Part shown: in pieces, positions 1-64,000 of the stretch
Layout of the letters: each line of letters opens with the position of its first letter
Numbering within the stretch: the first letter of the stretch is position 1
From: a virus
Lineage: Duplodnaviria > Caudoviricetes
Strand: one strand, 5' to 3'
DNA: 64,000 nt
Virus record (IMG/VR): IMGVR_UViG_2627853766_000003
Position numbers and translations under genes: made by a program
Notes under the pieces: model-generated
Databases searched by the model: none
The model's input: the letters and a program-made list of their open reading frames with translations, nothing else
Told to the model about the DNA's origin: nothing

Positions 1-1185
1 ACGGAGCAAGTATTGACGCATGCCGTGCTTGGTGCTGTTCTCGCTGTGGCGAATGGTAGCAGTGCAGCAGTTGGCGCTAGTGCGGGTGCATCGGGTGAGT
101 TGGCAGCGCAAGTGTTGACTCGTGAGCTATATCCGAATGCGTATGATGCCAATGGTAATTTCCACCCCGAGCAGCTCAGTGCTGATCAGCTCAATAACGT
201 GATTGCCTTGTCGACTGCAGTGGGCGCACTAGTGGGAGGGGCAACAGGTGGCTCGTTGATGGATGCCAGCGTAGGTGGGAATATTGCGGCGAATGCGGCG
301 ACGAACAATCACTTACTGCATCAAACTCAATATGATTTGGCTAAAACATATGCAAGCTTAGTTGCTAAGAAACTCGGTATCTCCGTCGATGCGGCGGAAG
401 GTCGAATTGTGGCTGAAGAACTGCGTAACTCAGATGCACAGACTGCCCAGGCTGAAGGAGGTATTCACGACTACCAAGTGAGGTCAATTCTCGGATGTCA
501 ACTGTTGAACTGCAGTGGGTCAACAACCGATTTTAATTACCTGAATCATGGATTCAATTCGCAATACGTCGCGGCCAATCAGCAGGCATATACTCTTGGA
601 ATTTGGCAATCTACTACGGGGCAGACTTACGATCAACTTGTTACGAGTAATATCCAAAAAGACCCTGTAGGTGCCACGTTAGCTGGCGCTGGTATGCTTG
701 GACTGGGACTTGCAACGGCGGGAGGAATTCCTGCATTGGGCGGTATGGTGACAGGTGGGGTACTTGGTGGGACTGCAAATGCATCTATGCAAGCATTATT
801 TAATAAAGGTCAAGTTAATTTTCTCGACGTGGGTATGGGTACTTTGACCGGTGCGCTCACATTCGGAACGGGGTTAGTACCAGCCCTTCTAGTTAACACC
901 GGAGGGGCCTTAGCTGGGTCCGGAATTAAAGGAGAAAATCCAAATCTCAGCATGGGTGGGGCGGCATTAGGGACAACCATCGGTTACGGCTTAGGCACTC
1001 TAGCAGAAAAGGGTTTGAATACTGTATTAAATCCTTGGTATCGTCAACAATGGCAAGATTTAGGGTATGGAGTATCTACTGCCATTCCGAAAAATTCTAT
1101 TCCATCAGTATCGGGAAGTGCTGTAGGTGCAGTACTACAGGAGCTAACAGGTAATACAACAAATACTGTTGTAAACAAAAAATAA
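1..1185 (+). CDS. C-terminal part of a CdiA/filamentous-hemagglutinin-like polymorphic toxin (5'-truncated by the window edge)
   Basis: Ala/Gly-rich pre-toxin-like region ending in NIAANAATNN (VENN-like junction), followed by ~290 aa of Gly-rich hydrophobic C-terminal domain; small low-GC ORF follows. Confidence 0.7.
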   Translation, partial: TEQVLTHAVLGAVLAVANGSSAAVGASAGASGELAAQVLTRELYPNAYDANGNFHPEQLSADQLNNVIALSTAVGALVGGATGGSLMDASVGGNIAANAATNNHLLHQTQYDLAKTYASLVAKKLGISVDAAEGRIVAEELRNSDAQTAQAEGGIHDYQVRSILGCQLLNCSGSTTDFNYLNHGFNSQYVAANQQAYTLGIWQSTTGQTYDQLVTSNIQKDPVGATLAGAGMLGLGLATAGGIPALGGMVTGGVLGGTANASMQALFNKGQVNFLDVGMGTLTGALTFGTGLVPALLVNTGGALAGSGIKGENPNLSMGGAALGTTIGYGLGTLAEKGLNTVLNPWYRQQWQDLGYGVSTAIPKNSIPSVSGSAVGAVLQELTGNTTNTVVNKK

Positions 1186-1202
1186 AGTGGTGGAAATAAA
1201 TA

Positions 1203-1451
1203 ATGTCGCAATTAAAACGAAATATTGGATCTTTTTTATATATATTTTTGCTATTTTTCACAGTGTATTTTTTAGCGTTTGTATTTATTTTATTGTTGTA
1301 CATACCATTTCTTCGTTGGATAAAAACTGATGCTGTGTATGCGTTACCGGGCATATCTGAGCTATATCTATACGGAAAGGCTGTAGGTGTGCTGACATTA
1401 ATATCTTCTATCGGATTGTGGTTCTATCAAAAAATATTATCGCGTCGTTAA
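1203..1451 (+). CDS. Small membrane protein, candidate immunity protein
   Basis: Directly after the toxin gene, very AT-rich, two hydrophobic segments. Confidence 0.55.
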   Translation: MSQLKRNIGSFLYIFLLFFTVYFLAFVFILLLYIPFLRWIKTDAVYALPGISELYLYGKAVGVLTLISSIGLWFYQKILSRR

Positions 1452-1532
1452 TGAATTAATTTCTTCATCAAGAGGAAAGTGACGTGGGAACGCTAAGGCT
1501 ATGTAGGTGTGTCAATTATTCAAATAATTTCA

Positions 1533-1845
1533 AATGCTGCTCTATGCATTTTGGCTTTGCCGATATGTCGAGGGATGGGTTTTACGTTTGGATTTTGGTG
1601 CCATATATTTTATATACATCGGATTATTGTTCACATTTGCAGAGGCTGTTTTCCTCTATTCTTTGCTGGTCATTCAACCATAATTTATAACCAAAAATAT
1701 AGAGGGAAAAATGGTTGTCACAGATGGTCAAAATGAAGGTATATGGGGAAGAATAAGTCCGCTAGCGCGAAAAATTTATTGGATATATGCAGCGTTAGTT
1801 TTAGGAATTATTGGCAGCGCATTGCTATTTAAATTTTTTCACTAA
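1533..1845 (+). pseudogene. Probable degenerate second membrane/immunity-like gene
   Basis: One frame reads MLLYAFWLCRYVEGWVLRLDFGAIYFIYIGLLF...LVIQP*FITKN...IYWIYAALVLGIIGSALLFKFFH* with one internal stop; AT-rich. Confidence 0.3.
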
Positions 1846-1966
1846 TTATGGTTTCGACGGATTTTTCTGCAAAATTTAGCTTTTATTTGTACCCTCACTT
1901 TTACTGCAAGACAGTTGTTTTTTTCAATCCTCTGCGCTCATCAATCAACAGGTAAAGGAATCAAAC

Positions 1967-2281
1967 GTGGTAACGACCAAGGCTACTGTAGACACATCAA
2001 CCGGCGACAAGCTCTCTGAACAGATCACGTATGATCCAAATCATCTGCTTGACGCTTTGATTGAAAAATTAAAACTGAAAAACGATGCCGCGCTATCACG
2101 CGCGCTCGAAGTCGCGCCGCCGGTCATAAGCAAAATCCGGCATCATCGTTTGCCGGTTGGTGCGTCGTTGCTGATTCGCATGTACGAAGTCACAGACCTA
2201 ACTATCAGTGAGCTACGCGAATTGATGGGCGACCGTCGCAGGAAATTCCGCATCAGCGACAAGCAGTTCAAGCCTCGCTGA
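1967..2281 (+). CDS. Conserved HTH-like DNA-binding protein (family seen in Oxalobacteraceae)
   Basis: YDPNHLLDALIEKLKLKNDAALSRALEVAPPVISKIRH..LPVGASLLIRM motif; RBS-like AAGGA upstream. Confidence 0.75.
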   Translation: MVTTKATVDTSTGDKLSEQITYDPNHLLDALIEKLKLKNDAALSRALEVAPPVISKIRHHRLPVGASLLIRMYEVTDLTISELRELMGDRRRKFRISDKQFKPR

Positions 2282-2710
2282 AAATTGAACATTCAGAATA
2301 ATGAAAGCACCTGATCCAACCGGTCTGCGTGGCGTCAATTCCTTTTCCTATAATTCGCTTCAGAGGTCTACGAAAGAAAATGAAAACCGTAGCTCTTCGC
2401 CGAGGCGAAATATCCGCATTGCTGTTGTTGCGATACTGCTGTCCGCGCTCTTTACCTATGGTTTTTTGCGTGTCATTCTGAGTTATCCAATCCAGCATCG
2501 CGTCGTGATTAGCAAGTAACCAATCTACCGCGCTGATACTAAATCCGTAAACTATTTATCGTCTTGCGACCTGTCTAAAGTGGATCACTAAGATACAGGT
2601 ATCAAAGAAGGAAGCGACGCCTCGTGTAAATCGCGGGCTTTCGTATTCACAACCAGACTTCCGTATATAAGAATTTGCGCAACAGGTGTTTTACTAATTT
2701 CTAAGGGTAA

Positions 2711-3268
2711 GTGAATATGTCATATGGAATTGAGTTTGGTCAAGCAATGCAGAGAACGTCAGCGTGGAGTCTGAAGCATGAGAATATTCCGCGCACCGAT
2801 AAGCGTTATCTAACGCCAGAAATGATGTGTAAAGTGACGGCATGTTTGCAAGAATGTATGGGCCATTTTGATGCGGAAAAAATAGCTGTTCAGTGTTTCG
2901 CATTCAGTGGGTTCGTACAGGATGCGCTTGAAGAGGTGCTGGATGTGCCGCTGACCTATACGCTCGGTTTCGTGAAGTTGGGAAATAAGCCCATTTTTTA
3001 TACATCGATGGAGGGATTGAAAGAAATGCTGGATGCTGGCCGACCAGCAACGGCAACATTGAACCTGCATGCGTGGCTGACGTTGCCGAGCGACGAAATC
3101 ATCGACGTGACGTTCGGAACAACGCTTGGCGTACTCAGAAATGAGCCGGAAATGATAGGTCGAATCGCCACCATTCACCCTGACGATATGGTTGGTGAGC
3201 ATTCTTATCATCCTCAGTTGTTGGGCGATGATTTTTTACGGCGTATTGGTGTTCTGGTTGAGCTTTAG
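2711..3268 (+). CDS. Hypothetical protein, possible transglutaminase/papain-like fold
   Basis: 185-aa ORF with QC...LHAWL...IIDVT arrangement resembling a Cys-His-Asp triad. Confidence 0.55.
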   Translation: MNMSYGIEFGQAMQRTSAWSLKHENIPRTDKRYLTPEMMCKVTACLQECMGHFDAEKIAVQCFAFSGFVQDALEEVLDVPLTYTLGFVKLGNKPIFYTSMEGLKEMLDAGRPATATLNLHAWLTLPSDEIIDVTFGTTLGVLRNEPEMIGRIATIHPDDMVGEHSYHPQLLGDDFLRRIGVLVEL

Positions 3269-3468
3269 TATCCGCAACTTTGGCATTTCACAGGGCTTGT
3301 GCATTGCTGTTTTGGTTGTATAGTGTGAGCACTGCGGCACATTGAGTTTTCAATTTTCCGCATAATTTAGGCGAAAGCACGGCACTAGCTTACGTGAAGC
3401 TGCATCCTCGGATGGACCTGCTTGCCTGAAATTCGTTCACTGCGCACAATAGCCGCAGGAGCGACACC

Positions 3469-3495
3469 AAAGCCACCCTTGAGGTGGTTTTTTTT
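3469..3495 (+). terminator. Rho-independent terminator
   Basis: AAAGCCACC-CTTGA-GGTGGTTT followed by a T run. Confidence 0.75.
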
Positions 3496-3786
3496 GTGTG
3501 CGCAGAATTTTCGGGACGTAAGACTGAAAGACAAAATCCCTATACCCACCTTCGGGTATATAGGAGCGGGACGCACAAGAGAATGAGTTGCGCAGTGTTT
3601 GCTCTGCGAAATGAGCAAAGCACTTAAGCGCCTGACGACGAAAAAAGAGGGGGAGTTTAATTCGTACTCCCTGGTGGCACGTGGGTTATGATACCGAGGA
3701 TCTCCAGAAATTTGGGACCCTTATTGCTGGTGTCCGCCGTCGATAACCGATGTTTCGAGCATAGCTGGCGCTGTTCAACTCAAGCC

Positions 3787-6156
3787 TCAGAGATTTACGC
3801 CGATCCCACCAGACATGCCCCCAGTAGCGATGTGAGCAATGCGCCGGTCACTCAAGTCTTGACCCACAGTGTCATTGCTACCTGCCACCTGTACCACAAG
3901 CGGCTTTGATGATCCAAACCTTTGCACAGATTGCACTGTCGGCGCATCTGGAATAGCCGGAACCGCGCTTATCGAAGTCACGTTCGGCATGGTCGGAATA
4001 ATAGATGCCGACTGCACGGACGACGGTATCTGCGATGCAGGCGCGATATTGATGCCTCCAACAGCCGAAGACGCTACAGCCGTCGCGCCCCCGCCTGCCA
4101 GCGCAGCCAACTTGTCCTTGTCAGCGGCCTGAATCGTACTGACCTTGCCTACCTTAAACCCCTCCATTTTACCCATGCCGTCGAGCAGCATATTCATTTC
4201 ATCGCTCGACAGGTCTCCTATTTTCTTGCCGCGTAAATCTAATCCCTTTGCATCAGCTGTTTTGTAAATTCTGTCAGCATACGCCTTAACATCTGCCTTG
4301 CCGGAGTAGTCGGAAATCGCATACTTCGGCAGCATTTCCTCAATGGTTTTTTTCCCATGAGAAGACTTCAAAAGCTGTGCTTGAGCATCGCGACCAGATT
4401 CTGCTGAATCGAATACGGCATTGCCCCATTGGTCAAGGTCGACAATTCCAGTGCCATAACGTTTCTGAGCCGCCGCGAGCGCGGCCTCCTTCGTCCGCTT
4501 GGTCTTGACAGTCTTGTCTGCGCTACCGGCATATTCAAATTTCAAATTTCCGGGATTATTGTTCCGCCATGCAGCCGTGCCGCCATCACGCTGCTCAACA
4601 GAGCCATCCTGATGTTCAAAAATTCGAGTCATCCCAACCGCTTTAACCAGCCGCACAATGGGACTCGCCATTTTCTCAGCGCGCCCTTTCACGTAACCGC
4701 CAGCCGCACTAGCACCAGTCTTAACAGCGTCACCGACTACAGCAGCACCTTTCTTTACATCCTCGACTACCGGAGCGACGGCAGCCTTGGCTTTGTCAAT
4801 GATAGGTGCCACTACAGCTTTTGTCTTTTCAACAGTGACAGCGGCCACTTCTTTAACCTTAGCTACTGTCGCATTGACATCAATACCTAGTTTGCTTTTC
4901 AAGAAGGCCTTTGCCCCATTAATGACGGAATCCCAGGCTGCACCAACCGTCTTCGAGATATCGGATAGTTTGTCGGTTGCCGCCTTCCAGGAATCCTTGA
5001 TGAACGCAACGGATGTGTCCCAAGCACCAGTGATCTGCGCGCCAATCTTTTCCCAGTCGAGGGTAGAAAGCCATGCGCCGACCAGCTCACCAACCTTGTC
5101 ACCGACCATGCCACCAATGACAGTACCTATAGGCCCACCGAGCAATGTACCGATACCGCCGCCGATAAGTGCGCCAACGCCGGAGCCTACGCCTGTAAAG
5201 CGACCTTTGCGATTTTCCTCCGGTGTTTTATCTGGATCGTCAGGACCAAATGCGCTGGTCGCCGCAGAGATGCCGGCGAATGCCGCTCCGATAAGCGGGA
5301 TGCGACGGAATAATCCCTTCCCTAATCCGCCCATCAGACGACCGCCCCCCCTGAGCAGACCACCAAGCAGGCCGTCCCCACCTTTAAGCAGACCTCCGAG
5401 CGCGCCAAGACCAGGAATTTTAGTAAAAAGCCCACCGAGCATCGATAGGATACCGCCAGATTTTTCTCCAGCGCTATCCTTATGCTTATTCTCGCCTGCA
5501 CGCCTGGCTTCGGCTAAATGGTAGGCAGAGTCTTCCTGACGCAAACCCCGTAGCTCATTCCATAAGCGCTTGTACCAGACAACCTTTTTGTCGTCAGCGC
5601 CTTTGCCGAATAACTTCGCCCAGCCACGACCAAGCGGTGCAACAATGGAGTGAAGTTCTTTCGCGGCTGCGATAGCAGGGGCAACATCTGGAGCCTTTAC
5701 GACTGCCGCACCTACCACGCCATGTACCGCCCCCATCGCTTTTTTTAGTGGATTGCGAATATCGAGTTCTTCATCGTCTTCTTGTGGCTCAGACGCCACC
5801 TTCTTTTTATTTGGACTGTTCTCTTTTTTCGTCTTTTCTTCTGGCTTACTTACCTTGGCGTTGGCCGGCAGGAATCGCCCATTCGCGCCGCGCTTAGCGG
5901 GCGTGGCTGGCGTAACCCTCAACCTGGTCGCTCGTTCTGCGTTGACTGTAGCTGCTTTGGATTTTGGCGTGGCTATAACATTCTTAACTGCTACGTCATT
6001 TTTTTTCGCGGTTATTCTGGTCTGCACAGCCGCAGTAGACAACGATTCACGCAGGCTATGAACTTCGTTCCTGATCTCTGTCCAGAGTTTGAGCGCTCGT
6101 GCCCACTGCACCGGCTCTCCCTGGAGAAATCCCTTATCGTCGCTTTTCAATGCCAT
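3787..6156 (-). CDS. Tape-measure-like phage protein with possible C-terminal lytic/virion domain
   Basis: Gly-rich GGLLGG/GAxIGxxxG segments, periodic Trp repeats (WEKI..AWD..SWK..AWD), AWRNNNPGNLK motif. Confidence 0.6.
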   Translation of the reverse strand: MALKSDDKGFLQGEPVQWARALKLWTEIRNEVHSLRESLSTAAVQTRITAKKNDVAVKNVIATPKSKAATVNAERATRLRVTPATPAKRGANGRFLPANAKVSKPEEKTKKENSPNKKKVASEPQEDDEELDIRNPLKKAMGAVHGVVGAAVVKAPDVAPAIAAAKELHSIVAPLGRGWAKLFGKGADDKKVVWYKRLWNELRGLRQEDSAYHLAEARRAGENKHKDSAGEKSGGILSMLGGLFTKIPGLGALGGLLKGGDGLLGGLLRGGGRLMGGLGKGLFRRIPLIGAAFAGISAATSAFGPDDPDKTPEENRKGRFTGVGSGVGALIGGGIGTLLGGPIGTVIGGMVGDKVGELVGAWLSTLDWEKIGAQITGAWDTSVAFIKDSWKAATDKLSDISKTVGAAWDSVINGAKAFLKSKLGIDVNATVAKVKEVAAVTVEKTKAVVAPIIDKAKAAVAPVVEDVKKGAAVVGDAVKTGASAAGGYVKGRAEKMASPIVRLVKAVGMTRIFEHQDGSVEQRDGGTAAWRNNNPGNLKFEYAGSADKTVKTKRTKEAALAAAQKRYGTGIVDLDQWGNAVFDSAESGRDAQAQLLKSSHGKKTIEEMLPKYAISDYSGKADVKAYADRIYKTADAKGLDLRGKKIGDLSSDEMNMLLDGMGKMEGFKVGKVSTIQAADKDKLAALAGGGATAVASSAVGGINIAPASQIPSSVQSASIIPTMPNVTSISAVPAIPDAPTVQSVQRFGSSKPLVVQVAGSNDTVGQDLSDRRIAHIATGGMSGGIGVNL

Positions 6157-6184
6157 GTTATATCACCGGTTGAAAGATTTGTGG

Positions 6185-6925
6185 CTAGGCAGACGCCATC
6201 GTGACACCCTGTAGACTAGTCTCGTGCGCTGCTGCTCGCGCCAGCATAAGGTCGGCACGACGGTTCAGAAATTTTCTTGTCGTCATCAGCGTAGCTTGAA
6301 CATCATCGATTGCCCGCTGGAGGTTAGCGCCTCCCAGGATATCGTTCTGGAAATGCTTGTTTTGCCGGCACGACGTGTCGAACGCTTCAACCACGCGCTT
6401 CGCCTGAGCGAGCAAAGCGGTTAAATGTCCCTCCATTGGGGTCATATCGCTGGCATTTTTCAGGAGGATCGAGGCGAGGGACTGGCTTTGCTGCAAGATT
6501 TGCGCACGCACCGTGCGGATTATCGCCATCTGTTCGGCAATCTTCGGGTCACGCTCCGGCTCGTCGGACAAACCCATAAGGTAGTCGGAACTGACGCCGT
6601 ATGCCAGCGCGGCCCGGACAATTGCCTTCCTGGAAATTGGGCTGTAGCCGCTCTCCATTTTAGAAAGCGCTGATGAGTTTTGATAGCCCAGCAGTTTGGC
6701 TGCTGCTATTTGCTCCAGATTGTTCAATCTGCGGGCGTTAATGAGGCGTATGCGAAGTGTTTCATCGAGCGGTCGACCAACGATAAACTCTCGCGCCTTC
6801 TGTCCCGAAAAATCCGCGATGGCTTTTGAAGTCAGCCATCTGCGGCAAGATTCAGTGTCTTGAATTTCTTCAATATCGTGGGCGTCCTCGATATCTATCT
6901 CGGAATCGGCGTCAAGATTGTTCAT
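6185..6925 (-). CDS. XRE-family HTH protein
   Basis: RLINARRLNNLEQIAAAKLLGY..SALSKMESG...YGVSSDYLMGLSD. Confidence 0.8.
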   Translation of the reverse strand: MNNLDADSEIDIEDAHDIEEIQDTESCRRWLTSKAIADFSGQKAREFIVGRPLDETLRIRLINARRLNNLEQIAAAKLLGYQNSSALSKMESGYSPISRKAIVRAALAYGVSSDYLMGLSDEPERDPKIAEQMAIIRTVRAQILQQSQSLASILLKNASDMTPMEGHLTALLAQAKRVVEAFDTSCRQNKHFQNDILGGANLQRAIDDVQATLMTTRKFLNRRADLMLARAAAHETSLQGVTMASA

Positions 6926-6997
6926 TTATTTGGTCCTGTTGTGGAAATTAATTGTCGGTCAACCACCGCCAGGTGCTGCCGCTGGCGGCTCTGTGGC

Positions 6998-7789
6998 TTA
7001 GGTCGGCGTCATGAAGCGGCGCATATCGTCTTTGTCGTGCGCAGTCAGAGAGCAGAGGGTCATTGGGATGAGGATTTCCGTGTAGAAGCCGTTCGACTCT
7101 ATTGGAGAAGACAGCGGCTCTCCAATCGACTCAATGACCATGGGCGCATACGTGCGGCGCTTGTAGGTGAAGCCGATCATCTGCGGAGCCTTAGAAGGAA
7201 GTAGGGCCGTGACGTAATCGGAGATACCGCTCTTTTTTGACATCACCCTCGCTACAAGACTGTCCTTGCTCAACTGCTGCGGAAGCGCCCAAAACCACAA
7301 CTGCTGAAGCGGCGCTTCAACTTCTGATTGCGCATCGAAATGCGCTCGGAAAAGCATAGTTAGGGTGATTTTCAGGGGGGGCATTCCGCTGAAAATCTGA
7401 GTGGAGTTCATCTTCGTAATGCCAGTGCGGCCCTGAACATCCTGAAGCGTTTTCGTTACGACGCCTGGATCGGAGGGGGATTGCGAAGACGAAGCAGTCT
7501 TACCGCCGCTCGGGGCTGCACGAACATCATTCATAGCCCCGAGTAGCGCTCCCGATTGAAGCATCGCGACCAGTGCTGGAGCTTTTGTGTCAGGGCTACT
7601 ATTCTCAAATGGCGACTGCCAATTCAGCGTTGCGTCTAGATTCACCTCTGTCAGCGGTGCTTGCACTTCAATCATCTCTTGACCATCTCGAAGCCCATCT
7701 TTGTTCACTGGGTAGAAGCTGGCTATCAGTAATGGGTTCAAGCCCATCCAGTCGCTGCTCAAAATCGTGTTGTCGCTGGTGCTCTTCAT
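6998..7789 (-). CDS. Phage protein resembling tail-tube initiator/baseplate proteins (T4 gp48/gp54-like layout)
   Basis: QIFSGMPPLKITLTMLFRA...EVEAPLQQL..WALP...MVIESI..P...G..TEI.IPMTL pattern; lies upstream of the tape-measure-like gene. Confidence 0.45.
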   Translation of the reverse strand: MKSTSDNTILSSDWMGLNPLLIASFYPVNKDGLRDGQEMIEVQAPLTEVNLDATLNWQSPFENSSPDTKAPALVAMLQSGALLGAMNDVRAAPSGGKTASSSQSPSDPGVVTKTLQDVQGRTGITKMNSTQIFSGMPPLKITLTMLFRAHFDAQSEVEAPLQQLWFWALPQQLSKDSLVARVMSKKSGISDYVTALLPSKAPQMIGFTYKRRTYAPMVIESIGEPLSSPIESNGFYTEILIPMTLCSLTAHDKDDMRRFMTPT

Positions 7790-7809
7790 AAGTGCGGCTC
7801 CAGTTAGAA

Positions 7810-8529
7810 TTATTTCAGGCGCTTGTTTTGCTCAGTCAATTGAGATTGACGAACTAACAGCGTAGGCAATTCGACTCCCTGAAGTCTCTCCATCCGAAAC
7901 CGAGGAAAATCTTCTGTAAACGACTGGAGCAACCGCTGCTTTGTTTCGAGTCCCTTGATTAGAAAGCGCCACGATTCAATTTGCTCAAAAGTTGGCTCAA
8001 TCTTTATATCCAGCATTTGCTGTTTGCTCAGGCCCGCCGCTCGGTATTTTCCCTCGGCTTGATGCCGCGTTGTCTCGGCCGTCAAGATGCTATGGCGAAG
8101 CCGCTTAAGTTCTTTACCAATTTCAAATTGACTGTCTCCGGCTGCGAGTAGCGCGGGTGTTACCTGGTTGCGGCGCTGCTTTGTGTAAGCATCCCATTGC
8201 TTCAAATCTGTTTTTGCCTGAGCGAGTTCACGGGACACGGCAGTATTAAAGTTGCGCAGAGTCGTTTCAATCGGCGTCGCATCAGCTTGCTCCGCCTGTA
8301 CCGCGATTTGCAAAAAATGAACTCGACCAACTGTTTGAAAAAGCTCAGTGAAAGATTGTTCAAGCTGCGAGAGCGCTCGGCTGACGACAGGGTCTTTGCC
8401 ATTCGCGTTCGCTTCCGCCGTTTCCATGTCGAAAGTGAACTCTGGATCGGTTCCCGACTGTCCGGCGAGAATTGGCAAGAACACTGAAATAAATTCGGTT
8501 GTTGAGGGGAGTGCTTCAGATTGTTTCAT
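7810..8529 (-). CDS. Hypothetical coiled-coil protein
   Basis: 239-aa ORF with AGGAGG RBS; first gene of the leftward cluster. Confidence 0.65.
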   Translation of the reverse strand: MKQSEALPSTTEFISVFLPILAGQSGTDPEFTFDMETAEANANGKDPVVSRALSQLEQSFTELFQTVGRVHFLQIAVQAEQADATPIETTLRNFNTAVSRELAQAKTDLKQWDAYTKQRRNQVTPALLAAGDSQFEIGKELKRLRHSILTAETTRHQAEGKYRAAGLSKQQMLDIKIEPTFEQIESWRFLIKGLETKQRLLQSFTEDFPRFRMERLQGVELPTLLVRQSQLTEQNKRLK

Positions 8530-9396
8530 GGGACCTCCTGTGGTGATGAGAGCAAAGTCTGTCTCACCGATGAAGCTGGCTAGCTCTAGGTTTTACGGAA
8601 ATCGCTATTTTTAAGCTGGTTCGGCGTGAAGTCCAAGAAAACCAAAGCAAATGCGGCTGAACATCGGAAAATTCGCTAACCAGGTGAGTCCCGCCACGGG
8701 GCAACCTAGGATGCTGCGATAGGTAGCGTGCTGCCGGCCAAGCGACTTGATTCCGAGACAAATAGACCGGAAGCGCCCTGCATCACTGTTAAGGTGTTTT
8801 GCTGACGTCCTGCAAGTCTCTCGCGCACGCATAAGCATAAGAAAATTCAGGCCTACGCCGTAGCGTCCTGTCTCTAATTATGGAATTTCACGCAAGAAAT
8901 AACCCGTCAGAAGTTGATTCCTTCATCAGGCATTTACAACGAAGATTTAAGGGCACCGGTTGAATTTGATTCTACCGGCGTCTCTTTTGGCACCCGAGGG
9001 GCGAGAAAGGTGCTCTAGATGGGACAACGAGTGTGACTTCAAGTCTTGATGGCTTGACGTTGGACGATCCCGCCTCTACTTCCAATCCCATACAGAGCAC
9101 ACGCAACAAATATAGCCACTCCGCAAACCCGCGTCAATGAAGGGCGCTGTAGATGCGCATCGGCGGCTTGTTTGACACTAAGTTTTGCGCTTCGATTTCA
9201 CCATAAGTTTTGATAAGAGTTGCGATGCTTGCTCCTGTTTCAACTGTCGTGGGGCGTGCAACCGTTAGATGGCACTATGTTCGTGATTGTCCGAATATGG
9301 CTAAATATACCCATATGGAGCTATTTTATTAAAATATTGCACCATATGTTATTTTCCGTTAGCATCAATGGCATTGACACATTAATAGGAGAGCGC

Positions 9397-9636
9397 GTGA
9401 CGCCGGATATCTTTAAGGGAATGTTGGATGAACTAGGTTGGAAGTCTTCGGATTTTTGTCGCCAGGCTGGCGTTGGACGTAATACACCCAGCCGATGGTT
9501 AAATGGAGTTGTTCCTATACCCGCATGGGCCGGACGATTTCTTGAGCTAACGATTGAAATCAAACGGCTACATGAAAAGTACGTGGTTCCGCCAAAAATT
9601 TACGGCTTGGCTGAAACTGACACGGAAGAACTCTAG
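9397..9636 (+). CDS. Small HTH transcriptional regulator
   Basis: GTG start after AGGAGA; LGWKSSDFCRQAGVGRNTPSRWLNG..PIPAW. Confidence 0.7.
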   Translation: MTPDIFKGMLDELGWKSSDFCRQAGVGRNTPSRWLNGVVPIPAWAGRFLELTIEIKRLHEKYVVPPKIYGLAETDTEEL

Positions 9637-9696
9637 AAAATTCTAGCAATTCAGACCAAAAGTCTGCACGACACATAGCACATAAGGAGCAATAAA

Positions 9697-10248
9697 TTGA
9701 GTTCACCAAAGCTGACGAATGAAAACAAATCCAGTCTTGCCGCTGGAGCACAGGTCGCAAAACGTATGCTGGCCGGCATTGAAGACTTAGTGCTTCACGC
9801 CAAAAAAACTCACTCGGACTTTGACATCCAGGCTGTCGTCGACCTTATCGACCACAGCTTGAATTGTCAGGGCGATATGCGGCGTGGCCTTATATTCGGA
9901 CTGGCTGACTTCGTGGCGAGTTCAGTCGAGGGATGCGCCCCGGGAGCGAGCACTTGGGACCCGACTGAGCGGTTTTCTGCCATGCGCGACACTGGACCTG
10001 ATGTAGTTGGGGGGCAGTTTGCTCCGGGTACAACAATGAACGCAACGTCCCTCATCAACAAAAAGAAACTGCTGACAATGATTCCGCTGGCCGACCGCAC
10101 AATTTTTGACATGGAAAAACGCGGAGATTTCCCAACGCGCATCACCTTGAATAGTCGGAATGTGGCGTGGGATTTAGCCGAAGTGGAAGCTTGGATAGGT
10201 GCAAAAAAAACATCTAGCGAACGAGCGCGACGCCCATTTGCAGCGTAA
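9697..10248 (+). CDS. Protein with C-terminal AlpA-family domain
   Basis: LINKKKLLTMIPLADRTIFDMEKRGDFPTRITLNSRNVAWDLAEVEAWI. Confidence 0.8.
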   Translation: MSSPKLTNENKSSLAAGAQVAKRMLAGIEDLVLHAKKTHSDFDIQAVVDLIDHSLNCQGDMRRGLIFGLADFVASSVEGCAPGASTWDPTERFSAMRDTGPDVVGGQFAPGTTMNATSLINKKKLLTMIPLADRTIFDMEKRGDFPTRITLNSRNVAWDLAEVEAWIGAKKTSSERARRPFAA

Positions 10249-10289
10249 AACGGGGTCAGGCGGCTTTGGTACGGAATAAAGGTAAAACG

Positions 10290-10514
10290 ATGAACACAGA
10301 ATTCATGCTGCTGGCGATTTACAACAAACCACGGCTAAGTATTGACGAGGTATGCGAAGCACTAGGTATCAGCAAGGCAACTGGTTACACGCACCGGTCG
10401 CTAGGAAAATTTGCCGTACCCATGGCGGGCAATCCACTATCCGCCGACATACGGGACGTTGCCGAGGCGATTGATCGGCTAAGGGAAGCAGGGAAAGACG
10501 CTGCTGCGCACTAG
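10290..10514 (+). CDS. PrtN-like/excisionase-like DNA-binding protein
   Basis: MNTEFMLLAIYNKPRLSIDEVC...ADIRDVAEAID resembles the pyocin activator PrtN family. Confidence 0.65.
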   Translation: MNTEFMLLAIYNKPRLSIDEVCEALGISKATGYTHRSLGKFAVPMAGNPLSADIRDVAEAIDRLREAGKDAAAH

Positions 10515-10532
10515 ATGGTAGTCGCTCATACC

Positions 10533-10566
10533 AAGCCGGGAAGACCGAAATTTTCCCGGCTTTTTG
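10533..10566 (+). terminator. Rho-independent terminator
   Basis: AAGCCGGGAA-loop-TTTCCCGGCTTTTT. Confidence 0.75.
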
Positions 10567-10647
10567 CCTGTCGTTACAGATAAATTACGGGAAACTTCTC
10601 TGGCGTCGATCAGATATTGACATAGAAGCCCTGGAAAAAACATCACT

Positions 10648-13600
10648 TGTATTAGTTCAAACTCGAACTGACACGTCATGTCCGATGCGATCGACTGCAA
10701 ACGACCCATTGCAGAAATTGGCAATCTCGACTTGCCTAGCACCAGGCCGACGTTCACACCTTATAGAAGCTGCTCGCTACCCCATCCAAGTGTCCATGGA
10801 CCGAACTCCGCCAACCACCTCATTGTCCAAAGCTATCCATGCTGGTTCACCGCCGCAATTTGCGTCGGGCGGACCAAGTCCAAATATCCGGACTGCCCGA
10901 TCGAGGCCAGGAAACTCACGAGTTCCTCCACACGTTTGACTGTTGCGGTTGTGCCACGTGATTGGCCAGCCGTTAGGAGCGCTCGAATTGATTGATCTTG
11001 ACCTACGTAGACCCACGGTTCAACGTTTTGATTCGTGAGCAACTTCTCTAGGACCTCGACAGCGCGATCCACATGTGTTTCACAAACCTTGGCAAGCCAC
11101 GCCACAACGTTGTATGCCGGCTCCGGGACGAACCCTGAGCGCAACATCCTGAGTAGTCGGTCAAAGAGCCAAGTGAGGTCGATTTGATGGTTCTCGCACC
11201 ACAGCCCGATTGAACCGAGTTCTCCCTCAAAGTGGGCACGCTCGGTTGCAACCTCGCTAGCGGCAAGCCGACTGTCCCAAAAGGCCAGCACCCGCGTCCG
11301 CTGCAAATCCGGGAAGTCAGTGGCAGGTTTCTGCAAGTTCCTACCTAGCGCCCACATGACATGTTGGCGAACCTTCCCTGGTGCCTTGATCAGGAAGGAG
11401 TCAAGCAACCCGCCAGATTGAAGATCGAGATATTCGTTCAGATAGAGAATAACCAGGTACTCGCCAAGGCGATTCTGTCGGTACCCTTTGCGATCGTTGG
11501 GCGTGTCAGCAATGAGTCCTATCTCATGCACATAGTCGCTGCGCAGATCGTCAAGCTTTGAACCAAGTGGCCCACCGTCATGAAGAAGGTGGCTAAGCCA
11601 TGCAGCGCGCCGCAACTGCTGATCGGATCGTGCAAACATTGGCACCATGTTTTCGGTGAGCCAGCTCTCTCCAAAATAAAACAGCCACCCTAGATAGCGC
11701 CCCATGATCGACCGCGGGATGCGACCGTTTGGTGAGCAATCCCGAAGTTCAGTCTCTAATGCAGCCATGACCGGCGGCGTCAGTGCGAGAGCTTCGCGCG
11801 GCGTGCTCGCATGCGTCGATCCCGCTTCCTTGCTCAGCCAAAAGATCAACAGTATGCAAAGTTCAATGGCAGCCCCTCGCAAAGTTGTTTCCGAAGCGAA
11901 GTACGGGTCCCTCTCAAATCGCTCTTCAAAGTCGTCAACCTCGGGCGCCTGAGGTGCGTGACGATGAAGTGTTAAGAGCAGGTCCTGAACTGTTTCCTTG
12001 TGTTCAAAACCTATCCCAGCGGCGCCACGCCGCAAGCCTGCCTTCAGGAGCTCGCCCCCGGCTGCGCAGGCCCAATGCCATGTCGGATCGTCGCCTTCGG
12101 CAATCGAGGCCGAAGCAATTGGCTCATTCAGGCGGGAAAATGTTAGACCGAGCAACTGTAGAACCGAGGTCCATGGGAAATCGCGCTGATTTCTTGTCGC
12201 ATCGCTCAACCCATCAAGCAATCGATGAACGTAGACGGCAGGAAGGTCGGCAAACTGCATGGCCTCTTGCGCATACTTCACCGGGTTCTGGGTCGCGACC
12301 CTCATTAGCTCCTGAGCAAGAGCTGTTATAGTCTGACGCCGCGGCTCATGGCGGGGCTGCCAGTCACGCAGGAATGCGACGATCTCTGCGATGGGCTGCG
12401 ACGCGAAATCTGCTGTTGCCAGCGGGCTTTCTTCCTGTCCAGTCCAATATGCGTTCCGCCAAGCCTCAGGATCGCCAAACTCTGCGACGATTGCATCGAC
12501 CGAGCGCTGTCGATCTGTCGGCAGTACAGCCCGCCAATACCAAAGTGCATCGCGCAACACGTGGGCCGAGAAGATACGCACCTCTTCAGCATTCGGTGGC
12601 TGCTTCGCGCGCTCTTCAAAGCGTGCCTTCCAGCCGTCCATATAGCGCCCTGAAATAGCATCTGCTTGCCCGAGGACTGTCTGCTGATCCGTGGGTGTCA
12701 GCGATGGAAACCAAGCAAGCGCAAGGAGCGCGTACTCGTGCGTGCACCATGGCGCTTCGAGAAGCTCGGCATCCAAGAGCAATGACCTTGCCCGCTCGGA
12801 CGCAGCGGCCGGGTGCTGTGAAAGCAAGAACATTTCCAAGCGGCGAAAGAGCTTTGGCGTATGCTTTCCAAGCACTTCCAAGACAGCCGGCATCTGCAGT
12901 GCGTCGCCGTGGATGATCTGCTCGGCAGAATATCGCACTTGGCACTTCAACGCGTCGTAGATGCTGTAGTTAGCGTTCGAGTCATCCGTAATCAGTCCTT
13001 GATCGTATGACGTAGGATCGAACGCCGGATCATCGCCAGCCTTGCGACTGACCACCGCTTGGTTCAAGAGATCGCTGAACAGTTCTAGGGCTGCCACGCC
13101 AAATGCCGCCGTCAGCACGGGCGTCAACTGCGGCAAGCTGTGCTCATACATGTGCTGTGCATAGAGGCTTGTGGTGTTGCCGTCGTCGCCGAACACCTGC
13201 AGGAGGCGGGCTGCCACCGCTAGCGCCGCAGCGCGCTGCCCCCCGTTTGCGAGTCGCTTTACCAATTGCTCAGCCGGCTGAAGCGTCATGGAGTTGGCAT
13301 CGCGGTCAAGCCATCCGACCGCGACCTCTGCAAGAGACGCGGCTTCGGCGGCCGGAAAGGCGGCGATGATCTCCATACCGCTGCGCCTGACATCGGGGTG
13401 TTTTGAGGGTGCAACATTTCTGACAGCCATCGCAACCTGGTCTCTGACAGTTGCGTCCTCAGACTCCGCCATGCGCCGCAGATAGCTTCCTGCTGGCCAT
13501 TCTCCAAACCGTCCGACGTTGACGCCTGCGCCCGTGAGCTCTGGCAGCGGCGGCCCGATGAGTTTCTGCTGGGCCAGAAAAGGCAACCAATCTGCGGTTT

Positions 13601-14492
13601 GCAGTCTGTGGAAGAAATGCCACTGCAGCGGCATTGCGCTGGGCACTTCTGCTCCGAATAATTTGGCCGCTTGACTTTTGTCGGACATCGCAGCAAGTTC
13701 CTCGACCCGTCGCATGAGCACGCTGTAGCGCCTTTGTAGTGCTACAGCGACGGCGCGGATCACCATCTCGAATGGTTGCTGGGACTTCTTCCGAAAATCT
13801 TCGTCGACCAACAATGACTCGTGGAACGAGTGCTCATGCGCTCTGCCAGCCGTCTTGGACAGCGAAATCCAGGCTTCAGCAACGTCACCGTCAGGTGCAA
13901 GTCCGAGGCTCGCAGCGATTTGACGAATTTGGTTCGCTTGGTTGGTCCGAGGCTTAAGTGCTTCAATCGCTCTTTCGATTGCGGTGTTGTCGAGTCCGAG
14001 TCTTGACAGTTCTTCCCTGGCTTTGATGTGCAGTGGATCGATTGACTCTTCAGCGGGGCGTATCTCCAATGAAGCTTTTAGTGAACGACGCAGTATCCCT
14101 TCAAGCTCACGCAATGCATGAGCGGCGATTGGCCGCGATACGCGCAGCTCGAAGACTCCCAATGCCAAACGGCAAAAGTCGACGTAGCGGTCCGAGATCG
14201 CGCGGCCGAGCAAGCGCTCCAGCAAGTTGGCGGTGTCTTGCTGTTCGGCGCTCAGCTCACTGCTCTCATCAGATTCCGTCATCGATTTGGCCTTGATTCG
14301 GTAGAACTGTCCTGCCGGTGCGATGCCTACACACGTACTTTACAGACGGCCGGCGTTTAAGGATCCTAAAAGCAGTCTAACAACGATGGCTGGTTGTGGC
14401 CGATTACGGACTGGCGGTTAGACGCCCCAAGAATACCCCTTGGATTAGAGTCTGTCTGACATGTAGTGTCAGGTCAAGTCTGAGTTATTACA
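10648..14492. mobile_element. Non-autonomous transposon/mobile cassette lacking a transposase
   Basis: 27-bp imperfect terminal inverted repeats (10648-10674, 14466-14492; 21/27 identical; TGT...ACA ends) flanked by an exact 7-bp direct repeat CATCACT (10641-10647, 14493-14499). Confidence 0.8.
10833..14282 (-). CDS. Large helical hypothetical protein, candidate anti-phage defence protein
   Basis: 1149-aa ORF, sole cargo of the cassette; N-terminal AAHALRELE...GRAHE; long Trp/Leu-rich helical body; no Walker A seen. Confidence 0.6.
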   Translation of the reverse strand: MTESDESSELSAEQQDTANLLERLLGRAISDRYVDFCRLALGVFELRVSRPIAAHALRELEGILRRSLKASLEIRPAEESIDPLHIKAREELSRLGLDNTAIERAIEALKPRTNQANQIRQIAASLGLAPDGDVAEAWISLSKTAGRAHEHSFHESLLVDEDFRKKSQQPFEMVIRAVAVALQRRYSVLMRRVEELAAMSDKSQAAKLFGAEVPSAMPLQWHFFHRLQTADWLPFLAQQKLIGPPLPELTGAGVNVGRFGEWPAGSYLRRMAESEDATVRDQVAMAVRNVAPSKHPDVRRSGMEIIAAFPAAEAASLAEVAVGWLDRDANSMTLQPAEQLVKRLANGGQRAAALAVAARLLQVFGDDGNTTSLYAQHMYEHSLPQLTPVLTAAFGVAALELFSDLLNQAVVSRKAGDDPAFDPTSYDQGLITDDSNANYSIYDALKCQVRYSAEQIIHGDALQMPAVLEVLGKHTPKLFRRLEMFLLSQHPAAASERARSLLLDAELLEAPWCTHEYALLALAWFPSLTPTDQQTVLGQADAISGRYMDGWKARFEERAKQPPNAEEVRIFSAHVLRDALWYWRAVLPTDRQRSVDAIVAEFGDPEAWRNAYWTGQEESPLATADFASQPIAEIVAFLRDWQPRHEPRRQTITALAQELMRVATQNPVKYAQEAMQFADLPAVYVHRLLDGLSDATRNQRDFPWTSVLQLLGLTFSRLNEPIASASIAEGDDPTWHWACAAGGELLKAGLRRGAAGIGFEHKETVQDLLLTLHRHAPQAPEVDDFEERFERDPYFASETTLRGAAIELCILLIFWLSKEAGSTHASTPREALALTPPVMAALETELRDCSPNGRIPRSIMGRYLGWLFYFGESWLTENMVPMFARSDQQLRRAAWLSHLLHDGGPLGSKLDDLRSDYVHEIGLIADTPNDRKGYRQNRLGEYLVILYLNEYLDLQSGGLLDSFLIKAPGKVRQHVMWALGRNLQKPATDFPDLQRTRVLAFWDSRLAASEVATERAHFEGELGSIGLWCENHQIDLTWLFDRLLRMLRSGFVPEPAYNVVAWLAKVCETHVDRAVEVLEKLLTNQNVEPWVYVGQDQSIRALLTAGQSRGTTATVKRVEELVSFLASIGQSGYLDLVRPTQIAAVNQHG

Positions 14493-14562
14493 CATCACTG
14501 CATCATATTTGCATCAAATACGGTGAAAATCCGCATGAAATAACACTTGTCCCTCCAATCCA

Positions 14563-14778
14563 TCACTTGAGAATGAAATCCAGGGTTTCGCGAAGGCCTT
14601 TCAGCACGCCCTGAATTCTATCCTTGGTCTCTCTTGAATATGCGCCATGGGTTTGGGCGTTAAAGCTTACGCGCTCTTTTCCCTCTGCCGTTTTCGGACC
14701 GCTTGATTGCTCCCATGGCTTCCATCTCTGAATCAATTCTGACTGCCTCAACCGTTCTTCCTGTGTCCATTTCCGCAT
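14563..14778 (-). CDS. HGGxSTG-like small protein
   Basis: WKPWEQSSGPKTAEGKERVSFNAQTHG. Confidence 0.7.
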   Translation of the reverse strand: MRKWTQEERLRQSELIQRWKPWEQSSGPKTAEGKERVSFNAQTHGAYSRETKDRIQGVLKGLRETLDFILK

Positions 14779-15310
14779 AACTTCCATCTCCTTCAGTTAA
14801 TAGTTTGTTTTGGATTTCTTGATTTTCTCGTGCGGGCGCGCGCGTCCGGGTAGCACCATTGCCGCCATTGTTGACCTGCACGTTCTGCCCAACATTGGCT
14901 TGCTTGATAAACGTCGCCGCAGCACGAGGGGACTTGATTTCGGAAAGTGCTTCCACTGTCGTGCGACACTGTGACTGTGCCTTCAATGCCAAACGCAGAT
15001 AAACATCCATTGCCCCAGTGTTGGTTCCAATATTTGCTTGCGCTCGCTTCGCTAAATTGTTGAAAATTGCGTTCAATGCGAACGCTTGAGCCCCAAGCAT
15101 TGACTCAAGGCACGATAAATCACCTTTTTCTATACGGGCGGAATACTGATTAGCGACGGCGAACACTTCGTCGAGAGCAATCGGCCCCCACGCGTCCCCC
15201 GAAAATTCTCGTGTAGTCATGGCATTAGAGTCAACAGGATCAAGGCAAATTACGGCAGCCTTGTGGTCACGACTGACGTTTTTATATGCATCAGCGTTGA
15301 GTTTTTTCAT
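14660..15310 (-). CDS. Conserved hypothetical protein of integrative elements
   Basis: LESMLGAQAFALNAIF...LALKAQSQCRTTVEALSEIK.P....FIKQANV..NVQVNNG; ATG overlaps the upstream stop. Confidence 0.7.
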   Translation of the reverse strand: MKKLNADAYKNVSRDHKAAVICLDPVDSNAMTTREFSGDAWGPIALDEVFAVANQYSARIEKGDLSCLESMLGAQAFALNAIFNNLAKRAQANIGTNTGAMDVYLRLALKAQSQCRTTVEALSEIKSPRAAATFIKQANVGQNVQVNNGGNGATRTRAPARENQEIQNKLLTEGDGSYAEMDTGRTVEAVRIDSEMEAMGAIKRSENGRGKRARKL

Positions 15311-15531
15311 AACGACTTCACTTTCTGCCCGGCAGCCGGGAATTTTTGTTTGATTTGATGCATGGCGGCACGCACTGCGTCGAACGCTTGCGCACGCCTC
15401 GATCCTTTGAGCGATGACTTGGGGATGACAAACTCTCCACAGTCGGTGTTCCAATACTCGGCCGATAAGTCGGAGTCACGCTGGCGCTGATAGTCACCAT
15501 TAGCATTGCGGGAGTGTAGCGATTCGCTCAT
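15307..15531 (-). CDS. Hypothetical protein
   Basis: 74 aa; start and stop overlap both neighbours (ATGA coupling). Confidence 0.55.
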   Translation of the reverse strand: MSESLHSRNANGDYQRQRDSDLSAEYWNTDCGEFVIPKSSLKGSRRAQAFDAVRAAMHQIKQKFPAAGQKVKSL

Positions 15532-16262
15532 ATCGATCTACTGGCTACGTAGTTGGCAACCTTCTTTGCTAGTTCTGCACGCTGCTGGCGAGCAATCTCA
15601 GCATCAGTCGGTATTGCGGCCCGATTGGCTTGGCGTTGAGCATCCAGATCAGCCAGCAGTTTTTTAACCTTCCCTAGTTGCTCGCGTACGCTAGGATCAT
15701 CTCCTTGCACTTTCTGCTCAGGTGGGGCCAGAAGCGCGGCGACGACAGAAGCAGGCAACCGGCTGGTGCGCTCGGCCGCTTGTAACGCCAGGACTTTGCG
15801 GCTCTTATCATGCCCCTCAGAGACGATCCAAGCTGGGGCGCGCATCTGGAACCTGGCGACGTCAATCAAGCGTTGATACGCCTCAATGAATGCCTTGCGA
15901 GCGCTGATTGCGCCGCTGCTGTCAAGCACCGGCCTGGCAATGGCGAAGGCTTCTGCCATTTCCTGCGTCCAGACAATCGTTTCATTCTCATCGGTGCTCA
16001 ATAAGGACAGCGCCCAAGCTTCTTCCGCAGCCGGACGGCCATCGAGCAGCTTGCAGCGCTTGACGATACCAGCAGGCTTCGGCTCGAACGTGCCTTCGTC
16101 GTTGATGTAGGACGCGAATCCAGCAGCCACAACGCGTAACGGGTAGGGCGAGAGGGATTTCCACCACGTTGCTAGCATCGACGTCTCAGGTAACGGCTTT
16201 GCGTATTGCGCCATGCAGTCCTTGAGTAGCTCAAAAAACTGAGTCTTCTCGTCATCAAGCAT
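15528..16262 (-). CDS. Phage replication accessory protein (P-like/helicase-loader position)
   Basis: Coupled to the upstream initiator; WWKSLSPY.L...PKPAGI...DGRP.AEEAW motifs. Confidence 0.65.
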   Translation of the reverse strand: MLDDEKTQFFELLKDCMAQYAKPLPETSMLATWWKSLSPYPLRVVAAGFASYINDEGTFEPKPAGIVKRCKLLDGRPAAEEAWALSLLSTDENETIVWTQEMAEAFAIARPVLDSSGAISARKAFIEAYQRLIDVARFQMRAPAWIVSEGHDKSRKVLALQAAERTSRLPASVVAALLAPPEQKVQGDDPSVREQLGKVKKLLADLDAQRQANRAAIPTDAEIARQQRAELAKKVANYVASRSI

Positions 16263-17226
16263 GACTTGGCTCCATGTCGATGGTCATCCCATCATCAAGC
16301 GGTCTGCAGCCAATAGCCAAAAATTCAGCCATGACGCGAGCGTTGGTTTGCTCGATGGTTTCGCCAATGGGGCGTGTCACAGATAACGTACCTTGATCGC
16401 GTTGGATAACCAACGTGCCCCACTTTTCACGGAGTTTTCCCGGCGATAGAATGTTGGCACACCAGAACGAACTCTGCTTCGACCACTGGAACAGTTCGCA
16501 GATGTCGCGGTGGCTGCGATTATCGATTTCACGCATCAGACGTACATCGTTCGCCCATGTTTCCCAATTCGGTTCCTTCGTCGTCGCGTCGACCTTGAGC
16601 ACCAACTTAAACATCCAGCGTGCTGCACTATGATCTTCTTCGGTCCCGTGTTTTTTCTTCGATGGCACGGCGACCGTTGGCGCGGTAGTGTCGACGTTTC
16701 TCTGCTCTTGCTCTTGTTTCTGCTCCTGCTCCTGTTCTTGGCTTACAAGGGGCTTGTAGGGGGCTTCTAATGCGGCATTGATGGGACTTTCTAAATCGCG
16801 CATTTCACTCATATTAAAAATCCCCGCGTACTTCTCGTAAAACCCGCGTAAATGCTGGTTCTTGGGTAGATCGTTATAGTCATTCTGAACACCCAAACAC
16901 CGCTTATCCTCGGGCTTTAATGGCTTTAATTTCTCGGAAATCTGATATGCGGCCATCTCGTAGACCCATACCATCTCAGCCTGATGATCGTAGGCGCAAA
17001 ATCCGGCTTGCATGGCGCATTCAAGTCCCTTGGTAGCCCCCTCTAAGCCCAGGCCAGTCTCGTGAGCAATAATGTTAATGGGAAGATAGTAGAGGCCAAG
17101 CATGTTTGCGTTCGGGGCCGTCATGAGATACATGCCGACAATAAGCGCCTCCACGCCTTGCTTACGTAAAGCTTTGCCAGTCGTTCCTATCCAAAACTTA
17201 GGGCTAACTTTTGAGTAGTTACGCAT
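16255..17226 (-). CDS. Phage replication initiator, lambda O-like C-terminus
   Basis: MRNYSKVSPKFW N-terminus, QEQEQ linker, WANDVRLMREID...FWCANILSPGKLREKW. Confidence 0.8.
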   Translation of the reverse strand: MRNYSKVSPKFWIGTTGKALRKQGVEALIVGMYLMTAPNANMLGLYYLPINIIAHETGLGLEGATKGLECAMQAGFCAYDHQAEMVWVYEMAAYQISEKLKPLKPEDKRCLGVQNDYNDLPKNQHLRGFYEKYAGIFNMSEMRDLESPINAALEAPYKPLVSQEQEQEQKQEQEQRNVDTTAPTVAVPSKKKHGTEEDHSAARWMFKLVLKVDATTKEPNWETWANDVRLMREIDNRSHRDICELFQWSKQSSFWCANILSPGKLREKWGTLVIQRDQGTLSVTRPIGETIEQTNARVMAEFLAIGCRPLDDGMTIDMEPSHA

Positions 17227-17662
17227 CTACGACTTTGTCCATGGCGGCATTAGTTGCGAACATGTCGGCCTGCATCAGATTAATGCCCGCCTTTTCCAGC
17301 ACATACAATGCGACGCTGGCATGTAAATACCCGTCGGAGTCCACAGCAGTTACGCGTGCAGTGGAAATTGAATGCCCAAGCTTGCGAAGCTCCTTAACAC
17401 GAGCGCCGCTATGTGATATGTCTTTGGCGCGAAGGTTGTAGGTCGTTTGTCGACATATCCCCAGTAACTCCAATACGCGAGTGCGCCGGTCTTCTGCGCT
17501 GTTGGACCGTCTCCACAAAATACAGGAGGCTGTACTGGCGGCGGATAACGAGGTATGATTTAGAGATGCTGTGTTCTTGGAAGCCGTGTTCTCTTGGTCG
17601 GGGGCGACGGCTTTTATTTTTTTACTCGGTGGATTCCTATTCATGCGGAGACTCCGGCGCAC
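17219..17662 (-). CDS. Winged HTH protein (start uncertain)
   Basis: RVLELL...TTYNLR...ARVKELRKLGHSIST...H..VALYVL. Confidence 0.65.
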   Translation of the reverse strand: MRRSLRMNRNPPSKKIKAVAPDQENTASKNTASLNHTSLSAASTASCILWRRSNSAEDRRTRVLELLGICRQTTYNLRAKDISHSGARVKELRKLGHSISTARVTAVDSDGYLHASVALYVLEKAGINLMQADMFATNAAMDKVVDA

Positions 17663-17859
17663 CGTGCGATAAATGCATCGATCTCATCCGCATCCCACGC
17701 CGTGACCCCTTCACTCAACTTGAACGGTTTTGGAAATCCGTTTTTTTCCTCTCGCAACCAGCGCCAGATTGTTGCAGGACTCACGGGAAGTTTACCTGGT
17801 TTGCCTTTTGTGCTTGCCAGTTCACTGAGTCGGATAAATTTACATTTTCGTTTTGACAC
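17641..17859 (-). CDS. AlpA-family regulator/excisionase
   Basis: LPVSPATIWRW...FPKPFKLSEGVTAWDADEIDAF. Confidence 0.85.
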   Translation of the reverse strand: MSKRKCKFIRLSELASTKGKPGKLPVSPATIWRWLREEKNGFPKPFKLSEGVTAWDADEIDAFIARCAGVSA

Positions 17860-17915
17860 AATTCAATCCTTGAAAACACGCCTTAGCGCAACGGATTGAA
17901 CTATGATTTGACTCA

Positions 17916-18548
17916 CTAATTTTGTGAATGCTTTCTGCCCGCAGGGTGTAATTTGTCCCAAGACAATATTTTGCGGTAAATCACTATATATGTAAGTATG
18001 CTCATTCTCTGATCAAGCACAGCGCGGGCAGCTGAAGCGGCATTTTTAAATTTTAGCCTATGTAATTTATACCATGCGTACAAATCATCTTCGAGCGCAT
18101 GATTCTCTTGGTGGGACGCGTATGCGGCTCGTGCCGAAGAAGCAGAATTAGAGAATTTTTTGTTGCCTGCATAGATTGCTCCCTGCAATAGACCTAGCAT
18201 ACGATTGGCCTCGGCAGCATTGCGCCAAGACTCGTAACTGTTTTCTCTTCCCTTAATGGCCTGCACGGCAAATGCACATGACGCTACTAGTAGCCCCAGT
18301 CGTATGGCTGCGATTCTGATTTTAACTGGCTTAGATTTGCAGCTTTCCTCAATATCTAGCATTACTTCCAGCTGAGATTCGCCGGTTATGTCATCAGCCA
18401 AACAACGTTGTACAAACAATTCGTAAAAATTTTGAGATTCGTCAAGTTTCAATGTTTGATGAAACGAATCCAGTGTACCTAAGATGGCTGCTGCGAATGT
18501 TTTTGACGACTGCTCGTCATTTGGTTTTTGACTTCTGAGCTCTTCCAT
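17916..18548 (-). CDS. Hypothetical protein downstream of the integrase
   Basis: AT-rich ORF between int and alpA. Confidence 0.55.
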   Translation of the reverse strand: MEELRSQKPNDEQSSKTFAAAILGTLDSFHQTLKLDESQNFYELFVQRCLADDITGESQLEVMLDIEESCKSKPVKIRIAAIRLGLLVASCAFAVQAIKGRENSYESWRNAAEANRMLGLLQGAIYAGNKKFSNSASSARAAYASHQENHALEDDLYAWYKLHRLKFKNAASAARAVLDQRMSILTYIVIYRKILSWDKLHPAGRKHSQN

Positions 18549-18579
18549 ATTTTTCTCGATAATTGCCACCGAACTGTTA

Positions 18580-19800
18580 TTAGTTCGCAGCTCGAAGTGA
18601 CAGAACATCTGCACCCATACGCAATTTGTCGAGGTAATTTGACCATCGTTGCATCATTTCTCGTCGGGCCGGTAAATGCGCCGTGCGATTGTAGGCGCGA
18701 CCGTTCGGGTCTTTTACCGCGTGTGCTAATTGATGTTCTATCAAATCTATCCGTTCGCCCAGCACTTCATCCATGATTGTGCGAGCCATTGCCCGGAATC
18801 CATGTCCCGTCATAACTTCTTTGCTGTAGCCCATGCTACGTAATGCCGCGTTGACGGTGTTTTCGCTCATGCAGCGTTCGCCGGTGCGAATGCTTGGGAA
18901 AACGTACTTGCCGTGTCCGGTCATAGCTTGCATGTCACGCAGTATCTCGACCGCCTGCGTCGATAGCGGCACCAGGTGGTCGATTTTCATTTTCATTTTT
19001 TCGCCTGGTATGCGCCACTCTGCTGCATCCAGGTCAATTTCCATCCACACTGCTGACCGCAGTTCTCCTGGACGCACAAACAGCAGCGGGGATAATTTCA
19101 GGGCTGCTACGGCATAAGGATGTCCGGTATAGGCATGGATCGAACGCATCAACTCTCCAGCCTGTTTCGGCTCTGTAATGGCAGCATAGTGGGCTTTCGG
19201 AACAGCGGACAACGCGCCGCGTAGGTCTGCCGTAACGTCGCGTTCTGCTAGACCAGTGGCAACGCCGAACCTAAACACTTGGCCGCATATCTGCTTGATC
19301 TTGTGCGCCGACTCAATAGCTCCGCGTGCCTCTATCTTGCTTAGCGCCGCCAGCACGTCCTTTGGCTTGATATCGGAGATTGGCATGGAACCGATGAAGG
19401 GGAAGATGTTCCGTTCCAGCCAAGCCGTATTTTTTTCTTGGGTGCTTTCGGCGCGATTTGCCGCCGTCTTGCCAAGCCACGTGCGCGCCACTGTTTCAAA
19501 AGTGAATGCGGCCGCCGCGATCTTGGCTTGTTTATCGTCGCGCTTGGCTTTGCCAGGATCGATACCTTCCGCCAGCAACTCGCGGGCCTCATCGCGTCGT
19601 TTTCTGGCCTTGGCAAGCGACACAGCAGGGTAGACGCCCAGCGCCAGCGTTTTTTGCTTGCCGGTGAAGCGGAAGTTCATGCGCCAGTATTTCCCGCTCG
19701 CGTTCACTAGCAGATATAGCGCTTGCCCGTCGGCGTGTTTGTCGCCAGCCGGTGCACCGCTGTGTTTTACCTGTCGAATGAATGTGTCTGTCAGTGCCAT
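18580..19800 (-). CDS. P4-family tyrosine integrase
   Basis: MALTD..., arm-binding domain (DGQALYLLV..SGKYWR...LALGVYPAVSL), RPGE, HGFR, QLAH, AYNR. Confidence 0.95.
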   Translation of the reverse strand: MALTDTFIRQVKHSGAPAGDKHADGQALYLLVNASGKYWRMNFRFTGKQKTLALGVYPAVSLAKARKRRDEARELLAEGIDPGKAKRDDKQAKIAAAAFTFETVARTWLGKTAANRAESTQEKNTAWLERNIFPFIGSMPISDIKPKDVLAALSKIEARGAIESAHKIKQICGQVFRFGVATGLAERDVTADLRGALSAVPKAHYAAITEPKQAGELMRSIHAYTGHPYAVAALKLSPLLFVRPGELRSAVWMEIDLDAAEWRIPGEKMKMKIDHLVPLSTQAVEILRDMQAMTGHGKYVFPSIRTGERCMSENTVNAALRSMGYSKEVMTGHGFRAMARTIMDEVLGERIDLIEHQLAHAVKDPNGRAYNRTAHLPARREMMQRWSNYLDKLRMGADVLSLRAAN

Positions 19801-19906
19801 GAAACCCTCGGTGTTGGTATGTCGTTTAGCACTTTTGAAAGGTACCAACAAAAATACCTATAAATTGTTGGTATCTCATGGTATCGGGTGAAACGGCTTG
19901 AGACAA

Positions 19907-19942
19907 CAAAAAACCCGCCATGCTTGGGAGCATGCGGGTTTT
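19907..19942 (-). terminator. Terminator downstream of the tRNA remnant
   Basis: AAAACCCGC-CATGCT-TGGG-AGCATG-CGGGTTTT inverted repeat with A run on the plus strand. Confidence 0.7.
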
Positions 19943-19974
19943 GAGAGTGCTTGATACTGCATGAAACGTGTTCC

Positions 19975-19992
19975 TGGTGCCGAGAGCCGGAA
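19975..19992 (-). repeat. att core: 3' end of a tRNA gene (probably tRNA-Leu), no full tRNA here
   Basis: Minus strand TTCCGGCTCTCGGCACCA = end of T-loop, T-stem, acceptor strand and CCA; lies between the satellite integrase and the prophage excisionase. Confidence 0.8.
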
Positions 19993-20029
19993 ACTCGGAT
20001 TGAGCATCTGAGCGGCTCTCGGTGGTGTT

Positions 20030-20049
20030 GGTGTAAATGAGGTGTAGTG
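20030..20049. promoter_or_regulatory. Putative integrase arm-type sites, left end
   Basis: GGTGTAAAT and AGGTGTAGTG; both recur at 63922-63964. Confidence 0.6.
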
Positions 20050-20052
20050 CGG

Positions 20053-20274
20053 TCACTTCACCAGCAGCTTGCGGTCAATCTCCGAGATCGGGATCATGCC
20101 CAAGCCATTGAGGGATAGCCGGCCTTCGCGCACCATGCGGCCGACGGTCTGCGCGCTGATGCCTAGCATCTGCGCCGCCTGAACCTGCGTGACCTGCGAA
20201 GGCCGTGGATGCCGCTCTGCGTAGATTTGAGCGCCCCGTGCAGCGCATTCTATCAAGGTTTGTTGGTCGGTCAT
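20053..20274 (-). CDS. Excisionase-like HTH protein
   Basis: YAERHPRPSQVTQVQAAQMLGISAQTV.RMV..G.L; adjacent to att. Confidence 0.7.
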   Translation of the reverse strand: MTDQQTLIECAARGAQIYAERHPRPSQVTQVQAAQMLGISAQTVGRMVREGRLSLNGLGMIPISEIDRKLLVK

Positions 20275-20275
20275 T

Positions 20276-20881
20276 TTACTCTCCGTCAATGCGTTTAAAT
20301 TCCACCACCCACACCCAAGGATTCGCCATCCAGTCGCCACCAGTTGATTCCCATAAGTCGCACCATTGGTTTTGAAGATCTTTCTCGGCGTCATGCTCGC
20401 GCAATGTCGTAGACAAACCTTCGGCAATGATGTCTTCGGTATTGATGCTCTGCAGACGCTCGACGCGCACCGCGGTGATTTCCAGCAGGATCCGGCTGCA
20501 ATCGCGCGGCATGTGGATTGACGGGATCCGTCCGAACTTGCGCGCCCATGGCCGAGCCTCTGCTGGCTGGTATTCCTTGCCGCGCCATTCGTCGTCGTAG
20601 ACCACGCATGGCTGATCGCCGAAGCCTGGTAAGTCGCAGCCCCAGAAAGACTCGCGTACCCAGAGTCGGTCGCCTGGCTGGCCGTAAGGGCAGTGAATTG
20701 CGATATCTTGCAGTTTCGGCAGCAGTAGCCCGTCGAGTGGACGGCGAAGCCATTCGCCAGTCAGGTTACCGGCACTCGATACTGCCGGCTGCGGCTTCAC
20801 GATCCGGCGCGTCTGGGTCTTGTCGCCGGCGAGCAGCGCGCGCACCATGGCGCCGGTAAATAAGATTGGGCGTTCTTTCAT
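20276..20881 (-). CDS. Conserved phage protein (ASCH/PUA-like)
   Basis: MKERPILF...MVRALL.G.KTQTRR...CPYGQPGDRLWVRE...PSIHMPR..SRI.LEIT.VRVERLQ...NPWVWVVEF. Confidence 0.85.
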   Translation of the reverse strand: MKERPILFTGAMVRALLAGDKTQTRRIVKPQPAVSSAGNLTGEWLRRPLDGLLLPKLQDIAIHCPYGQPGDRLWVRESFWGCDLPGFGDQPCVVYDDEWRGKEYQPAEARPWARKFGRIPSIHMPRDCSRILLEITAVRVERLQSINTEDIIAEGLSTTLREHDAEKDLQNQWCDLWESTGGDWMANPWVWVVEFKRIDGE

Positions 20882-20987
20882 CGCGCTCTCCATTGTTCAA
20901 TAAAATTCTTCGATACCGAGCGCCAAGGACACTCCGCTGGCCGATGCCCTGTGCGCCCGCAGAGGGTGCAGATGTCGTCATGGTCGC

Positions 20988-21440
20988 TCATGATGTGCTC
21001 CGATTCTCGATCTGCAATAGGCCGGCGTCTATTACGTGCTCGACTACCGTTTTCCCGTTTTGCAGCATGATCTGACCAAGAAAGGCACCTTCGAAGCTCA
21101 GCACACCGGTTTCTATAGCCATGATCTGGCCTTTGATCCAGTCACGCAGGATGCTGCAGACACTGATTTCGGCCTGCGCAAGGGCTTTCTTTTCATGATC
21201 GGTCTTCGAGCTGCGTGTGCGCTGGCCGTATGGATGCTCCCGCAACCAGGCCGCAGCGTAGCCGCGATAGCTGGCGCGTGCAGTGACATCCCGGCCGCGA
21301 TGGCTGAATTGCACTAGAAGCTCACCCGCTTCGCTGTCGGTCATGGTGCCGAATCTGCTGCAGCCGAACTTCATTAGTAACTTGCGGATTTCCTCCAGTG
21401 CTGTGCCGCCGCTGGTCGCATTTTCGTATGGCAGGCTCAT
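20988..21440 (-). CDS. Conserved phage protein
   Basis: EEIRKLLMKFGC..FG...ILRDWIKGQ..AIE.G.LSFE.AFL. Confidence 0.75.
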   Translation of the reverse strand: MSLPYENATSGGTALEEIRKLLMKFGCSRFGTMTDSEAGELLVQFSHRGRDVTARASYRGYAAAWLREHPYGQRTRSSKTDHEKKALAQAEISVCSILRDWIKGQIMAIETGVLSFEGAFLGQIMLQNGKTVVEHVIDAGLLQIENRSTS

Positions 21441-21646
21441 GACTTTGGCTCCCAATATTTGCCATCTTTCCCGCATTGTTCTTCCCAGGCACGGTCTTGA
21501 TCTGTCCAGCGCCTATTTATTTTTCCAGAGACAGGATCAATCCCGACGCTTGGGCGCCGGCAGAGCGGGGCATAGCCAAGGATGAAATTCAAAAGATTGA
21601 AGTGCTTGTGTTTACAAGTTGCGCAAATCTTGATGGCTTCGCTCAT
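21437..21646 (-). CDS. Small Cys-rich phage protein
   Basis: C..CKH...C...CGKDGKYWEPK; coupled to neighbours. Confidence 0.6.
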   Translation of the reverse strand: MSEAIKICATCKHKHFNLLNFILGYAPLCRRPSVGIDPVSGKINRRWTDQDRAWEEQCGKDGKYWEPKS

Positions 21647-21846
21647 GATTTTCCCTCCGACTTCTGAAAAACTTCTTCAAGCATCTGATGCGCTGCCTTT
21701 TCCATATCCGGAGCGATGCAGTAGGCGATGATTTTGCGGCATTCATCGCGCCAAATTTGGTTCTGTAGTGAATTCCACTCGGCGCGGATTTCTCGCGTCT
21801 GTTCGGGCGTGTAGCAATTCTTCATGTCGGTGAATTTCATCGTCAT
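21643..21846 (-). CDS. Hypothetical phage protein
   Basis: ATGA coupling in the leftward operon. Confidence 0.5.
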   Translation of the reverse strand: MTMKFTDMKNCYTPEQTREIRAEWNSLQNQIWRDECRKIIAYCIAPDMEKAAHQMLEEVFQKSEGKS

Positions 21847-22361
21847 TCCTTCGGAAGAATTGCGTCGATGCGCGCGATGACCTCACGGGCTTCTTCCAAA
21901 TCGCAAAGTTCGGCTCGACATCCCACCTGGCCTAGATATTCCTTGGCGTCCTTCAACAGCTGGATCATCTCATCACTCAGCGCCGGAGCTGCTGGCGGTG
22001 GCGGGGCGCTCCGTAGATATTTCACCGTATCGTCTATGCAAGTAAGAGTCGCAGGTGAAAATTCCCCGTTCACTTTGAGTAGTTTTAGCAGACGTGCGAT
22101 CTCTTCGCGTTTATTCTCCGCCACTGGCTCCTGCTGCGGCGCGGCCACCACCCTATATTCAGCACTGGCGTGGCTTTCTGGCTGAATGTCGATAGATTGA
22201 CCACCAGCCTGCTGCGGCGCGACCATTGCGGCGCGAGCTGCCTTCCAAATCTCAAAAGCGTTAGCTGGCACATCGACAAACCACCAGTTAGCTTCTGCCC
22301 ATACCTCAAACAGCTTCCGCTCTGCTTCAATATCGATAGCCATAATCACCTCAGAATTCAA
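21843..22361 (-). CDS. Hypothetical phage protein
   Basis: ERKLFEVW...WKAARAA, QQEPVA mosaic motifs typical of early phage genes. Confidence 0.6.
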   Translation of the reverse strand: MNSEVIMAIDIEAERKLFEVWAEANWWFVDVPANAFEIWKAARAAMVAPQQAGGQSIDIQPESHASAEYRVVAAPQQEPVAENKREEIARLLKLLKVNGEFSPATLTCIDDTVKYLRSAPPPPAAPALSDEMIQLLKDAKEYLGQVGCRAELCDLEEAREVIARIDAILPKE

Positions 22362-22448
22362 GAAACATGTATGCGGCCAGCGTCAGGCCGGCGGCGAAGA
22401 GAAGCGCGTAGAACGAGTTCTCGGATAGGGTTTTTAGTTGGCGGGAGG

Positions 22449-23387
22449 TCATATGATTTCCATCACGGTTTCGATAAAGATTTTTGCTTGCTCAGCGTTG
22501 ATCGCGTTGCCGTAGGCGCGCAGTCGTCCCACTCTTGCGGTAGCCCCATGAGCCAGCGGGAATGTGCCGGGTTCAACTGGCCGGAATTTTCCATCCCTGC
22601 ATCCAAGCCAGTCAGCAGCACGCCAGTAACCGTTAGTCGGACCGGCTGCGTTTTCAGAAATCCAATATGTGTTTGCGATGCAAGCCCCATGTTGACCTTG
22701 CGGCCGCTGGGGTGTCGCCCCGTCATTGATGTCTCTGGATGTGGGCGTTTTCCCCCATTGCCGTCCGATGAGCACGGGGTGTTCCAACCCGCTAGAGATG
22801 CTGCTTCCTGCATCATCATTCCGCCGGCGTTGCGGGCTTCCCGGTTTTCGGCCGTATCGACCCCTGACTTGTAATCTCGTCGCGTAGGAGTCGGCCACCC
22901 AGTACGTTCTGTCTCGGATGTGCGGCGCACCGACGCCCGCAGACGGAAACGGGACCGCCCCGAAGGGGTAACCCAAGGCTTCCATGTCATCTTGTACAAG
23001 GTCGATCCAAGCATCTGCGTCTTTGCTCGCAACCTGCTCTCCAAGGATGATTGGAGGCTTGCACTCGCTGATGAGGTGATACCAGGCCGGCCAGAGGTGC
23101 CGCTCGTCATCAAAGCCAGCTCCTTTGCCTGCCGCGCTGAAAGGTTGGCAAGGACAGGAACCGGTCCAAACAGGTCGATCGTCGGTCCAGCCGGCGCGCC
23201 GAAGGGCGTATGCCCAGACTCCGACGCCGGCGAAGAAGTGGCATTGTGTGTATCCGCGAATATCTTCTGGTCTAACATCTTCAATGCTCCGTTCATCGAC
23301 ATCACCGGGGGCGATGTGCCCCCCCCCAATCAGGTTACGCAGCCACTGTGCTGCGTAGGGATCAATTTCGTTGTAGTAGGCGGCCAT
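22449..23387 (-). CDS. C5 cytosine DNA methyltransferase, catalytic polypeptide
   Basis: YNEID, FFAGVG, GSCPCQPFS, EQV, RDRTYWV, RLRAYGNAI. Confidence 0.9.
   Translation of the reverse strand: MAAYYNEIDPYAAQWLRNLIGGGHIAPGDVDERSIEDVRPEDIRGYTQCHFFAGVGVWAYALRRAGWTDDRPVWTGSCPCQPFSAAGKGAGFDDERHLWPAWYHLISECKPPIILGEQVASKDADAWIDLVQDDMEALGYPFGAVPFPSAGVGAPHIRDRTYWVADSYATRLQVRGRYGRKPGSPQRRRNDDAGSSISSGLEHPVLIGRQWGKTPTSRDINDGATPQRPQGQHGACIANTYWISENAAGPTNGYWRAADWLGCRDGKFRPVEPGTFPLAHGATARVGRLRAYGNAINAEQAKIFIETVMEII
22463..23329 (-). CDS. Overlapping alternate-frame ORF, probable second MTase polypeptide (TRD plus motif IX-like)
   Basis: 288 codons open inside the MTase gene; GWPTP..D and GWNTP..D repeats, GQLNPAHSRWLMGLPQEW. 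Confidence 0.7.
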   Translation of the reverse strand: MGGGTSPPVMSMNGALKMLDQKIFADTHNATSSPASESGHTPFGAPAGPTIDLFGPVPVLANLSARQAKELALMTSGTSGRPGITSSASASLQSSLESRLRAKTQMLGSTLYKMTWKPWVTPSGRSRFRLRASVRRTSETERTGWPTPTRRDYKSGVDTAENREARNAGGMMMQEAASLAGWNTPCSSDGNGGKRPHPETSMTGRHPSGRKVNMGLASQTHIGFLKTQPVRLTVTGVLLTGLDAGMENSGQLNPAHSRWLMGLPQEWDDCAPTATRSTLSKQKSLSKP

Positions 23388-23393
23388 TGGCGG

Positions 23394-23564
23394 TCACGCT
23401 GCCTTGAGATGCTGCGCCACCTCAACCCGCTCCACCAGCGCAATGATGGCCTCTGGCACCGCAAACAGTTCCAGCTCGGCGACGATCCTGTCGCGCATCT
23501 CCTGGGCGCCGAACCTGACGCCCTCGCGGTTCGCCTGCATGATCTTCTGGGCTTCGGTGGTCAT
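23394..23564 (-). CDS. Small hypothetical protein (56 aa, not in the ORF track)
   Basis: MTTEAQKIMQANREGVRFGAQEMRDRIVAEL...HLKAA; AAGGA RBS. Confidence 0.55.
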   Translation of the reverse strand: MTTEAQKIMQANREGVRFGAQEMRDRIVAELELFAVPEAIIALVERVEVAQHLKAA

Positions 23565-23720
23565 AATTTTTCCTTAGCAAGTAGGACACGTTCTTTTTCT
23601 GCGCGCTGGATAAGAACGCATTCAGCGTGGATAGTGCGCCATCCCCCGGCATGTCTCTCAAAGTGCCCGGCACCTTTGGCAACCTGCTGTTGGCAGCGAT
23701 AGCAAATGCCGGGAAATTTA

Positions 23721-24107
23721 TTACGCATCGCTGTCTTTGGCGGCCAACCTCGCAGAGGAACTCATGTTCTCGTCCGTAAGTTCTACGCGTCGCGCCCATA
23801 CCCAATAAGGTCCGTCTTCGGTGTCTTGAATCCAGATAGTGAACCAACCGTCACCAGCCGGTGACGCTGGTTCCCATGCGCTGATGTCAGGGTTACCATG
23901 CTCAAAATAGCTGTCAAATGCAGGATGGGTGTCATTCTCTCCTTCGAGCATTTTGTACTTGGTGAGTAGTCCTTGGCTATTCAACCAAGCTTTGTATTGA
24001 GCATCCTCACCCTCATCAAAATCTGGCATGTCTGGGTGTGTCCAGTAGCCGTACCCATCTCGTTTTACTTCTACTGCTTGGATAACTGTCGTCATGCTCA
24101 TCTCCAT
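23721..24107 (-). CDS. Conserved phage protein
   Basis: RDGYGYWTHP...WEP..P.GDGWF...I.DTEDGP. Confidence 0.75.
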   Translation of the reverse strand: MEMSMTTVIQAVEVKRDGYGYWTHPDMPDFDEGEDAQYKAWLNSQGLLTKYKMLEGENDTHPAFDSYFEHGNPDISAWEPASPAGDGWFTIWIQDTEDGPYWVWARRVELTDENMSSSARLAAKDSDA

Positions 24108-24122
24108 AAAATTGGTGTTGCT

Positions 24123-24261
24123 GCCAATGCGACTGCGGTCTGGAATCGAACCAAAGTCTTACGTCTTTCGCTACTCTGGATAGTCGCCGTGGCCTTTGGC
24201 GTAGTTTCCATTTCACTACTTCGCATATGCTCTACCACTGAGCTACCGCATGCGTATTGGC
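24123..24261 (-). ncRNA. tRNA-like structured RNA with extended acceptor stem and expanded anticodon arm
   Basis: Minus strand: TAGCTCAGTGGTAGAGCA (D arm), TTTGG-TTCGATT-CCAGA (T arm), closing stem GCCAATACGCATGCGG/CCGCAGTCGCATTGGC; intergenic. Confidence 0.7.
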
Positions 24262-24291
24262 TCCGCGCGCACCCGGCGCGGATCGGGGTGG

Positions 24292-24804
24292 TTATTTCGG
24301 TAGAAATAGTTCAGCAGTTGTTGTCGGTGCCGGCGGCTCAATGGTGATCTCGATGTCCTGCTGGATCCGGTCGCAGAGTAGGCCGACCACATCGGTATCC
24401 GGGTGCGCGATGATGCGGAAGCCGGTCACCACGGTGCCGCCGTTCTGTGGGTCGAACACGAACTTGTCGACCTTGCAGTCGTGCAGCACGATGTCGCTAT
24501 CGCCGCCCAGGCCATAGTCGACCGTGACCTTGTAGCCGGTGCCTTCGAAATCCCATTTGATCGCGCCCATCTTTGGAAAGCGTGGCTGTGTCGGCGATTC
24601 CGGATCGGCCTGCTCGGCCAGGTCGGGATCGTCCGGCGCCTTGTAAAGGAAGTCGCGCAGCTCGGCGCTGAACTGTTTCAGGATCTCGCCGCTCAGGTTC
24701 GCCCGGATGGACAGGTCGACGGCAATCTGATGCTCGTCGCCGTGCAGTTCTGCGCGCGGATTGACATTAGTCAGGCCGACCTGCGTTTTCGTCAATTCAA
24801 ACAT
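24292..24804 (-). CDS. Conserved phage protein
   Basis: NVNPRAELHGDE...AVDL; AAAGGA RBS. Confidence 0.75.
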   Translation of the reverse strand: MFELTKTQVGLTNVNPRAELHGDEHQIAVDLSIRANLSGEILKQFSAELRDFLYKAPDDPDLAEQADPESPTQPRFPKMGAIKWDFEGTGYKVTVDYGLGGDSDIVLHDCKVDKFVFDPQNGGTVVTGFRIIAHPDTDVVGLLCDRIQQDIEITIEPPAPTTTAELFLPK

Positions 24805-25027
24805 GGTGTTCCTTTCTGGTCATAAATTCAAAGTAGGGCCTACGGATAAACTGGTGGAACCTGGTGGCAGCGCTCTCGTCGCGGTCGATATCTCCGCGCG
24901 AGGTTACATGGCAGATCGAGCGCACTGCCCGGGTGGCTTCGACCTCGCTGTCGACGTGCAGAAATGCCTGGAAATCGGGCTCGCGGCAGCGGAGGGCGAG
25001 CCAGGTCGATAAACGTTGGGCGGTCAT
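24797..25027 (-). CDS. Hypothetical phage protein
   Basis: C.EP.FQAFL...A...VR.IC.V.SR.DID...AA.RF...R.P. Confidence 0.65.
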   Translation of the reverse strand: MTAQRLSTWLALRCREPDFQAFLHVDSEVEATRAVRSICHVTSRGDIDRDESAATRFHQFIRRPYFEFMTRKEHHV

Positions 25028-25653
25028 TGCACTACCTCATATTTTTCAAGCAAGCGCGCCACGTTATCGTTTATTTCCTTGATTGCGCTGACGATGTGCG
25101 CTTCCATGGCATCGATAAATTTCTGGTCGCGCTCGATGCGCTGAATGTAGAGCTTCATTCCTTCGGGGAAGGCCGGATGCCAGGAAACAAAATCCCACCA
25201 CTGGCGACCGGTCACGAACATACCGCCTTGGCACTGGGCCATATGATCGGCAGGCATGCCGTAGAGCAGCGTGGCCATGTGAACCGCTGGCGTGTATGGC
25301 GACTTCGCCTCAAAGCCGCCATCGGCGTCTATCAGGCCATCCGGCGATGCGCCACATTGCAAGATGGTAGGGTGGTCAATGAATCCGACTTCTTCAACGA
25401 ATGCGCCTGTAGCTGTTTCGTATGCCATGCGCGCGAACGGCTCTTGCTCATTGCCCCAATCAGTAGCCTTGCTGGTCCACATTGGTCCAGGCTGGCCGGT
25501 CAACAATTCAAGCGTGATTTCAGTGATCGCAGTCTCGCGCGATTTTAGAAAATTACCATTCTTGCCCATGGCAATGACATCACCAAAACGCGATCCGGTG
25601 ACCTTGCCAAGCCTGCTCAAGAACCATTCTTCGTTTTGTTGAGTGCGTTCCAT
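25024..25653 (-). CDS. YqaJ/lambda-exonuclease family recombination nuclease
   Basis: W...RLGKVTGS, WG...EP.AR, GASPDGL, EAKSP, Q.QG. Confidence 0.9.
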   Translation of the reverse strand: MERTQQNEEWFLSRLGKVTGSRFGDVIAMGKNGNFLKSRETAITEITLELLTGQPGPMWTSKATDWGNEQEPFARMAYETATGAFVEEVGFIDHPTILQCGASPDGLIDADGGFEAKSPYTPAVHMATLLYGMPADHMAQCQGGMFVTGRQWWDFVSWHPAFPEGMKLYIQRIERDQKFIDAMEAHIVSAIKEINDNVARLLEKYEVVQ

Positions 25654-25655
25654 GA

Positions 25656-26645
25656 TCAGTCGCCGCCTTGAACATAGCCGCCGGCTTCATCCATAGCCGC
25701 CACGAAGTCAGGATCAGCCGCAGGAGCTGCGCTGGTGGTGCTAGCTGGCATATCTACAGTCCGAGCTTCGTCGGCGCTGCGTAGGGCCGCACGATGCCGC
25801 GCAACGGCTTCTTTCAGCTTGGTATGGTCGGCAGGCTGCTTACCGAGCTTGGCATTGTTGGATTTCCAGTAGGCGAGAGCGTCGGCATCGGTCTTGGTGC
25901 GCGTGGCCTCAACTATCATCGGCTCGACGTCAATCCAGTTCGCGCCGCGCTCCTGGGCATTGAAGTCGATACCTTCGCCGCTCTCGGTGTTGAGCATGTG
26001 AATGGCTTGCGCCAGGCGTTCGGTCTTCGGCCACATCTTGTAGGCCCTTTTGATGACCGTCTTCTTTGCCATCTCGTTGTAGTCGGTCTTCCAAGGTCCA
26101 GAACCCTTCTTGCCGGATTCGGAACGCTGCTTGATGGCATCGACCTCGGCCAGGGTCATGGTGGTGGTCAGGTAGTCGCCGATGTTCGTCTTGACGACCA
26201 CATACACGCCGACCATATCGCCGCGGTCCATGCCGAACGGATCATAGGCATGCTCTGGCTCTTTATCGAAGCCGTTCAACGTGAAACGGTCACTCGAATA
26301 AACCACCTCGGACCGGCCCCACATGATCGAGCCGGAATCGATAGCCAGGTCGAGCAAGCCCATATAGCTGATGTCGAGGCAAATCTTGCCCCCGCGCGGC
26401 ACCAGATATGCCTGCTTCTTCGCTGGGTTCAAGCTGATCCCGATGGCGGCAATGTTCGTCACGGCGTCGACAACGGACTGGCGATTCTTGGCCGCCGTGC
26501 TGAGCGCATAATCGTTGCCACCCAATACCTGAATGGCGAAACCGGCTTCACGTTCGAAATTGAGCGACTTGTCGGCCAGCACCGTCGAGAACTTGTCCCG
26601 AGTGCCGTAGATGTCTTCCGTGATAAGTGTAAGTGCGTTTGACAT
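25656..26645 (-). CDS. recT: RecT-family single-strand annealing protein
   Basis: GISLNP....AYLVPR...ISYMGL...GPW.TDY.EMAKKTVIKR. Confidence 0.9.
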   Translation of the reverse strand: MSNALTLITEDIYGTRDKFSTVLADKSLNFEREAGFAIQVLGGNDYALSTAAKNRQSVVDAVTNIAAIGISLNPAKKQAYLVPRGGKICLDISYMGLLDLAIDSGSIMWGRSEVVYSSDRFTLNGFDKEPEHAYDPFGMDRGDMVGVYVVVKTNIGDYLTTTMTLAEVDAIKQRSESGKKGSGPWKTDYNEMAKKTVIKRAYKMWPKTERLAQAIHMLNTESGEGIDFNAQERGANWIDVEPMIVEATRTKTDADALAYWKSNNAKLGKQPADHTKLKEAVARHRAALRSADEARTVDMPASTTSAAPAADPDFVAAMDEAGGYVQGGD

Positions 26646-26659
26646 GATTTTCCTGTGGG

Positions 26660-26959
26660 TCAGTTAATTTGTGGGCGGCGCAGCTCGCCCTTGCAAGCGC
26701 GCTCAAATGCGATCTTGGAATCTTCCGGCCAGCCATCGGCTTGACAGAGATGCGCCACCTGCCGCTGGACATCAATCTCTTCGGCGGTCGGCGCGGCGTA
26801 GTCACCCGCATTCGTGCAAACAGCATTCGCAAAGCCGATGCCGGTGATGACGGCCATGGCGCAGAGGAAGTCACGTATCTTAAGAAACCTGCTTGACGTG
26901 ATCTTGTGGCCGAAAATAGCGACGTAATCTTCGCCGTAGGTTTCTTCGTAGTTTTTCAT
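26660..26959 (-). CDS. Hypothetical phage membrane protein
   Basis: One hydrophobic segment; RBS present. Confidence 0.5.
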   Translation of the reverse strand: MKNYEETYGEDYVAIFGHKITSSRFLKIRDFLCAMAVITGIGFANAVCTNAGDYAAPTAEEIDVQRQVAHLCQADGWPEDSKIAFERACKGELRRPQIN

Positions 26960-27114
26960 GATCTATTCCTATTTCGCGTTCAAAAACATCTTCATCTGCC
27001 GCAGGACTTGGCTCGTCTCGCTGCGCACTACATCGTCCGGCTTCGGCGCATCTTTCGGCCGGCGCGCTATCTTCATCGCTATGCGCTTCGAGAGCAGGCG
27101 GTGGGAAGTGTTGG

Positions 27115-27498
27115 TCATGGATGGATCCCGATTGGTGCTTTCGGCAATGGCATCCAATAAGTAACATGCGAAAATTTTCTCAATGGATGTCCACTAGAAA
27201 GCTGCCCTTGCTGCCAGTCCGCATATCCTTCACTGTCAATGCTTCGTAGACTGGCGGCAGTAATAATAGTCACTGGAATAGTCTGCTGATCGAACCAGTC
27301 GCCAGTGCGAAGGTCGATAAAAACTGCGCACCATTCTCCAATCTTGGGGAGGCGGTCATCAACGCTAACCCAACCATCCGAATCGCACGAATTTTCATCA
27401 ATTCCAAAGAGGTCAGCATCGCGCTTCATCTCCGCAAACTCAGCAGCCTCGACGCCAAGGGCCGCGTAGTGCACTAACTGCTCGGGGGTGGCGGTCAT
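27115..27498 (-). CDS. DUF551-like phage protein
   Basis: WVSVDDRLP...VTYWMPLPKAP. Confidence 0.8.
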   Translation of the reverse strand: MTATPEQLVHYAALGVEAAEFAEMKRDADLFGIDENSCDSDGWVSVDDRLPKIGEWCAVFIDLRTGDWFDQQTIPVTIITAASLRSIDSEGYADWQQGQLSSGHPLRKFSHVTYWMPLPKAPIGIHP

Positions 27499-28058
27499 GC
27501 TGCCTCCGCTTTGGCGAGGGCGGCGCGGACTTTAGCTCTTGCCATAAATTGTTTGAGCGCTTGTTTTGATACCCCATATTGAGCACTCACAAAACTAAGA
27601 GATTGACCGCTTGCAATGCGCACCTCTATTTCAGGAATATCTGAATGAGGAATAATTGACTTGCCTTCACACCCAGCAGACCAAGTATTCAGGCGACCAT
27701 TGCGACGGCCATTTTCAATGCAAATTTCTGGCTTGGTTTGCGATGTATGACGTCCTTTACGGACTGCATCTTGCTGGTTATCTTTGTGCGTTCCGAGAAA
27801 CAAGTGGCTTGGATTGACGCACACCCCAATATCGCAGGTATGGCAGACAAGGAAACCTTCTGGGATTGGGCCTTTAAAAAGCTCATAAGAAACTCGATAA
27901 GCCAATCGCGAAGTTGCCTTGTCGCGTATTTGTGGCCGCTCATCTCCATTTCTTCCGCGCTTTACTGAGCCGATCCAAATCCAGCAACCAGCGATAGGAA
28001 CTGGAGTCCATTTGGCGTTAAAACGATCAGTCAATGACGTGTACTGATTACTCATCAC
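27495..28058 (-). CDS. HNH homing-type endonuclease
   Basis: CWIW.G...AYRVSY....GPIP.G..VCHTCD...CVNPSHLFLGT..DN..D. Confidence 0.9.
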   Translation of the reverse strand: MMSNQYTSLTDRFNAKWTPVPIAGCWIWIGSVKRGRNGDERPQIRDKATSRLAYRVSYELFKGPIPEGFLVCHTCDIGVCVNPSHLFLGTHKDNQQDAVRKGRHTSQTKPEICIENGRRNGRLNTWSAGCEGKSIIPHSDIPEIEVRIASGQSLSFVSAQYGVSKQALKQFMARAKVRAALAKAEAA

Positions 28059-28086
28059 ATCTCCTTAGAATTAGTTGCTGATTTAT

Positions 28087-28296
28087 TTAATCGATTGCGG
28101 AAACAGTCCAGCAAAACGATTCCCAGCGATGCACTGTTGGATAGCGGTCACTCAGCAACTTGATGTAGCGAATTTCTCGATTGCCTGGAGCAATAGCTTC
28201 TGCATCGGCCGGCTGATCTGGCCAGCATTCGTCATACCGAAGCATGTCGATAGGAAAGTCGCCAGAACCCTTAACCGTGTAGATGTGCTTTGCCAT
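28087..28296 (-). CDS. Conserved small phage protein, early in the leftward operon
   Basis: V.G.G.FPIDMLRYD.CWP...PT..RWESF.W; AAGGA RBS. Confidence 0.7.
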   Translation of the reverse strand: MAKHIYTVKGSGDFPIDMLRYDECWPDQPADAEAIAPGNREIRYIKLLSDRYPTVHRWESFCWTVSAID

Positions 28297-28427
28297 TTCG
28301 ATTTCCTTGTTGAATTAGGGGGCCGGACCACCGTGGATAATTCCGGCACTTCGTTTCTGCTGCCGCAGCCGATGAAGGAAACACCCAACTCTCACAACAC
28401 ATGGCCTACGCGGTACTTGGTATCGAA

Positions 28428-28489
28428 TAAGGCGCTTCCTTAGTTCGTATAGTAGGCAATACCTTAGTCCGTGTCAAGGCATTGCCTTA
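28428..28489 (-). promoter_or_regulatory. PL promoter with three OL operators
   Basis: Minus-strand TTGACA-17-TACTAT; 15-bp quasi-palindromes TAAGGCGCTTCCTTA (28428), GTAGGCAATACCTTA (28452), CAAGGCATTGCCTTA (28475). Confidence 0.85.
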
Positions 28490-28566
28490 ATTATTTATTT
28501 TAAATAAGGTGGAGGGATAGAAAACTATCTGGAACAGCAGGAAGGATAGGGAAGTATGCGGATAAC

Positions 28567-28590
28567 AAAAACCCACCGCGAAGGGTGGGC
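28567..28590 (-). terminator. Terminator after cI
   Basis: AAAA-CCCACC-loop-GGTGGG. Confidence 0.6.
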
Positions 28591-28612
28591 CGGCTTCAAA
28601 AGTTGGCGATTA

Positions 28613-29275
28613 TTACTCGGGAACCCATTTCCCAATGACGACGCCAACAATTCTTGAGCCTTCCGGTATGGTCATGATTCTTGGTACATGTGATGGATTC
28701 AGCGCCTGCAGCATCATTGTGCCCTCTGAATCGATTAACAACTGCTTGAATGTGGCTTTTTCCTCGTGGTCAATCCGCACCACTACCATCGATTTGTTGA
28801 TCGCTTCTTTCTTCGGGTCCACGGCGATGTATTCACCTGGGGCATATGACTTTTCCCCGCCCGGGTTGTACATGCTGTGGCCCACTACCTGTAAGACGAA
28901 AGACTGTTCGCTATGCTTGAAAGGGCAGGCAATCCAGTCTTCTGCGTCGCCAGGATGGAAGTTGTCAACGATGTCCGACCACTCCCCCGCTTGAACCCAT
29001 GATATCAATGGAAGTTTCCCCCTATTCTCAACAGCAACAGCGTTGTAATCGAGCTTGCGCTCGGTGGCATTGACGTCTTCAACCCCTGTCAATAAGTGAT
29101 TTACTGTTGTTTTTAAGAGACGAGCAAGTCCCGGTAGTTTATCCTGCTCTGGCTTTCCAAGGGCGCGCTCCCATTCGGAAACGCTGACGCTACTGATGTC
29201 GAAGTAGTCTCCGACATCTTTTTGAGTGAGGCCGAGGGCCTTCCGGCGCGCTCTGATTATTTGACCAATTTCCAT
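28613..29275 (-). CDS. cI: CI-like repressor (HTH plus S24 peptidase)
   Basis: IRARRKALGLTQ...SVSEWE; PLISWVQAG; V.GHSM; ATFKQL; start at MEIGQ. Confidence 0.92.
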   Translation of the reverse strand: MEIGQIIRARRKALGLTQKDVGDYFDISSVSVSEWERALGKPEQDKLPGLARLLKTTVNHLLTGVEDVNATERKLDYNAVAVENRGKLPLISWVQAGEWSDIVDNFHPGDAEDWIACPFKHSEQSFVLQVVGHSMYNPGGEKSYAPGEYIAVDPKKEAINKSMVVVRIDHEEKATFKQLLIDSEGTMMLQALNPSHVPRIMTIPEGSRIVGVVIGKWVPE

Positions 29276-29339
29276 AAGGCGTAGCCTAACATTTGCAATT
29301 AAGGTATTCCCTGCTACAATCAACTAAGGCAACTCCTTA
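29275..29339. promoter_or_regulatory. OR operators with PR and PRM
   Basis: TAAGGCGTAGCCTAA (29275), TAAGGTATTCCCTGC (29300), TAAGGCAACTCCTTA (29325) at 25-bp spacing; TGc-TACAAT extended -10 at 29315; minus-strand TAGGCT 7 nt before the cI ATG. Confidence 0.85.
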
Positions 29340-29350
29340 ATGAGTGAAAT

Positions 29351-29599
29351 ATGACACCCGAAAACGAAGTAAAAAAAGCAGTTGACGAAGCAGGCGGCGC
29401 AGCTGTTGTCGCTAAATTCTTCGGAATACACCCAGTTTCTGTCTATGAGTGGATCGAAAAAGGGCGCGTTCCAGCTGATCGAGCACCTGATCTCGAAAAG
29501 CTCTGCAACGGCGCCGTTCTGTGTGAAGTGCTGGCGCCTGGGACGAACTGGCAATATTTGCGCAGCACTCACGCTGAAACTGAAAAGGTGTCGCTGTGA
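29351..29599 (+). CDS. cro: Cro-like repressor
   Basis: KAVDEAGG...VAKFFGI...SVYEW...GRVPA.R...LE....G; divergent from cI. Confidence 0.85.
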   Translation: MTPENEVKKAVDEAGGAAVVAKFFGIHPVSVYEWIEKGRVPADRAPDLEKLCNGAVLCEVLAPGTNWQYLRSTHAETEKVSL

Positions 29600-29904
29600 G
29601 CACAGAAACAGTTTCTACCGATCCGGTTGAAAACACCCGCAAGACGGCTGCAAAGATTGAGTCCGAACTTTTGCGCAGGATTTCACAGGTCACGCAGGAG
29701 CATGCAGCCGCTTGCATGGGCACTAGCGCCAGCACGATCAGCCGGTTCAAACAGGAGCACTTGCTGACCTTCTGCAACCTCCTGGCGGCCATCGGCCTGC
29801 AGGTAGCGGCGACCGACTCCGTGGTGGTGGACAAAGACGATCAGCGCGCGCTCAAGCGCATGGCCTTCAACTGGCTCAAGGCTGACCTCGAAAACGACGC
29901 TTAA
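29596..29904 (+). CDS. cII: CII-like activator
   Basis: KIESELLRRI...TQ..AA..MG.S.STISR.K.....F..LLAA.GL. Confidence 0.8.
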   Translation: MSTETVSTDPVENTRKTAAKIESELLRRISQVTQEHAAACMGTSASTISRFKQEHLLTFCNLLAAIGLQVAATDSVVVDKDDQRALKRMAFNWLKADLENDA

Positions 29905-29913
29905 GGATTCTCC

Positions 29914-30102
29914 ATGAACATTCCAACCATCCAGCGCGACGCGCACCTGGCCGCTGAAGCAGGCCGCCCAATTACCGCTTGCCCATACACCGACGAGCTG
30001 GCCGTGCATCACTGGCGCAAGGCGTATGCCGATCGTATGGCTGAGTTCACCGGTGAGTCCGTGGTGGCCAACCTGTTTGCGCGTGCCTGGGCGACTGCCT
30101 AA
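29914..30102 (+). CDS. Small Rmf/CrpP-fold-like protein
   Basis: AA.AGR....CPY........W...Y. Confidence 0.5.
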   Translation: MNIPTIQRDAHLAAEAGRPITACPYTDELAVHHWRKAYADRMAEFTGESVVANLFARAWATA

Positions 30103-30173
30103 TGTTCCCGCTCGTCATCATCGCCATCACGGTGCTCATGCTGTGGGCGATCGCCAATCATCCTAAGGAATAG
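30102..30173 (+). CDS. 23-aa hydrophobic peptide (not in the ORF track)
   Basis: MFPLVIIAITVLMLWAIANHPKE; ATG overlaps the upstream stop and it ends 2 nt before the next ATG. Confidence 0.45.
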   Translation: MFPLVIIAITVLMLWAIANHPKE

Positions 30174-30175
30174 CT

Positions 30176-30610
30176 ATGAGCCAGCCACTTACAAAGCGCA
30201 ACGAGATGCGCGAAATTCGCACCGCCATCAAAACTGTTTTGCGCAGCGCACCGCAGGGCATGGGGCTGAATGACTTGGCAGAAAACGTCTATACCATACT
30301 GCCCGATGCCACTTACGAACAGATCAAGCGCTCCGTTTTCATCATGCAGGGCAACGGCATCACCGCCAATCGCTCCCACGCCCGCAACATCTATTTCCTG
30401 GATGGTGCCGTGATCGAGCCGCCAGAGCCTGAGCATTTGACGTACAAGCCGCGGGCGGTCGTCAAACCACCGCTGGAGAGCAAAAGGGAAGTCATGCCGG
30501 TGAAGCAGAAAACAGTTCCTGCTCGGGCCGGCCTGTTCACTGCTGAGCGCCGTACGCCGATGCAATGGTGCGTCGATACGCTGGCTTTGATGTCGATGGC
30601 GGGGGCTTAA
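30176..30610 (+). CDS. Hypothetical phage protein, possible winged helix
   Basis: AAGGA RBS; in operon. Confidence 0.6.
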   Translation: MSQPLTKRNEMREIRTAIKTVLRSAPQGMGLNDLAENVYTILPDATYEQIKRSVFIMQGNGITANRSHARNIYFLDGAVIEPPEPEHLTYKPRAVVKPPLESKREVMPVKQKTVPARAGLFTAERRTPMQWCVDTLALMSMAGA

Positions 30611-31309
30611 ATGGCCAGAATTCGCACAATCAAGCCTGAATTTTGGGCCAACGAACAGGTAATGGATTGCTCGCCGATGGCTCGGCTGCTGTTTATCGGT
30701 CTCTGGAACTTTTGTGATGACGGTGGCAACCACCCGGCCAGCTCGAAGACGCTCAAGGCTGAAATCTTCCCAGGTGACGATATTACCTCGACAGATGTTC
30801 AGGTATTACTCGACGAGTTGGAGTCGAATCGTCTGATAGCTCTGTACACCGCACAGGATAAGGCTTTCTGGCATGTAACTGGCTGGAATCACCAGAAAAT
30901 CGACAAGCCAACACTCAAATATCCACCGTTTCCTGATGAAAAGCCTGCACAGGCTCGACTAGAACTCTCCGAGTCCTCACCCCCGGAAGGGAAGGGGAAG
31001 GGAAGGGTAAGGGAAGTAAAGACATTGTCGGGAGAACCCGACGCAATCGAAATTCTGAACCACCTCAACGAAAAAACCGGAAGGTCGTACAAACCTGTCG
31101 AGGCGAATATTCGATTGATCGTTGCCAGGCTCAACGAGTCCAGCATCGAGGAATGTAAAGCCGTCATCGATGTGAAGGTCGAGGAATGGTTGGAAAACGC
31201 CACGATGTCGCAATACCTGCGCCCTGAAACGCTTTTCGGAGCAACCAAATTCGCGCAATACGTGGGTCAGCTGGGTAGCTCTGGAGGCGGGTCTAACCCG
31301 TTCGTCTGA
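30611..31309 (+). CDS. Phage replication initiator
   Basis: MARIRTIKPEFW...RLLFIGLWNFCDD.G; C-terminal YLRPETLFG.TKF..Y; purine repeats at ~30985-31017. Confidence 0.88.
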   Translation: MARIRTIKPEFWANEQVMDCSPMARLLFIGLWNFCDDGGNHPASSKTLKAEIFPGDDITSTDVQVLLDELESNRLIALYTAQDKAFWHVTGWNHQKIDKPTLKYPPFPDEKPAQARLELSESSPPEGKGKGRVREVKTLSGEPDAIEILNHLNEKTGRSYKPVEANIRLIVARLNESSIEECKAVIDVKVEEWLENATMSQYLRPETLFGATKFAQYVGQLGSSGGGSNPFV

Positions 31310-31662
31310 TGCGCGGCGACCGGCAAATCCTGCGCGAACGAGTGGCCGGCTACATGCCGAAGGCTGTTTTTGTGAATGCTGGGTATGCCGATCTGCCGAT
31401 CACGAACAAGTACGACGACCCGGAAAACGGGATGCAGTTTGGCTTGCTGCCGACTGTGGAAATTCCCGCCAACGAGATGCACCGGGCGCATGATTTCCGG
31501 TTCCTGGTGAACTGCCGTGTGCATGTGCATGGTCCAGCGATGGATGAAGGCTTCTGCAGGATCGTGGAACAGATAGCCGAGAAAGCCGCGCATGTCATCG
31601 CATGCGCCGGCGACGAGATGATGGAATTCAAAAAAGGGGAGTGGACAGCATGGAGCTTCTGA
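31309..31662 (+). CDS. Hypothetical phage protein
   Basis: Coupled between the initiator and the helicase. Confidence 0.6.
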   Translation: MRGDRQILRERVAGYMPKAVFVNAGYADLPITNKYDDPENGMQFGLLPTVEIPANEMHRAHDFRFLVNCRVHVHGPAMDEGFCRIVEQIAEKAAHVIACAGDEMMEFKKGEWTAWSF

Positions 31663-32567
31663 CCGAAGACATGATCGATTTTGAAGGCTACCTGGCCGAG
31701 ACAGAGCCGCAGGAGCGTGTGCGCAGCGTGGCGATGTATGCGGACGAAGTAATTGCCGAGCTGGCGCCGGATGTGCTGGGAAGCGCGCCGAAATATCCTA
31801 AGATGCCGTTTGCTAACTGCTGGCTGTATTTCGCGCCAGGCGAGGTCACGCTGTGGGGTGGCTTCAACGGTTCCGGCAAGTCGATGCTGCAGGGCCAGGT
31901 CCTTTCTACCCTGGCGCAAGACGGGCATAAGTCCTGTACTGCGAGCTTCGAAATGAAGCCGCCAAAGACCATTTCGCGCATGATTCGTCAGCATACCGGC
32001 CTGCGTCATCCGACCCCCGAGCAGGTGCGCAACTTCATCCAGAAAACAGAAAAAAGCATGTGGGTGTACGACCAGCAAGGATCGGTTCACCCGAAGCGCT
32101 TGTTTGCGGTTATCCGGCATTGCGCTGAAAAGCTGGGTTGCACACATATTGCCGTCGACTCGCTCATGAAGTGCGTGAAAGGCACTGACGACTACAACGG
32201 CCAGAAGGAATTTGTCGATCAGCTCACCATCATTGCGCGCGATCTCAACATCCACATTCACCTTGTCGTTCACCTGAAAAAGGGCGAAGGCGACGAGAAG
32301 ATGCCGACGCGCATGGACATCAGCGGCTCCGGCGCCATCGCCGACCTGGTCGACAACGTGGTGCTGGTCTACCGCAACAAGCGCAAGGAGCGCGATGTCG
32401 ACGCCGGCAAGACACCTCCGGACGACATGGCTGATACGTTGCTGATCTGCGACAAGTCACGTAACGGCGAATGGGAAGGGCGCGTCAAGCTGTGGTTTGA
32501 CCCGCAATCCCAGAAATTCACCGACTTCAACAAGAACGCTCGCCGCGGCCTCGCGCGCGTTTTGTGA
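31650..32567 (+). CDS. SF4 (DnaB/T7 gp4-like) helicase
   Basis: GEVTLWGGFNGSGKS, SFEM, VDSL, HLVVH, DISGSG.I.DL.DN, KSRNGE. Confidence 0.88.
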   Translation: MELLTEDMIDFEGYLAETEPQERVRSVAMYADEVIAELAPDVLGSAPKYPKMPFANCWLYFAPGEVTLWGGFNGSGKSMLQGQVLSTLAQDGHKSCTASFEMKPPKTISRMIRQHTGLRHPTPEQVRNFIQKTEKSMWVYDQQGSVHPKRLFAVIRHCAEKLGCTHIAVDSLMKCVKGTDDYNGQKEFVDQLTIIARDLNIHIHLVVHLKKGEGDEKMPTRMDISGSGAIADLVDNVVLVYRNKRKERDVDAGKTPPDDMADTLLICDKSRNGEWEGRVKLWFDPQSQKFTDFNKNARRGLARVL

Positions 32568-32582
32568 CGCATAAGGAAAACC

Positions 32583-33077
32583 ATGAAACCAATCACCCTC
32601 ACACTGCCATACCCGATATCGGCAAACCGATATTGGAACTCGTTCCCACTTGGCGGGCGCACGATGACCGCGCCATCGTCCGAGGCCAAGAAGTACAAAA
32701 AGACCGTGGCACTCCTGGCAATGGCCGCCGGCATCCGCGCGCCGATCACCGGCCGGGTGCAGATCGACATCAAGCTCTACCCGCACCGGCCGCTCGACTG
32801 GCAAAAGCGTATGAAGCGTGATGGCGCCGCCTGGGATGATACCGTGCAATGCCTGGATCTGGACAACGCCAGGAAGGTTCTCTACGACTCACTCAAGGGC
32901 GTGGCAATCGAGGATGACAAATGGGTGCGGCGCGACACCGGCGAGCGCATGGAGCCGGACGGCGAGGCCAGGGTGGTGGTGACGATAACGCCGATTGCGA
33001 CAGAACAGCCACAGCTTGGCTTGGACATCACCACCGCCTGCCCAGCGCTGTGGCCGTCGACTGAGGGGGCGTTTTGA
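32583..33077 (+). CDS. rusA: RusA-family Holliday junction resolvase
   Basis: LPYP.SANRYW...DLDN..K...DSL.....EDD. Confidence 0.85.
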   Translation: MKPITLTLPYPISANRYWNSFPLGGRTMTAPSSEAKKYKKTVALLAMAAGIRAPITGRVQIDIKLYPHRPLDWQKRMKRDGAAWDDTVQCLDLDNARKVLYDSLKGVAIEDDKWVRRDTGERMEPDGEARVVVTITPIATEQPQLGLDITTACPALWPSTEGAF

Positions 33078-33080
33078 TCT

Positions 33081-33419
33081 ATGCTGATGCCGGTTAAACA
33101 CGATCCGATCGACTGGTCCCGCGTAATTGCAGATTTAGTGCAACGCGGGTTCACAGTCGCGTCAATCGCTGCTAGCATCGCAGTTCCACCTACGACCGTG
33201 GGCGGCTGGCGCAACGCCGATGCCGAACCACACTACGACAGCGGGGAGCGCTTGGTGCTCCTGTGGTGCAATGCAACACGCCTGGAACGTAGCGAATTAC
33301 CCACAACGACTAAGCCTAGAAAACCCACAGGATTCCGTCGGACGACATGGATACAGTTGACCCTTATCGAAGGCAACGAAATGTATCCAAGTGACCAAAC
33401 CTGCAAATTCAACTGTTGA
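33081..33419 (+). CDS. HTH protein, possible late regulator
   Basis: IDWSRVIADL...G......IA....V...TV.GW.....EP....GE.L..LW. Confidence 0.65.
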   Translation: MLMPVKHDPIDWSRVIADLVQRGFTVASIAASIAVPPTTVGGWRNADAEPHYDSGERLVLLWCNATRLERSELPTTTKPRKPTGFRRTTWIQLTLIEGNEMYPSDQTCKFNC

Positions 33420-34020
33420 TTGGGAACGCATTGAGGCCGATTACCGGGCCGGTTTGCTTTCGCTTCGCGAGATTTCCTCAGCTAATCCTGGCGCGAACCA
33501 TGTAGCTATCGCGCGCCGTGCCAAAAAAGAAGGATGGATCCGCGACCTATCTGCCAAGATCAAAGCGCAGGCCGATAACCTTGTAACAAAGCAAGCTGTT
33601 ACAGAAGAGGTTACACAACAGCGCGCTGTTACAGATCGGCAGATCGTTGAGGTCAATGCCCAGGTCATTGCCAACATCCGTATTGCTCATCGCAAAGATA
33701 TTCAGCGCTTTCGCGCCTTGGCGATCTCGCTGCTGAGCGAGTTAGAAGCTGAGACCGGCAGCCTTGACCTATTCATCGAACTGGGTGAGCTGCTGCGCAA
33801 GGAAGACGACAAGGGGGTCGACAAGCGTAATGACCTCTACATGAAGGTCATCTCCAGCGCCAGCCGCGTGGACAGCGCCAAGAAGCTGGCCGAGACATTG
33901 AAGATACTGGTCGGGCTGGAGCGTGAAGCCTATGGCTTAGTCGACAGCCAGAGCAAAGAGATTGCCGCCGATAACCTGGCCAGCGTGCTGGAGCAGGCGC
34001 GCAAGAGGGTTTATCCATGA
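33391..34020 (+). CDS. Terminase small subunit
   Basis: DWERIEADYRAG.LSLREI...AI..RAKKEGW.RDL; coupled to the large subunit. Confidence 0.8.
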   Translation: MTKPANSTVDWERIEADYRAGLLSLREISSANPGANHVAIARRAKKEGWIRDLSAKIKAQADNLVTKQAVTEEVTQQRAVTDRQIVEVNAQVIANIRIAHRKDIQRFRALAISLLSELEAETGSLDLFIELGELLRKEDDKGVDKRNDLYMKVISSASRVDSAKKLAETLKILVGLEREAYGLVDSQSKEIAADNLASVLEQARKRVYP

Positions 34021-35561
34021 CCCCCGAACAACAACTTATTGAGGAAATGGCCCTGTGCAGCCTTGACCCGTTGCGCTTCGTGCTGTTCGCCTTCCCATGG
34101 GGATCTGGTGAGTTGGCTGATGAGCCGGGGCCGGACGAGTGGCAGATCAGCGTGCTGTGCGATATTCGCGATCGGCTGAAGTCTGGCGCTGCGACCACCA
34201 CCGAAGCCATCCAGATCGCTGTTGCATCCGGCCACGGTATCGGTAAATCCTGCCTGGTGGCCTGGGTTATTGAGTGGGCTATGTGCACCCACGAAGACAC
34301 CCGCGGCGTGGTCACGGCGAATACAGAAGCGCAACTAAAGTCCAAGACCTGGGCAGAGCTGGCCAAGTGGCACCGCCTGTGCATCTGTGCCCACTGGTTT
34401 GAGCTGACAGCCACAGCGTTGTTCAGCCGCCAGGAGCAGCATGAGAAGACTTGGCGCATTGACATGTCGCCATGGTCCGAGCGCAACACTGAGGCGTTCG
34501 CCGGCCTGCACAACAGCGGCAAGCGCGTGCTGATGGTGTTCGACGAGGGTTCAGCCATCCCAGACGTGATATGGGAAGTGGCTGAAGGTGCGCTGACGGA
34601 CGCCAACACGCAGATCATCTGGTGCGCCTTCGGCAATCCAACACGCAACAGCGGTCGCTTCCGTGAATGCTTTGGGCGGTTCAAGCACCGCTGGATCACG
34701 CGCCAGATCGACAGCCGCACCGCGCGTAAGGCCAACAAGGCCCAACTCGACCAATGGGTGAAAGACTATGGTGAAGATTCTGACTTTGTGCGTGTACGTG
34801 TGCGCGGGGTGTTCCCTCGCGCTGGCTCTACTCAATTCATTGGTTCGGACATCGTCCAGGCTGCGGCTAAACGTGAGGCCCATGCAGGTATCTACGATGC
34901 TCTTGTGCTTGGCGTTGATCCTGCTCGCTTTGGCGACGACGAATCGGTTATCTACATCCGCAAAGGGCGAGACGGTTCAACCCACGTGCCGCTCAAGTTC
35001 CGTGGTTTAGACACGATGCAGCTGGCCGCCCGCGTGGCCGAGCAATACGAGTTCTACCGCGCTGATGCCATCTTCGTCGACGAGGGTGGCCTGGGCGGCG
35101 GCGTGGTTGATCGCCTGCGCCAGATGCGCATTCCCTGCATCGGCGTGAACAATGGGTCAACACCCGATCGCAGCACACCAGGCCAAGAGCAGGTCGTCTA
35201 CAACAATAAGGCAGCCGAGATGTGGGGCGTCATGCGTGAATGGCTCAAGACTGGCGGCTCGATCCCACCGGATGATATTGATCTGCATGCCCAGTTGGAA
35301 GGCCGGGAATACGGCTATGTCATGCGCGACGGCCGGGACGCCATCATCCTCGAAAAGAAATCCGACATGAAGAAGCGCGGCCTGTCGTCGCCAGACATCG
35401 CTGACGCTCTCGCATTGACCTTTGCCTATCCAGTGCAACCCAATGCGAATGCAGGACGTGCAGCAGGGCATTTGACACCGACCGTGCAGCATGAGTACGA
35501 CCCCTTCAACTCTCAACCGCAGCGCGTGTCGAGAGAATATGACCCGATGAATGAAAGGTAA
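34017..35561 (+). CDS. Terminase large subunit
   Basis: ASGHGIGKS, VFDEGS, FGNPTR, GVDPAR.G.D, SPD.ADALALTF. Confidence 0.93.
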   Translation: MTPEQQLIEEMALCSLDPLRFVLFAFPWGSGELADEPGPDEWQISVLCDIRDRLKSGAATTTEAIQIAVASGHGIGKSCLVAWVIEWAMCTHEDTRGVVTANTEAQLKSKTWAELAKWHRLCICAHWFELTATALFSRQEQHEKTWRIDMSPWSERNTEAFAGLHNSGKRVLMVFDEGSAIPDVIWEVAEGALTDANTQIIWCAFGNPTRNSGRFRECFGRFKHRWITRQIDSRTARKANKAQLDQWVKDYGEDSDFVRVRVRGVFPRAGSTQFIGSDIVQAAAKREAHAGIYDALVLGVDPARFGDDESVIYIRKGRDGSTHVPLKFRGLDTMQLAARVAEQYEFYRADAIFVDEGGLGGGVVDRLRQMRIPCIGVNNGSTPDRSTPGQEQVVYNNKAAEMWGVMREWLKTGGSIPPDDIDLHAQLEGREYGYVMRDGRDAIILEKKSDMKKRGLSSPDIADALALTFAYPVQPNANAGRAAGHLTPTVQHEYDPFNSQPQRVSREYDPMNER

Positions 35562-35566
35562 CGATC

Positions 35567-35770
35567 ATGGGCGGCTCCGCACCAACACCACCATCAGTAA
35601 CCGTACCACCACCTATCCCGATGATGCAGTCGCCGACCGGCGCCGCAGCATCAGCAGCAGTCACGCAGCGCGCTAGCGCTGCAATTGGCCCGGCCGCAAC
35701 CATCATGACCGGCCCGGAAGGATTGACCCAGCCGGCCACCACCAGCAATAAAACCTTACTCGGGAGTTGA
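35567..35770 (+). CDS. Small virion-associated protein preceding the portal
   Basis: Pro-rich; TIMTG..G...KTLLG end typical of this position in podoviruses. Confidence 0.7.
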   Translation: MGGSAPTPPSVTVPPPIPMMQSPTGAAASAAVTQRASAAIGPAATIMTGPEGLTQPATTSNKTLLGS

Positions 35771-36177
35771 ACATGAGCAAAGTAACTGACGCATTCGCAG
35801 CAATTAAGGCCAAGGTCGAGGGAGCCATGCAACTGGCTGACCCTGAAACAGCGCTGAAGGAAGCCGAGCATGCCTTCATGGATGTGCTGGCCGCCGCGCA
35901 TGAAGAGCTGGATCAGCGTGTTGCTGCACTGGAAGCGATGGCCAAGCCCGCAGTGGCTGAGGTTGAAGCAGTGGCCAAGACTGGCGCCGGCGAGGCGGAA
36001 GGCATCCTAGGTAAGATCGGCGATTTTGTCGAGCATCTAGTCCATCCCGATGCCGTGCCAGTAGCACCAGCAGAACCTGTGAGTACAGCGGTATGGGGGA
36101 CTGCTGCTGCGCCTGCCACGGCTACTGAAACAGCGCCAGCGGCCGCTATTGAAGCTCCTGGTACGCCCATCATCTAA
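35767..36177 (+). CDS. Ala-rich hypothetical protein
   Basis: In operon, RBS present. Confidence 0.6.
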   Translation: MNMSKVTDAFAAIKAKVEGAMQLADPETALKEAEHAFMDVLAAAHEELDQRVAALEAMAKPAVAEVEAVAKTGAGEAEGILGKIGDFVEHLVHPDAVPVAPAEPVSTAVWGTAAAPATATETAPAAAIEAPGTPII

Positions 36178-36186
36178 GGCTGACTA

Positions 36187-37920
36187 ATGACCACCATGGC
36201 CACATCAGCAGAACTGAAGCCGTCGCAGAAGGGCGCAGGCGATAATGTCACGCCCGATACTATGCGGCTGCGCGAGCATTGCGACCAGCTCTTGATCGGG
36301 CTACGCAATGACCGCATGAGCTGGTGGACCCATTGGCGCGAGATCGCCGACTATCTAATCCCGCGCCGGTACAAGTGGCTGATCACACCGAACCAGGGCA
36401 ACCGTGGCTCACCGATTAACCAGCGCATCATCGACAACACCGGAACGATCGCGCTGCGGGTGCTGCAGGCCGGCATGATGTCAGGTATCACATCACCTGG
36501 CCGGCCATGGTTCAAGATGGCCACCGACAACGATGAACTGAACGCGCTCGGTCCTGTAAAGCTGTGGCTGGACGAATGCCAGAAGCGCTTGGCGCGAGTC
36601 TTCGCCGAGTCAAATTTCTACACATCGCTGGCTACGATCTATGGCGACCTGGGTGCATTCGGCACTGGGGTGATGATCATCTATCAAGACTACGACGACA
36701 TCATCCGCTGTTTCAACACCTGCGCTGGCGAATACTTCCTGGCCAACGATGACCGCCAAGACGTCAGCACACTGGGCCGTGAGTTCGTCCTGACCGTCAA
36801 ACAGGTTGCTGAGCAGTTCGGCTTGGAGAATTGCAGCCAGACCATTAAGGGCGCGATCCAGACCGGCGGCGCCATGCTCACCCGCGAGGTCAAGGTAGGC
36901 CACCTGATCGAGCGTAACAGTGATCTGGTCCCTGGCGCCCCAGGCGTCAAGGGTATGGAGTGGCGCGAGATCTACTGGGAGATGGGCACCGGACAGAACC
37001 TGCTGTTGCGCGTTCGCGGCTTCCACGAAAAGCCATTCATCGCCCCTCGCTGGGATATCGTGGGCAACGATGCCTACGGCCGCAGTCCTGGCATGGACGC
37101 CCTGGGCGACATCAAGATGCTGCAGGTAGAGCAGAAGCGCAAGGCACAGGCGATCGACAAGCACGTCAACCCGCCGATGATTGCGGACATATCGCTTAAG
37201 AACGAGCCGGCCAGCATGCTCCCAGGCGGTGTGACCTATATCGCTGGAAACCTCAACGGCGTCGGCTTCAAACCAGCCTATGAGATCGCACCAGATTTCA
37301 GCGGCCTGTCGAACGACATCAAGGATGTGCAGGGCCGTATCAAGGTCACGTTCTTCAACGACCTGTTCATGATGATCAGCCAGCTGGACACCGTGCGCAC
37401 CGCAACTGAGATCGATGCTCGCAAGGAAGAAAAGCTGATCCAGCTCGGGCCGGTGCTGGAGCGTTTCGAGAACGAAGCACTGGACCCGGCCATCAACTGC
37501 GCATTCAACATCATGTTGCGCACCGGCCAGCTGCCGCCGATCCCGCAGGAGCTGTCTGGCATCCACATCAAGATAGAATACATCTCAATGCTGGCCGAGG
37601 CTCAGCGTGCTGCCAGTACTGCCGGCATCGAGCGGCTGGCCGGCTTCGTCGGCAACATCGCTGCAGTCAAGCCTGAGGTGCTGGATAACCTGGACTTCGA
37701 CGAGATCATCGACACCTACGCTGACATGCTGGGCGTAACACCCAAGGCCATCGTGCCTATCGTCAAGGTCATGCAGATCCGCGCCGCGCGCAGCCAGCAG
37801 ATGCAGCAGCAACAGGCACTGCAGAACAGCACAGCCGCCGCACAGGGCGCACAGACACTCAGCCAGACAGACACCGGCGGCGGTATCTCTGCGCTTCAGA
37901 AGATGTTGGGGAACGGGTGA
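36187..37920 (+). CDS. Portal (head-tail connector) protein
   Basis: W.EIADY..P, GMMSGITSP.RPWF, YGRSPGM.AL.D, TATEI..R.EEK...LGPVLER. Confidence 0.93.
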   Translation: MTTMATSAELKPSQKGAGDNVTPDTMRLREHCDQLLIGLRNDRMSWWTHWREIADYLIPRRYKWLITPNQGNRGSPINQRIIDNTGTIALRVLQAGMMSGITSPGRPWFKMATDNDELNALGPVKLWLDECQKRLARVFAESNFYTSLATIYGDLGAFGTGVMIIYQDYDDIIRCFNTCAGEYFLANDDRQDVSTLGREFVLTVKQVAEQFGLENCSQTIKGAIQTGGAMLTREVKVGHLIERNSDLVPGAPGVKGMEWREIYWEMGTGQNLLLRVRGFHEKPFIAPRWDIVGNDAYGRSPGMDALGDIKMLQVEQKRKAQAIDKHVNPPMIADISLKNEPASMLPGGVTYIAGNLNGVGFKPAYEIAPDFSGLSNDIKDVQGRIKVTFFNDLFMMISQLDTVRTATEIDARKEEKLIQLGPVLERFENEALDPAINCAFNIMLRTGQLPPIPQELSGIHIKIEYISMLAEAQRAASTAGIERLAGFVGNIAAVKPEVLDNLDFDEIIDTYADMLGVTPKAIVPIVKVMQIRAARSQQMQQQQALQNSTAAAQGAQTLSQTDTGGGISALQKMLGNG

Positions 37921-38288
37921 TGAGCGACAAGATATTCAACCTCAAGGATCTGGAGAAGATGCTACGGCCTGGTGCTGATCCTCTGGCGCGCAAGTTGTTC
38001 GAGCAGCGCATGGAAGAGGAAGCGGCTGAGGATGTGCGTGAAGCAGCAGCGGGCGGACTGAAGTTTGGTCCACCGCCTGTTCCTGACGCCCAGCTGGTCT
38101 ACAGCCCAGCCTCAAACAAAGTCGGGGTGGCCATCCGGGGCGCCCAGCGTATCTGTGAGCTGCCGAAGGAATACACCGGCACCGGCATGGAGCTGGCGCT
38201 GATCCCCGGCAATCGTTTGATCGTGACTCACCCGAACCACTCGCCACTGTTGATCGATCCACAGACCGGCACAACAAGGAAACTGTGA
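37917..38288 (+). CDS. Hypothetical phage protein
   Basis: Coupled to the portal gene. Confidence 0.6.
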   Translation: MMSDKIFNLKDLEKMLRPGADPLARKLFEQRMEEEAAEDVREAAAGGLKFGPPPVPDAQLVYSPASNKVGVAIRGAQRICELPKEYTGTGMELALIPGNRLIVTHPNHSPLLIDPQTGTTRKL

Positions 38289-38452
38289 TGCCTGAAATCA
38301 ATCCACAGATCATGCAGCAAGTGGCGCAAGGTCAGCAGCCAGGACCAGTGCAGCCACCGGTTGCAACGAAGCCAGTGAAGAAGGGCAAGAAGGGCGCTCA
38401 AGCCAATCCTGCCCAGACCGTTTATCCCAACCTACCTACACAGGGGCAATGA
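38288..38452 (+). CDS. 54-aa Gln/Pro/Lys-rich protein (not in the ORF track) with scaffold-like C-terminal motif
   Basis: MPEINPQIMQQVAQGQQPGPVQPPVATKPVKKGKKGAQANPAQTVYPNLPTQGQ; overlaps both neighbours. Confidence 0.7.
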   Translation: MPEINPQIMQQVAQGQQPGPVQPPVATKPVKKGKKGAQANPAQTVYPNLPTQGQ

Positions 38453-38796
38453 TGGCTACTACTGCACACAAAGCACCAGTCGGGCCAAACGGCCCTGTAT
38501 CTCCAGGAAGCACCGTCACGCCGCCGATGTCTGGCAACGCTGGCGCGCCGTCGCAGAAGCGCGACACGTCAGATCCATGGCTCGGCACCAAGGGTGGCAC
38601 GCCATCCAGTCCAGATGTGAGCAAGGGCAGCATGGGCGAAGTCAAGAAGACCGATGCTAAGGATAGCAAGGTGACCAAGGGCATTGCCGACAACAAGGGC
38701 GCGCCCAAGGAATCCGTGATCAGCAAGACAGCGCTGAAGCACAAGACGCCGGCGCAGAAGATGTATCCGTCGCTCAAGACGCAGGACGGGGACTGA
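38449..38796 (+). CDS. Basic low-complexity protein with scaffold-like C-terminal motif
   Basis: Lys/Pro/Gly/Ser-rich; ends KTPAQKMYPSLKTQDGD. Confidence 0.7.
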   Translation: MMATTAHKAPVGPNGPVSPGSTVTPPMSGNAGAPSQKRDTSDPWLGTKGGTPSSPDVSKGSMGEVKKTDAKDSKVTKGIADNKGAPKESVISKTALKHKTPAQKMYPSLKTQDGD

Positions 38797-38797
38797 T

Positions 38798-39046
38798 ATG
38801 GCCAAGCTCACCGCTGCCGATCGCAAGAAGATTCCCGCCAGTCAGTTTGGCGAACCCGGGAAGAAGAAGTATCCGATGCCTGACGCCAGCCACGCCGCGA
38901 ACGCAAAGAGCCGCGCCAGCCAGGCGGTCAACGCAGGCCGCATGTCTAAGGCCGAAGAAGAGAAGATCGACAGCAAGGCTGATGCCGTGCTGGGCAAGAA
39001 GAAGTCCGCAGCAAAAACGCTGTACCCAAACCTCAAAGGAGATTGA
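38798..39046 (+). CDS. DUF6582-like basic protein with scaffold-like C-terminal motif
   Basis: LT...RKKIP.SQFG.P..KKYPMPD.SHA.NA.SR; ends KSAAKTLYPNLKGD. Confidence 0.75.
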   Translation: MAKLTAADRKKIPASQFGEPGKKKYPMPDASHAANAKSRASQAVNAGRMSKAEEEKIDSKADAVLGKKKSAAKTLYPNLKGD

Positions 39047-39279
39047 CCGTGGAACAAACAGAAGCCCAAGCCATCAACGACGGGCACATCATCGAACGCT
39101 TGGAAAGCGGACTACCGGTCTATTTCAGCGTGAAGATCGGGCGCGACTTCGGTCAGCCCGCCGGCGGATGGACCGATGACCGGACCGTCGCCACGGTCTA
39201 CAAGGAATCTGACGCTCTCAATCTCTTATCGAATGGGCTTGCCAGCTTGGCACCGTTCTGCAAGGTGGTGGCCAAATGA
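39043..39279 (+). CDS. Hypothetical phage protein
   Basis: In operon, coupled. Confidence 0.55.
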   Translation: MTVEQTEAQAINDGHIIERLESGLPVYFSVKIGRDFGQPAGGWTDDRTVATVYKESDALNLLSNGLASLAPFCKVVAK

Positions 39280-39947
39280 AAAAAGTTTGCATAGCCGTCC
39301 CATCCGGCGACATGGTGCACGCTGACTTTGCTATGGCACTGGCAGCCGTGGCGTACATGTGCGGCCCACAGCATGGGACAGAAACAATTCCGCTGGCGAT
39401 CACCAACGCCAAGGGTTCGCTGGTTGTCAATAACCGTAACAGGATGGTGGCCGAGGCACAGAAGCTGGATGTCGACTACATATTCTTCGTAGATAGCGAT
39501 GTGGTGCTGCCGAATTGGGCACTGCACCGGCTGCTGGCTGCTGACAAGGATATCGTCGGCGGCACCTATGTGCAGCGCGAAGAGCCGCATTTGATCCTGG
39601 GCAAGACATTGGATGGCACTCTCATTCATGACTCGATGCAGGGAATGGAGATCAAGCCGAACGAGCTGATGGAAGTCGGTGCGCTGCCAGGTGGTTGCAT
39701 GCTGGTCAAGATGTCGGTGTTCGAGAAGATCGGGGCCGCAGAGTCGCCAATTTTCCAAACTCCAGCACGTCGTGAAGACGACGGTACTTGGTGGATTGAA
39801 GGCGAGGATTATTACTTCTGCCGCTGGGCTCGGCAAAGTGGTTATTCAATCTTCCTCGACTGGGGCTTGTCGGTGCACCTTAAACACGTCGGCCAGCAGC
39901 ACAACACCATCCCATTCAAGGAGGCACCAAATGCGCTCGTCAACTGA
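39276..39947 (+). CDS. GT-A fold (family 2-like) glycosyltransferase
   Basis: VCIAVP, NNRN, YIFFVDSD, GCMLVK..VFEKI, GEDYYFC. Confidence 0.85.
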   Translation: MKKVCIAVPSGDMVHADFAMALAAVAYMCGPQHGTETIPLAITNAKGSLVVNNRNRMVAEAQKLDVDYIFFVDSDVVLPNWALHRLLAADKDIVGGTYVQREEPHLILGKTLDGTLIHDSMQGMEIKPNELMEVGALPGGCMLVKMSVFEKIGAAESPIFQTPARREDDGTWWIEGEDYYFCRWARQSGYSIFLDWGLSVHLKHVGQQHNTIPFKEAPNALVN

Positions 39948-40254
39948 AGAAACTGCAGCAGACAACTATGACACTGGAGACCGTAAAGCCGTCGCCGATC
40001 GTGAGAAGCTGGCCAAGGTGCGCGAAGAGAAGCGCATCAACGGCCTGAAGCTGACCATGGCAACGAGCGACGGGCGGCGCTGGATGTGGGCTTTTCTGTC
40101 CAACTGTGGCCTGTTCTCTGTCGAATTCAACGGCAACAGCAAGGACTACTACAACCTCGGCCGCCGCGGCGCTGGCATGCCAGTCATGGCAGAGATCCAG
40201 AAGCACTGCATGGACGAATACATCTTGATGGCTCGGGAGAATGCAAATGTTTAA
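39931..40254 (+). CDS. Bbp19-like phage protein
   Basis: M.T.DGRRWMW.FL..CG.F...F......YN.GRR..G. Confidence 0.8.
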   Translation: MRSSTEETAADNYDTGDRKAVADREKLAKVREEKRINGLKLTMATSDGRRWMWAFLSNCGLFSVEFNGNSKDYYNLGRRGAGMPVMAEIQKHCMDEYILMARENANV

Positions 40255-41008
40255 TCTGTTCAAATTCAATCACCGCCTCCTGGAAGGCGACGACGGCAGC
40301 GGTGCAGCAGCCAGCGCAGCACCTGCTGGTACACCAGCTGCGCCTGCAGCTGCTCCGGCCGCATCGGCACCAGCAGCTGCTCCAGCTGCCGCAGCACCGG
40401 CTGATCCTGGCCTGACGCCACCAGCGAGCATGCTGGATGGTGTTCCAGCACCGGACGGCGCCAAGCCACTAGAAGGCGAAGCACCAAAGCCAGAAGGCGA
40501 AACCAAGCCGCTTGAACCTGTCGAGTACAAGGATTTCGCGCTGCCTGAGGGTATCCACGTACAGCCGGACCGCATGAATGCGTTCAAGGAAGAGGCCGCC
40601 AAGTCTGGCCTTTCCCAAGACGTAGCACAGAAGTTCGTCGACATGTACGCAGAAAATTTCAAGCAACTCAGCGAAGCGCCAATGCGCGCCTGGACTGAGC
40701 TGCAGAACAAGTGGCAGGCAGAAGTCAAGGCAGACCCCGAAATCGGTGGCGCGAACCTCGACAAGAACCTAGCCACGATCAAAAGCGGGTTGAGCAATCT
40801 TCTCGGTGAAGGTGCATCAAAGTTCTACGAGGCGCTTAACTTGACCGGCGCCGGCAACAATCCAGAAATTATCCGTGGACTCCTCAAGGCGGCAGCACCT
40901 CACGCACCCGCCAGTCCGGTAGAAGGTCGACCAGGCGGCAGCAGCAAGTCGGCAGGTTCGATCATGTACCCCACGATGGCAGGGCTGGGCAACGGGCACG
41001 AAACTTAA
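40241..41008 (+). CDS. Capsid scaffolding protein
   Basis: Ala/Pro-rich N-terminus, YKDF.LPEG, W...VKADPEIGG, G.GN.PEII; directly before the capsid gene. Confidence 0.85.
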   Translation: MQMFNLFKFNHRLLEGDDGSGAAASAAPAGTPAAPAAAPAASAPAAAPAAAAPADPGLTPPASMLDGVPAPDGAKPLEGEAPKPEGETKPLEPVEYKDFALPEGIHVQPDRMNAFKEEAAKSGLSQDVAQKFVDMYAENFKQLSEAPMRAWTELQNKWQAEVKADPEIGGANLDKNLATIKSGLSNLLGEGASKFYEALNLTGAGNNPEIIRGLLKAAAPHAPASPVEGRPGGSSKSAGSIMYPTMAGLGNGHET

Positions 41009-41107
41009 TCACTCTACGTTCTGACTCGCACGGCCCCACCTTTACACGGCCACCCGATGAAGACTCAAGACAAGGAGAACCACAAATGAACCACTAAGGA
41101 GCTTCAC

Positions 41108-42151
41108 ATGGCTATTCTCGGCGGCACCGCACTCACGTATGCGGACTGGGCGAAACGCGTAGACGACGATGGCAAGATCGCCACCATCATCAATCTGCTT
41201 TCCCAAACTAATGAAATCCTGGACGACATGCTTGTCGTAGAGGGTAATCTTCCAACCGGTCACAAGACCACCGTTCGTACTGGCTTGCCGTCTGCAACAT
41301 GGCGCCTGCTGAACTACGGTGTCATCAAGACCAAATCCACCACCGCACAGATCACCGACAACTGCGGCATGCTGGAATGCTACTCGGAAATCGATAAGGA
41401 TCTGGCTGACTTGAACGGTAACACCGCCGAGTTCCGCTTGTCCGAAGATATGGCTTTCCTCGAAGGCATGAACCAGCAGATGGCGCAAACACTGTTCTAC
41501 GGGAACACTCTGGTGAACCCCGAGCGCTTCATGGGACTGTCGGCACGCTTCAACACTTCCACCCTGGCCAATGCGCAAACAGCAGCCAACGTCATCAGCG
41601 CTGGCGGCGCCGCATCGACCAACACGTCGATCTGGATCACCTGCTGGGGTCCGAACACGGTGCACGGTATTTTCCCGAAAGGCAAAATCTCCGGACTTCA
41701 GCATCGTGACCTTGGCGAATGGCCGCTGACAGACTCGAACGGCAACATGTATCAGGGCTACCGGACTCACTTCAAGTGGGATATGGGCCTGACCGTTCGC
41801 GACTGGCGTTACGTGGTGCGCATCGCCAACATCGACGTGACACTCTTGTCTGGTGGCTCTGCTGCCAACTTGATTAACGCGCTGATCCGTGGTGTTCACC
41901 GTCTGCCGACTGCCCCTGTGCGTGTATCGACAGAGCAGAAATCCGACGCACCAGACGGCGGCATGATGCAGATGGGCCGTCTTGCCATCTACTGCAACCG
42001 CACCATTCGCACCTACCTCGACATCCAAGCTGTCAACAAGACCAACGTCCTGCTGCGCCTGGAAGAGTGGGAAGGCAAAGCCATCACCACGTTCCGGGGG
42101 ATTCCAGTTCGCACAGTCGATGCGATTCTGTCCACCGAATCGGCCATCTAA
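41108..42151 (+). CDS. Major capsid protein (BPP-1/epsilon15-like)
   Basis: LSQTNEILDDM...EGNLPTGHKTTVRTGLP..TWR.LNYG...FRGIPVR.VDAI..TE. Confidence 0.93.
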   Translation: MAILGGTALTYADWAKRVDDDGKIATIINLLSQTNEILDDMLVVEGNLPTGHKTTVRTGLPSATWRLLNYGVIKTKSTTAQITDNCGMLECYSEIDKDLADLNGNTAEFRLSEDMAFLEGMNQQMAQTLFYGNTLVNPERFMGLSARFNTSTLANAQTAANVISAGGAASTNTSIWITCWGPNTVHGIFPKGKISGLQHRDLGEWPLTDSNGNMYQGYRTHFKWDMGLTVRDWRYVVRIANIDVTLLSGGSAANLINALIRGVHRLPTAPVRVSTEQKSDAPDGGMMQMGRLAIYCNRTIRTYLDIQAVNKTNVLLRLEEWEGKAITTFRGIPVRTVDAILSTESAI

Positions 42152-42163
42152 AAGGAGATCGAC

Positions 42164-42643
42164 ATGCTTATCGATGCATTTTTGGTTTTTGACCAAGGCA
42201 CTTACAGCGCTACCACCGGCATGACCGGCGCTGCGCAGTTCGCCAGCGGCGCGACCACGACCAGCACCAACACGCTGGACATGATCAACGCTCGCGATAT
42301 GGGTGATGCGCCTTCTGGTCCTGGCGAGCTGTCCGTGAACTTTCAAATCACGGCGGCTTATGTGGGGGGCACTTCTGTCAACTTCCAGCTTCAGGGTTCC
42401 ACGGATAACACCACGTGGACAACCTACAGCGAAACCGGCGCGGTGCCGGTCGCCAGCCTGGGCGTAGGTGCGCTGCTTTCATTGCCGCTGCCACCGGTCA
42501 ATCCTGATGCCGGCGCCATTCCTCGCTACTACCGGACCGCGTATGTCAACGTCGGCGCCAACACGGCCGGCTCGGTGATCGCTTGGCTGGGTGCTCGCAC
42601 GTACAGCCAGTACTACAAGCCTGGCATCGTCGTCAATAACTAA
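42164..42643 (+). CDS. Bbp16-like capsid cement protein
   Basis: MLID..L.F...STN..D.....D.G...LQ.S.DN..W.T...RY.R..Y. Confidence 0.8.
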   Translation: MLIDAFLVFDQGTYSATTGMTGAAQFASGATTTSTNTLDMINARDMGDAPSGPGELSVNFQITAAYVGGTSVNFQLQGSTDNTTWTTYSETGAVPVASLGVGALLSLPLPPVNPDAGAIPRYYRTAYVNVGANTAGSVIAWLGARTYSQYYKPGIVVNN

Positions 42644-42648
42644 CCAAT

Positions 42649-42670
42649 AGGGCCGAGGAAACTCGGCCCT
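42649..42670 (+). terminator. GC-rich hairpin after the capsid/cement genes (weak terminator or stabiliser)
   Basis: AGGGCCGAG-GAAA-CTCGGCCCT, no long U tract. Confidence 0.5.
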
Positions 42671-42689
42671 TCACCGAAAGGTATTCATC

Positions 42690-42911
42690 ATGGCAACTGA
42701 AAACATTCAAGCAGCACCTGGCGCAGCCCGTTATGAACTGACGGAAGCCGCTTACATCGACGACAAGCTGCTGGTCGCCGGTCAACAAATCGAGTATGCC
42801 GGCATGCCAGGCTATCACATGGTTCCTTTGAACGACGCCGCCAAGGCCATGTTCAAGAAGCACGGCAAGGAATTTGTCGACCCGATCCTGGCTTTGACGG
42901 CAATCAACTAA
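42690..42911 (+). CDS. Hypothetical virion-region protein
   Basis: RBS; M.PLNDAAKA motif. Confidence 0.65.
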   Translation: MATENIQAAPGAARYELTEAAYIDDKLLVAGQQIEYAGMPGYHMVPLNDAAKAMFKKHGKEFVDPILALTAIN

Positions 42912-42921
42912 GGAGCCTGAC

Positions 42922-43281
42922 ATGGGCATTTTCGCAACTGGCGGAATAGAGCAGGCTGGCTATGTGCTGACAGGCGCGTTGTCGTCTGCCGTCGCTGGCG
43001 CGCAAGCGCCCTTGCTTGGCGACTTCAATATCGCTGTGTGGGGAACCTTCGTTGGCACGCTGACGCTGGAAAACTCCTATGACGCCGGCACAACCTGGAT
43101 CCCGGTGATCAACAAGCACACCGGCAACAACATCACCTGGACGACGCCCGGAGCGCTGCAAGAGGATGAGGTTGAAGCCGGCGTCTACTACCGCCTGCGC
43201 ATGACCGCATTCACAAGTGGCACTGCGAACTGGCGGATTTCGCAAGGAATGAATACTGGAGATCATCGGAGACTCACATGA
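42922..43281 (+). CDS. Putative virion decoration protein
   Basis: FNIAVWGTFVGT.TLE.S.D.G.TW...E.GVYYRL..T..TSG. Confidence 0.65.
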   Translation: MGIFATGGIEQAGYVLTGALSSAVAGAQAPLLGDFNIAVWGTFVGTLTLENSYDAGTTWIPVINKHTGNNITWTTPGALQEDEVEAGVYYRLRMTAFTSGTANWRISQGMNTGDHRRLT

Positions 43282-44063
43282 AAAAATTACTTCTGCTTCT
43301 GGCTGTTCTTGTTGCGTCTACGGCATTCGCCGGCGGCATCTACAACCCCATCAGCGCTACCGATACGATTCAAGTCAACCAGAACGGATATCTCGTCCCG
43401 GTTCCAGTAACTGTTGTTGGTGCATCTGCATCATCGCCAATTGCCGCTATTACGTCGGGGTCCATCAGTGGGTTGTCGCCGCCATTGCCAATTGCCAGCG
43501 GTGGGACTTCCAGCGCTACAGCAACCGGTACTGGCTCAGTTGTCCTGCAAACCTCTCCGACTCTGACCACTCCAGTTATTGGCGCTGCGACAGGCACATC
43601 CCTGTCGCTATCTGGGGTTCTTACGCCATCCACAACAGCCGGCATTGTTGGTACGACATTAGGCGATAGTGCCCAAGCAGGCAGTGTGGGCGAGGTGATT
43701 ACTAGCTCGATTGCAAGCGGGTCGGCGGTAGCACTCACCACTGGCACATCGGCAACCATAACTTCCATTTCGCTGACACCCGGCGACTGGGATGTAACCG
43801 GCTTGGTTGTGACTGGACCAGCTGGAACGACTACACAGACTAATACCGTTGGCGGCATCTCATCCGTGACGAATGCATTTTCTATGGCACAGAGCACTGT
43901 ATATTTGCCATTTGCTGCATCGGCTGGTAATAGCATCGGTATGTCGGTGACGACTAGGATAAATATTTCTTCAACAGCGACCTATTACTTGGTGGTGCAA
44001 TCCACATTCGCCGTGTCTACCAACGGTGGCTACGGCACTATCTTTGCTCGCCGTCGGCGCTAG
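43278..44063 (+). CDS. Ser/Thr-rich fibre-like protein with N-terminal signal-peptide-like sequence
   Basis: MKKLLLLLAVLVASTAFA; LPIASGGT, TGTGSVVL.TSPTL.TP.IGAATG, GTT..D.A.AG.VGE. Confidence 0.7.
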   Translation: MKKLLLLLAVLVASTAFAGGIYNPISATDTIQVNQNGYLVPVPVTVVGASASSPIAAITSGSISGLSPPLPIASGGTSSATATGTGSVVLQTSPTLTTPVIGAATGTSLSLSGVLTPSTTAGIVGTTLGDSAQAGSVGEVITSSIASGSAVALTTGTSATITSISLTPGDWDVTGLVVTGPAGTTTQTNTVGGISSVTNAFSMAQSTVYLPFAASAGNSIGMSVTTRINISSTATYYLVVQSTFAVSTNGGYGTIFARRRR

Positions 44064-44072
44064 GAGACGGTC

Positions 44073-44417
44073 ATGAAGATAGTCGACATGGCACGTAAAG
44101 ACGATGGCCAGGATGCAATGGTATCTGAACCATCACCATACCCTTGTGGGTTACGCATCAGCCTGAACAAGGAAGATCTGGGAAAACTCGGCATCGACGA
44201 GCTGCCAGACCTGGGTACTCAGGTTGCCTTCTACGTTTGCGGTGAGGTCGTCAGCACCAGCGAGTCTAGTGAGTATGGTGATTCGCAATGTCTTGGCGTT
44301 CAGATCCAATGCATGGCGCAGGAGGAACTTCCTGCAGACGAGGAAGAGGAAGCCCAGGACGCGATCAAGGGTGGTTTCAAGGAAGCAGCCAGCAAACTCT
44401 ACAGTAAGCAGAAATAG
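44073..44417 (+). CDS. Acidic head-associated ('staple'-like) protein
   Basis: YP.GL.ISL..E.L.KLGI..LP..G; ends EAASKLYSKQK. Confidence 0.7.
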   Translation: MKIVDMARKDDGQDAMVSEPSPYPCGLRISLNKEDLGKLGIDELPDLGTQVAFYVCGEVVSTSESSEYGDSQCLGVQIQCMAQEELPADEEEEAQDAIKGGFKEAASKLYSKQK

Positions 44418-44419
44418 CC

Positions 44420-45157
44420 ATGGCCAGCCAAATCGACATCTGCAACATGGCCATGTCTGTCATCGGCACGCGGTCGAGCATTGCCAGCATGACCGAGGGC
44501 AGCGCTGAGTCTAACCAGATCAGCCTGCAATACCCGACGGCCATTGATGCTGTGCTGCGCGCCGCTCATTGGAATTTCGCGCGCAAGCAGATTGCAATGA
44601 CGCTCTTGCAGGATGGAACGCAAGGGCAGCCGGTTCCTTCGCCCTGGCTCTATGAATACGCTGTGCCGAGCGACTGCGTGCTGGCGCGTTTCGTAATGCC
44701 GACGATTCAGGCAGCTGTACCTAGTTCTACCCCTGGTATTCCATCGCAGGTTACCGCGATGAACCAACCTGTCCGATTCGTGCTAAGTACCGATCTTGAC
44801 CCGACCGGCAATCCGATCAACGTAATCCTCACCAATCAGCCGCAGGCCACGCTGGTCTATACCTTCCGCAACCTGAACCCAGCAATGTACGATGCGCGGT
44901 TTGTCGAGGCGCTGGCAGCATTCCTTGGCGCCAAGATCTGCATTCCGCTGACTGGCGACAAAGCCATGATGAAGATGGCTCTTGCAATGGCTCAGCAGTA
45001 CACCATGGATGCACAGGCATCCAACGGTAATGAAGGCCTCACCGTAATCGATCATGCGCCTGACTGGATACGCGTACGTGGCTATGCATCTGATTACGCC
45101 TATCCAGATGGAGGCCTGTTTATCTACGGCCCCCAAGCTTTGACATTGCTCTCCTGA
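44420..45157 (+). CDS. Tail adaptor (tubular protein A-like)
   Basis: DICN.A...IG...I.S..E.S...HWNFA...W.Y.Y..P.DC. Confidence 0.85.
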   Translation: MASQIDICNMAMSVIGTRSSIASMTEGSAESNQISLQYPTAIDAVLRAAHWNFARKQIAMTLLQDGTQGQPVPSPWLYEYAVPSDCVLARFVMPTIQAAVPSSTPGIPSQVTAMNQPVRFVLSTDLDPTGNPINVILTNQPQATLVYTFRNLNPAMYDARFVEALAAFLGAKICIPLTGDKAMMKMALAMAQQYTMDAQASNGNEGLTVIDHAPDWIRVRGYASDYAYPDGGLFIYGPQALTLLS

Positions 45158-45159
45158 CC

Positions 45160-47976
45160 ATGGCACAAGAAACCATCCAGCCAAGTTTTGCTGCCGGCGA
45201 GATTGCGCCGTCCATGTATGGGCGCGTCGATCTGGCTAAGTACCATTCCGGTGCGGCCATCTTGCGCAACTTCTTTGTCGACTACCGGGGCGGAGCATCG
45301 TCACGACAAGGTAAGAAATTTGTAGGGCAATGTAAAGACAGCGCTACGCCGAACCGCCTTATTCCTTTTACATTCAATACGCTGCAGACTTACGCCCTGG
45401 TATTCGGGAATCTCACCATGCGCGTGGTGATGAATGGAGGCTATGTGCTGGAGCCGGCTACGGCCATCACCGGTATATCGCAAGCATTCCCCGGGGTCAT
45501 CACTGATCCTGCTCACGGCTATAACAATGGCGACCTAGTGTATCTCACTGGCATCGTCGGCATGACGCAGCTGAATGGGCGCTTCGGTGTTGTCACAGGT
45601 GCTACGACAAATACCTTTTACCTGACAGACATGTATGGCGTAGTCATTTCGACCAGTGGCTATTCGGCCTATGTATCAGGCGGCACTGTTGGCCGAGTAT
45701 TTACTTTGACGACACCATATGCAGGAAGCGATCTAGCATTGCTGAAGTTCGCGCAATCTGCCGATGTGATGACGCTGGTTCATCCAAATTACACGCCGCA
45801 GAAGCTGACACGCACTCAGCACTGGGCATGGACGATTACGCCGATTACTTTCACGCCATCGGTGTCCCCGCCATCAGGACCAACAATTAGCAATAATGCG
45901 GTTGGCACCGTGTATCCAACTACCGTATATTCCTACGTAATCACTGCTGTTGTGGGCGGCGTCGAGAGTCTACCTTCTGCTGTGGTATCGACCGTCGGTG
46001 TGCATGCATTGAGCCAGAATGTAGGGGCGCAAAATACTGTTGGCTGGAATGCGGTGACCGGCGCAGAAATCTACAATATTTATCGCACACAGGAAAATCT
46101 CAACACGATGCCCCCGCAGGGCGCGCTGTTCGGATTTGTCGGATCGACTAATCCGGCTGCTTCTAATACCTTCATCGACAACAATATCCTGCCGGACTTC
46201 ACGAATGTGCCACCGCAGGGGTACAACCCTTTCACGGTGGCCGGCAATCCTTCCTGCGTCACCTATTACCAGCAGCGCCAGGTTTTCGGCGGCATGGCCA
46301 ATGCACCCGAGCAGATCGACTTTTCGAAGACTGGCGACTTCTTCAACATGAATTTCGCCATCCCCTCGAAACCAGACGACAATATCGAAATCACGATCGC
46401 CAGCCAGCAGGTGAATGCGATCAAGCACATGATCCCGATGCAAAGCCTGATCGTGCTGACCTCCAGCGGTGCATGGAAGGTCGACGGCGGCGCCAGCGGC
46501 ACGGTGACACCAACTTCTATCGAAGCCGTACCACAGGCTTATAACGGCTGCGGAGATGTGCCACCGCTGACGATCAACTACGACATCCTGTACGTCCAGG
46601 CAAAAGGATCAATCGTCCGCGACTTGGCCTATAACTTCTACGTCAACATCTACACAGGCACTGACATATCACTATTGTCGAATCATCTTTTCTATGGTCA
46701 CCAGATCACAGAGTGGTGCTGGGCAGATGAGCCGTTCAAGCAAGCACTGGCCGTGCGCGATGACGGCATCATGCTGTCGCTGACCTACTTGAAAGAACAG
46801 GAGGTCTACGCGTGGACCCACTACGACACAAACGGCCTGTACAAGAGCGTTTGCTCTATCTCTGAAGGTAACGAGAACGCTGTATATACAATCGTTGAGC
46901 GTTTCATCAATGGCCAGTACCTACAATATATCGAGCGCTTCGCCAGCCGGCAGATGGGCGGCGATCCAACTATCGGGCTTCCGGCCGATGTCAGCCGCGC
47001 ATGGTGCGTTGATGCTGGTCTGCAGTACCCACTGACATATCCAGCTGCCACGCTGATCCCAACTGAAGAATTCAACATCCCTGTCATTTCAGGCGTCGAC
47101 GTAATTGCTGGTGGCCAGAACTACAGCAACTTGACCACGGCGACCGTCATTGATCCGAATGGCACCGGAGCAACGTTTTCGGTAACCATCGTCGGGGGCA
47201 TCATCACAGCGATCACGCCGCTGGCAGTCGGCGGAAACTACACGCGCCCGATTCTGAATATCTTCGATCCTACTGGCGCCGGCTCCGGCGCAGTGGCTCA
47301 GCCGATTGTCACTAGCCCTGTACCCATGAACGCCAGCGCTGCGATATTTTCAAGCGCCAACATCGGCAACGTGGTGCGGATAAATAACGGCATGGGGATT
47401 GTGACATCAGTGCCGAGCTCGACGCAGATCATTGTCAACGTGCTACAGAACCTCACCAGCATCTGGCCGGCGGCAAGCGGCGCATGGTCAATGACGGCAC
47501 CAGTTACGCAAGTGTTCGGGCTTGACCATCTGAATGGGCAAACGGTATCGATCCTGGCCGATGGCAATGTCCAGCCTAATCAGTTAGTCACCGCTGGCTC
47601 AATTACCTTACAGCGGCCAGCTACGCTGATCACCATCGGGTTGCCATATATCTGCCAACTGCAGACCTTGTATCTGGACGTGCAGGGAGATGGCACGATC
47701 CAAGGCAAGCGCAAGAAAATCAATGCCGTCACGTTGCGACTGCAGGATTCGCGCGGCCTGAAAGTTGGGCCGAACTTCAACCAGCTAACAGAAATCAAGG
47801 ACCGCACCACACAGCCTATGGGTATGCCCGTCACGCTATTTACTGGCGACGAGCGCGTGAACATCGAGCCGAACTGGACGGTGCCAGGCCAGATCGCAGT
47901 GCAACAGGACTGGCCGCTCCCTTGCACGATCCTGGCATGTATCCCTGAAGTCACGATAGGAGATACCCCGCAATGA
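45160..47976 (+). CDS. Tail nozzle (tubular protein B-like)
   Basis: QPSFAAGEIAP..YGR.DL.KY, QSADV...HP, YQQR..FGG, GL.HL.G.TV.ILADG. Confidence 0.88.
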   Translation: MAQETIQPSFAAGEIAPSMYGRVDLAKYHSGAAILRNFFVDYRGGASSRQGKKFVGQCKDSATPNRLIPFTFNTLQTYALVFGNLTMRVVMNGGYVLEPATAITGISQAFPGVITDPAHGYNNGDLVYLTGIVGMTQLNGRFGVVTGATTNTFYLTDMYGVVISTSGYSAYVSGGTVGRVFTLTTPYAGSDLALLKFAQSADVMTLVHPNYTPQKLTRTQHWAWTITPITFTPSVSPPSGPTISNNAVGTVYPTTVYSYVITAVVGGVESLPSAVVSTVGVHALSQNVGAQNTVGWNAVTGAEIYNIYRTQENLNTMPPQGALFGFVGSTNPAASNTFIDNNILPDFTNVPPQGYNPFTVAGNPSCVTYYQQRQVFGGMANAPEQIDFSKTGDFFNMNFAIPSKPDDNIEITIASQQVNAIKHMIPMQSLIVLTSSGAWKVDGGASGTVTPTSIEAVPQAYNGCGDVPPLTINYDILYVQAKGSIVRDLAYNFYVNIYTGTDISLLSNHLFYGHQITEWCWADEPFKQALAVRDDGIMLSLTYLKEQEVYAWTHYDTNGLYKSVCSISEGNENAVYTIVERFINGQYLQYIERFASRQMGGDPTIGLPADVSRAWCVDAGLQYPLTYPAATLIPTEEFNIPVISGVDVIAGGQNYSNLTTATVIDPNGTGATFSVTIVGGIITAITPLAVGGNYTRPILNIFDPTGAGSGAVAQPIVTSPVPMNASAAIFSSANIGNVVRINNGMGIVTSVPSSTQIIVNVLQNLTSIWPAASGAWSMTAPVTQVFGLDHLNGQTVSILADGNVQPNQLVTAGSITLQRPATLITIGLPYICQLQTLYLDVQGDGTIQGKRKKINAVTLRLQDSRGLKVGPNFNQLTEIKDRTTQPMGMPVTLFTGDERVNIEPNWTVPGQIAVQQDWPLPCTILACIPEVTIGDTPQ

Positions 47977-48452
47977 TCGGCCACGTGATCCCAGCTACCT
48001 ACGCACACGCCTACAACATGGCGCCGCGGATGCGCACCGCCGAAGTCGCCGAGGTATGGGCGTCTGACCGGCGGTTGCCACTGGAGGCGCTGGTGCATGA
48101 GCTGGACAACAGCGCGCTGTCTTGGTCCTGGGTGATCGATGGACAGGTGGCATGCATGTTTGGTTTCGTCCTTCACAACCTGTTGGATTCGACTGCATAC
48201 CCATGGTTTCTGACTTCCGACCTGGTCGAGACACATTCACGCAGCTTCATCAGGGCTTGCAAATCTGGGCTGCCTGGTGTGCTGGCGCAGTACCCAGACC
48301 TGAAAGGAATGGTCGATGCCAGATATGTGCTGTCCATCCGCTGGCTTGAATGGCTTGGCTTTGTGGTAGGAGATCCAGTTGAGCGTGGACCTGACCACAC
48401 GTTGTTCCGTCCTTTTTATAGTGAGAAAAAGCATGCAAGTGCAAGCGCCTAA
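47973..48452 (+). CDS. T7 gp13-like (GNAT-like) assembly protein
   Basis: MR.A...E..A...MFG......PWFL...VDAR...SIRWL.WLGF. Confidence 0.75.
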   Translation: MIGHVIPATYAHAYNMAPRMRTAEVAEVWASDRRLPLEALVHELDNSALSWSWVIDGQVACMFGFVLHNLLDSTAYPWFLTSDLVETHSRSFIRACKSGLPGVLAQYPDLKGMVDARYVLSIRWLEWLGFVVGDPVERGPDHTLFRPFYSEKKHASASA

Positions 48453-48876
48453 TCCGGACCTGATCGAGTACGTCAATCGGCTTGAGGCCGAGATGTGCCA
48501 GCTGCCACAGGTTAATTGCCCACACTGGGATTATTTTGCACCAGGGCTTTACGCACGCCAGATGTTCATCAATAAAGGGGTAGCTTTGACCGGTGCCGTA
48601 CATCGCACTGAGCATCTTTGCATTATCTCTGGTGACATCAGTGTCACTGCTGACGAAGGTGTCAAGCGCATCACGCACCTGCAGAAGATCATCAGTTCCA
48701 AGCCTGGCACGAAGCGTGCCGGCTATGCGCACCTGGATACCTACTGGACAACGGTACACGCGACCACCGAGACAGACCTGGAAAAGCTGGTGCTGGAACT
48801 GGTCGAGGCCAGCAGCGCGGAACTGCTCGGCGGCGCCGAAAACAAGCAATTGCTGCATAACCGCTTGAAAGGGTAA
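48433..48876 (+). CDS. Cupin-like phage protein
   Basis: FAPGLYARQM.I.KG..LTG..H...H....SG...PGTKR..Y...DT.W.TVH. Confidence 0.65.
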   Translation: MQVQAPNPDLIEYVNRLEAEMCQLPQVNCPHWDYFAPGLYARQMFINKGVALTGAVHRTEHLCIISGDISVTADEGVKRITHLQKIISSKPGTKRAGYAHLDTYWTTVHATTETDLEKLVLELVEASSAELLGGAENKQLLHNRLKG

Positions 48877-48878
48877 TC

Positions 48879-49415
48879 ATGTCATTCGGATTTACAGCTG
48901 CTGAAATTGGGGTTGGCATTGCTGCAGTGGGTGCTGCTGTTAGCGTCTACAGCGCAGTCTCCACGGCGAACGCGCAGAAGGCTGCTGCCGACTATCAAGC
49001 ACAGGTCAATCAGAACAATGAAAAGATCGCCGCTGATAATGCCAACATGGCTACCAGCCAAGGGAACCAGCAGCTGCAGGCAGAGCAAGAACAGGCCGCC
49101 CAGCAGCAAGGAATGATACGCGCTGTGATGGGGGCATCCGGCGTCGACATCAACAGCGGCAGCGCGTTGCGCACGCAGCAGGGCGTTGCGCAAGTCAATT
49201 CCCTGAACGAAGCAACCATCACCAGCAATGCCGCACGCTCAGCCTGGAACTATACAAACCAGGGCGCAGACTATAGCGCCCAGAGCAATCTAGAAATCCT
49301 GAAAGGCGAGAATTCTCAGACGGCCGGGTATCTGAGTGGCCTGTCGTCACTGATTGGTAGCGCTGGTCAGACATATAAGAACTACAACAACAATGCGCAA
49401 GTTGGAGCTACCTAA
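48879..49415 (+). CDS. Internal virion (ejection) protein
   Basis: Hydrophobic N-terminus, ASGVD..SGS motif, Gln/Ala-rich. Confidence 0.8.
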   Translation: MSFGFTAAEIGVGIAAVGAAVSVYSAVSTANAQKAAADYQAQVNQNNEKIAADNANMATSQGNQQLQAEQEQAAQQQGMIRAVMGASGVDINSGSALRTQQGVAQVNSLNEATITSNAARSAWNYTNQGADYSAQSNLEILKGENSQTAGYLSGLSSLIGSAGQTYKNYNNNAQVGAT

Positions 49416-51706
49416 TGCCTACCCTGCCAAATATTCAGACTTCGCAAAGTGTCTTCAGCTCAGGCGCTCTACAGTCGCAGCAGATCCAATCTGATCCCAA
49501 TGACTTCGGCGCGCAGGTAGGGCAGGCCGCAGGTCAGTTGGGAACAGCAGTGCAAAATGCTGGCCAGACGGTCACGGATGTGGCGCAGAAATGGCAGGCG
49601 ATCCAGAACGAAACGGATGTCAACCACACTTATGCCAATGATTACATGCCCGGCATGCGTGACCTGCAGCAGCAGTATTTGCAGCTGGGCGGCAAGGATG
49701 CGACGGACCAGTACCCGACCTACCAGCAGAAAATGCAGGAGCTGCATGATACTGTCCGGACGAACCTGAATCCTGCTGCGCAGCGCATGTTTGACGACAT
49801 ATCCAACCGCACAAGCCAGATGATGCTTGATGGGATGTCGCGCTACGCCGGCCAACAGAACGTGGTGTATCAGGATCAGACCAGCCGCGGCATGATCAAC
49901 AACAGCGTGACGAAAGCCGTCACCGCCTGGAATGACCCGATCGTCTTCGATGCCGCCAAGAACGAGATTGTCTCGGAGGATATGCAGCATGGCCAGTTCC
50001 GTGGCCAGCCTATCGAATACATCAACGCCCAGATCCAGAAGGACTTGAGCACGGCCACCACCTCGCGCCTGCGTACCATGGCGAACACCGACCCAGTCGG
50101 CGCGTATGACTTGCTGAAGAACGGCGAGAACTGGACTGATTCCAGCGGTGTCTCGCACCACAATAACATCGGCGCCATGGTCGACCCGACCGAATATGCC
50201 AGCATCGAGCACCAGCTGATGCAGGGTGCCAAGGAAGTGTCGGCCGACCGTACCGCCAGCAATGCCATCACGCCGCCGCCAGCCGGCGCCACGGCACCTG
50301 TCCCAGCGCTGCAAGCTGCGATCATGAAGAACGAGAGCAACGGCAAAGATGTAGATGCCAGCGGCAATGTGCTGACGTCGCCAGCCGGTGCCCAGGGCAA
50401 CATGCAGGTGATGCCATCCACAAACCTGAACCCTGGGTACGGCGTCACGCCCGCACGCGACAACAGTGCCGCCGAACGTACCCGGGTGGGGAATGACTAC
50501 GTTGGTGCCATGTCGGCGCGCTACGGCAACAATCCGGCTCTGGTAGCTGCTTCCTATAATGCCGGCCCCGGGATGGTTGACGACTGGCTGAACGGCACCA
50601 ACAAGACCGGCAAGAATCCGAGCATGACCCAGCTGCCTGATCCGAGCAAGGGCCAGATCAGCAACGCCGACTTCATTGCCAAGATCCCATTTACTGAAAC
50701 CAAGGCCTACGCTGGCAAGGTGCTGGCCAGTCTTCCAGCGCAGACCAACGGTCCGACCACGTTGCCAAATGCCCAGGATCTGGAAACATCGTTGCCAGAC
50801 AAGGCCGCAGCTGCCAAGGTGCAGGCGCAGCAGCAATTCCCGAATGATCCCGCCTATGCCGAAAACGTCTACAACCGGGTGATGCAGAAGGGCAACCAGA
50901 TCACGGCCGGCATCAAGGCCCAGCAGAGCGCTGCCACGCAGACGTTGTATAACGCCATCGCCGGTAGCAAGCCCGACGGCAGCGACAAGATCAGCTCGAT
51001 GAATGACATTACGTCCAATCCTAACCTGAACAGCGCTTACCAGAACGCCACGCCAGAAGTTCGTCTGGCAGTGCAGAGCCGGCTGGCCAAGGGTGACCAG
51101 CAGTTCGACAGCACCAGTGCTGCCAGCTATTACCAGCTCAAGGGCATGGCAGCCAACGATCCGGCCAACTTTGCCAAGCTGGATTTAGGTGCCATGTACG
51201 GCACGATGCCGGACAGCGCTTGGAAGCAGCTAATTGACCTGCAGACCTCGACCAGCAAGAACGATGCTGCTCAGGCCAGCAAGAATCTGAACTGGGCGCG
51301 CACGAAGGGCGATGTCGAAGACATGCTGAAGCCGCTGGGTCTTGGCACATCGGCCAAGCCGAACACCACCCAGGCCGACACCACCACGCAGTTCTACGGC
51401 AAGTTGAACGATGCGCTGGAGGATTACCACAACCAGAACCAGAAGTATCCAGACACGACCACCACCCGGAAGATCGCCGGAAGCCTGCTGGTGCAGGGTA
51501 CGCAGCAGTCCGGTCACTGGTATTCGATGGATAGCAAGATGCCAGCGTTCCAATCGCCAGACCTGACGCAGTTCTCAGTGCCGGTGCCGCAGGCACAGAA
51601 AGCGCAGCTTGCCCAATCGTTTCAGAAAGTCATGGGCAGGCCGGCCAGCGACCAGGAGCTACAACAGTGGTACACCAAATTCACGCTGGCCAACAAAGGT
51701 AAATGA
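49415..51706 (+). CDS. Internal virion protein with lytic transglycosylase domain
   Basis: AIMKNES.G....SPAGA.G.MQVMP.T...ASYNAGPG...ET.AY..KV. Confidence 0.85.
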   Translation: MPTLPNIQTSQSVFSSGALQSQQIQSDPNDFGAQVGQAAGQLGTAVQNAGQTVTDVAQKWQAIQNETDVNHTYANDYMPGMRDLQQQYLQLGGKDATDQYPTYQQKMQELHDTVRTNLNPAAQRMFDDISNRTSQMMLDGMSRYAGQQNVVYQDQTSRGMINNSVTKAVTAWNDPIVFDAAKNEIVSEDMQHGQFRGQPIEYINAQIQKDLSTATTSRLRTMANTDPVGAYDLLKNGENWTDSSGVSHHNNIGAMVDPTEYASIEHQLMQGAKEVSADRTASNAITPPPAGATAPVPALQAAIMKNESNGKDVDASGNVLTSPAGAQGNMQVMPSTNLNPGYGVTPARDNSAAERTRVGNDYVGAMSARYGNNPALVAASYNAGPGMVDDWLNGTNKTGKNPSMTQLPDPSKGQISNADFIAKIPFTETKAYAGKVLASLPAQTNGPTTLPNAQDLETSLPDKAAAAKVQAQQQFPNDPAYAENVYNRVMQKGNQITAGIKAQQSAATQTLYNAIAGSKPDGSDKISSMNDITSNPNLNSAYQNATPEVRLAVQSRLAKGDQQFDSTSAASYYQLKGMAANDPANFAKLDLGAMYGTMPDSAWKQLIDLQTSTSKNDAAQASKNLNWARTKGDVEDMLKPLGLGTSAKPNTTQADTTTQFYGKLNDALEDYHNQNQKYPDTTTTRKIAGSLLVQGTQQSGHWYSMDSKMPAFQSPDLTQFSVPVPQAQKAQLAQSFQKVMGRPASDQELQQWYTKFTLANKGK

Positions 51707-54700
51707 TGGCTGATACCGATTTCGAGTCGTTCCTGCAACAGTCGCAAGCACCAGCGCAACCAGGCGCTGCGCCCGCGGCCCCTGCTATTGCCGCTCCAGC
51801 GCCGGCTACCGCAGCGAAGGCCGACCCGTTCGAGTCCTTCCTGGCTAGCCAAAAGCAGCAGACTGATGCCCAGACGCTGCAGCAAGCGCAAGCGGTGGCC
51901 GTCACCAACAGCACCGCCAGCAGCGATACCGCCGCGCGCGCCGCCAAGATCGCGCCACAGGTCAATGCGCCGCAGGCCGCCATAGAGACGGATCTGCCGC
52001 GCTATGAAGCCCAGGCCAAGGCGCAAGACAATGCTGCGGTGATGGCGCAGAGCCCGCAAATGGCAAAGTGGGCTGTTGCCAATCCCGACGCCGCCAGGGT
52101 AGCGCAGGATGATCTGGGTAAGATGAGCACCATGGAAACGTTGCTGGGAGCAGCCTCAGATTCCGGCGCCAACTTTGTCAAGCAGTTGGGCAATTCCTTC
52201 AACAGCGCAGCCATGGGCATCAACCGCCTTGTCGGCTACACGATCACTGCCAGCGATATGGCGCAGGGCACGAACACGGCAGCATGGTGGAACCAGCACA
52301 TGATCGCGCCGCTGGAGCAAGCACAACCAGCTTTCGCTGAAGCGCCCGGGCTGCCATTCGGCGCCAAGGCAGCCGGCGTCCTGGGTAACCTGACCGGCAT
52401 GCTGTCGCAGATAACATTAACTGGCGGTGGTGGTGCTGTTGCTGGTCCAGCTGCTGAGGCTGCAAGCGTGGCCGGCCGTGTAGGACAAGCAGTAGGCCAT
52501 GGCGCCAAGGCAATGGCATTCCCGGCGCTGACCGCTGCCGTCAACACTGGCCATGACGTCTACGCCCAGACTGGCGACATAGGCAAAGCCATCGAAGCCA
52601 GCCAGATGCAGTATGCGACATCGACCCTTGGCGGCATCGTGCCGCTGGGCATGGCCGGCAATCTTGCTGCGCGCGTAGCTTCCGGTTTCATATCGGGCGC
52701 CGCGACCGGCGAGGTATCGCGCCAAGCCATGAATCTTGTATTGCCACAGAAGCAGGAGTTTGACCCTGAGCAGATGTTGCTGTCTGGACTGAGCGGCGCC
52801 GTGCTGGGTGGCGCTATGGGGCCGCGCGCCGGCGATACCGGCATGCATGAGGCAGTGCGCCAGGTGTACCAAGATGCCGTGCAAGCCGAGACGGCAGAGC
52901 AGGGCGGCCAGAAGATGGAGCAGCTGGGCCAGCTCGCCGGCGGCATGAAGCTGCGCGAAGCAGACCCGGCCGCGTTCAAGCAGTTCGTCCAGCAGATCAG
53001 CGAGAACAGTTCCCTGCAGGATGTCTATGTTGACGGCCGCACCTTTGCTGATGCGCTGCAACAATCAAAAGTAGACGTCAACGAGATGCCCGGCATGGCC
53101 GACCAGCTGGAAGAAGCGGCGCGTACCGGCGGTGATGTGCAGATCCCGGTATCCGATTACCTGACGCATATCGCCGGCACCGATCTGGAGCCGCAGCTGC
53201 TGCCAAACCTGAAGGCCGAGGCCGGCGGCGTCACTTATGCGGAAGGCCAGCAGTATTATGCAGATACTGCCAATGGCATGCAGGACAAGGCCAACGAGAT
53301 CGTGGCCCAGAAGCAGACTAGCCTGGATACGCAGACCGACGTCAACAGCATCGGCGACAAGCTTTTCGAGCAGATGAAAGCGACGGGCCGTTTCCCCGAC
53401 GACGTCAGCCGCGCCAGCGTGGTGCCGGTGCAAGAGTTCTACCGCACTATGGCTGATCGGATGGGCGTGAAGCCCAGCGAGCTGTATGAGCAATATCCGC
53501 TCACGATAAAGGGTGAGGATATTGGTGGACAATCGCTCAGGCAGAGCGAGCCACCCGCCAGCCTAGACGACCTCACAAAGCAATTTTCGGATGCCGGGCT
53601 TAATGCCTCTATTTCCGAGAAGAACGGGATTATCACACTTTCTAAGATCATCGTCCCAGAGGGAGAGCGTGGAGAAGGGAAAGGTACAGCTGCGATGCAG
53701 GCGCTTGTCGATTATGCAGATAGGACAGGCCAACACGTGACACTATCGCCGTCGGCTGATTTCGGTGGCAACAAAAAGCAGTTGACCGATTTCTACAAGC
53801 GATTTGGGTTCGTAGAGAATAAAGGGAAGAATCGCGCTTTTTCAACTTCGGAAAGCATGTATCGGGAAGCGCCAGGAAAGGTTCTACATCAGGCATCCCG
53901 CGGCGCCTTCGATCCAGACACGAACACCGTGGCGCTGCTGAAGGACGCCGACTTGTCGACCTTCTTGCACGAAAGTTCACACTTCTACCTGTCTACCCTG
54001 GGCGATCTTGCCGGCCGCGAAGGCGCGCCGCAGGAGCTTAAGGACGACATGCACACCGCGCTGACGTGGATGGGCGGCAAGGATCTGACAGACTGGCAGG
54101 GGCGCACGTTGGAACAGCAACGCGACATGCATGAGAAGTTCGCCAAGGGATTCGAGACTTACCTGATGGAAGGCAAAGCGCCAACCACCGCACTGCAATC
54201 GCTGTTCAGCCGGTTCCGGTCCTGGATGCTGAACGTCTACCAGAGCGTGCGTAATCTCGGCACCGACCTGTCTCCAGAGGTGCGAGGCGTGTTCGACCGC
54301 TTGCTGGCCAGCCGGGATGCCATCCAGCAATCGGAGCGTGCCCGCGGCTACTTCCCACTGGACCTGTCCCAGTCCGGCGCCACCGATAAGCAGATGGCCG
54401 ATTACGCTAACTTGGGCGACCAGGCCACGCAGAGCGCCATCAACGAAATGCAGGCCAGAAGCCTGAAAGATATGCAATGGGCAAGCAACGCCAAGAATAA
54501 GGCGCTGAAGGCATTGCAGCGCCAGCACAATGACGCCCGGCGCGAGATTCAAGAGCAGGTCATGAAGGAATTGCAGGCCGAGCCGATCAACCGCGCCAGG
54601 GAATTCCTGAAGACTGGCGAGACGGTCGACCCGCAAACTGGCGAGAAGATCAAGACAGAAAAGGGTTTCAAGCTGAACACCGACATGGCCAAGGAGCTAG

Positions 54701-57700
54701 CTCCGGATGCCAACTTGCGCGGCTTGACATCAAAGGATGGCATGCCACCCGATATGGTGGCTGACATGTTCGGCTTCCGCAATGGCGCCGAACTGGTGCG
54801 CAACCTGGCTGAAGGCGCGGACATGAAAGAACTGGTAGCGCGCCTGACCGATCAGCGCATGCTGGAGCAGCACGGCGAACTGGTCGACCCACAGAGCGTC
54901 GAGATGGCCGCCAATGAGGCAGTGCATAACGAAGCACGGGCCAAGTTCATCGCCACCGGTCTGAAGCTGCTCACTAAGTCGCCGGTGCCATCGCGCGAGA
55001 TCACACGCGCCGCGACCGAAGTCGCCAACAATTCCATTGCCGCCAAGAAGGTTGGAGACCTCAACCCGAGAATGTATGAGGTGGCTGAGGCCAAGGCAAA
55101 TAAGGAAGCAATCAGCCAGGCTGCGAAAGACCCGGCCGCCGCAGTGAAGGCGCAGCGGGATGCGCTACTGAACAACCGCTTGGCCAAGGCCGCAACTGAT
55201 GCCGTGGCCGAGATCAAGAAAATTGTCGCATCGCAAAAGAAATTCGACAAAGACTCGATCCGTAATAACTTCGACCCCGACATCCTCAACCAGATCGACG
55301 CGTTGCGTGAGCGCTTCGACTTCCGGCAGAACCCGCCAGAAGGGCCAACCAAGGCCGAAACCAGCCTGGAAACCTGGATCCAGTCCCAGCAGGCGCTCGG
55401 CTATTCGCCGCTGGTCAATGCCGACATGTTGGACCAGTCCCTGCGCATGCACTACAAAGACATGACGGTCGAGCAGATCCGTGGATTCAACGACACCATC
55501 CGCAGTCTGGAGACGGTAGCACGGGAGCGCAAGCAGATCACCATCGACGGCAAACATGTAGCGCTCGATGCCGTTGTCTCTGATCTGGTCGACAAGATGC
55601 AGCAGCGGGGCGACAAGTTCACGTTGAAGGACATCGTAGAGCCGCCGCGCGCCGGCGTCGATAGTCTCTACCAGGTAGGCTTGTCAAAGGCAGCTGCGTT
55701 CATCCGCGGCGCCGCCGTGGAACTGAAACCGCAACAGTTCAAGGCAAACCAGTTCGACATGCATGAGATCCTGGGGCCGTTCAGCAAGTCGATTTTCGAG
55801 CGGGTATTCGATGCCAACTACCGCAAGGTCGACATGCTCAAGGGCCTGTCGGATCAGTTCCGTGCAGCTGTCAAGGGTGAGCTAGGCAACGATTGGCAGG
55901 ACTCGCTGCACGACCTGGTGCCGAACAGCACGCTGCTGGATGCCGACCTTACCAAGTCTGCCGGGACGCCGGTCTACCGCCGGCTGACGCGTGGCGATAT
56001 GCTGGGCATTGCGCGTCACGTCGGCAACGAGTCCAACTTCGATAAGCTGACCAAGGGCATGGAGTGGGATCCGAAGGACGTCTGGTCTTTCTTGCACGAC
56101 AATATGATCGATAAGGACTGGCGCGCCACGCAGATCACCTGGGATGCTTTCGAGAAGCACTGGCCCGACATGGTTGAAATGAACAAGCGATTGGGCAATA
56201 CGTCGCCGGACCAGATCGAGTCCCGTCCATTCCAGACCAATTTCGGTGATATGCGTGGCGGCTACGCGCCGATCGACTACGACCCGGTGCGCTCCCGCCT
56301 AGCGGTCAAGAAGTCCGACTCGTCAGCGATCGATCCCAGCGAGGGACTGTTCAAGGGCAATTACTTCCGGGCCGACACGACGACCAACGGTTCGCTCAAT
56401 AGTAGGACCGCCAGCTATTACGATCGGTTGAACCTCGACTACCACTCTATCGAGCGCAGGCTGCATGATACCGTGCACGATCTGGCCTACCGCGAGGCGC
56501 TGCTGGATACCCACAAGATCCTGGCGAACAAGGATTTCAGGCGCCAGTTCCAGCTTTCCTTCGGCCCGGAGCAATACAAGTCGATGCAAGAATGGATCGG
56601 CAATATCGCCAACTCGCAGAACAGCGACGGCCAAATGAGCAAACTACAATCGATCATGGCATCCAGTCGGCGCGCCATCGTCGCCAACGGCATCGCGCTG
56701 CGCGTCAGTACCGTCCTGAAGCATGGCGGCAGCGCCGGATTCAAGACGGCCGGCTATTTCTCCGGCGGCGGGGAGAAGTACTTGGCCGGCCGCATGGCAG
56801 CCATGGCGACGAATCACGCCGGAGAAGTGGCCAGCGCCGTGCTGAAATTCCCAGAGATTCGCGCGCGGCTGATGCAGCAGGACCGGGATTACCGGCAGAC
56901 GGCCTCATCTCTGTTTGAACCGGAAAGCATGCACTCCAAAGCCGAGCGATTCGGGCACTCAGCTGTGGCCTGGGCTGACCAGCTTACAGCGGTGCCGACG
57001 GCGTGGGCAGCATACGACCGGGCGATCACTGAGGGCATACCTGTCAACCGCGGTGGCACCGGCAAGCCGATGTCTGACGAGGACGCCGTGAAGTATGCCA
57101 GCCAGATCGTGCGTGAGGCCCATGGCAGCAATATCGAATCGTCCCGCTCCCTGCTGATGCAAAACAAGAATGAAGCCGTCAAGGCCATGACAACGCTGTA
57201 CGGTTTCATGAACAACACGCTGGGCCAAAATATGGACATGGCCGACAAGTTCAAGACAGCCGGCTTCAGCAAGCCCGAAGTGCTGAGCCGCTACCTGATG
57301 GCCATGATTGTTCCGGCGCTCTGGGCTGGTGTGTTGGCCAGGCCGAACAAGGAGGAGGGCTGGGCGCATTGGGCGGCCGGCGCGATCACCGGAGAATATG
57401 CCGGCATGGTGCCTATGGTGCGCAATGCCTGGTCAGCTGTGGAGGGCTACAACAGCGCCGGCGAGCCTGCCTATATGTCGGTACTGGGCACGATTGCCAA
57501 GCCGATCATGGATATTAAAAAGGCGCTAACCGGCGGCGAGGTCAAAGCTCCGATCAAGGACGCAGGAAATGCCATCGGTCTGATTGCGCCCGGTGGCGGC
57601 CAGCTCGGAACCACGGCTCAATATTTAAGCGACATTTTTAGTGGTAAAGAACAACCAGAGAATGCCGAGGATTGGGCACGCGGCGTACTTCTTGGGCAAC

Positions 57701-57714
57701 ATAAACAGCGGTAA
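51703..57714 (+). CDS. Large internal virion polyvalent protein (GNAT and HExxH metallopeptidase-like domains)
   Basis: 2003 aa; I.VPEGERGEGKGT...L..FYKRFGF; ADLSTFLHESSH. Confidence 0.85.
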   Translation: MMADTDFESFLQQSQAPAQPGAAPAAPAIAAPAPATAAKADPFESFLASQKQQTDAQTLQQAQAVAVTNSTASSDTAARAAKIAPQVNAPQAAIETDLPRYEAQAKAQDNAAVMAQSPQMAKWAVANPDAARVAQDDLGKMSTMETLLGAASDSGANFVKQLGNSFNSAAMGINRLVGYTITASDMAQGTNTAAWWNQHMIAPLEQAQPAFAEAPGLPFGAKAAGVLGNLTGMLSQITLTGGGGAVAGPAAEAASVAGRVGQAVGHGAKAMAFPALTAAVNTGHDVYAQTGDIGKAIEASQMQYATSTLGGIVPLGMAGNLAARVASGFISGAATGEVSRQAMNLVLPQKQEFDPEQMLLSGLSGAVLGGAMGPRAGDTGMHEAVRQVYQDAVQAETAEQGGQKMEQLGQLAGGMKLREADPAAFKQFVQQISENSSLQDVYVDGRTFADALQQSKVDVNEMPGMADQLEEAARTGGDVQIPVSDYLTHIAGTDLEPQLLPNLKAEAGGVTYAEGQQYYADTANGMQDKANEIVAQKQTSLDTQTDVNSIGDKLFEQMKATGRFPDDVSRASVVPVQEFYRTMADRMGVKPSELYEQYPLTIKGEDIGGQSLRQSEPPASLDDLTKQFSDAGLNASISEKNGIITLSKIIVPEGERGEGKGTAAMQALVDYADRTGQHVTLSPSADFGGNKKQLTDFYKRFGFVENKGKNRAFSTSESMYREAPGKVLHQASRGAFDPDTNTVALLKDADLSTFLHESSHFYLSTLGDLAGREGAPQELKDDMHTALTWMGGKDLTDWQGRTLEQQRDMHEKFAKGFETYLMEGKAPTTALQSLFSRFRSWMLNVYQSVRNLGTDLSPEVRGVFDRLLASRDAIQQSERARGYFPLDLSQSGATDKQMADYANLGDQATQSAINEMQARSLKDMQWASNAKNKALKALQRQHNDARREIQEQVMKELQAEPINRAREFLKTGETVDPQTGEKIKTEKGFKLNTDMAKELAPDANLRGLTSKDGMPPDMVADMFGFRNGAELVRNLAEGADMKELVARLTDQRMLEQHGELVDPQSVEMAANEAVHNEARAKFIATGLKLLTKSPVPSREITRAATEVANNSIAAKKVGDLNPRMYEVAEAKANKEAISQAAKDPAAAVKAQRDALLNNRLAKAATDAVAEIKKIVASQKKFDKDSIRNNFDPDILNQIDALRERFDFRQNPPEGPTKAETSLETWIQSQQALGYSPLVNADMLDQSLRMHYKDMTVEQIRGFNDTIRSLETVARERKQITIDGKHVALDAVVSDLVDKMQQRGDKFTLKDIVEPPRAGVDSLYQVGLSKAAAFIRGAAVELKPQQFKANQFDMHEILGPFSKSIFERVFDANYRKVDMLKGLSDQFRAAVKGELGNDWQDSLHDLVPNSTLLDADLTKSAGTPVYRRLTRGDMLGIARHVGNESNFDKLTKGMEWDPKDVWSFLHDNMIDKDWRATQITWDAFEKHWPDMVEMNKRLGNTSPDQIESRPFQTNFGDMRGGYAPIDYDPVRSRLAVKKSDSSAIDPSEGLFKGNYFRADTTTNGSLNSRTASYYDRLNLDYHSIERRLHDTVHDLAYREALLDTHKILANKDFRRQFQLSFGPEQYKSMQEWIGNIANSQNSDGQMSKLQSIMASSRRAIVANGIALRVSTVLKHGGSAGFKTAGYFSGGGEKYLAGRMAAMATNHAGEVASAVLKFPEIRARLMQQDRDYRQTASSLFEPESMHSKAERFGHSAVAWADQLTAVPTAWAAYDRAITEGIPVNRGGTGKPMSDEDAVKYASQIVREAHGSNIESSRSLLMQNKNEAVKAMTTLYGFMNNTLGQNMDMADKFKTAGFSKPEVLSRYLMAMIVPALWAGVLARPNKEEGWAHWAAGAITGEYAGMVPMVRNAWSAVEGYNSAGEPAYMSVLGTIAKPIMDIKKALTGGEVKAPIKDAGNAIGLIAPGGGQLGTTAQYLSDIFSGKEQPENAEDWARGVLLGQHKQR

Positions 57715-57800
57715 TTTTAAAACCAAATTCTTGCGTAAGTTCGGCTCACCTTAACCCAGCCATCCCGCGCAAATGCAAGGCCAAACTTAAAAGGCCTTCC

Positions 57801-59960
57801 ATGACAGTCTCTACCACAACGAACAGCGTTACCGCTCAGGGTAACGGGCTGACGAATACATTCAGTTTTAATTTTCCGGTTCCACTGGTTTCCGATCTGG
57901 TGGTGACCTACGTCGATTCTGTGGGAAATGCAACTGTCCTCACCACTGCGCAATATAGTGTGACAGGCATCGGCCAGTCGACTGGAGGCGCGGTTACCTA
58001 TCCGCTTTCTGGTAGCCCTATTGCTACTGGGACTTCTCTGATTATTAAGCGCCAGGTTCCATTGCAGCAGCTTACTAGCCTGGTCAACCAGTCCGGCTAC
58101 TACCCCGATGTGGTGGAGGGGGCGCTGGATAATCTTGAAATGCAGATTCAGCAGATTGCTGGCAGCACCACGCTGAGCAGGGCGCTGACCTTCCCAATTC
58201 AAGACATCAACCCGACAACGGTATTGCCGCAGGCATCACTGCGCGCAAACAACCTGCTGAGCTTTGACGGCAATGGAAATCCCATCGCTATCGCGCCGGC
58301 GTCTCAAAGTGCCACGGCACTGCAAACTCTGCTTGCAACGTCGGCAGGGTCCAGCCTTATCGGATTTCTTCAGAGTGGAACAGGAGCAGTTTCACGCACA
58401 GCGCAAAGCAAGATGCGTGAGAGTATCAGCGCGATGGATTTTGGCGTTGTCGGGAATGGGATTGCTGATGACACTGTAGCTCTTGGCCAGGCAAGAGATG
58501 CTGCTAACGCAGCGAATAAACGGCTCTACCTACCGGCTGGCACGTATCTTATTTCCTCCGATTTCATCCCACCCAATGCCGGTATGTATGGCGATAGTCA
58601 GCAGTCAACCTACATTCTTTGCAACGGATGTTCGGCAGTAAAGATCCCGATCACAATGCCGCTCGGGCGCGCTGCCTGCGTGATTGAAAAGCTCAGCTTG
58701 ATCGCCGTGGGGACTACTTGCACCGGTATCACGGCGATTAATATTCCTGGCGTTGCATCTGGTGCGCACAGCGCATTCATCAGCGGCCTGATTATCCGCG
58801 ACATCTACATGGGCGCCAACGGAAATGTGTTCGGAACTGGTATCTATGCGAAGGACATCTTTTTGTTGATGGTCGAGGATGTGGTGATGACGAACGTTGT
58901 CAATCCTTGCATTGTCGCAGGTAAGGTTGTGCAGTCGATGTGGCGCAATGTGGTTGCATACAACACTGGGACTGGAATAGGATTTCAGACAGTCATTGCT
59001 ACGTATTCGGATATTTCAGGCAATCAAGGTCCTGAGCATCTGACAACTATAGATTGCTGCTGGATCTCGTTCGCGCGTGGCATTAACCATACCGCCGGCA
59101 GCTTGATGATTGCCTTCATCGATACTGACATCCAGTCCGTGAACTACGGCGCTATCCTGCAGGCACCATGCTACATGCACGGCGGCCTGGTCGGCGCCGA
59201 TCCACTTTCGTCAGCCTGGAGCGGTATCTATATCCCGACTTACTCTTCAGATCCGTCGGGTGGTATCGTTTTGCGCGACATTGAAATCAATCCGCTCAGT
59301 TTGGTCGGCAACCCAACATCTACATTCTTAATGAATCTGGGGGATAACGTTACGGCACTCCCTGGCATTGTTATCAGTGGGTGCCGTTTCCGCTTTGGTG
59401 CATCAGGCGGTTATGGGAACGCGATCTTTGGCCGGAAATTAGCCAGCGTAGTCATCGAGGATTGTCTTTTCGATGCGAATGTTTTGGGTGACGTATTGAA
59501 TCTGACAGGCGTGACGCATGCTGTGATCCAAAGAAATATTGGCACGGCCACCAGCTCGATGACATTCTCAGACGATGGAACAACTTCGGCGTATGGGTCG
59601 ATCAGCGATAACATCTTCGGCCAGGGCTTCACGACGCTCACATTAAATTCCCCGCGCCGTTGGAATATTGCGCGTACCGGTGGCAATACAGATTCCCCAT
59701 CCGGCCCTACCTTTACTGGGCCATGGACAGTTGGTTCCGTCTTGAATAATGCGTTCGCTTCGGGGATTTTTACAGTCGCTGGCGCAATCGTAGGTGACAA
59801 GGTATCCGTCGGGCTGACGACTCAGCAGGGAACCGCATACGCCATCATCAGCGGCTATGTAAGTGCGACCAACGCAGTAACGGTGATGGTCTACAACATT
59901 TCGGGGGCTACGCTCACTTTCCCGGCCGGTACGGTAAATATTTCTGTCTTTAAATCGTAG
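57801..59960 (+). CDS. Tailspike with putative beta-helix depolymerase domain
   Basis: N-terminal GNG.T..F.F.F tail-attachment domain; DFG..G.G..DDT...LYLPAGTY; beta-helix-like repeats. Confidence 0.85.
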   Translation: MTVSTTTNSVTAQGNGLTNTFSFNFPVPLVSDLVVTYVDSVGNATVLTTAQYSVTGIGQSTGGAVTYPLSGSPIATGTSLIIKRQVPLQQLTSLVNQSGYYPDVVEGALDNLEMQIQQIAGSTTLSRALTFPIQDINPTTVLPQASLRANNLLSFDGNGNPIAIAPASQSATALQTLLATSAGSSLIGFLQSGTGAVSRTAQSKMRESISAMDFGVVGNGIADDTVALGQARDAANAANKRLYLPAGTYLISSDFIPPNAGMYGDSQQSTYILCNGCSAVKIPITMPLGRAACVIEKLSLIAVGTTCTGITAINIPGVASGAHSAFISGLIIRDIYMGANGNVFGTGIYAKDIFLLMVEDVVMTNVVNPCIVAGKVVQSMWRNVVAYNTGTGIGFQTVIATYSDISGNQGPEHLTTIDCCWISFARGINHTAGSLMIAFIDTDIQSVNYGAILQAPCYMHGGLVGADPLSSAWSGIYIPTYSSDPSGGIVLRDIEINPLSLVGNPTSTFLMNLGDNVTALPGIVISGCRFRFGASGGYGNAIFGRKLASVVIEDCLFDANVLGDVLNLTGVTHAVIQRNIGTATSSMTFSDDGTTSAYGSISDNIFGQGFTTLTLNSPRRWNIARTGGNTDSPSGPTFTGPWTVGSVLNNAFASGIFTVAGAIVGDKVSVGLTTQQGTAYAIISGYVSATNAVTVMVYNISGATLTFPAGTVNISVFKS

Positions 59961-59965
59961 GTGCC

Positions 59966-60193
59966 ATGATGAAAAAATACTTTTGGAATCTGCTTATTGC
60001 CATCGATCAAATGGCGAACACGATCTTGATGGGAGATCCGCAGGAAACTATTTCAAGCAGAGCAGATAAGGCCATGCGAGAAGGAAAACAATGGGGATGC
60101 ATCCTCTGTAAATTTCTTTCCATGATTCAGAAGAATCACTGTCAGAAGTCTATCGAGCCGAATGCTGGCTCTAATGCAGTCATTCCGGATTGA
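59966..60193 (+). CDS. Conserved small phage protein
   Basis: LIAIDQ.AN....GDP.ETISSR...C..L......HC. Confidence 0.7.
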   Translation: MMKKYFWNLLIAIDQMANTILMGDPQETISSRADKAMREGKQWGCILCKFLSMIQKNHCQKSIEPNAGSNAVIPD

Positions 60194-60199
60194 GAAACC

Positions 60200-60394
60200 A
60201 TGGAACATTTAAAACACACTTTGGATGCTTTTCTCGGATTTGCCACACTGGCTAATTTCGTTAAATTGATCCTCGTCGGATTCTCCGTCCTACCAACCGT
60301 GATGACCGTGATATCGACGGGATTAGCGATCATCTGGTATGTGATGCAGATCCGCAAACATTTGCGCAATAAAAAGGAGATGAGCGATGATTAA
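60200..60394 (+). CDS. Putative holin
   Basis: Small, hydrophobic, basic C-terminus, overlaps the lysozyme start. Confidence 0.6.
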   Translation: MEHLKHTLDAFLGFATLANFVKLILVGFSVLPTVMTVISTGLAIIWYVMQIRKHLRNKKEMSDD

Positions 60395-60866
60395 CTTCGA
60401 CGATGCGTTTGCAGCTCTGATCGGGATCGAGGGCGGCTATAGTAATAATTCAGCGGATCCTGGCGGCGAAACTATGTACGGCATCACCAAGCGCGTAGCC
60501 ATGCAGAACGGCTACACCGGAGACATGCGCTTGCTGCAGCTGGAACAGGCCAAGAGTATCGCCAAAAAATGCTACTGGGATCTCTACCAGTGCGATCAGT
60601 TTGATATCCGCATTGGATATCAGATCTTTGATACGGCATACAACGGTGGCCACCCGGCGCAGTGGCTTCAGGCTGCTGCTGGCGTTACGGTAGATGGAGC
60701 TATTGGTGCCCAAACTATCTCGGCGGTGCGCGGCTCGGATCCGTTAAAGATCGTTATGCGGTTCTGTGCCAACCGTGCACGGTATTACAGCTCACTGAAT
60801 AACATGACTTTCATCAATGGCTGGGTCAACCGCCTGGCGAAGAACCTTGATATAGGAGCAGCATAA
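60387..60866 (+). CDS. GH108 family endolysin
   Basis: EGGYSN...DPGGET.YGIT...FD.AYN.G...DG.IG.QT...F..GW.NR. Confidence 0.92.
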   Translation: MINFDDAFAALIGIEGGYSNNSADPGGETMYGITKRVAMQNGYTGDMRLLQLEQAKSIAKKCYWDLYQCDQFDIRIGYQIFDTAYNGGHPAQWLQAAAGVTVDGAIGAQTISAVRGSDPLKIVMRFCANRARYYSSLNNMTFINGWVNRLAKNLDIGAA

Positions 60867-61486
60867 TGGACTGGTCTAGCGCACTTGGCGTCGTTGAAAA
60901 ACTCGCCCCCATGATTGCCACCGGCGTCGGTGGTCCTCTTGCTGGCGGTGCCATGGCGGCGCTGGAATCTGTTTTCAATCTGACGCCGGCGGCTGATGTG
61001 ACAGCAGACACCCGGCAAAGCCAGCTTGCCGCGGCAATCTCTGGCGCCACACCCGATCAGTTGCTGGCGATGACGCAGGCAAACCAGAACTACCAGTTGC
61101 AGATGGCGACGGTCGGCTTCAAGGATAAGGAGGCGCTAGCAGCTCTTGCTCAGCAGCAGACGCTGGCTTATGTCAGCGACACCCAGGATGCGCGCAAGTA
61201 CACCAGCAACAAGGTATTTTGGCTTGGCATCGCTGTGCTGACCACCTTTGCTGTTGTGATGGTAATGGCACTCGTCGGCTGCTATGAGGTGTTGACCGGT
61301 GGTATCACGATCAAGGATGTCGCTGTGGTGGCAGCGGTGGCCGGTCTGATCGGTTCCGTGGTTGGATATGTTGCCGCGAATGCCCAGCAGGTGATTGGTT
61401 ATTTTTTCGGCTCCAGCGCCGGCAGTGAATCAAAGACGACTGCCATGGCAGACAGCCTGAAGAATGCCATCAGCGCACAAAAGTAG
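60866..61486 (+). CDS. Lysis-module membrane protein (holin-like)
   Basis: AP.IAT..GGPLAG...D..DAR, two TM segments, YFFGSSAGS..K. Confidence 0.75.
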   Translation: MDWSSALGVVEKLAPMIATGVGGPLAGGAMAALESVFNLTPAADVTADTRQSQLAAAISGATPDQLLAMTQANQNYQLQMATVGFKDKEALAALAQQQTLAYVSDTQDARKYTSNKVFWLGIAVLTTFAVVMVMALVGCYEVLTGGITIKDVAVVAAVAGLIGSVVGYVAANAQQVIGYFFGSSAGSESKTTAMADSLKNAISAQK

Positions 61487-61504
61487 ATAGCCGATGGTAG
61501 CAAG

Positions 61505-62671
61505 CTACGGTAATTCCTGCTCCATAGAATAATTGTACCGCTCTGTTCGTTCCCTGCCATCTCCAATATCTGTCGAGTAGATGGATTCAATGACCGACTG
61601 GTATGGTATATACGGCTCTGCCGCATCGTTGTTCAGCATCTTCACAAGCGCGGCTATGCTGAGTGCAAATGTAGCAACGAGTTGGATTGCTCTGTGATTT
61701 ATTTTTATTGTTCCCCAGGTCTTATATAGCAAGATAGCCTGCGCAATGATGACGAAGTATTGAACTCGATTCCATAGCAACGGGAATTGCCAGAAGAGAG
61801 CTTCAACGAAGATCATCAGCAACAATGAAAGCATCAGAGCCTTTTCAACCTTCGATTGAACATCGATCGTTTTTGCAAAATAGAGAAACGAAAACACGTT
61901 GAGAAGTAGGTAGGCGATGGCGCCGATGCTCTTAGGGAATGTCCCGATATTCAAATAAAATTGCAGCTTGCTCACAATCAAACTAAGGCCGATTGCATTG
62001 GCCGCAGTTCCAATCATTCCAAACAAGCTGAAGTCAGCAAAATAAAGAACCAGCAATGCCGCCATAATCGGCATTCGGTATCGGATAATTTTTTTGTAAG
62101 TGAAAGTACAAAAAATCGGTATGAACATCAAGACAGAATATTGAAATCCGACGCCGGCCAGCAACAATAGAACGGTCGATGGATACTTTGACTTGTCGAA
62201 GCGTATCAGCGAAAGCATCAAGAACGATAATGCAATCGACTGCCGCATGATCCCCATTTGCCCTATCAGGTATGACCAGCAGAAATAGATTGAAAAAGCG
62301 AGGATGACGCTTGCGCGGCAATGTCGGATAAATTTGTAAAACACTATTCCATTGAAGAGCGCGACGACAAAATATAATTCCTGGATGGAGCCGCCGAACT
62401 CTTTGATTATCGAAAGCAAAAGAATAAATAACGGCTCCATTTGATTGATGGAGGCCGGCAAATCCGTGATGGAAAAATCAAAGAGAGAGGGGGCATCATT
62501 GAGCGCGGATTCGTAGGCAATCCAGTCATAGCCGGTCTCAAGCCTAAAGCCGGCTAGCGCCACGAAAGCGGCAACTGCGATCAACGCCAGCATCTTGTTT
62601 TCTTTTGTTTTAGATACGCCGCTGAGCGCCATTGCCCAAAATATGAGCGCCATAAATATATAGAATGTCAA
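61505..62671 (-). CDS. EpsG/Wzy-like polysaccharide polymerase (moron)
   Basis: Polytopic membrane protein; GFR...GYDW..Y, EPLF, MRQSIA, NR..YF, PY.S; low GC, opposite strand to the late genes. Confidence 0.8.
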   Translation of the reverse strand: MTFYIFMALIFWAMALSGVSKTKENKMLALIAVAAFVALAGFRLETGYDWIAYESALNDAPSLFDFSITDLPASINQMEPLFILLLSIIKEFGGSIQELYFVVALFNGIVFYKFIRHCRASVILAFSIYFCWSYLIGQMGIMRQSIALSFLMLSLIRFDKSKYPSTVLLLLAGVGFQYSVLMFIPIFCTFTYKKIIRYRMPIMAALLVLYFADFSLFGMIGTAANAIGLSLIVSKLQFYLNIGTFPKSIGAIAYLLLNVFSFLYFAKTIDVQSKVEKALMLSLLLMIFVEALFWQFPLLWNRVQYFVIIAQAILLYKTWGTIKINHRAIQLVATFALSIAALVKMLNNDAAEPYIPYQSVIESIYSTDIGDGRERTERYNYSMEQELP

Positions 62672-62706
62672 ATCATCACCACTATTTAATTGCCTTAAAA
62701 GAAATA

Positions 62707-62889
62707 TTATAGCCGATGATTCGGCATGGACTGTTCCAAAGCCTCATGCGCGGCATTATATTCGATGCGCGCCGCAGCAATCTCAGCGTTCGGGCGTCCC
62801 TGCATCGACAGGATCTCATGTACCGCTTTCTTGTCGCGCAGCTCAGCAGCAAGTTGCGCTATGGTCTTTCTTTTTGCCGAGATCAACAT
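62707..62889 (-). CDS. Small hypothetical protein downstream of the integrase
   Basis: GGAGG RBS before MLISAKRK. Confidence 0.45.
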   Translation of the reverse strand: MLISAKRKTIAQLAAELRDKKAVHEILSMQGRPNAEIAAARIEYNAAHEALEQSMPNHRL

Positions 62890-62911
62890 AAGCCCTCCCT
62901 GGGCACCGATA

Positions 62912-63919
62912 TCATGTAATCCGCTTGGCAATATCTGCCGCGCTGGCGTTGTAGTAGACCAGCGCCTGGTCGAGCTTGGTCCATCCGAACATTTTGCAGA
63001 GATCGAAAACTGCCTGCTGCACCGGAATATTGGTCGACTTCATCCGGCCCGAGATCCAAGTTGCCGCGGTGTGCCGGGAATCGTGAAAAGTGAAACCTTC
63101 CATTTTTGCTTTGTCCCGCGCGCGCCGGAAGAATGCATCCAGCGTCTGCGCTTTCAAACCGAAGACCAAATCAGCATCGAATCCGCGCATCTGATCGATG
63201 ATTTCCGTAGCCTTCGGTGTCAGCGGAACATCGCGGACATTTCCATTCTTTGTTTTTGGCAGCCGGCAATACCCATCAAACACGAATCGCCACTCAAGGC
63301 GGCATAGTTCTCCAGCGCGCATGCCAGTGCGCAGCGCCAGCAGGAAGCAGCAAGCCGCTGCCTGCGATACCGTCCTGACTTTCCCCTTTGCATAACCAAG
63401 ATTCCGCAGGATGCGCTTGATCTGGGGCCTAGTGATCACAGTTTCCCTATGTTTCGGCTTCTTGGGCTTGCGCATGTCGCGCATCGGGTTCTGCTCGATC
63501 CAGCGCCACTCGCGCCTTGCGGACTCAAACAGGTCGGAAAGCAGGCTGATTTCGCGCAGTACGGTTCCGGGCTTGACGACTGTAAGGCGATCGATACGCC
63601 ATTCTGTCATATCGTCGGGGGTAACTTCGCCTATGGGCTTCATCAATGGCAGCTTGTGCCGCTCGAATGCTTTCAGCCGCAGCACCTCCCAGCGTTCGCC
63701 GTCTTTCTCCGGAGACACCTCTTTAGCATATTTTTGGAAAGCATCCAACAAGGTGTACTTGCTGGCCTGCGGCGTGTTCTTCGCGGAGCGCATCTCAGTT
63801 TCCCGGCGCGCTGCCCATGACTCGGCCTCGCGTTTGCTCTTGAAGGATTTGCTCTCGCGATGGCCGAGAATGGCAATCTGAGCCTTCCAGCTTGTGTTGA
63901 CTTTCTGAATACTTGCCAT
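62912..63919 (-). CDS. Prophage tyrosine integrase
   Basis: MASIQK...W.AQI...SK.F..K.EA..WA; TGMR.GE, TKNG..R.VPL, FHDSRH. Confidence 0.93.
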   Translation of the reverse strand: MASIQKVNTSWKAQIAILGHRESKSFKSKREAESWAARRETEMRSAKNTPQASKYTLLDAFQKYAKEVSPEKDGERWEVLRLKAFERHKLPLMKPIGEVTPDDMTEWRIDRLTVVKPGTVLREISLLSDLFESARREWRWIEQNPMRDMRKPKKPKHRETVITRPQIKRILRNLGYAKGKVRTVSQAAACCFLLALRTGMRAGELCRLEWRFVFDGYCRLPKTKNGNVRDVPLTPKATEIIDQMRGFDADLVFGLKAQTLDAFFRRARDKAKMEGFTFHDSRHTAATWISGRMKSTNIPVQQAVFDLCKMFGWTKLDQALVYYNASAADIAKRIT

Positions 63920-63921
63920 GG

Positions 63922-63964
63922 AGGTGTAAATCGAAGTGTAGAAAAGGTGTAGTGAAGTGTAATT
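63922..63964. promoter_or_regulatory. Putative integrase arm-type sites, right end
   Basis: AGGTGTAAAT, AAGTGTAGAA, AGGTGTAGTG, AAGTGTAATT in tandem. Confidence 0.6.
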
Positions 63965-64000
63965 TAATATCGCTATGACTGATATATATTTCCACTGCAC

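What the first reader, a model, noticed from the sequence alone, without database searches (positions are those of the whole stretch)
24123..24261. tRNA-mimic RNA with a long acceptor stem and a nested multi-hairpin insert in place of the anticodon loop
Seen on the minus strand, intergenic in the early leftward operon: a canonical D arm (TA-GCTC-AGTGGTA-GAGC-A) and T arm (TTTGG-TTCGATT-CCAGA). The acceptor stem is extended to 16 positions with 13 pairs (GCCAATACGCATGCGG / CCGCAGTCGCATTGGC) and has no CCA at the normal place. The anticodon stem (TATG/CGTA) encloses ~60 nt that can form three hairpins (GTAGT/ACTAC, GCC/GGC, CTAT/GTAG), like a second small cloverleaf. It should not decode mRNA, and the insert is far too short for a group I intron. 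The intact elbow suggests selection. Inference: it is a decoy for tRNA-targeting defence nucleases, an RNase P processing signal (compare P4 CI RNA and P1 C4 RNA), or an antitermination/regulatory RNA.
Basis: partly seen in the sequence, partly recalled or inferred. Interest (0 to 1): 0.8.

Follow-up and report, generated by a model that had tools for sequence, protein, structure and literature searches.

The report
tRNA-shaped phage RNA without an anticodon
A prophage carries a gene for an RNA folded like a tRNA whose anticodon loop is replaced by a conserved 60-base domain, so it cannot decode and probably uses the tRNA shape only as a carrier for that domain.

Summary
On the minus strand at 24123-24261 there is a tRNA-shaped sequence with a regular D arm and T arm. 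It has a 4-bp anticodon stem enclosing 60 nt, a 16-position terminal stem with 13 pairs, and no CCA. Rfam's tRNA model scores it 31.4 bits (cut-off 29) only when the region is scanned alone. ARAGORN and the whole-window Rfam scan miss it.

It is not a decayed tRNA. A 43-nt core of the insert (24171-24213) recurs with one mismatch in an estuary metagenome contig, inside a different tRNA-like frame. Its two motif halves also recur in a viral contig (L243), again in a tRNA-like frame. Between the window and L243, 13 of 28 pairs change on both sides yet stay paired.

No single excision gives a usable anticodon arm. A close relative carries 218 other bases in the same slot.

Best reading: a non-decoding, tRNA-scaffolded RNA cut out of the early-left transcript by tRNA-processing enzymes. 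Its partner is unknown.

The parts
24123..24261 (-). Whole element: tRNA-shaped RNA with an extended terminal stem (139 nt)
   Evidence: Read. Close to the block 24121-24256, which a related soil-metagenome contig replaces by 218 other bases.
24132..24252 (-). tRNA-like core (positions 1-72 in tRNA numbering, plus the insert)
   Evidence: Rfam tRNA 31.4 bits over 24134-24250. Model R1 covers 24132-24252.
24253..24261 (-). 5' strand of the outer stem extension (GCCAAUACG)
   Evidence: Pairs with 24123-24131 at 8 of 9 positions. Recovered in the MFE fold.
24123..24131 (-). 3' strand of the outer stem extension (CGCAUUGGC). There is no CCA.
24229..24243 (-). D arm GCUC-AGUGGUA-GAGC, with A14, G15, G18, G19 and A21
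   Evidence: D-stem pairs change on both sides in L243.
24224..24227 (-). Anticodon-stem 5' strand UAUG
   Evidence: Pairs with 24160-24163. 3 of 4 pairs change on both sides in L243. The estuary contig has a different 5-bp stem at this place (read by eye).
24164..24223 (-). 60-nt insert in place of the anticodon loop
   Evidence: No excision restores an anticodon arm.
24171..24213 (-). Conserved 43-nt core of the insert
   Evidence: Matched with 1 other letter by a 151-nt estuary contig whose flanks differ. Its halves GGAAACUAC and GACUAUCCAG are identical in L243.
24177..24210 (-). Proposed core fold: H1 UGGA/UCCA (24207-24210 with 24177-24180); internal loop AACUA / ACUA; H2 CGCC/GGCG (24198-24201 with 24185-24188); 9-nt loop
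   Evidence: Centroid fold of the window insert and MFE of the L243 insert. H2 has 2 pairs changed on both sides and 1 on one side; H1 is invariant.
24160..24163 (-). Anticodon-stem 3' strand CGUA
24139..24155 (-). T arm UUUGG-UUCGAUU-CCAGA
   Evidence: 4 of 5 T-stem pairs change on both sides in L243.
24262..24282 (-). GC-rich hairpin between the stop codon of the upstream gene and the element
   Evidence: Fold (z -0.4, not unusual for its composition). Lies in the flank 24257-24300 that the soil contig shares.
24292..24804 (-). Upstream gene, 170 aa, no known family
   Evidence: No Pfam or PHROG family. 87 homologues, of which those that carry a source name are Burkholderiales. Confident model (pLDDT 89.9) with no significant PDB fold match: best E 0.05, TM <= 0.36.
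23721..24107 (-). Downstream gene, 128 aa, phrog_1372 (unknown function). Its start region lies 16-28 nt after the element.

Best explanation
The element is a gene for a non-decoding, tRNA-shaped RNA. It belongs to a small unnamed family found in phage DNA. Acceptor stem, D arm, T arm and a short anticodon stem are kept, so the RNA should adopt the tRNA L-shape. The anticodon loop is replaced by a 55-60-nt arm whose core (GGAAACUAC - variable hairpin - GACUAUCCAG) is conserved in sequence.

I read the tRNA body as a scaffold and processing handle. The element has no promoter or terminator of its own, so it is transcribed within the early-left operon. It is then recognised at its elbow and acceptor/T stack by RNase P and by 3' processing enzymes, and released as a stable RNA of about 120-140 nt. 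This cut also separates the upstream recombination genes from the downstream genes. The conserved arm is the working part and binds a partner, protein or RNA, that is not yet known.

Shown here: the tRNA frame, the loss of the anticodon loop, and conservation with compensatory changes in relatives. Inferred: transcription as part of the operon, processing by RNase P, stability of the product, and a partner acting in trans.

My odds for each step:
- a selected RNA family, 0.85
- non-decoding, 0.8
- excised by tRNA-processing enzymes, 0.55
- the arm binds a partner in trans, 0.4
For: The tRNA frame:
- Rfam tRNA 31.4 bits against a cut-off of 29.
- The nucleotides that build the tRNA elbow are all present in the sequence: U8, A14, G15/C48, G18, G19, A21, G53, U54, U55, C56, A58, C61. 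That these are the universal tertiary positions is established tRNA knowledge, not a tool result.

Relatives:
- A 151-nt estuary contig holds 24171-24213 with 1 other letter. Its flanks differ but again read as a D arm, a perfect 5-bp stem at the anticodon-stem place, and a UUCGAAU T loop (loose ends read by eye).
- The viral contig L243 7544-7662 has both motif halves identical at the same spacing, inside a frame with 6/7 acceptor pairs, a D stem, a 4-bp anticodon stem and a T arm.
- On the window+L243 alignment, 94.6% of cells pair and 13 of 28 pairs change on both sides. Partners slid by 1-3 columns give 33-45% paired.
- The L243 insert folds on its own into the proposed arm, z -2.05.

No decoding:
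- The best anticodon arm after any single excision scores 10.5 of 13.5 in the window and 11 in L243.
- 29% and 39% of shuffled inserts score at least as well.
- ARAGORN with introns allowed finds nothing at its default threshold.

A discrete module: a soil contig shares both flanks (24092-24120 and 24257-24300) but has 218 other bases in place of 24121-24256.

Co-transcription: no promoter-like site on either strand and no terminator-like site on the minus strand in 23600-24900. The flanking genes are on the same strand.

Context in L243: the element sits in an RNA-gene cluster with two canonical tRNAs 150 and 520 nt downstream.

Precedent: phage T4 makes stable RNAs C (139 nt) and D (119 nt) of unknown role from its tRNA cluster (passages of PMC3014915 and PMC9697503). 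The 3' 91 nt of RNA C match my model with an acceptor stem and T arm but no anticodon arm, at 17.8 bits.
Against: - No RNA data: no listed sequencing run that holds the stretch is on record as RNA, so neither transcription nor processing is shown.
- Only three members are known, and one of them is a 151-nt contig at depth 2.
- The pair counts rest on two sequences, on an alignment fitted to a model built from the window itself.
- Model R1 scores ordinary tRNAs as high as L243 (up to 47 bits against 41.7). Membership of L243 therefore rests on the shared motifs, not on the score.
- Rfam does not call the L243 element a tRNA even at E<=10.
- The folding energy of the window element is ordinary (z -1.6).
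- The 16-position stem with mismatches at positions 1-2 and no CCA is not a standard RNase P / CCA substrate.
- The extension is not evident in L243.
- The near-identity of the 43-nt core between two otherwise different frames also fits a mobile insert.
Confidence: 0.5

Rival explanations
1. A mobile, intron-like insert sits in a phage tRNA gene. The 43-60-nt module moves between tRNA genes. It is removed from the RNA either by self-cleavage or by a nuclease, with sealing by a ligase such as host RtcB, or else it inactivates the gene.
For: - The 43-nt core is nearly identical (1 other letter) in two frames whose D arm, anticodon stem, linkers and T arm differ, with sharp borders.
- The middle hairpin is free to vary, as L243 shows. 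Its identity between the two frames therefore suggests recent transfer of the module.
- Short inserts in phage tRNA genes are common. In the viral stretches found with one D-arm/T-arm pattern, 27 of 92 unique sequences had 7/7 acceptor pairs and 5/5 T-stem pairs and gave a near-perfect anticodon arm (>=13 of 13.5) after excision of 39-64 nt.
- The same holds for 34 of 72 unique matches of >=100 nt.
- 'Enigmatic introns' in megaphage tRNAs are in print (10.1101/356790, passages).
- The host has RtcB.
Against: - Excision of the insert leaves no anticodon loop in the window or in L243. By eye, the same is true of the estuary contig.
- No Rfam ribozyme or intron family matches at E<=10.
- No homing endonuclease gene is adjacent; the nearest HNH gene is 3 kb away.
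- The tRNA frame would not need to stay intact with compensatory changes if the gene were merely broken.
Confidence: 0.2
2. A purely cis-acting processing or stability signal in the early-left mRNA ('tRNA punctuation'). RNase P or RNase E cuts here, the upstream message ends in the GC hairpin, and the downstream gene gets a short new 5' end. The released RNA itself has no role.
For: - Intergenic position between genes on the same strand, with no promoter or terminator of its own.
- A GC hairpin lies directly upstream, and the next start codon is 16-28 nt downstream.
- Burkholderia phages with the same gene pair have a different strongly folded intergenic stretch of 163 or 185 nt (163 nt in two phages, 185 nt in one), z -5.3 in one of the phages.
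- A relative has another 218-nt filling in the same slot.
Against: - A cutting signal needs only the tRNA frame. It does not explain a 43-nt core kept almost letter for letter, nor two 9-10-nt motifs kept in a distant virus.
- In L243 the element lies among RNA genes, not between protein genes.
- In the 20 genome and 76 metagenome loci fetched, no tRNA and no copy of the element was found. In most of the 20 genome loci, whose downstream sequence I read, the 170-aa gene runs straight into the next ORF.
Confidence: 0.15
3. A decoy or sponge for a host defence or enzyme that recognises the tRNA body or elbow.
For: - The elbow and acceptor/T stack are intact in all three members.
- The element is phage-borne and expressed from an early operon.
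- It is a swappable cassette in a variable slot, as counter-defence genes often are.
Against: - No anticodon loop, so it cannot mimic the substrate of anticodon nucleases.
- No CCA end is encoded.
- No defence system or partner was identified here.
- The conserved arm is unexplained by a pure body mimic.
Confidence: 0.1
4. A decayed tRNA gene or integration scar with no function.
For: - ARAGORN and the default Rfam scan do not call it.
- Acceptor positions 1-2 are mismatched and there is no anticodon or CCA.
- Not found in 400 genomes of the family or in 400 of the order.
- Not found in the phage, plasmid or E. coli collections.
Against: - Conservation of the insert core in two unrelated contexts.
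- 13 of 28 pairs kept through changes on both sides.
- It is not a copy of any of the 57 host tRNAs.
Confidence: 0.05

Closest known systems
Phage T4 stable RNAs C and D (species 1 and 2; rnaC 139 nt, rnaD 119 nt)
   Same: Phage-encoded stable RNAs of similar size from a tRNA-gene setting, with unknown function (passages in PMC3014915 and PMC9697503). The 3' 91 nt of RNA C show an acceptor stem and a T arm without a normal anticodon arm.
   Different: No demonstrable sequence homology. An 8-nt match (GAGUAGCG) is not kept in the other family members. RNA C lacks a regular D arm and has a 46-nt 5' extension. The window element is in a temperate phage's early operon, not in a tRNA cluster.
Insert-bearing ('intron-containing') tRNA genes of phages, e.g. 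Lak megaphages
   Same: A phage tRNA frame interrupted in the anticodon arm by a conserved insert of some tens of bases (10.1101/356790, passages; my own survey).
   Different: In those genes, excision restores a normal anticodon stem-loop. Here and in L243 it does not.
tRNA (Rfam RF00005)
   Same: Acceptor stem, D arm, T arm, elbow nucleotides and variable loop. The score passes the family cut-off in a local scan.
   Different: No 7-nt anticodon loop and no U33. Acceptor pairs 1-72 and 2-71 are broken, the helix continues for 9 more positions, and there is no CCA.
YrlA (bacterial Y RNA with a tRNA-like module)
   Same: A non-coding RNA that mimics the tRNA elbow and has a long terminal stem (from recall).
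   Different: No Rfam match at E<=10. The host has no Ro/Rsr (TROVE) gene. In YrlA the RNA ends lie at the anticodon-stem side, whereas here they lie at the acceptor side (from recall).
P1/P7 C4 and P4 CI antisense RNAs
   Same: Small phage RNAs released from a longer transcript by RNase P (from recall).
   Different: No Rfam match at E<=10. Those RNAs are not full tRNA mimics. No complementary target was found in the host genome.
Engineered 'tRNA scaffolds' and herpesvirus tRNA-linked small RNAs
   Same: A tRNA body is used to process and stabilise a foreign RNA. In the engineered version the cargo replaces the anticodon loop, exactly as here (from recall; not checked in a paper).
   Different: Those are an artificial design or eukaryotic viral RNAs. 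No natural bacterial or phage example is known to me.

Membership tests
tRNA (RF00005) | Score at or above the family's gathering cut-off | tested here: met
   31.4 bits against 29, but only in a 291-nt scan with lax filters. Missed in the whole-window scan and by ARAGORN.
tRNA (RF00005) | D arm and T arm with the elbow nucleotides | tested here: met
   GCUC-AGUGGUA-GAGC and UUUGG-UUCGAUU-CCAGA.
tRNA (RF00005) | 5-bp anticodon stem with a 7-nt loop, U33 and an anticodon | tested here: not met
   A 4-bp stem encloses 60 nt. The best arm after any single excision scores 10.5 of 13.5, no better than 29% of shuffles.
tRNA (RF00005) | 7-bp acceptor stem ending in a discriminator base and CCA (encoded or added) | tested here: not met
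   5 of 7 pairs. The helix continues into the flanks and no CCA is encoded. Addition of CCA after processing cannot be tested here.
Insert-bearing phage tRNA genes | Removal of the insert restores a canonical anticodon arm | tested here: not met
.
Group I intron in a tRNA gene | Ribozyme core P3-P9, usually more than 200 nt | tested here: not met
   The insert is 60 nt, and no Rfam intron match appears at E<=10.
YrlA / Y RNA | Match to the family model; a Ro/Rsr protein in the genome | tested here: not met
   No match at E<=10. No TROVE domain in the complete host genome.
C4 / CI antisense RNA | Match to the family model; loops complementary to a phage target | tested here: not met
   No match at E<=10. 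The insert has no match longer than 16 nt elsewhere in the genome, on either strand.
tmRNA | tRNA-like domain plus a tag reading frame | tested here: not met
   ARAGORN finds none in the window. The host tmRNA is elsewhere.
New family proposed here (window, L243, estuary contig) | A tRNA frame with the anticodon loop replaced by an arm that carries GGAAACUAC - 15 nt - GACUAUCCAG | tested here: met
   Window, L243 and the estuary contig. This pattern gave 3 stretches in all viral contigs. One is L243. The other two, identical to each other, are not in a tRNA frame.
New family proposed here | A discrete, processed, stable RNA | not testable with these tools
   No listed run holding the stretch is on record as RNA.

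The most novel reading that the evidence does not exclude
Phages use the tRNA body as a natural scaffold to process, stabilise and present small functional RNA domains. On this reading, the conserved arm here (UGGA - AACUA / ACUA - UCCA around a variable hairpin) is a new functional RNA motif, such as a protein sponge, a ligand-binding aptamer or a small ribozyme. It would be one of several such cargo families that sit where the anticodon loop should be. A second family with a different conserved insert was seen in two other viral tRNA frames.
Probability: 0.35. Interest if true: 0.8.

Novelty: new variant of a known kind. Interest (0 to 1): 0.6.

Why it matters
tRNA-like RNAs of unknown role have been known in phage T4 for fifty years. 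"Enigmatic" inserts in phage tRNA genes have also been noted, but neither has been explained.

This element gives a small, sharply defined case:
- an intact tRNA frame;
- no anticodon;
- a short cargo with two invariant motifs;
- a swappable position in the early operon of a temperate phage.

If the tRNA body serves as a carrier, this would be the natural counterpart of the engineered tRNA scaffold. It would also point to a hidden class of phage RNAs that standard tRNA finders and Rfam both miss. The conserved arm is short enough for direct binding, cleavage and mutational tests.

Tried and rejected
**Searches for relatives by DNA that found nothing**
- Phage collection: element, and element plus flanks.
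- Plasmids and E. coli genomes.
- 400 genomes of the family. Its only hits were the 19-nt D arm of ordinary tRNAs and 23-35-nt chance matches. Of the four chance matches, the three I read lie in what read as protein-coding sequence, not a tRNA frame.
- 400 genomes of the order, by motif pattern.
- A second copy in the own genome.
- Exact 22-nt and 24-nt stretches in viral contigs.
- A third motif pattern in viral contigs returned only L243 again.

**Search by neighbouring genes**
- The 128-aa protein gave no viral locus.
- The 170-aa family gave 20 genome loci and 76 metagenome loci. Together with 3 Burkholderia phage loci, none holds the element by nhmmer or blastn, and ARAGORN finds no tRNA in them.
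- The Burkholderia intergenic structure could not be aligned convincingly with the window. I do not claim homology.

**RNA evidence**
- No RNA holder was listed among the public runs.

**Other checks**
- Complementarity of the insert to host RNAs: only chance-level matches, none in multi-copy genes.
- Origin from a host tRNA: no close match among the 57 host tRNAs.
- Fold of the upstream 170-aa protein as a clue to function: the model is confident but has no significant PDB match by fold or by sequence. The 128-aa protein has none by sequence.
- Model R1 proved useless as a family detector because it scores every tRNA.
- ARAGORN with lowered thresholds proposes a tRNA-Asp(AUC) with a 39-nt intron and a long variable arm. 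I rejected this as forced.

**Literature**
- Five answered searches found no description of such an element.
- Supplementary tables of the megaphage paper, which list the intron sequences, could not be seen and might hold related inserts.

**Tool availability**

Full report
**What is there**

On the minus strand the window reads, 5' to 3':
- a GC-rich hairpin (24282-24262), right after the stop codon of a 170-aa gene
- the outer stem strand GCCAAUACG (24261-24253)
- CAUGCGG (acceptor positions 1-7)
- UA
- the D arm GCUC-AGUGGUA-GAGC
- A
- UAUG
- 60 nt (24223-24164)
- CGUA
- AGAC
- the T arm UUUGG-UUCGAUU-CCAGA
- CCGCAGU (positions 66-72)
- the outer stem strand CGCAUUGGC (24131-24123)

The start region of a 128-aa gene follows 16-28 nt later.

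It consists of five acceptor pairs, a 2x2 mismatch at 1-2/71-72, two pairs, an A.C mismatch, and six pairs. There is no CCA. All nucleotides that build the tRNA elbow are in place. That assignment rests on established tRNA knowledge.

**Is it more than chance?**

ARAGORN finds no tRNA in the window. Rfam at gathering thresholds finds nothing in 64 kb. When 24050-24340 is scanned alone with laxer filters, the tRNA model matches 24134-24250 at 31.4 bits (cut-off 29, E 6e-5), with 64 nt standing in for 13 model positions. The only other match at E<=10 is a meaningless 11-bit one. C4, YrlA, tmRNA, group I intron and ribozyme models therefore do not match.

Folding energy alone is unremarkable: z about -1.6, and 12-14 of 200 shuffles fold as well.

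**Setting**

The neighbours identify the early-left operon of a lambdoid prophage, all on the minus strand:
- CI-type repressor (28613-29323)
- HNH endonuclease
- RecT
- YqaJ exonuclease
- the 170-aa gene of no family
- the element
- a phrog_1372 gene
- a C5 DNA methylase

There is no promoter-like site on either strand and no terminator-like site on the minus strand within 23600-24900. I therefore infer co-transcription.

The host genome is complete (5.6 Mb, 56% GC, 57 tRNAs and a tmRNA). A tRNA-Leu(CAA) gene lies 63 nt beyond the right end of the window. Homologues of the 170-aa protein that carry names are from Burkholderiales.

**Relatives: where they are not**

The element has no DNA match in any of the following:
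- the phage, plasmid and E. coli collections
- 400 genomes of the family (the short hits I read are ordinary D arms and chance matches that lie in no tRNA frame)
- 400 genomes of the order, by motif
- a second place in its own genome

I followed the neighbours next. The 170-aa family gave 20 genome loci and 76 metagenome loci. Together with three Burkholderia phage loci, none has the element or any tRNA. In most of the 20 genome loci, whose downstream sequence I read, the gene runs straight into the next ORF.

Burkholderia phages keep the same gene pair around a differently folded stretch of 163 or 185 nt. I could not align that stretch with the window.

**Relatives: where they are**

Three findings change the picture.

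1. Two public runs hold parts of the stretch.
   - A soil contig of 3436 nt matches both flanks (24092-24120 with 1 other letter; 24257-24300 with 2). It has 218 other bases in place of 24121-24256. Other contigs of that run cover the 170-aa gene at about 91% identity. The element is therefore a discrete, exchangeable filling of a slot, and its borders nearly coincide with the extended stem.
   - A 151-nt estuary contig matches only 24171-24213, with one other letter. Its flanks are unlike the window. Read on the minus strand, they give a D arm with GG in the loop, a perfect 5-bp stem where the window has UAUG/CGUA, linkers of 10 and 6 nt, and a UUCGAAU T loop.

2. The pattern GGAAACTAC-N(12-30)-GACTATCCAG was scanned over all viral contigs and found three stretches. 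Two are identical to each other and lie in no tRNA frame. One (L243, 7544-7662) sits inside a tRNA-like frame with 6/7 acceptor pairs, D stem GACU/GGUC, stem CUGG/CCAG, and T arm GGACG-UUCGAAG-CGUUC. The 15 nt between the two motifs are entirely different from the window's.

3. On the model-guided alignment of the window and L243, 94.6% of cells pair and 13 of 28 pairs change on both sides. Partners slid by 1-3 columns give 33-45% paired.
   - Caveats: two sequences only; the alignment was fitted to a model built from the window; and Rfam does not recognise the L243 element.

**Fold of the insert**

However, the 5' strand of the first hairpin is missing in both relatives.

The L243 insert folds on its own (z -2.05) into one arm: a helix UCUGGA/UCCAGA, an internal loop AACUA/ACUA, then a 4-bp helix with a 9-nt loop. 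The same arm is the centroid structure of the window insert.

The apical helix keeps pairing through two double changes and one single change. The lower helix is invariant. The linkers between this arm and the anticodon stem are purine-rich and not conserved.

**Can it decode?**

No. I tried every single excision and every variable-arm length from 3 to 24. The best anticodon arm scores 10.5 of 13.5 in the window and 11 in L243. 29% and 39% of shuffled inserts do as well.

This sets the family apart from a wider phenomenon that I met on the way. The pattern D arm-N(61-91)-T loop matches 111 viral stretches.
- 27 of 92 unique sequences have perfect acceptor and T stems and regain a near-perfect anticodon arm, with ordinary anticodons, after removal of 39-64 nt from the 5' side of the anticodon stem or loop.
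- Among unique model matches of >=100 nt in those loci, 34 of 72 do so.
- These loci were chosen by my pattern, so the fractions say nothing about phages at large.

Such inserts were called "enigmatic introns" in megaphage tRNAs (10.1101/356790, passages seen). My other literature searches found nothing closer.

**How it most likely works**

The tRNA frame is kept by compensatory change. The cargo is kept in sequence. There is no anticodon. This combination is what one expects if the tRNA body is a carrier that gives recognition by RNase P and 3' processing enzymes, a compact stable fold, and release from a long transcript, while the arm does the work.

Indirect support:
- In the L243 virus the element lies after DnaB and sigma-factor genes, in a 1.3-kb RNA-gene region. 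That region also holds a 186-nt RNA with only an acceptor stem and T arm, and two canonical tRNAs (CAU and GUG anticodons).
- Phage T4 makes stable RNAs C (139 nt) and D (119 nt) of unknown role from its tRNA cluster. RNA C ends in an acceptor/T-arm module without an anticodon arm. I see no sequence homology to T4.

The partner of the arm is unknown:
- The host has no Ro/Rsr protein.
- The insert is not notably complementary to anything in the genome.
- The upstream 170-aa protein gives a confident model with no known fold.

Processing, stability and action in trans are all inferred. No RNA data exist for this stretch.

**Rivals**

- *A mobile, intron-like module.* It is favoured by the near-identity of the 43-nt core in two otherwise different frames. 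It is disfavoured because nothing usable remains after excision.
- *A purely cis-acting cutting signal.* It fits the intergenic slot, but not the conserved cargo or the L243 setting.
- *A body-mimic decoy.* It remains possible, but not for anticodon nucleases.
- *A dead tRNA.* The relatives argue against this.

**Verdict**

The function is open.

It is a new variant of a known kind, namely phage tRNA-like RNAs, and is not described in Rfam or in the papers I could search. The family has only three members so far, which limits every structural claim.

Noticed in passing
L035-L145 (viral contigs), e.g. L048 9690-9796, L135, L129: Many phage tRNA genes carry a 39-64-nt insert in the 5' strand of the anticodon stem or in the loop. 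Removing it restores a normal arm with ordinary anticodons such as GUU, UUU, CUU and GCA. One subgroup of inserts ends in GGUUAUC / GUUACUU.
   Followed up: partly
L047 2010-2127 and L048 3337-3474: A second cargo family. Two different tRNA frames (anticodon stems CUGU/ACAG and CUCCA/UGGGG) hold inserts with the same ends (CCGCUCAUGGUAAAGGACCAAA ... AGCUGCGGAAYU). No anticodon loop is left.
   Followed up: no
L243 7341-7526: A 186-nt stretch with a 7-bp acceptor stem (UGGGCGG/CCGCCCA) and a T arm (UCAGG-UUCAAAU-CCUGA), but no D or anticodon arm. It lies directly upstream of the family member. Neither ARAGORN nor Rfam calls it.
   Followed up: partly
L032 1418-1580, L033 1428-1590, L034 1339-1523 (Burkholderia phages): Between homologues of the same two genes there is a GC hairpin followed by a long irregular stem-loop of about 100 nt bounded by GGCCUCAA/UUGAGGCU (z -5.3 in one phage). 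Its interior varies between phages. No Rfam match.
   Followed up: partly
window 24292-24804 (-): The 170-aa protein has 87 homologues, of which those that carry a source name are Burkholderiales, but no Pfam or PHROG family. Its beta-rich model is confident (pLDDT 89.9) yet has no significant PDB fold match.
   Followed up: partly
63 nt beyond window position 64000 (G000:C1 1176125-1176211): A tRNA-Leu(CAA) gene lies just outside the right end of the window and may be the prophage's attachment site.
   Followed up: no
L060 9918-10038: A 121-nt tRNA-like gene whose insert may have a similar layout: helix UAG/CUA, an ACUA loop, an apical helix AGAU/AUCU, and a 3' linker AGUAAAA. No canonical anticodon arm (best score 11 of 13.5). 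Possibly a distant relative.
   Followed up: no

Follow-up and report, generated by a model that had tools for sequence, protein, structure and literature searches.

We found that five head-module proteins of an epsilon15/BPP-1-type prophage end in a common peptide, as read from open reading frame translations on the + strand of the 64-kb stretch of DNA analysed here (the window). The peptide, hereafter the tag, has the approximate form small-x-x-hydrophobic-Tyr-(Pro/Gly), and its carriers are the scaffold, three small basic proteins, and a homologue of epsilon15 gp10. At the level of sequence, the tag is common to these carriers, conserved, family-specific, and co-varies with the scaffold tail. 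On balance, we consider it somewhat probable that the tag is a scaffold-type partner-binding peptide, with the coat protein as the likeliest partner, and that copies of it on other proteins serve to bring these into the procapsid.

The head module and its tagged proteins

The head module is of the epsilon15/BPP-1 podophage type, with a GP7-type coat, a Bbp16-type cement protein, a T7-type portal, a Bbp19-like protein, and a scaffold gene immediately before the coat gene. The portal protein (36187..37920, + strand; PF12236, E 3e-161) forms the upstream boundary of the tagged-gene block. The major capsid protein, of the epsilon15 gp7/BPP-1 Bbp17 type (41108..42151, +; PF20911, E 2e-138; 3J4U_A, 5.8e-106; 3J40_A, 7.5e-93), is followed by a Bbp16-type jelly-roll cement protein (42164..42643, +; PF21190, E 5.2e-12), which is likely the true outer decoration; the PF20911, PF21190, and PF12236 scores are all above cut-offs. 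The Bbp19-like protein, which matches phrog_528 (E 6.1e-19) and PF25181 below cut-off, is encoded just upstream of every scaffold gene. A glycosyltransferase-like enzyme (39276-39947), weakly assigned from Pfam matches below cut-off, lies between portal and scaffold. Pfam and PHROG scans of the ten head-module proteins yielded no protease family, and no solved procapsid of the epsilon15/BPP-1-type family was among the PDB matches.

The scaffolding protein (255 aa; 40241..41008, +; phrog_458, E 2.6e-38), whose start is backed by a ribosome-binding site and the conserved N-termini of homologues, ends with KSAGSIMYPTM (AGSIMYPTM encoded at 40952-40978) and then an AGLGNGHET extension that is absent from the accessory proteins. 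Within the window's lineage, the scaffold extension GLGNGHEG is invariant and occurs in no accessory protein. In the AF2 model of the scaffold, an N-terminal helix is joined by a disordered Ala/Pro-rich linker to a helical core (109-221), and a disordered tether follows, with a short, low-confidence helix (239-242) just ahead of Y243-P244. Among 95 distinct homologous scaffolds, the last 20 residues contain [LMIVF]YP in 79 and [LMIVF]Y in 92. The 'protease' label of phrog_458 is inherited and sits here on a helical scaffold.

Three further carriers are encoded consecutively between portal and scaffold and are basic (pI 10.0, 9.7, and 9.9), as the sequence-only reading had described them. The first is a 55-aa low-complexity protein (38285/38288..38452, +; the ATG at 38288 is the likelier start) ending in ANPAQTVYPNL, with PAQTVYPNL encoded at 38408-38434. 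The second, of 115 aa (38449..38796, +), ends in KTPAQKMYPSL (PAQKMYPSL encoded at 38749-38775) and is predicted to be disordered (mean pLDDT of the Atlas model 0.24); neither protein has a Pfam or PHROG match. The third, of 82 aa (38798..39046, +), carries a DUF6582/phrog_16160 domain (phrog_16160, E 5e-23; DUF6582, 22.4 bits, below the cut-off of 27.3) with an appended tag, KSAAKTLYPNL (AAKTLYPNL encoded at 39008-39034). The fifth carrier is a 114-aa homologue of epsilon15 gp10 (44073..44417, +), in which an acidic linker precedes KEAASKLYSK (AASKLY encoded at 44385-44402). This protein (pI 4.3) and the scaffold (pI 4.9) are both acidic. All carriers therefore sit in the phage's own head module, either between portal and scaffold or adjoining the tail adaptor gene.

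The five peptides were confirmed as first given; every one lies close to the C-terminal end of an open reading frame on the + strand. A purine-rich, Shine-Dalgarno-like stretch precedes all five starts (the GTG alternative excepted), and several carrier starts overlap the stop of the preceding gene. The pattern [PA][AG]..[LMV]YP.[LM] has four matches in the six frames of the window, all 3-9 residues ahead of a stop, and the shorter [LMV]YP.[LM] has six, four of them at tag sites; these counts are circular because both patterns were derived from the tag sites themselves, and the independent tests of the tag are those of conservation in relatives. The carrier bodies are unrelated, falling into separate BLAST clusters once the tails are removed. 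For any pair of carriers, only 1-3 codons are identical at the 2-6 identical tag residues. Together with conservation in homologues, this codon divergence supports the earlier proposal that selection acts on the peptide and that the tag is not a recent DNA copy.

Conservation in relatives and co-variation with the scaffold tail

Across 23 clade loci, the tag is all-or-none by family. The 55-aa family is present in 20 of these loci and tagged in 20/20, the DUF6582 family is present in nine and tagged in 9/9, and the 115-aa family is present in three (the window, L005, and L083) and tagged in 3/3, so that the conservation on which the sequence-only reading had staked its proposal is found. Neighbouring families are never tagged (Bbp19-like, 0/29; 78-aa, 0/23; glycosyltransferase-like, 0/23; 123-aa, 0/17 ORFs). 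In an alignment of 17 members of the 55-aa family, the only invariant columns, A43, Y47, and P48, are supplied by the tag. The unrelated phages phiKX1, Tunturi_2, and MY01 have homologues of the DUF6582 protein, of 66-69 aa, that stop short of the tag; since the domain occurs there without the tail, the tag is a modular addition. By a loose pattern that also matches 13/42 loci on the control strand, 10 of the 42 well-covered distinct loci are without any tagged accessory ORF. Among the annotated genes read, no tagged partner was found in Ab31, Vibrio 1.185.O, HU1, Nostoc Nsp-JY18, or Acinetobacter 4316.

The tag of the gp10-like protein, first described as a weaker copy, turned out to be the homologous, conserved tag of its own family. 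A106 and Y110 are invariant among 18 sequences, and gp10-like ORFs found with a body-only HMM are tagged in 27/27 cases. In the best 120 homologues, a hydrophobic-Tyr pair lies within the last 14 residues of 101, as compared to 107 of 1521 internal 14-mers. Residues other than Pro are common after the Tyr in this family (G 57, P 17, K 8, A 7, S 6, R 3, N 2, and D 1 in the 101 tagged homologues), and anywhere between 1 and 11 residues separate the Tyr from the C-terminus. More fully, the tag can be written as (A/G or L)-x-x-hydrophobic-Tyr-(Pro/Gly), at this distance from the chain end.

Use of the scaffold's binding site by all carriers would lead one to expect that the tag tracks the scaffold tail of each lineage. 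The gp10-like tail indeed resembles its own scaffold tail in epsilon15 (SAFYPKK versus DAFYPDG), phiV10 (SAAEVLYGK versus SAAETLYGN), BPP-1 (ARRLYAASNM versus AQRLYGASSM), BcepC6B (RAAKLYDKS versus RAAKFYANT), and CP2 (NRMYPDM versus ARMYADD); the corresponding pair in a Syntrophobacteraceae-associated lineage is LLAKMYPTM and LASRMYPSM. For 12 lineage representatives, picked by hand, own pairings score 174 as compared to 73 +/- 24 for shuffled pairings, and 1 of 200,000 shuffles reaches the observed score. The co-variation that the sequence-only reading suggested checking holds across lineages but is weak within the window's own lineage, where the gp10-like tail is not especially near its scaffold tail and its own scaffold ranks 7th and 10th of 11.

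Proposed recruitment into the procapsid and competing explanations

In the mechanism that we favour, a peptide on a flexible tether near the C-terminus would be the partner-binding element of the scaffold in epsilon15/BPP-1-type phages, and the same element would have been appended to several unrelated small head-module proteins. The tagged proteins would dock at the scaffold's site and be drawn into the procapsid during assembly. In P22, the C-terminus of the scaffold is the coat-binding element. Judged solely by the P22 and 80alpha analogies, the partner would be the coat protein, most probably its inner face or N-arm, and the major capsid protein of the window is presumed to be the docking partner. 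The tag may fold into a short amphipathic helix with a Pro/Gly cap, similar to the 'helix and hook' of 80alpha, and docking may lead to encapsidation with a cargo function.

The closest precedent is the RIIK tail common to the 80alpha scaffold and CpmB of SaPI1. In PMC5644958, the 80alpha scaffold (gp46) and CpmB are described as having a common C-terminal RIIK 'helix-and-hook' of ~16-21 residues; the two tails bind the same coat site, the N-arm, and are swappable. As in that system, one short C-terminal motif occurs on both a scaffold and a small protein otherwise unrelated to it; here homologues conserve the motif, which also follows the scaffold tail, if weakly in the window's lineage. The motif itself is different, small-x-x-hydrophobic-Tyr-Pro/Gly instead of RIIK, and its binding is presumed. 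The second protein of the 80alpha pair belongs to a satellite, which hijacks the site to change capsid size, whereas here the phage supplies three to four carriers of its own from within the head module. Literature searches found no description of such a tag in BPP-1/epsilon15-like phages, in agreement with the sequence-only reading, which knew of none.

Other systems are similar in part. In lambda C/Nu3 and herpesvirus UL26/UL26.5, nested genes give a protease and a scaffold the same C-terminus, and the C-terminal part of the HK97 protease is capsid-targeting. In these systems, as we propose here, several proteins enter the procapsid interior through a common C-terminal coat-binding end; there, however, the end comes from in-frame nesting or a protease, whereas here a short peptide stands on non-homologous proteins from separate genes, and the Pfam and PHROG scans found no prohead protease. 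T4 internal proteins, which resemble three of the carriers in being small and basic, have an N-terminal capsid targeting sequence that is cut off by the prohead protease; encapsulins use terminal cargo-loading peptides in a shell without scaffold or portal. The proposed tag would similarly be a short terminal peptide that serves as an address label into an HK97-fold shell. Unlike the T4 sequence, it is C-terminal, copied from the scaffold, and presumably uncleaved, and unlike encapsulins, the window has portal, terminase, scaffold, and tail genes.

It is unlikely, in our estimate, that the tagged proteins occupy the same site in another role, as transient factors that compete with or modulate the scaffold (assembly timing, scaffold release, or size control as by CpmB) and are not cargo. 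The sole worked precedent, the 80alpha scaffold and CpmB, is indeed a case of competition and not of cargo. Moreover, the tag on accessory proteins is without the GLGNGHEG extension, so the site could be filled without the scaffold's job being done, and small disordered proteins held by a scaffold-type contact alone might exit together with the scaffold instead of ending up as cargo. On the other hand, proteomics identified epsilon15 gp10 in infectious virions (PMC9207676), which lends indirect support to encapsidation. Three to four carriers per genome, mostly disordered and basic, are hard to fit with size control, and their genes are the phage's own and not a satellite's.

We hold it to be decidedly unlikely that the common partner of the tags is something other than the coat protein, such as the portal, the Bbp19-like protein, or a chaperone or protease of the host that would read the tag as a degron-like clearance signal. 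Portal, Bbp19-like protein, and coat occur universally, so co-occurrence cannot tell them apart. The capsid proteins of BPP-1 are uncleaved (PMC3863775); as the scans also recognised no prohead protease in the family, scaffold removal would need another route. A Tyr 1-11 residues from the C-terminus is, however, ill-suited to recognition of a free C-terminus, and lineage-specific co-variation, with hosts from Enterobacteria to Syntrophobacteraceae, favours a co-evolving phage partner over a conserved host factor. The C-terminus is the coat-binding element in the 80alpha scaffold (PMC5644958), as in P22.

A recognition motif for the glycosyltransferase-like enzyme is very improbable: its gene lies between portal and scaffold in 23/23 clade loci and the motif Tyr is invariant, but the annotation tables of the tag-bearing epsilon15, phiV10, BPP-1, BcepC6B, and CP2 have no comparable portal-scaffold gene, and the enzyme assignment is itself weak. 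Chance likeness of the tails, or a functionless relic of gene-end recombination, is scarcely credible given the conservation data, even though the motif is short and loose patterns match controls (25/4646 minus-strand ORF tails, besides the 13 control-strand loci), because the tag occurs throughout the carrier families and in none of the neighbouring ones, is the most conserved part of the 55-aa and gp10-like proteins, is enriched in gp10-like tails, differs in codons between copies, and co-varies significantly with the scaffold tail by permutation.

The gp10-like carrier and a possible capsid address label

Beyond recruitment through the scaffold's site, we tentatively suggest, as a possibility of rather less than even standing, that a natural, modular address label for the capsid exists in epsilon15/BPP-1-type phages, such that any small protein gaining the scaffold tail of ~12 residues would be loaded into the interior of the procapsid. 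The basic, disordered carriers of this prophage lineage would then be cargo that remains with the DNA, enters the host along with it, and acts in DNA condensation or counter-defence, like T4 internal proteins. The 'capsid staple protein' family (epsilon15 gp10, BPP-1 Bbp20) would be an internal, tag-loaded virion protein. For BPP-1, the published analysis covered the two major virion bands only (PMC3863775), with Bbp20 outside it.

By sequence, the 114-aa protein is a member of the family named after epsilon15 gp10 (PF21628, Gp10-like; 'capsid staple protein' at NCBI), with 32.1 bits against a cut-off of 27 (E 1.4e-7) and a match to PDB 3J40_N (E 2.6e-6). Its AF2 model (pLDDT 72.7) has a short, low-confidence helix over the tag and no PDB neighbour at E <= 0.001. 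In contrast to the 'staple' label, its conserved scaffold-like tail points to a binder of the scaffold's site, and the presence of a Bbp16-type cement protein in the window also counts toward gp10-like proteins not being the staple. The staple role of gp10 rests on a density assignment that a later study (PMC9207676) judged probably wrong, and the outer density is now better explained by a 130-aa protein, which takes from gp10, a virion protein, the place once assigned to it. The annotation of NC_004775.2 contains one head-module protein of 130 aa, gp8, which carries a Bbp16 cement note; its identification with the 130-aa protein of that study is our own.

Gene order and tagged proteins of the head module

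The five tagged proteins belong to the head module of a prophage, where the region from ~30 to 58 kb has a G+C content of 55-60% compared with roughly 50% in the flanks. On the + strand, genes assigned by position only as terminase small subunit (33391-34020) and terminase large subunit (34017-35561) are followed by a 67-aa protein resembling epsilon15 gp3 (35567-35770), the portal (36187-37920; PF12236, E 3e-161), a 123-aa protein (37917-38288), three tagged proteins of 55 aa (38285/38288-38452), 115 aa (38449-38796) and 82 aa (38798-39046), a 78-aa protein (39043-39279), a 223-aa glycosyltransferase-like protein (39276-39947; phrog_1574, E 3.4e-23, with Pfam glycosyltransferase matches below the cut-off) and a Bbp19-like protein ending at 40254 (phrog_528). 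The scaffold, which is also tagged (40241-41008; phrog_458), precedes the coat protein (41108-42151; PF20911 GP7, E 2e-138), a Bbp16-type cement protein (42164-42643; PF21190), three small ORFs (42690-44063), a tagged 114-aa protein (44073-44417) and the tail adaptor (44420-45157), with further tail genes onwards. Start sites carry Shine-Dalgarno-like stretches; in the manner of coupled phage genes, several of them overlap the stop of the gene before. Matches of the coat protein to the solved coats of BPP-1 (3J4U_A, E 5.8e-106) and epsilon15 (3J40_A, E 7.5e-93) mark the element as a short-tailed phage of the epsilon15/BPP-1 type.

The glycosyltransferase-like gene (39276-39947) lies between portal and scaffold in 23 of the 23 related loci that contain both of these genes (the window's clade), and no gene like it is listed there in the annotation tables of epsilon15 and BPP-1; its putative product may modify virion proteins. 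The head-tail module also encodes a 261-aa protein (43278-44063, +) whose N-terminus resembles a signal peptide (MKKLLLLLAVLVASTAFAGG) and whose body is rich in Gly, Ser, Thr and Ala; it has no Pfam match and may be a moron or surface protein.

The sequence-only reading had proposed that the scaffold and four small proteins share a C-terminal peptide, and all five peptides were found where it had placed them. Counted from Tyr at 0, the kept positions are a small residue (A or G) at -4, a hydrophobic residue at -1 and the Tyr itself, with Pro or Gly next. As that reading had stated, the three small carriers are basic (pI 10.0, 9.7 and 9.9), in contrast to the acidic scaffold and 114-aa protein. 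Codons differ between the tags as well, with one to three identical codons at the two to six identical residues of any pair, and recent DNA duplication is therefore excluded. The fifth copy (44073-44417) had been called weaker, but conservation in gp10 homologues identifies it as the normal tag of the gp10-like family. The pattern [PA][AG]..[LMV]YP.[LM] has four matches in a six-frame translation of the whole window, each 3-9 residues before the stop of these genes; it was built from the counted sites, and this count is descriptive only.

Two similar ends, KRVYP in the terminase small subunit (33391-34020) and NEMYPSD near the end of a 112-aa ORF (33081-33419, +), were considered; they have no small residue at -4, no tagged homologue was seen for either, and they are probably due to chance. 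The looser [LMIVF]Y[PG] also matches the cement protein (ALYPPGF) and the tail adaptor (FIYGPQ), in what the context suggests are folded parts, and these matches were set aside. The 115-aa protein is predicted to be disordered from a Protein Atlas model, Atlas matches being otherwise weak.

Conservation of the tag on scaffolds and accessory proteins

Used alone as a query, the scaffold sequence retrieved no related loci and only one weak match among 60 related genomes. A search of a large protein collection gave 104 scaffold homologues, and their profile led to 80 viral contigs and 30 genome contigs encoding relatives, the latter including Ralstonia condita, Herbaspirillum sp., a Paraburkholderia MAG and many Syntrophobacteraceae MAGs. 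Over the last 40 residues, K-[ST]-A-G-x-T-L-Y-P-x-M-x-G-L-G-N-G-H-E-G is very well kept in close relatives, and A-x-x-[LMI]-Y-[PG] is retained in distant ones. The last 20 residues contain [LMIVF]YP in 79 and [LMIVF]Y in 92 of 95 distinct scaffolds. After the shared tag, close relatives end in a near-invariant x-G-L-G-N-G-H-E-G (40979-41005, +), which is on no accessory protein. The 255-aa form of the scaffold is backed by a ribosome-binding site at 40241 and by the conserved N-termini of homologues (M-F-x-R-L-x-x-R-W-x-L-L-E-G-E); in the protein collection, the window's own scaffold is entered in a 192-aa form from Met64 (entry P0001). A PDB profile search with the scaffold gave chance coiled-coil and low-complexity matches only.

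The ORFs between portal and scaffold in the 23 clade loci were clustered without their last 14 residues, and the tag followed an all-or-none pattern among the resulting families. It ends 20 of 20 ORFs of the 55-aa family (present in 20/23 loci), nine of nine of the DUF6582 (82-aa) family (9/23), three of three of the 115-aa family (3/23) and three of four of a further family (RKQAIAIAL...; 3/23), so that the motif seen in the window is kept in the homologues of its three small carriers. By the same count it is borne by none of the 29 Bbp19-like, 23 78-aa and 23 glycosyltransferase-like ORFs (each family in 23/23 loci), nor by the 17 ORFs of the 123-aa family (17/23). When 17 members of the 55-aa family are aligned, A43, Y47 and P48 alone are invariant, and these columns are the tag itself.

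ORF tails were counted over all ORFs with the minus strand as control, as crude gene calls miss small tagged ORFs that lie beneath antisense ones. Across all distinct loci, 76 of 3878 non-scaffold ORFs on the + strand have [LMIVF]YP within their last 20 residues, compared with 25 of 4646 on the minus strand and an internal expectation of ~0.3%. At least one small tagged ORF is present on the + strand in 32 of the 42 distinct loci with enough flank (63 ORFs) and absent from that strand in the other 10, whereas on the control strand such ORFs occur in 13 of the same 42 (13 ORFs).

The domain of the 82-aa protein (phrog_16160, E 5e-23) is also found in unrelated phages, among them a Komagataeibacter phage with a tail sheath, the N4-like Klebsiella phage MY01 and Tunturiibacter phages. 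In these phages the proteins have 66-69 aa and stop where the tag of the window protein starts, and in MY01 and Tunturi_2 they are encoded outside head modules. Judged by such sequence comparisons, the tag is modular, and across the loci examined it is borne by at least seven body families unrelated to each other.

The 114-aa protein is a homologue of epsilon15 gp10 (PF21628, 32.1 bits against a cut-off of 27; PDB chain 3J40_N, E 2.6e-6). Of 122 loci and phage records, 27 have this gp10-like family according to a body-only HMM, all 27 of them tagged, and the large protein collection contains 769 homologues at E <= 0.001. Among the best 120 of these 769, a hydrophobic-Tyr pair lies in the last 14 residues of 101, compared with 107 of 1521 internal 14-mers, and 12 of the 19 exceptions have a hydrophobic-Tyr motif (e.g., KLYG) slightly further in, with an additional extension behind it. 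An alignment of 18 sequences has A106 and Y110 as invariant columns. Small tagged ORFs (76-106 aa, ...KMYPSM...) also occur in Syntrophobacteraceae-associated loci (L097, L107, L039 and others) just upstream of the tail adaptor gene, which is the position of gp10 in epsilon15. The gp10-like HMM does not match them, and they may be either very diverged gp10 homologues or non-homologous replacements.

Co-variation with the scaffold tail and a candidate docking peptide

Pairs of scaffold and gp10-like tails were taken from annotated phage records. The scaffold gp6 of epsilon15 ends in ...ISAFYPKK and its gp10 in ...KDAFYPDGEDD; the corresponding ends are ...SAAEVLYGK and ...SAAETLYGNGGE in phiV10, ...ARRLYAASNMNP (Bbp18) and ...AQRLYGASSMSA (Bbp20) in BPP-1, ...RAAKLYDKS (gp07) and ...RAAKFYANTPTT (gp06) in BcepC6B, ...NRMYPDM and ...ARMYADDPSMKD in Xanthomonas CP2, and ...AKSLYPNSNHN and ...AAKLYKDTD in Caulobacter Jess A. 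In the Syntrophobacteraceae-associated lineage, the scaffold ends in ...LLAKMYPTM, and small proteins upstream of the tail adaptor gene end in ...LASRMYPSM and similar.

Tails were anchored on Tyr and scored over positions -7 to +4 with BLOSUM62, the Tyr being excluded. For 12 hand-picked lineage representatives, own scaffold/accessory pairs sum to 174 compared with 73 +/- 24 for shuffled pairs, and one of 200,000 shuffles reaches 174; for the same hand-picked set, six of 200,000 reach the observed value when the hydrophobic residue is also excluded, and 0-9 of 50,000 do so when any one representative is dropped. The expectation that the accessory tag tracks the scaffold tail was thus borne out across these hand-picked lineages but only weakly within the window's own lineage, where the own scaffold ranks 7th and 10th of 11 in tail match. 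No tagged partner was found among the annotated genes examined in Ab31, Vibrio 1.185.O, HU1, Nostoc Nsp-JY18 and Acinetobacter 4316, and the sharing of the tag is therefore widespread, not universal.

The i, i+3, i+4 spacing would put the tag residues on one face of a helix that Pro or Gly would end. Low-confidence AF2 models are in line with such a helix: in that of the scaffold (mean pLDDT 63.8), the helical core (109-221) is followed by a disordered tether and by a helix of four residues (239-242) that immediately precedes Y243-P244, and that of the gp10-like protein (pLDDT 72.7) has a beta-hairpin and C-terminal helices covering the tag. Foldseek gave no PDB match at E <= 0.001 for the gp10-like model. 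According to the available text of PMC5644958, both the 80alpha scaffold and SaPI1 CpmB end in a 'helix-and-hook' made up of their final 16-21 residues, and the two proteins have a common RIIK motif, one coat N-arm site and interchangeable tails; the predicted helix and Pro/Gly of our tag resemble this arrangement. Because of this analogy and the co-variation, the tag is probably the docking peptide of the scaffold, with the coat protein as its most likely partner. No procapsid structure of the epsilon15/BPP-1 group was among the PDB sequence matches.

Proteomics of infectious particles had identified epsilon15 gp10, which was later placed in an outer 'staple' density, as recounted in the accessible part of PMC9207676; in this 2022 re-analysis the density fits a 130-aa protein, and the original assignment is judged probably wrong. 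The annotation of NC_004775.2 contains a single 130-aa head-module protein, gp8, noted as similar to the BPP-1 cement protein Bbp16; this is presumably the 130-aa protein of PMC9207676, a link drawn from the annotation, as the accessible part of the paper does not name it. NCBI names PF21628 homologues 'capsid staple protein' (protein collection entries P0183 and P0190), the Pfam description reads 'Major coat protein-like', and both rest on the density assignment since questioned there (PMC9207676). A 2025 paper, in its available text, still names gp10 a staple (PMC12391199), and the BPP-1 study, as far as its available text goes, analysed two major bands only (PMC3863775). Since the density has been reassigned and the window has its own Bbp16-type cement protein, gp10-like proteins would be virion proteins without a known location, and an interior, non-icosahedral position would fit them. 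The three basic carriers, predicted to be disordered in the model of the 115-aa protein, might leave the head together with the scaffold.

It is also conceivable, though unlikely, that the tagged proteins use the same site as modulators or competitors, and we consider it rather improbable that the tag binds another partner, which might for instance be the portal, the Bbp19-like protein or some factor of the host. A glycosyltransferase recognition motif is hardly to be expected: epsilon15, phiV10, BPP-1, BcepC6B and CP2 are tagged, yet no counterpart of the enzyme gene appears between portal and scaffold in their annotation tables. It is scarcely credible that the sharing reflects chance or a relic.

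Relation to known capsid-addressing ends and a possible second C-terminal tag

Shared or terminal ends that address proteins to the capsid occur in nested protease/scaffold genes, the HK97 protease, T4 internal proteins and encapsulins. A shared terminal peptide addressing proteins to the capsid interior is thus known already, also from the available account of 80alpha and CpmB. What is new is that the motif differs, that the phage itself uses it on several unrelated proteins and that epsilon15 and BPP-1 have it, together with its bearing on the 'capsid staple' family. No description of a shared scaffold-tail tag was found in the literature searched, which covered few subscription journals and no supplements; nothing useful was found on Bbp20, 8CJZ, DUF6582 and Uetakevirus proteomics, and the available text of the A1002, phiRIO-1 and 2025 epsilon15 papers does not mention a shared tail.

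If the tag is a docking peptide, it would place the scaffold-coat contact in a large phage group with two structural model phages, and it would suggest a testable new role for the widespread gp10-like family (769 homologues), called capsid staple on doubtful grounds. Phages too, and not satellites alone, would employ the tail of the scaffold a second time, as a portable signal that loads several unrelated proteins, and how small internal podophage proteins enter the head would become directly testable. The tag would also offer a short natural means of loading foreign proteins into epsilon15/BPP-1-type capsids, BPP-1 being already of interest as a display system in the available text of PMC3863775.

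The 67-aa protein between terminase and portal (35567-35770, +) ends in ...NKTLLGS, and a C-terminus of this K-[TS]-L-L-G-[QGS] type is also present on epsilon15 gp3, phiV10 p06 and BPP-1 Bbp22 and in HU1, Ab31, Vibrio 1.185.O and Acinetobacter 4316, with looser LLG- or LG-type ends in BcepC6B gp04, Jess A and Nostoc Nsp-JY18. Some gp10-like homologues carry a ...LLGG or ...TLLVDL extension after the KLYG tag. The K-[TS]-L-L-G-[QGS] end may be a second conserved C-terminal tag of the same head module.
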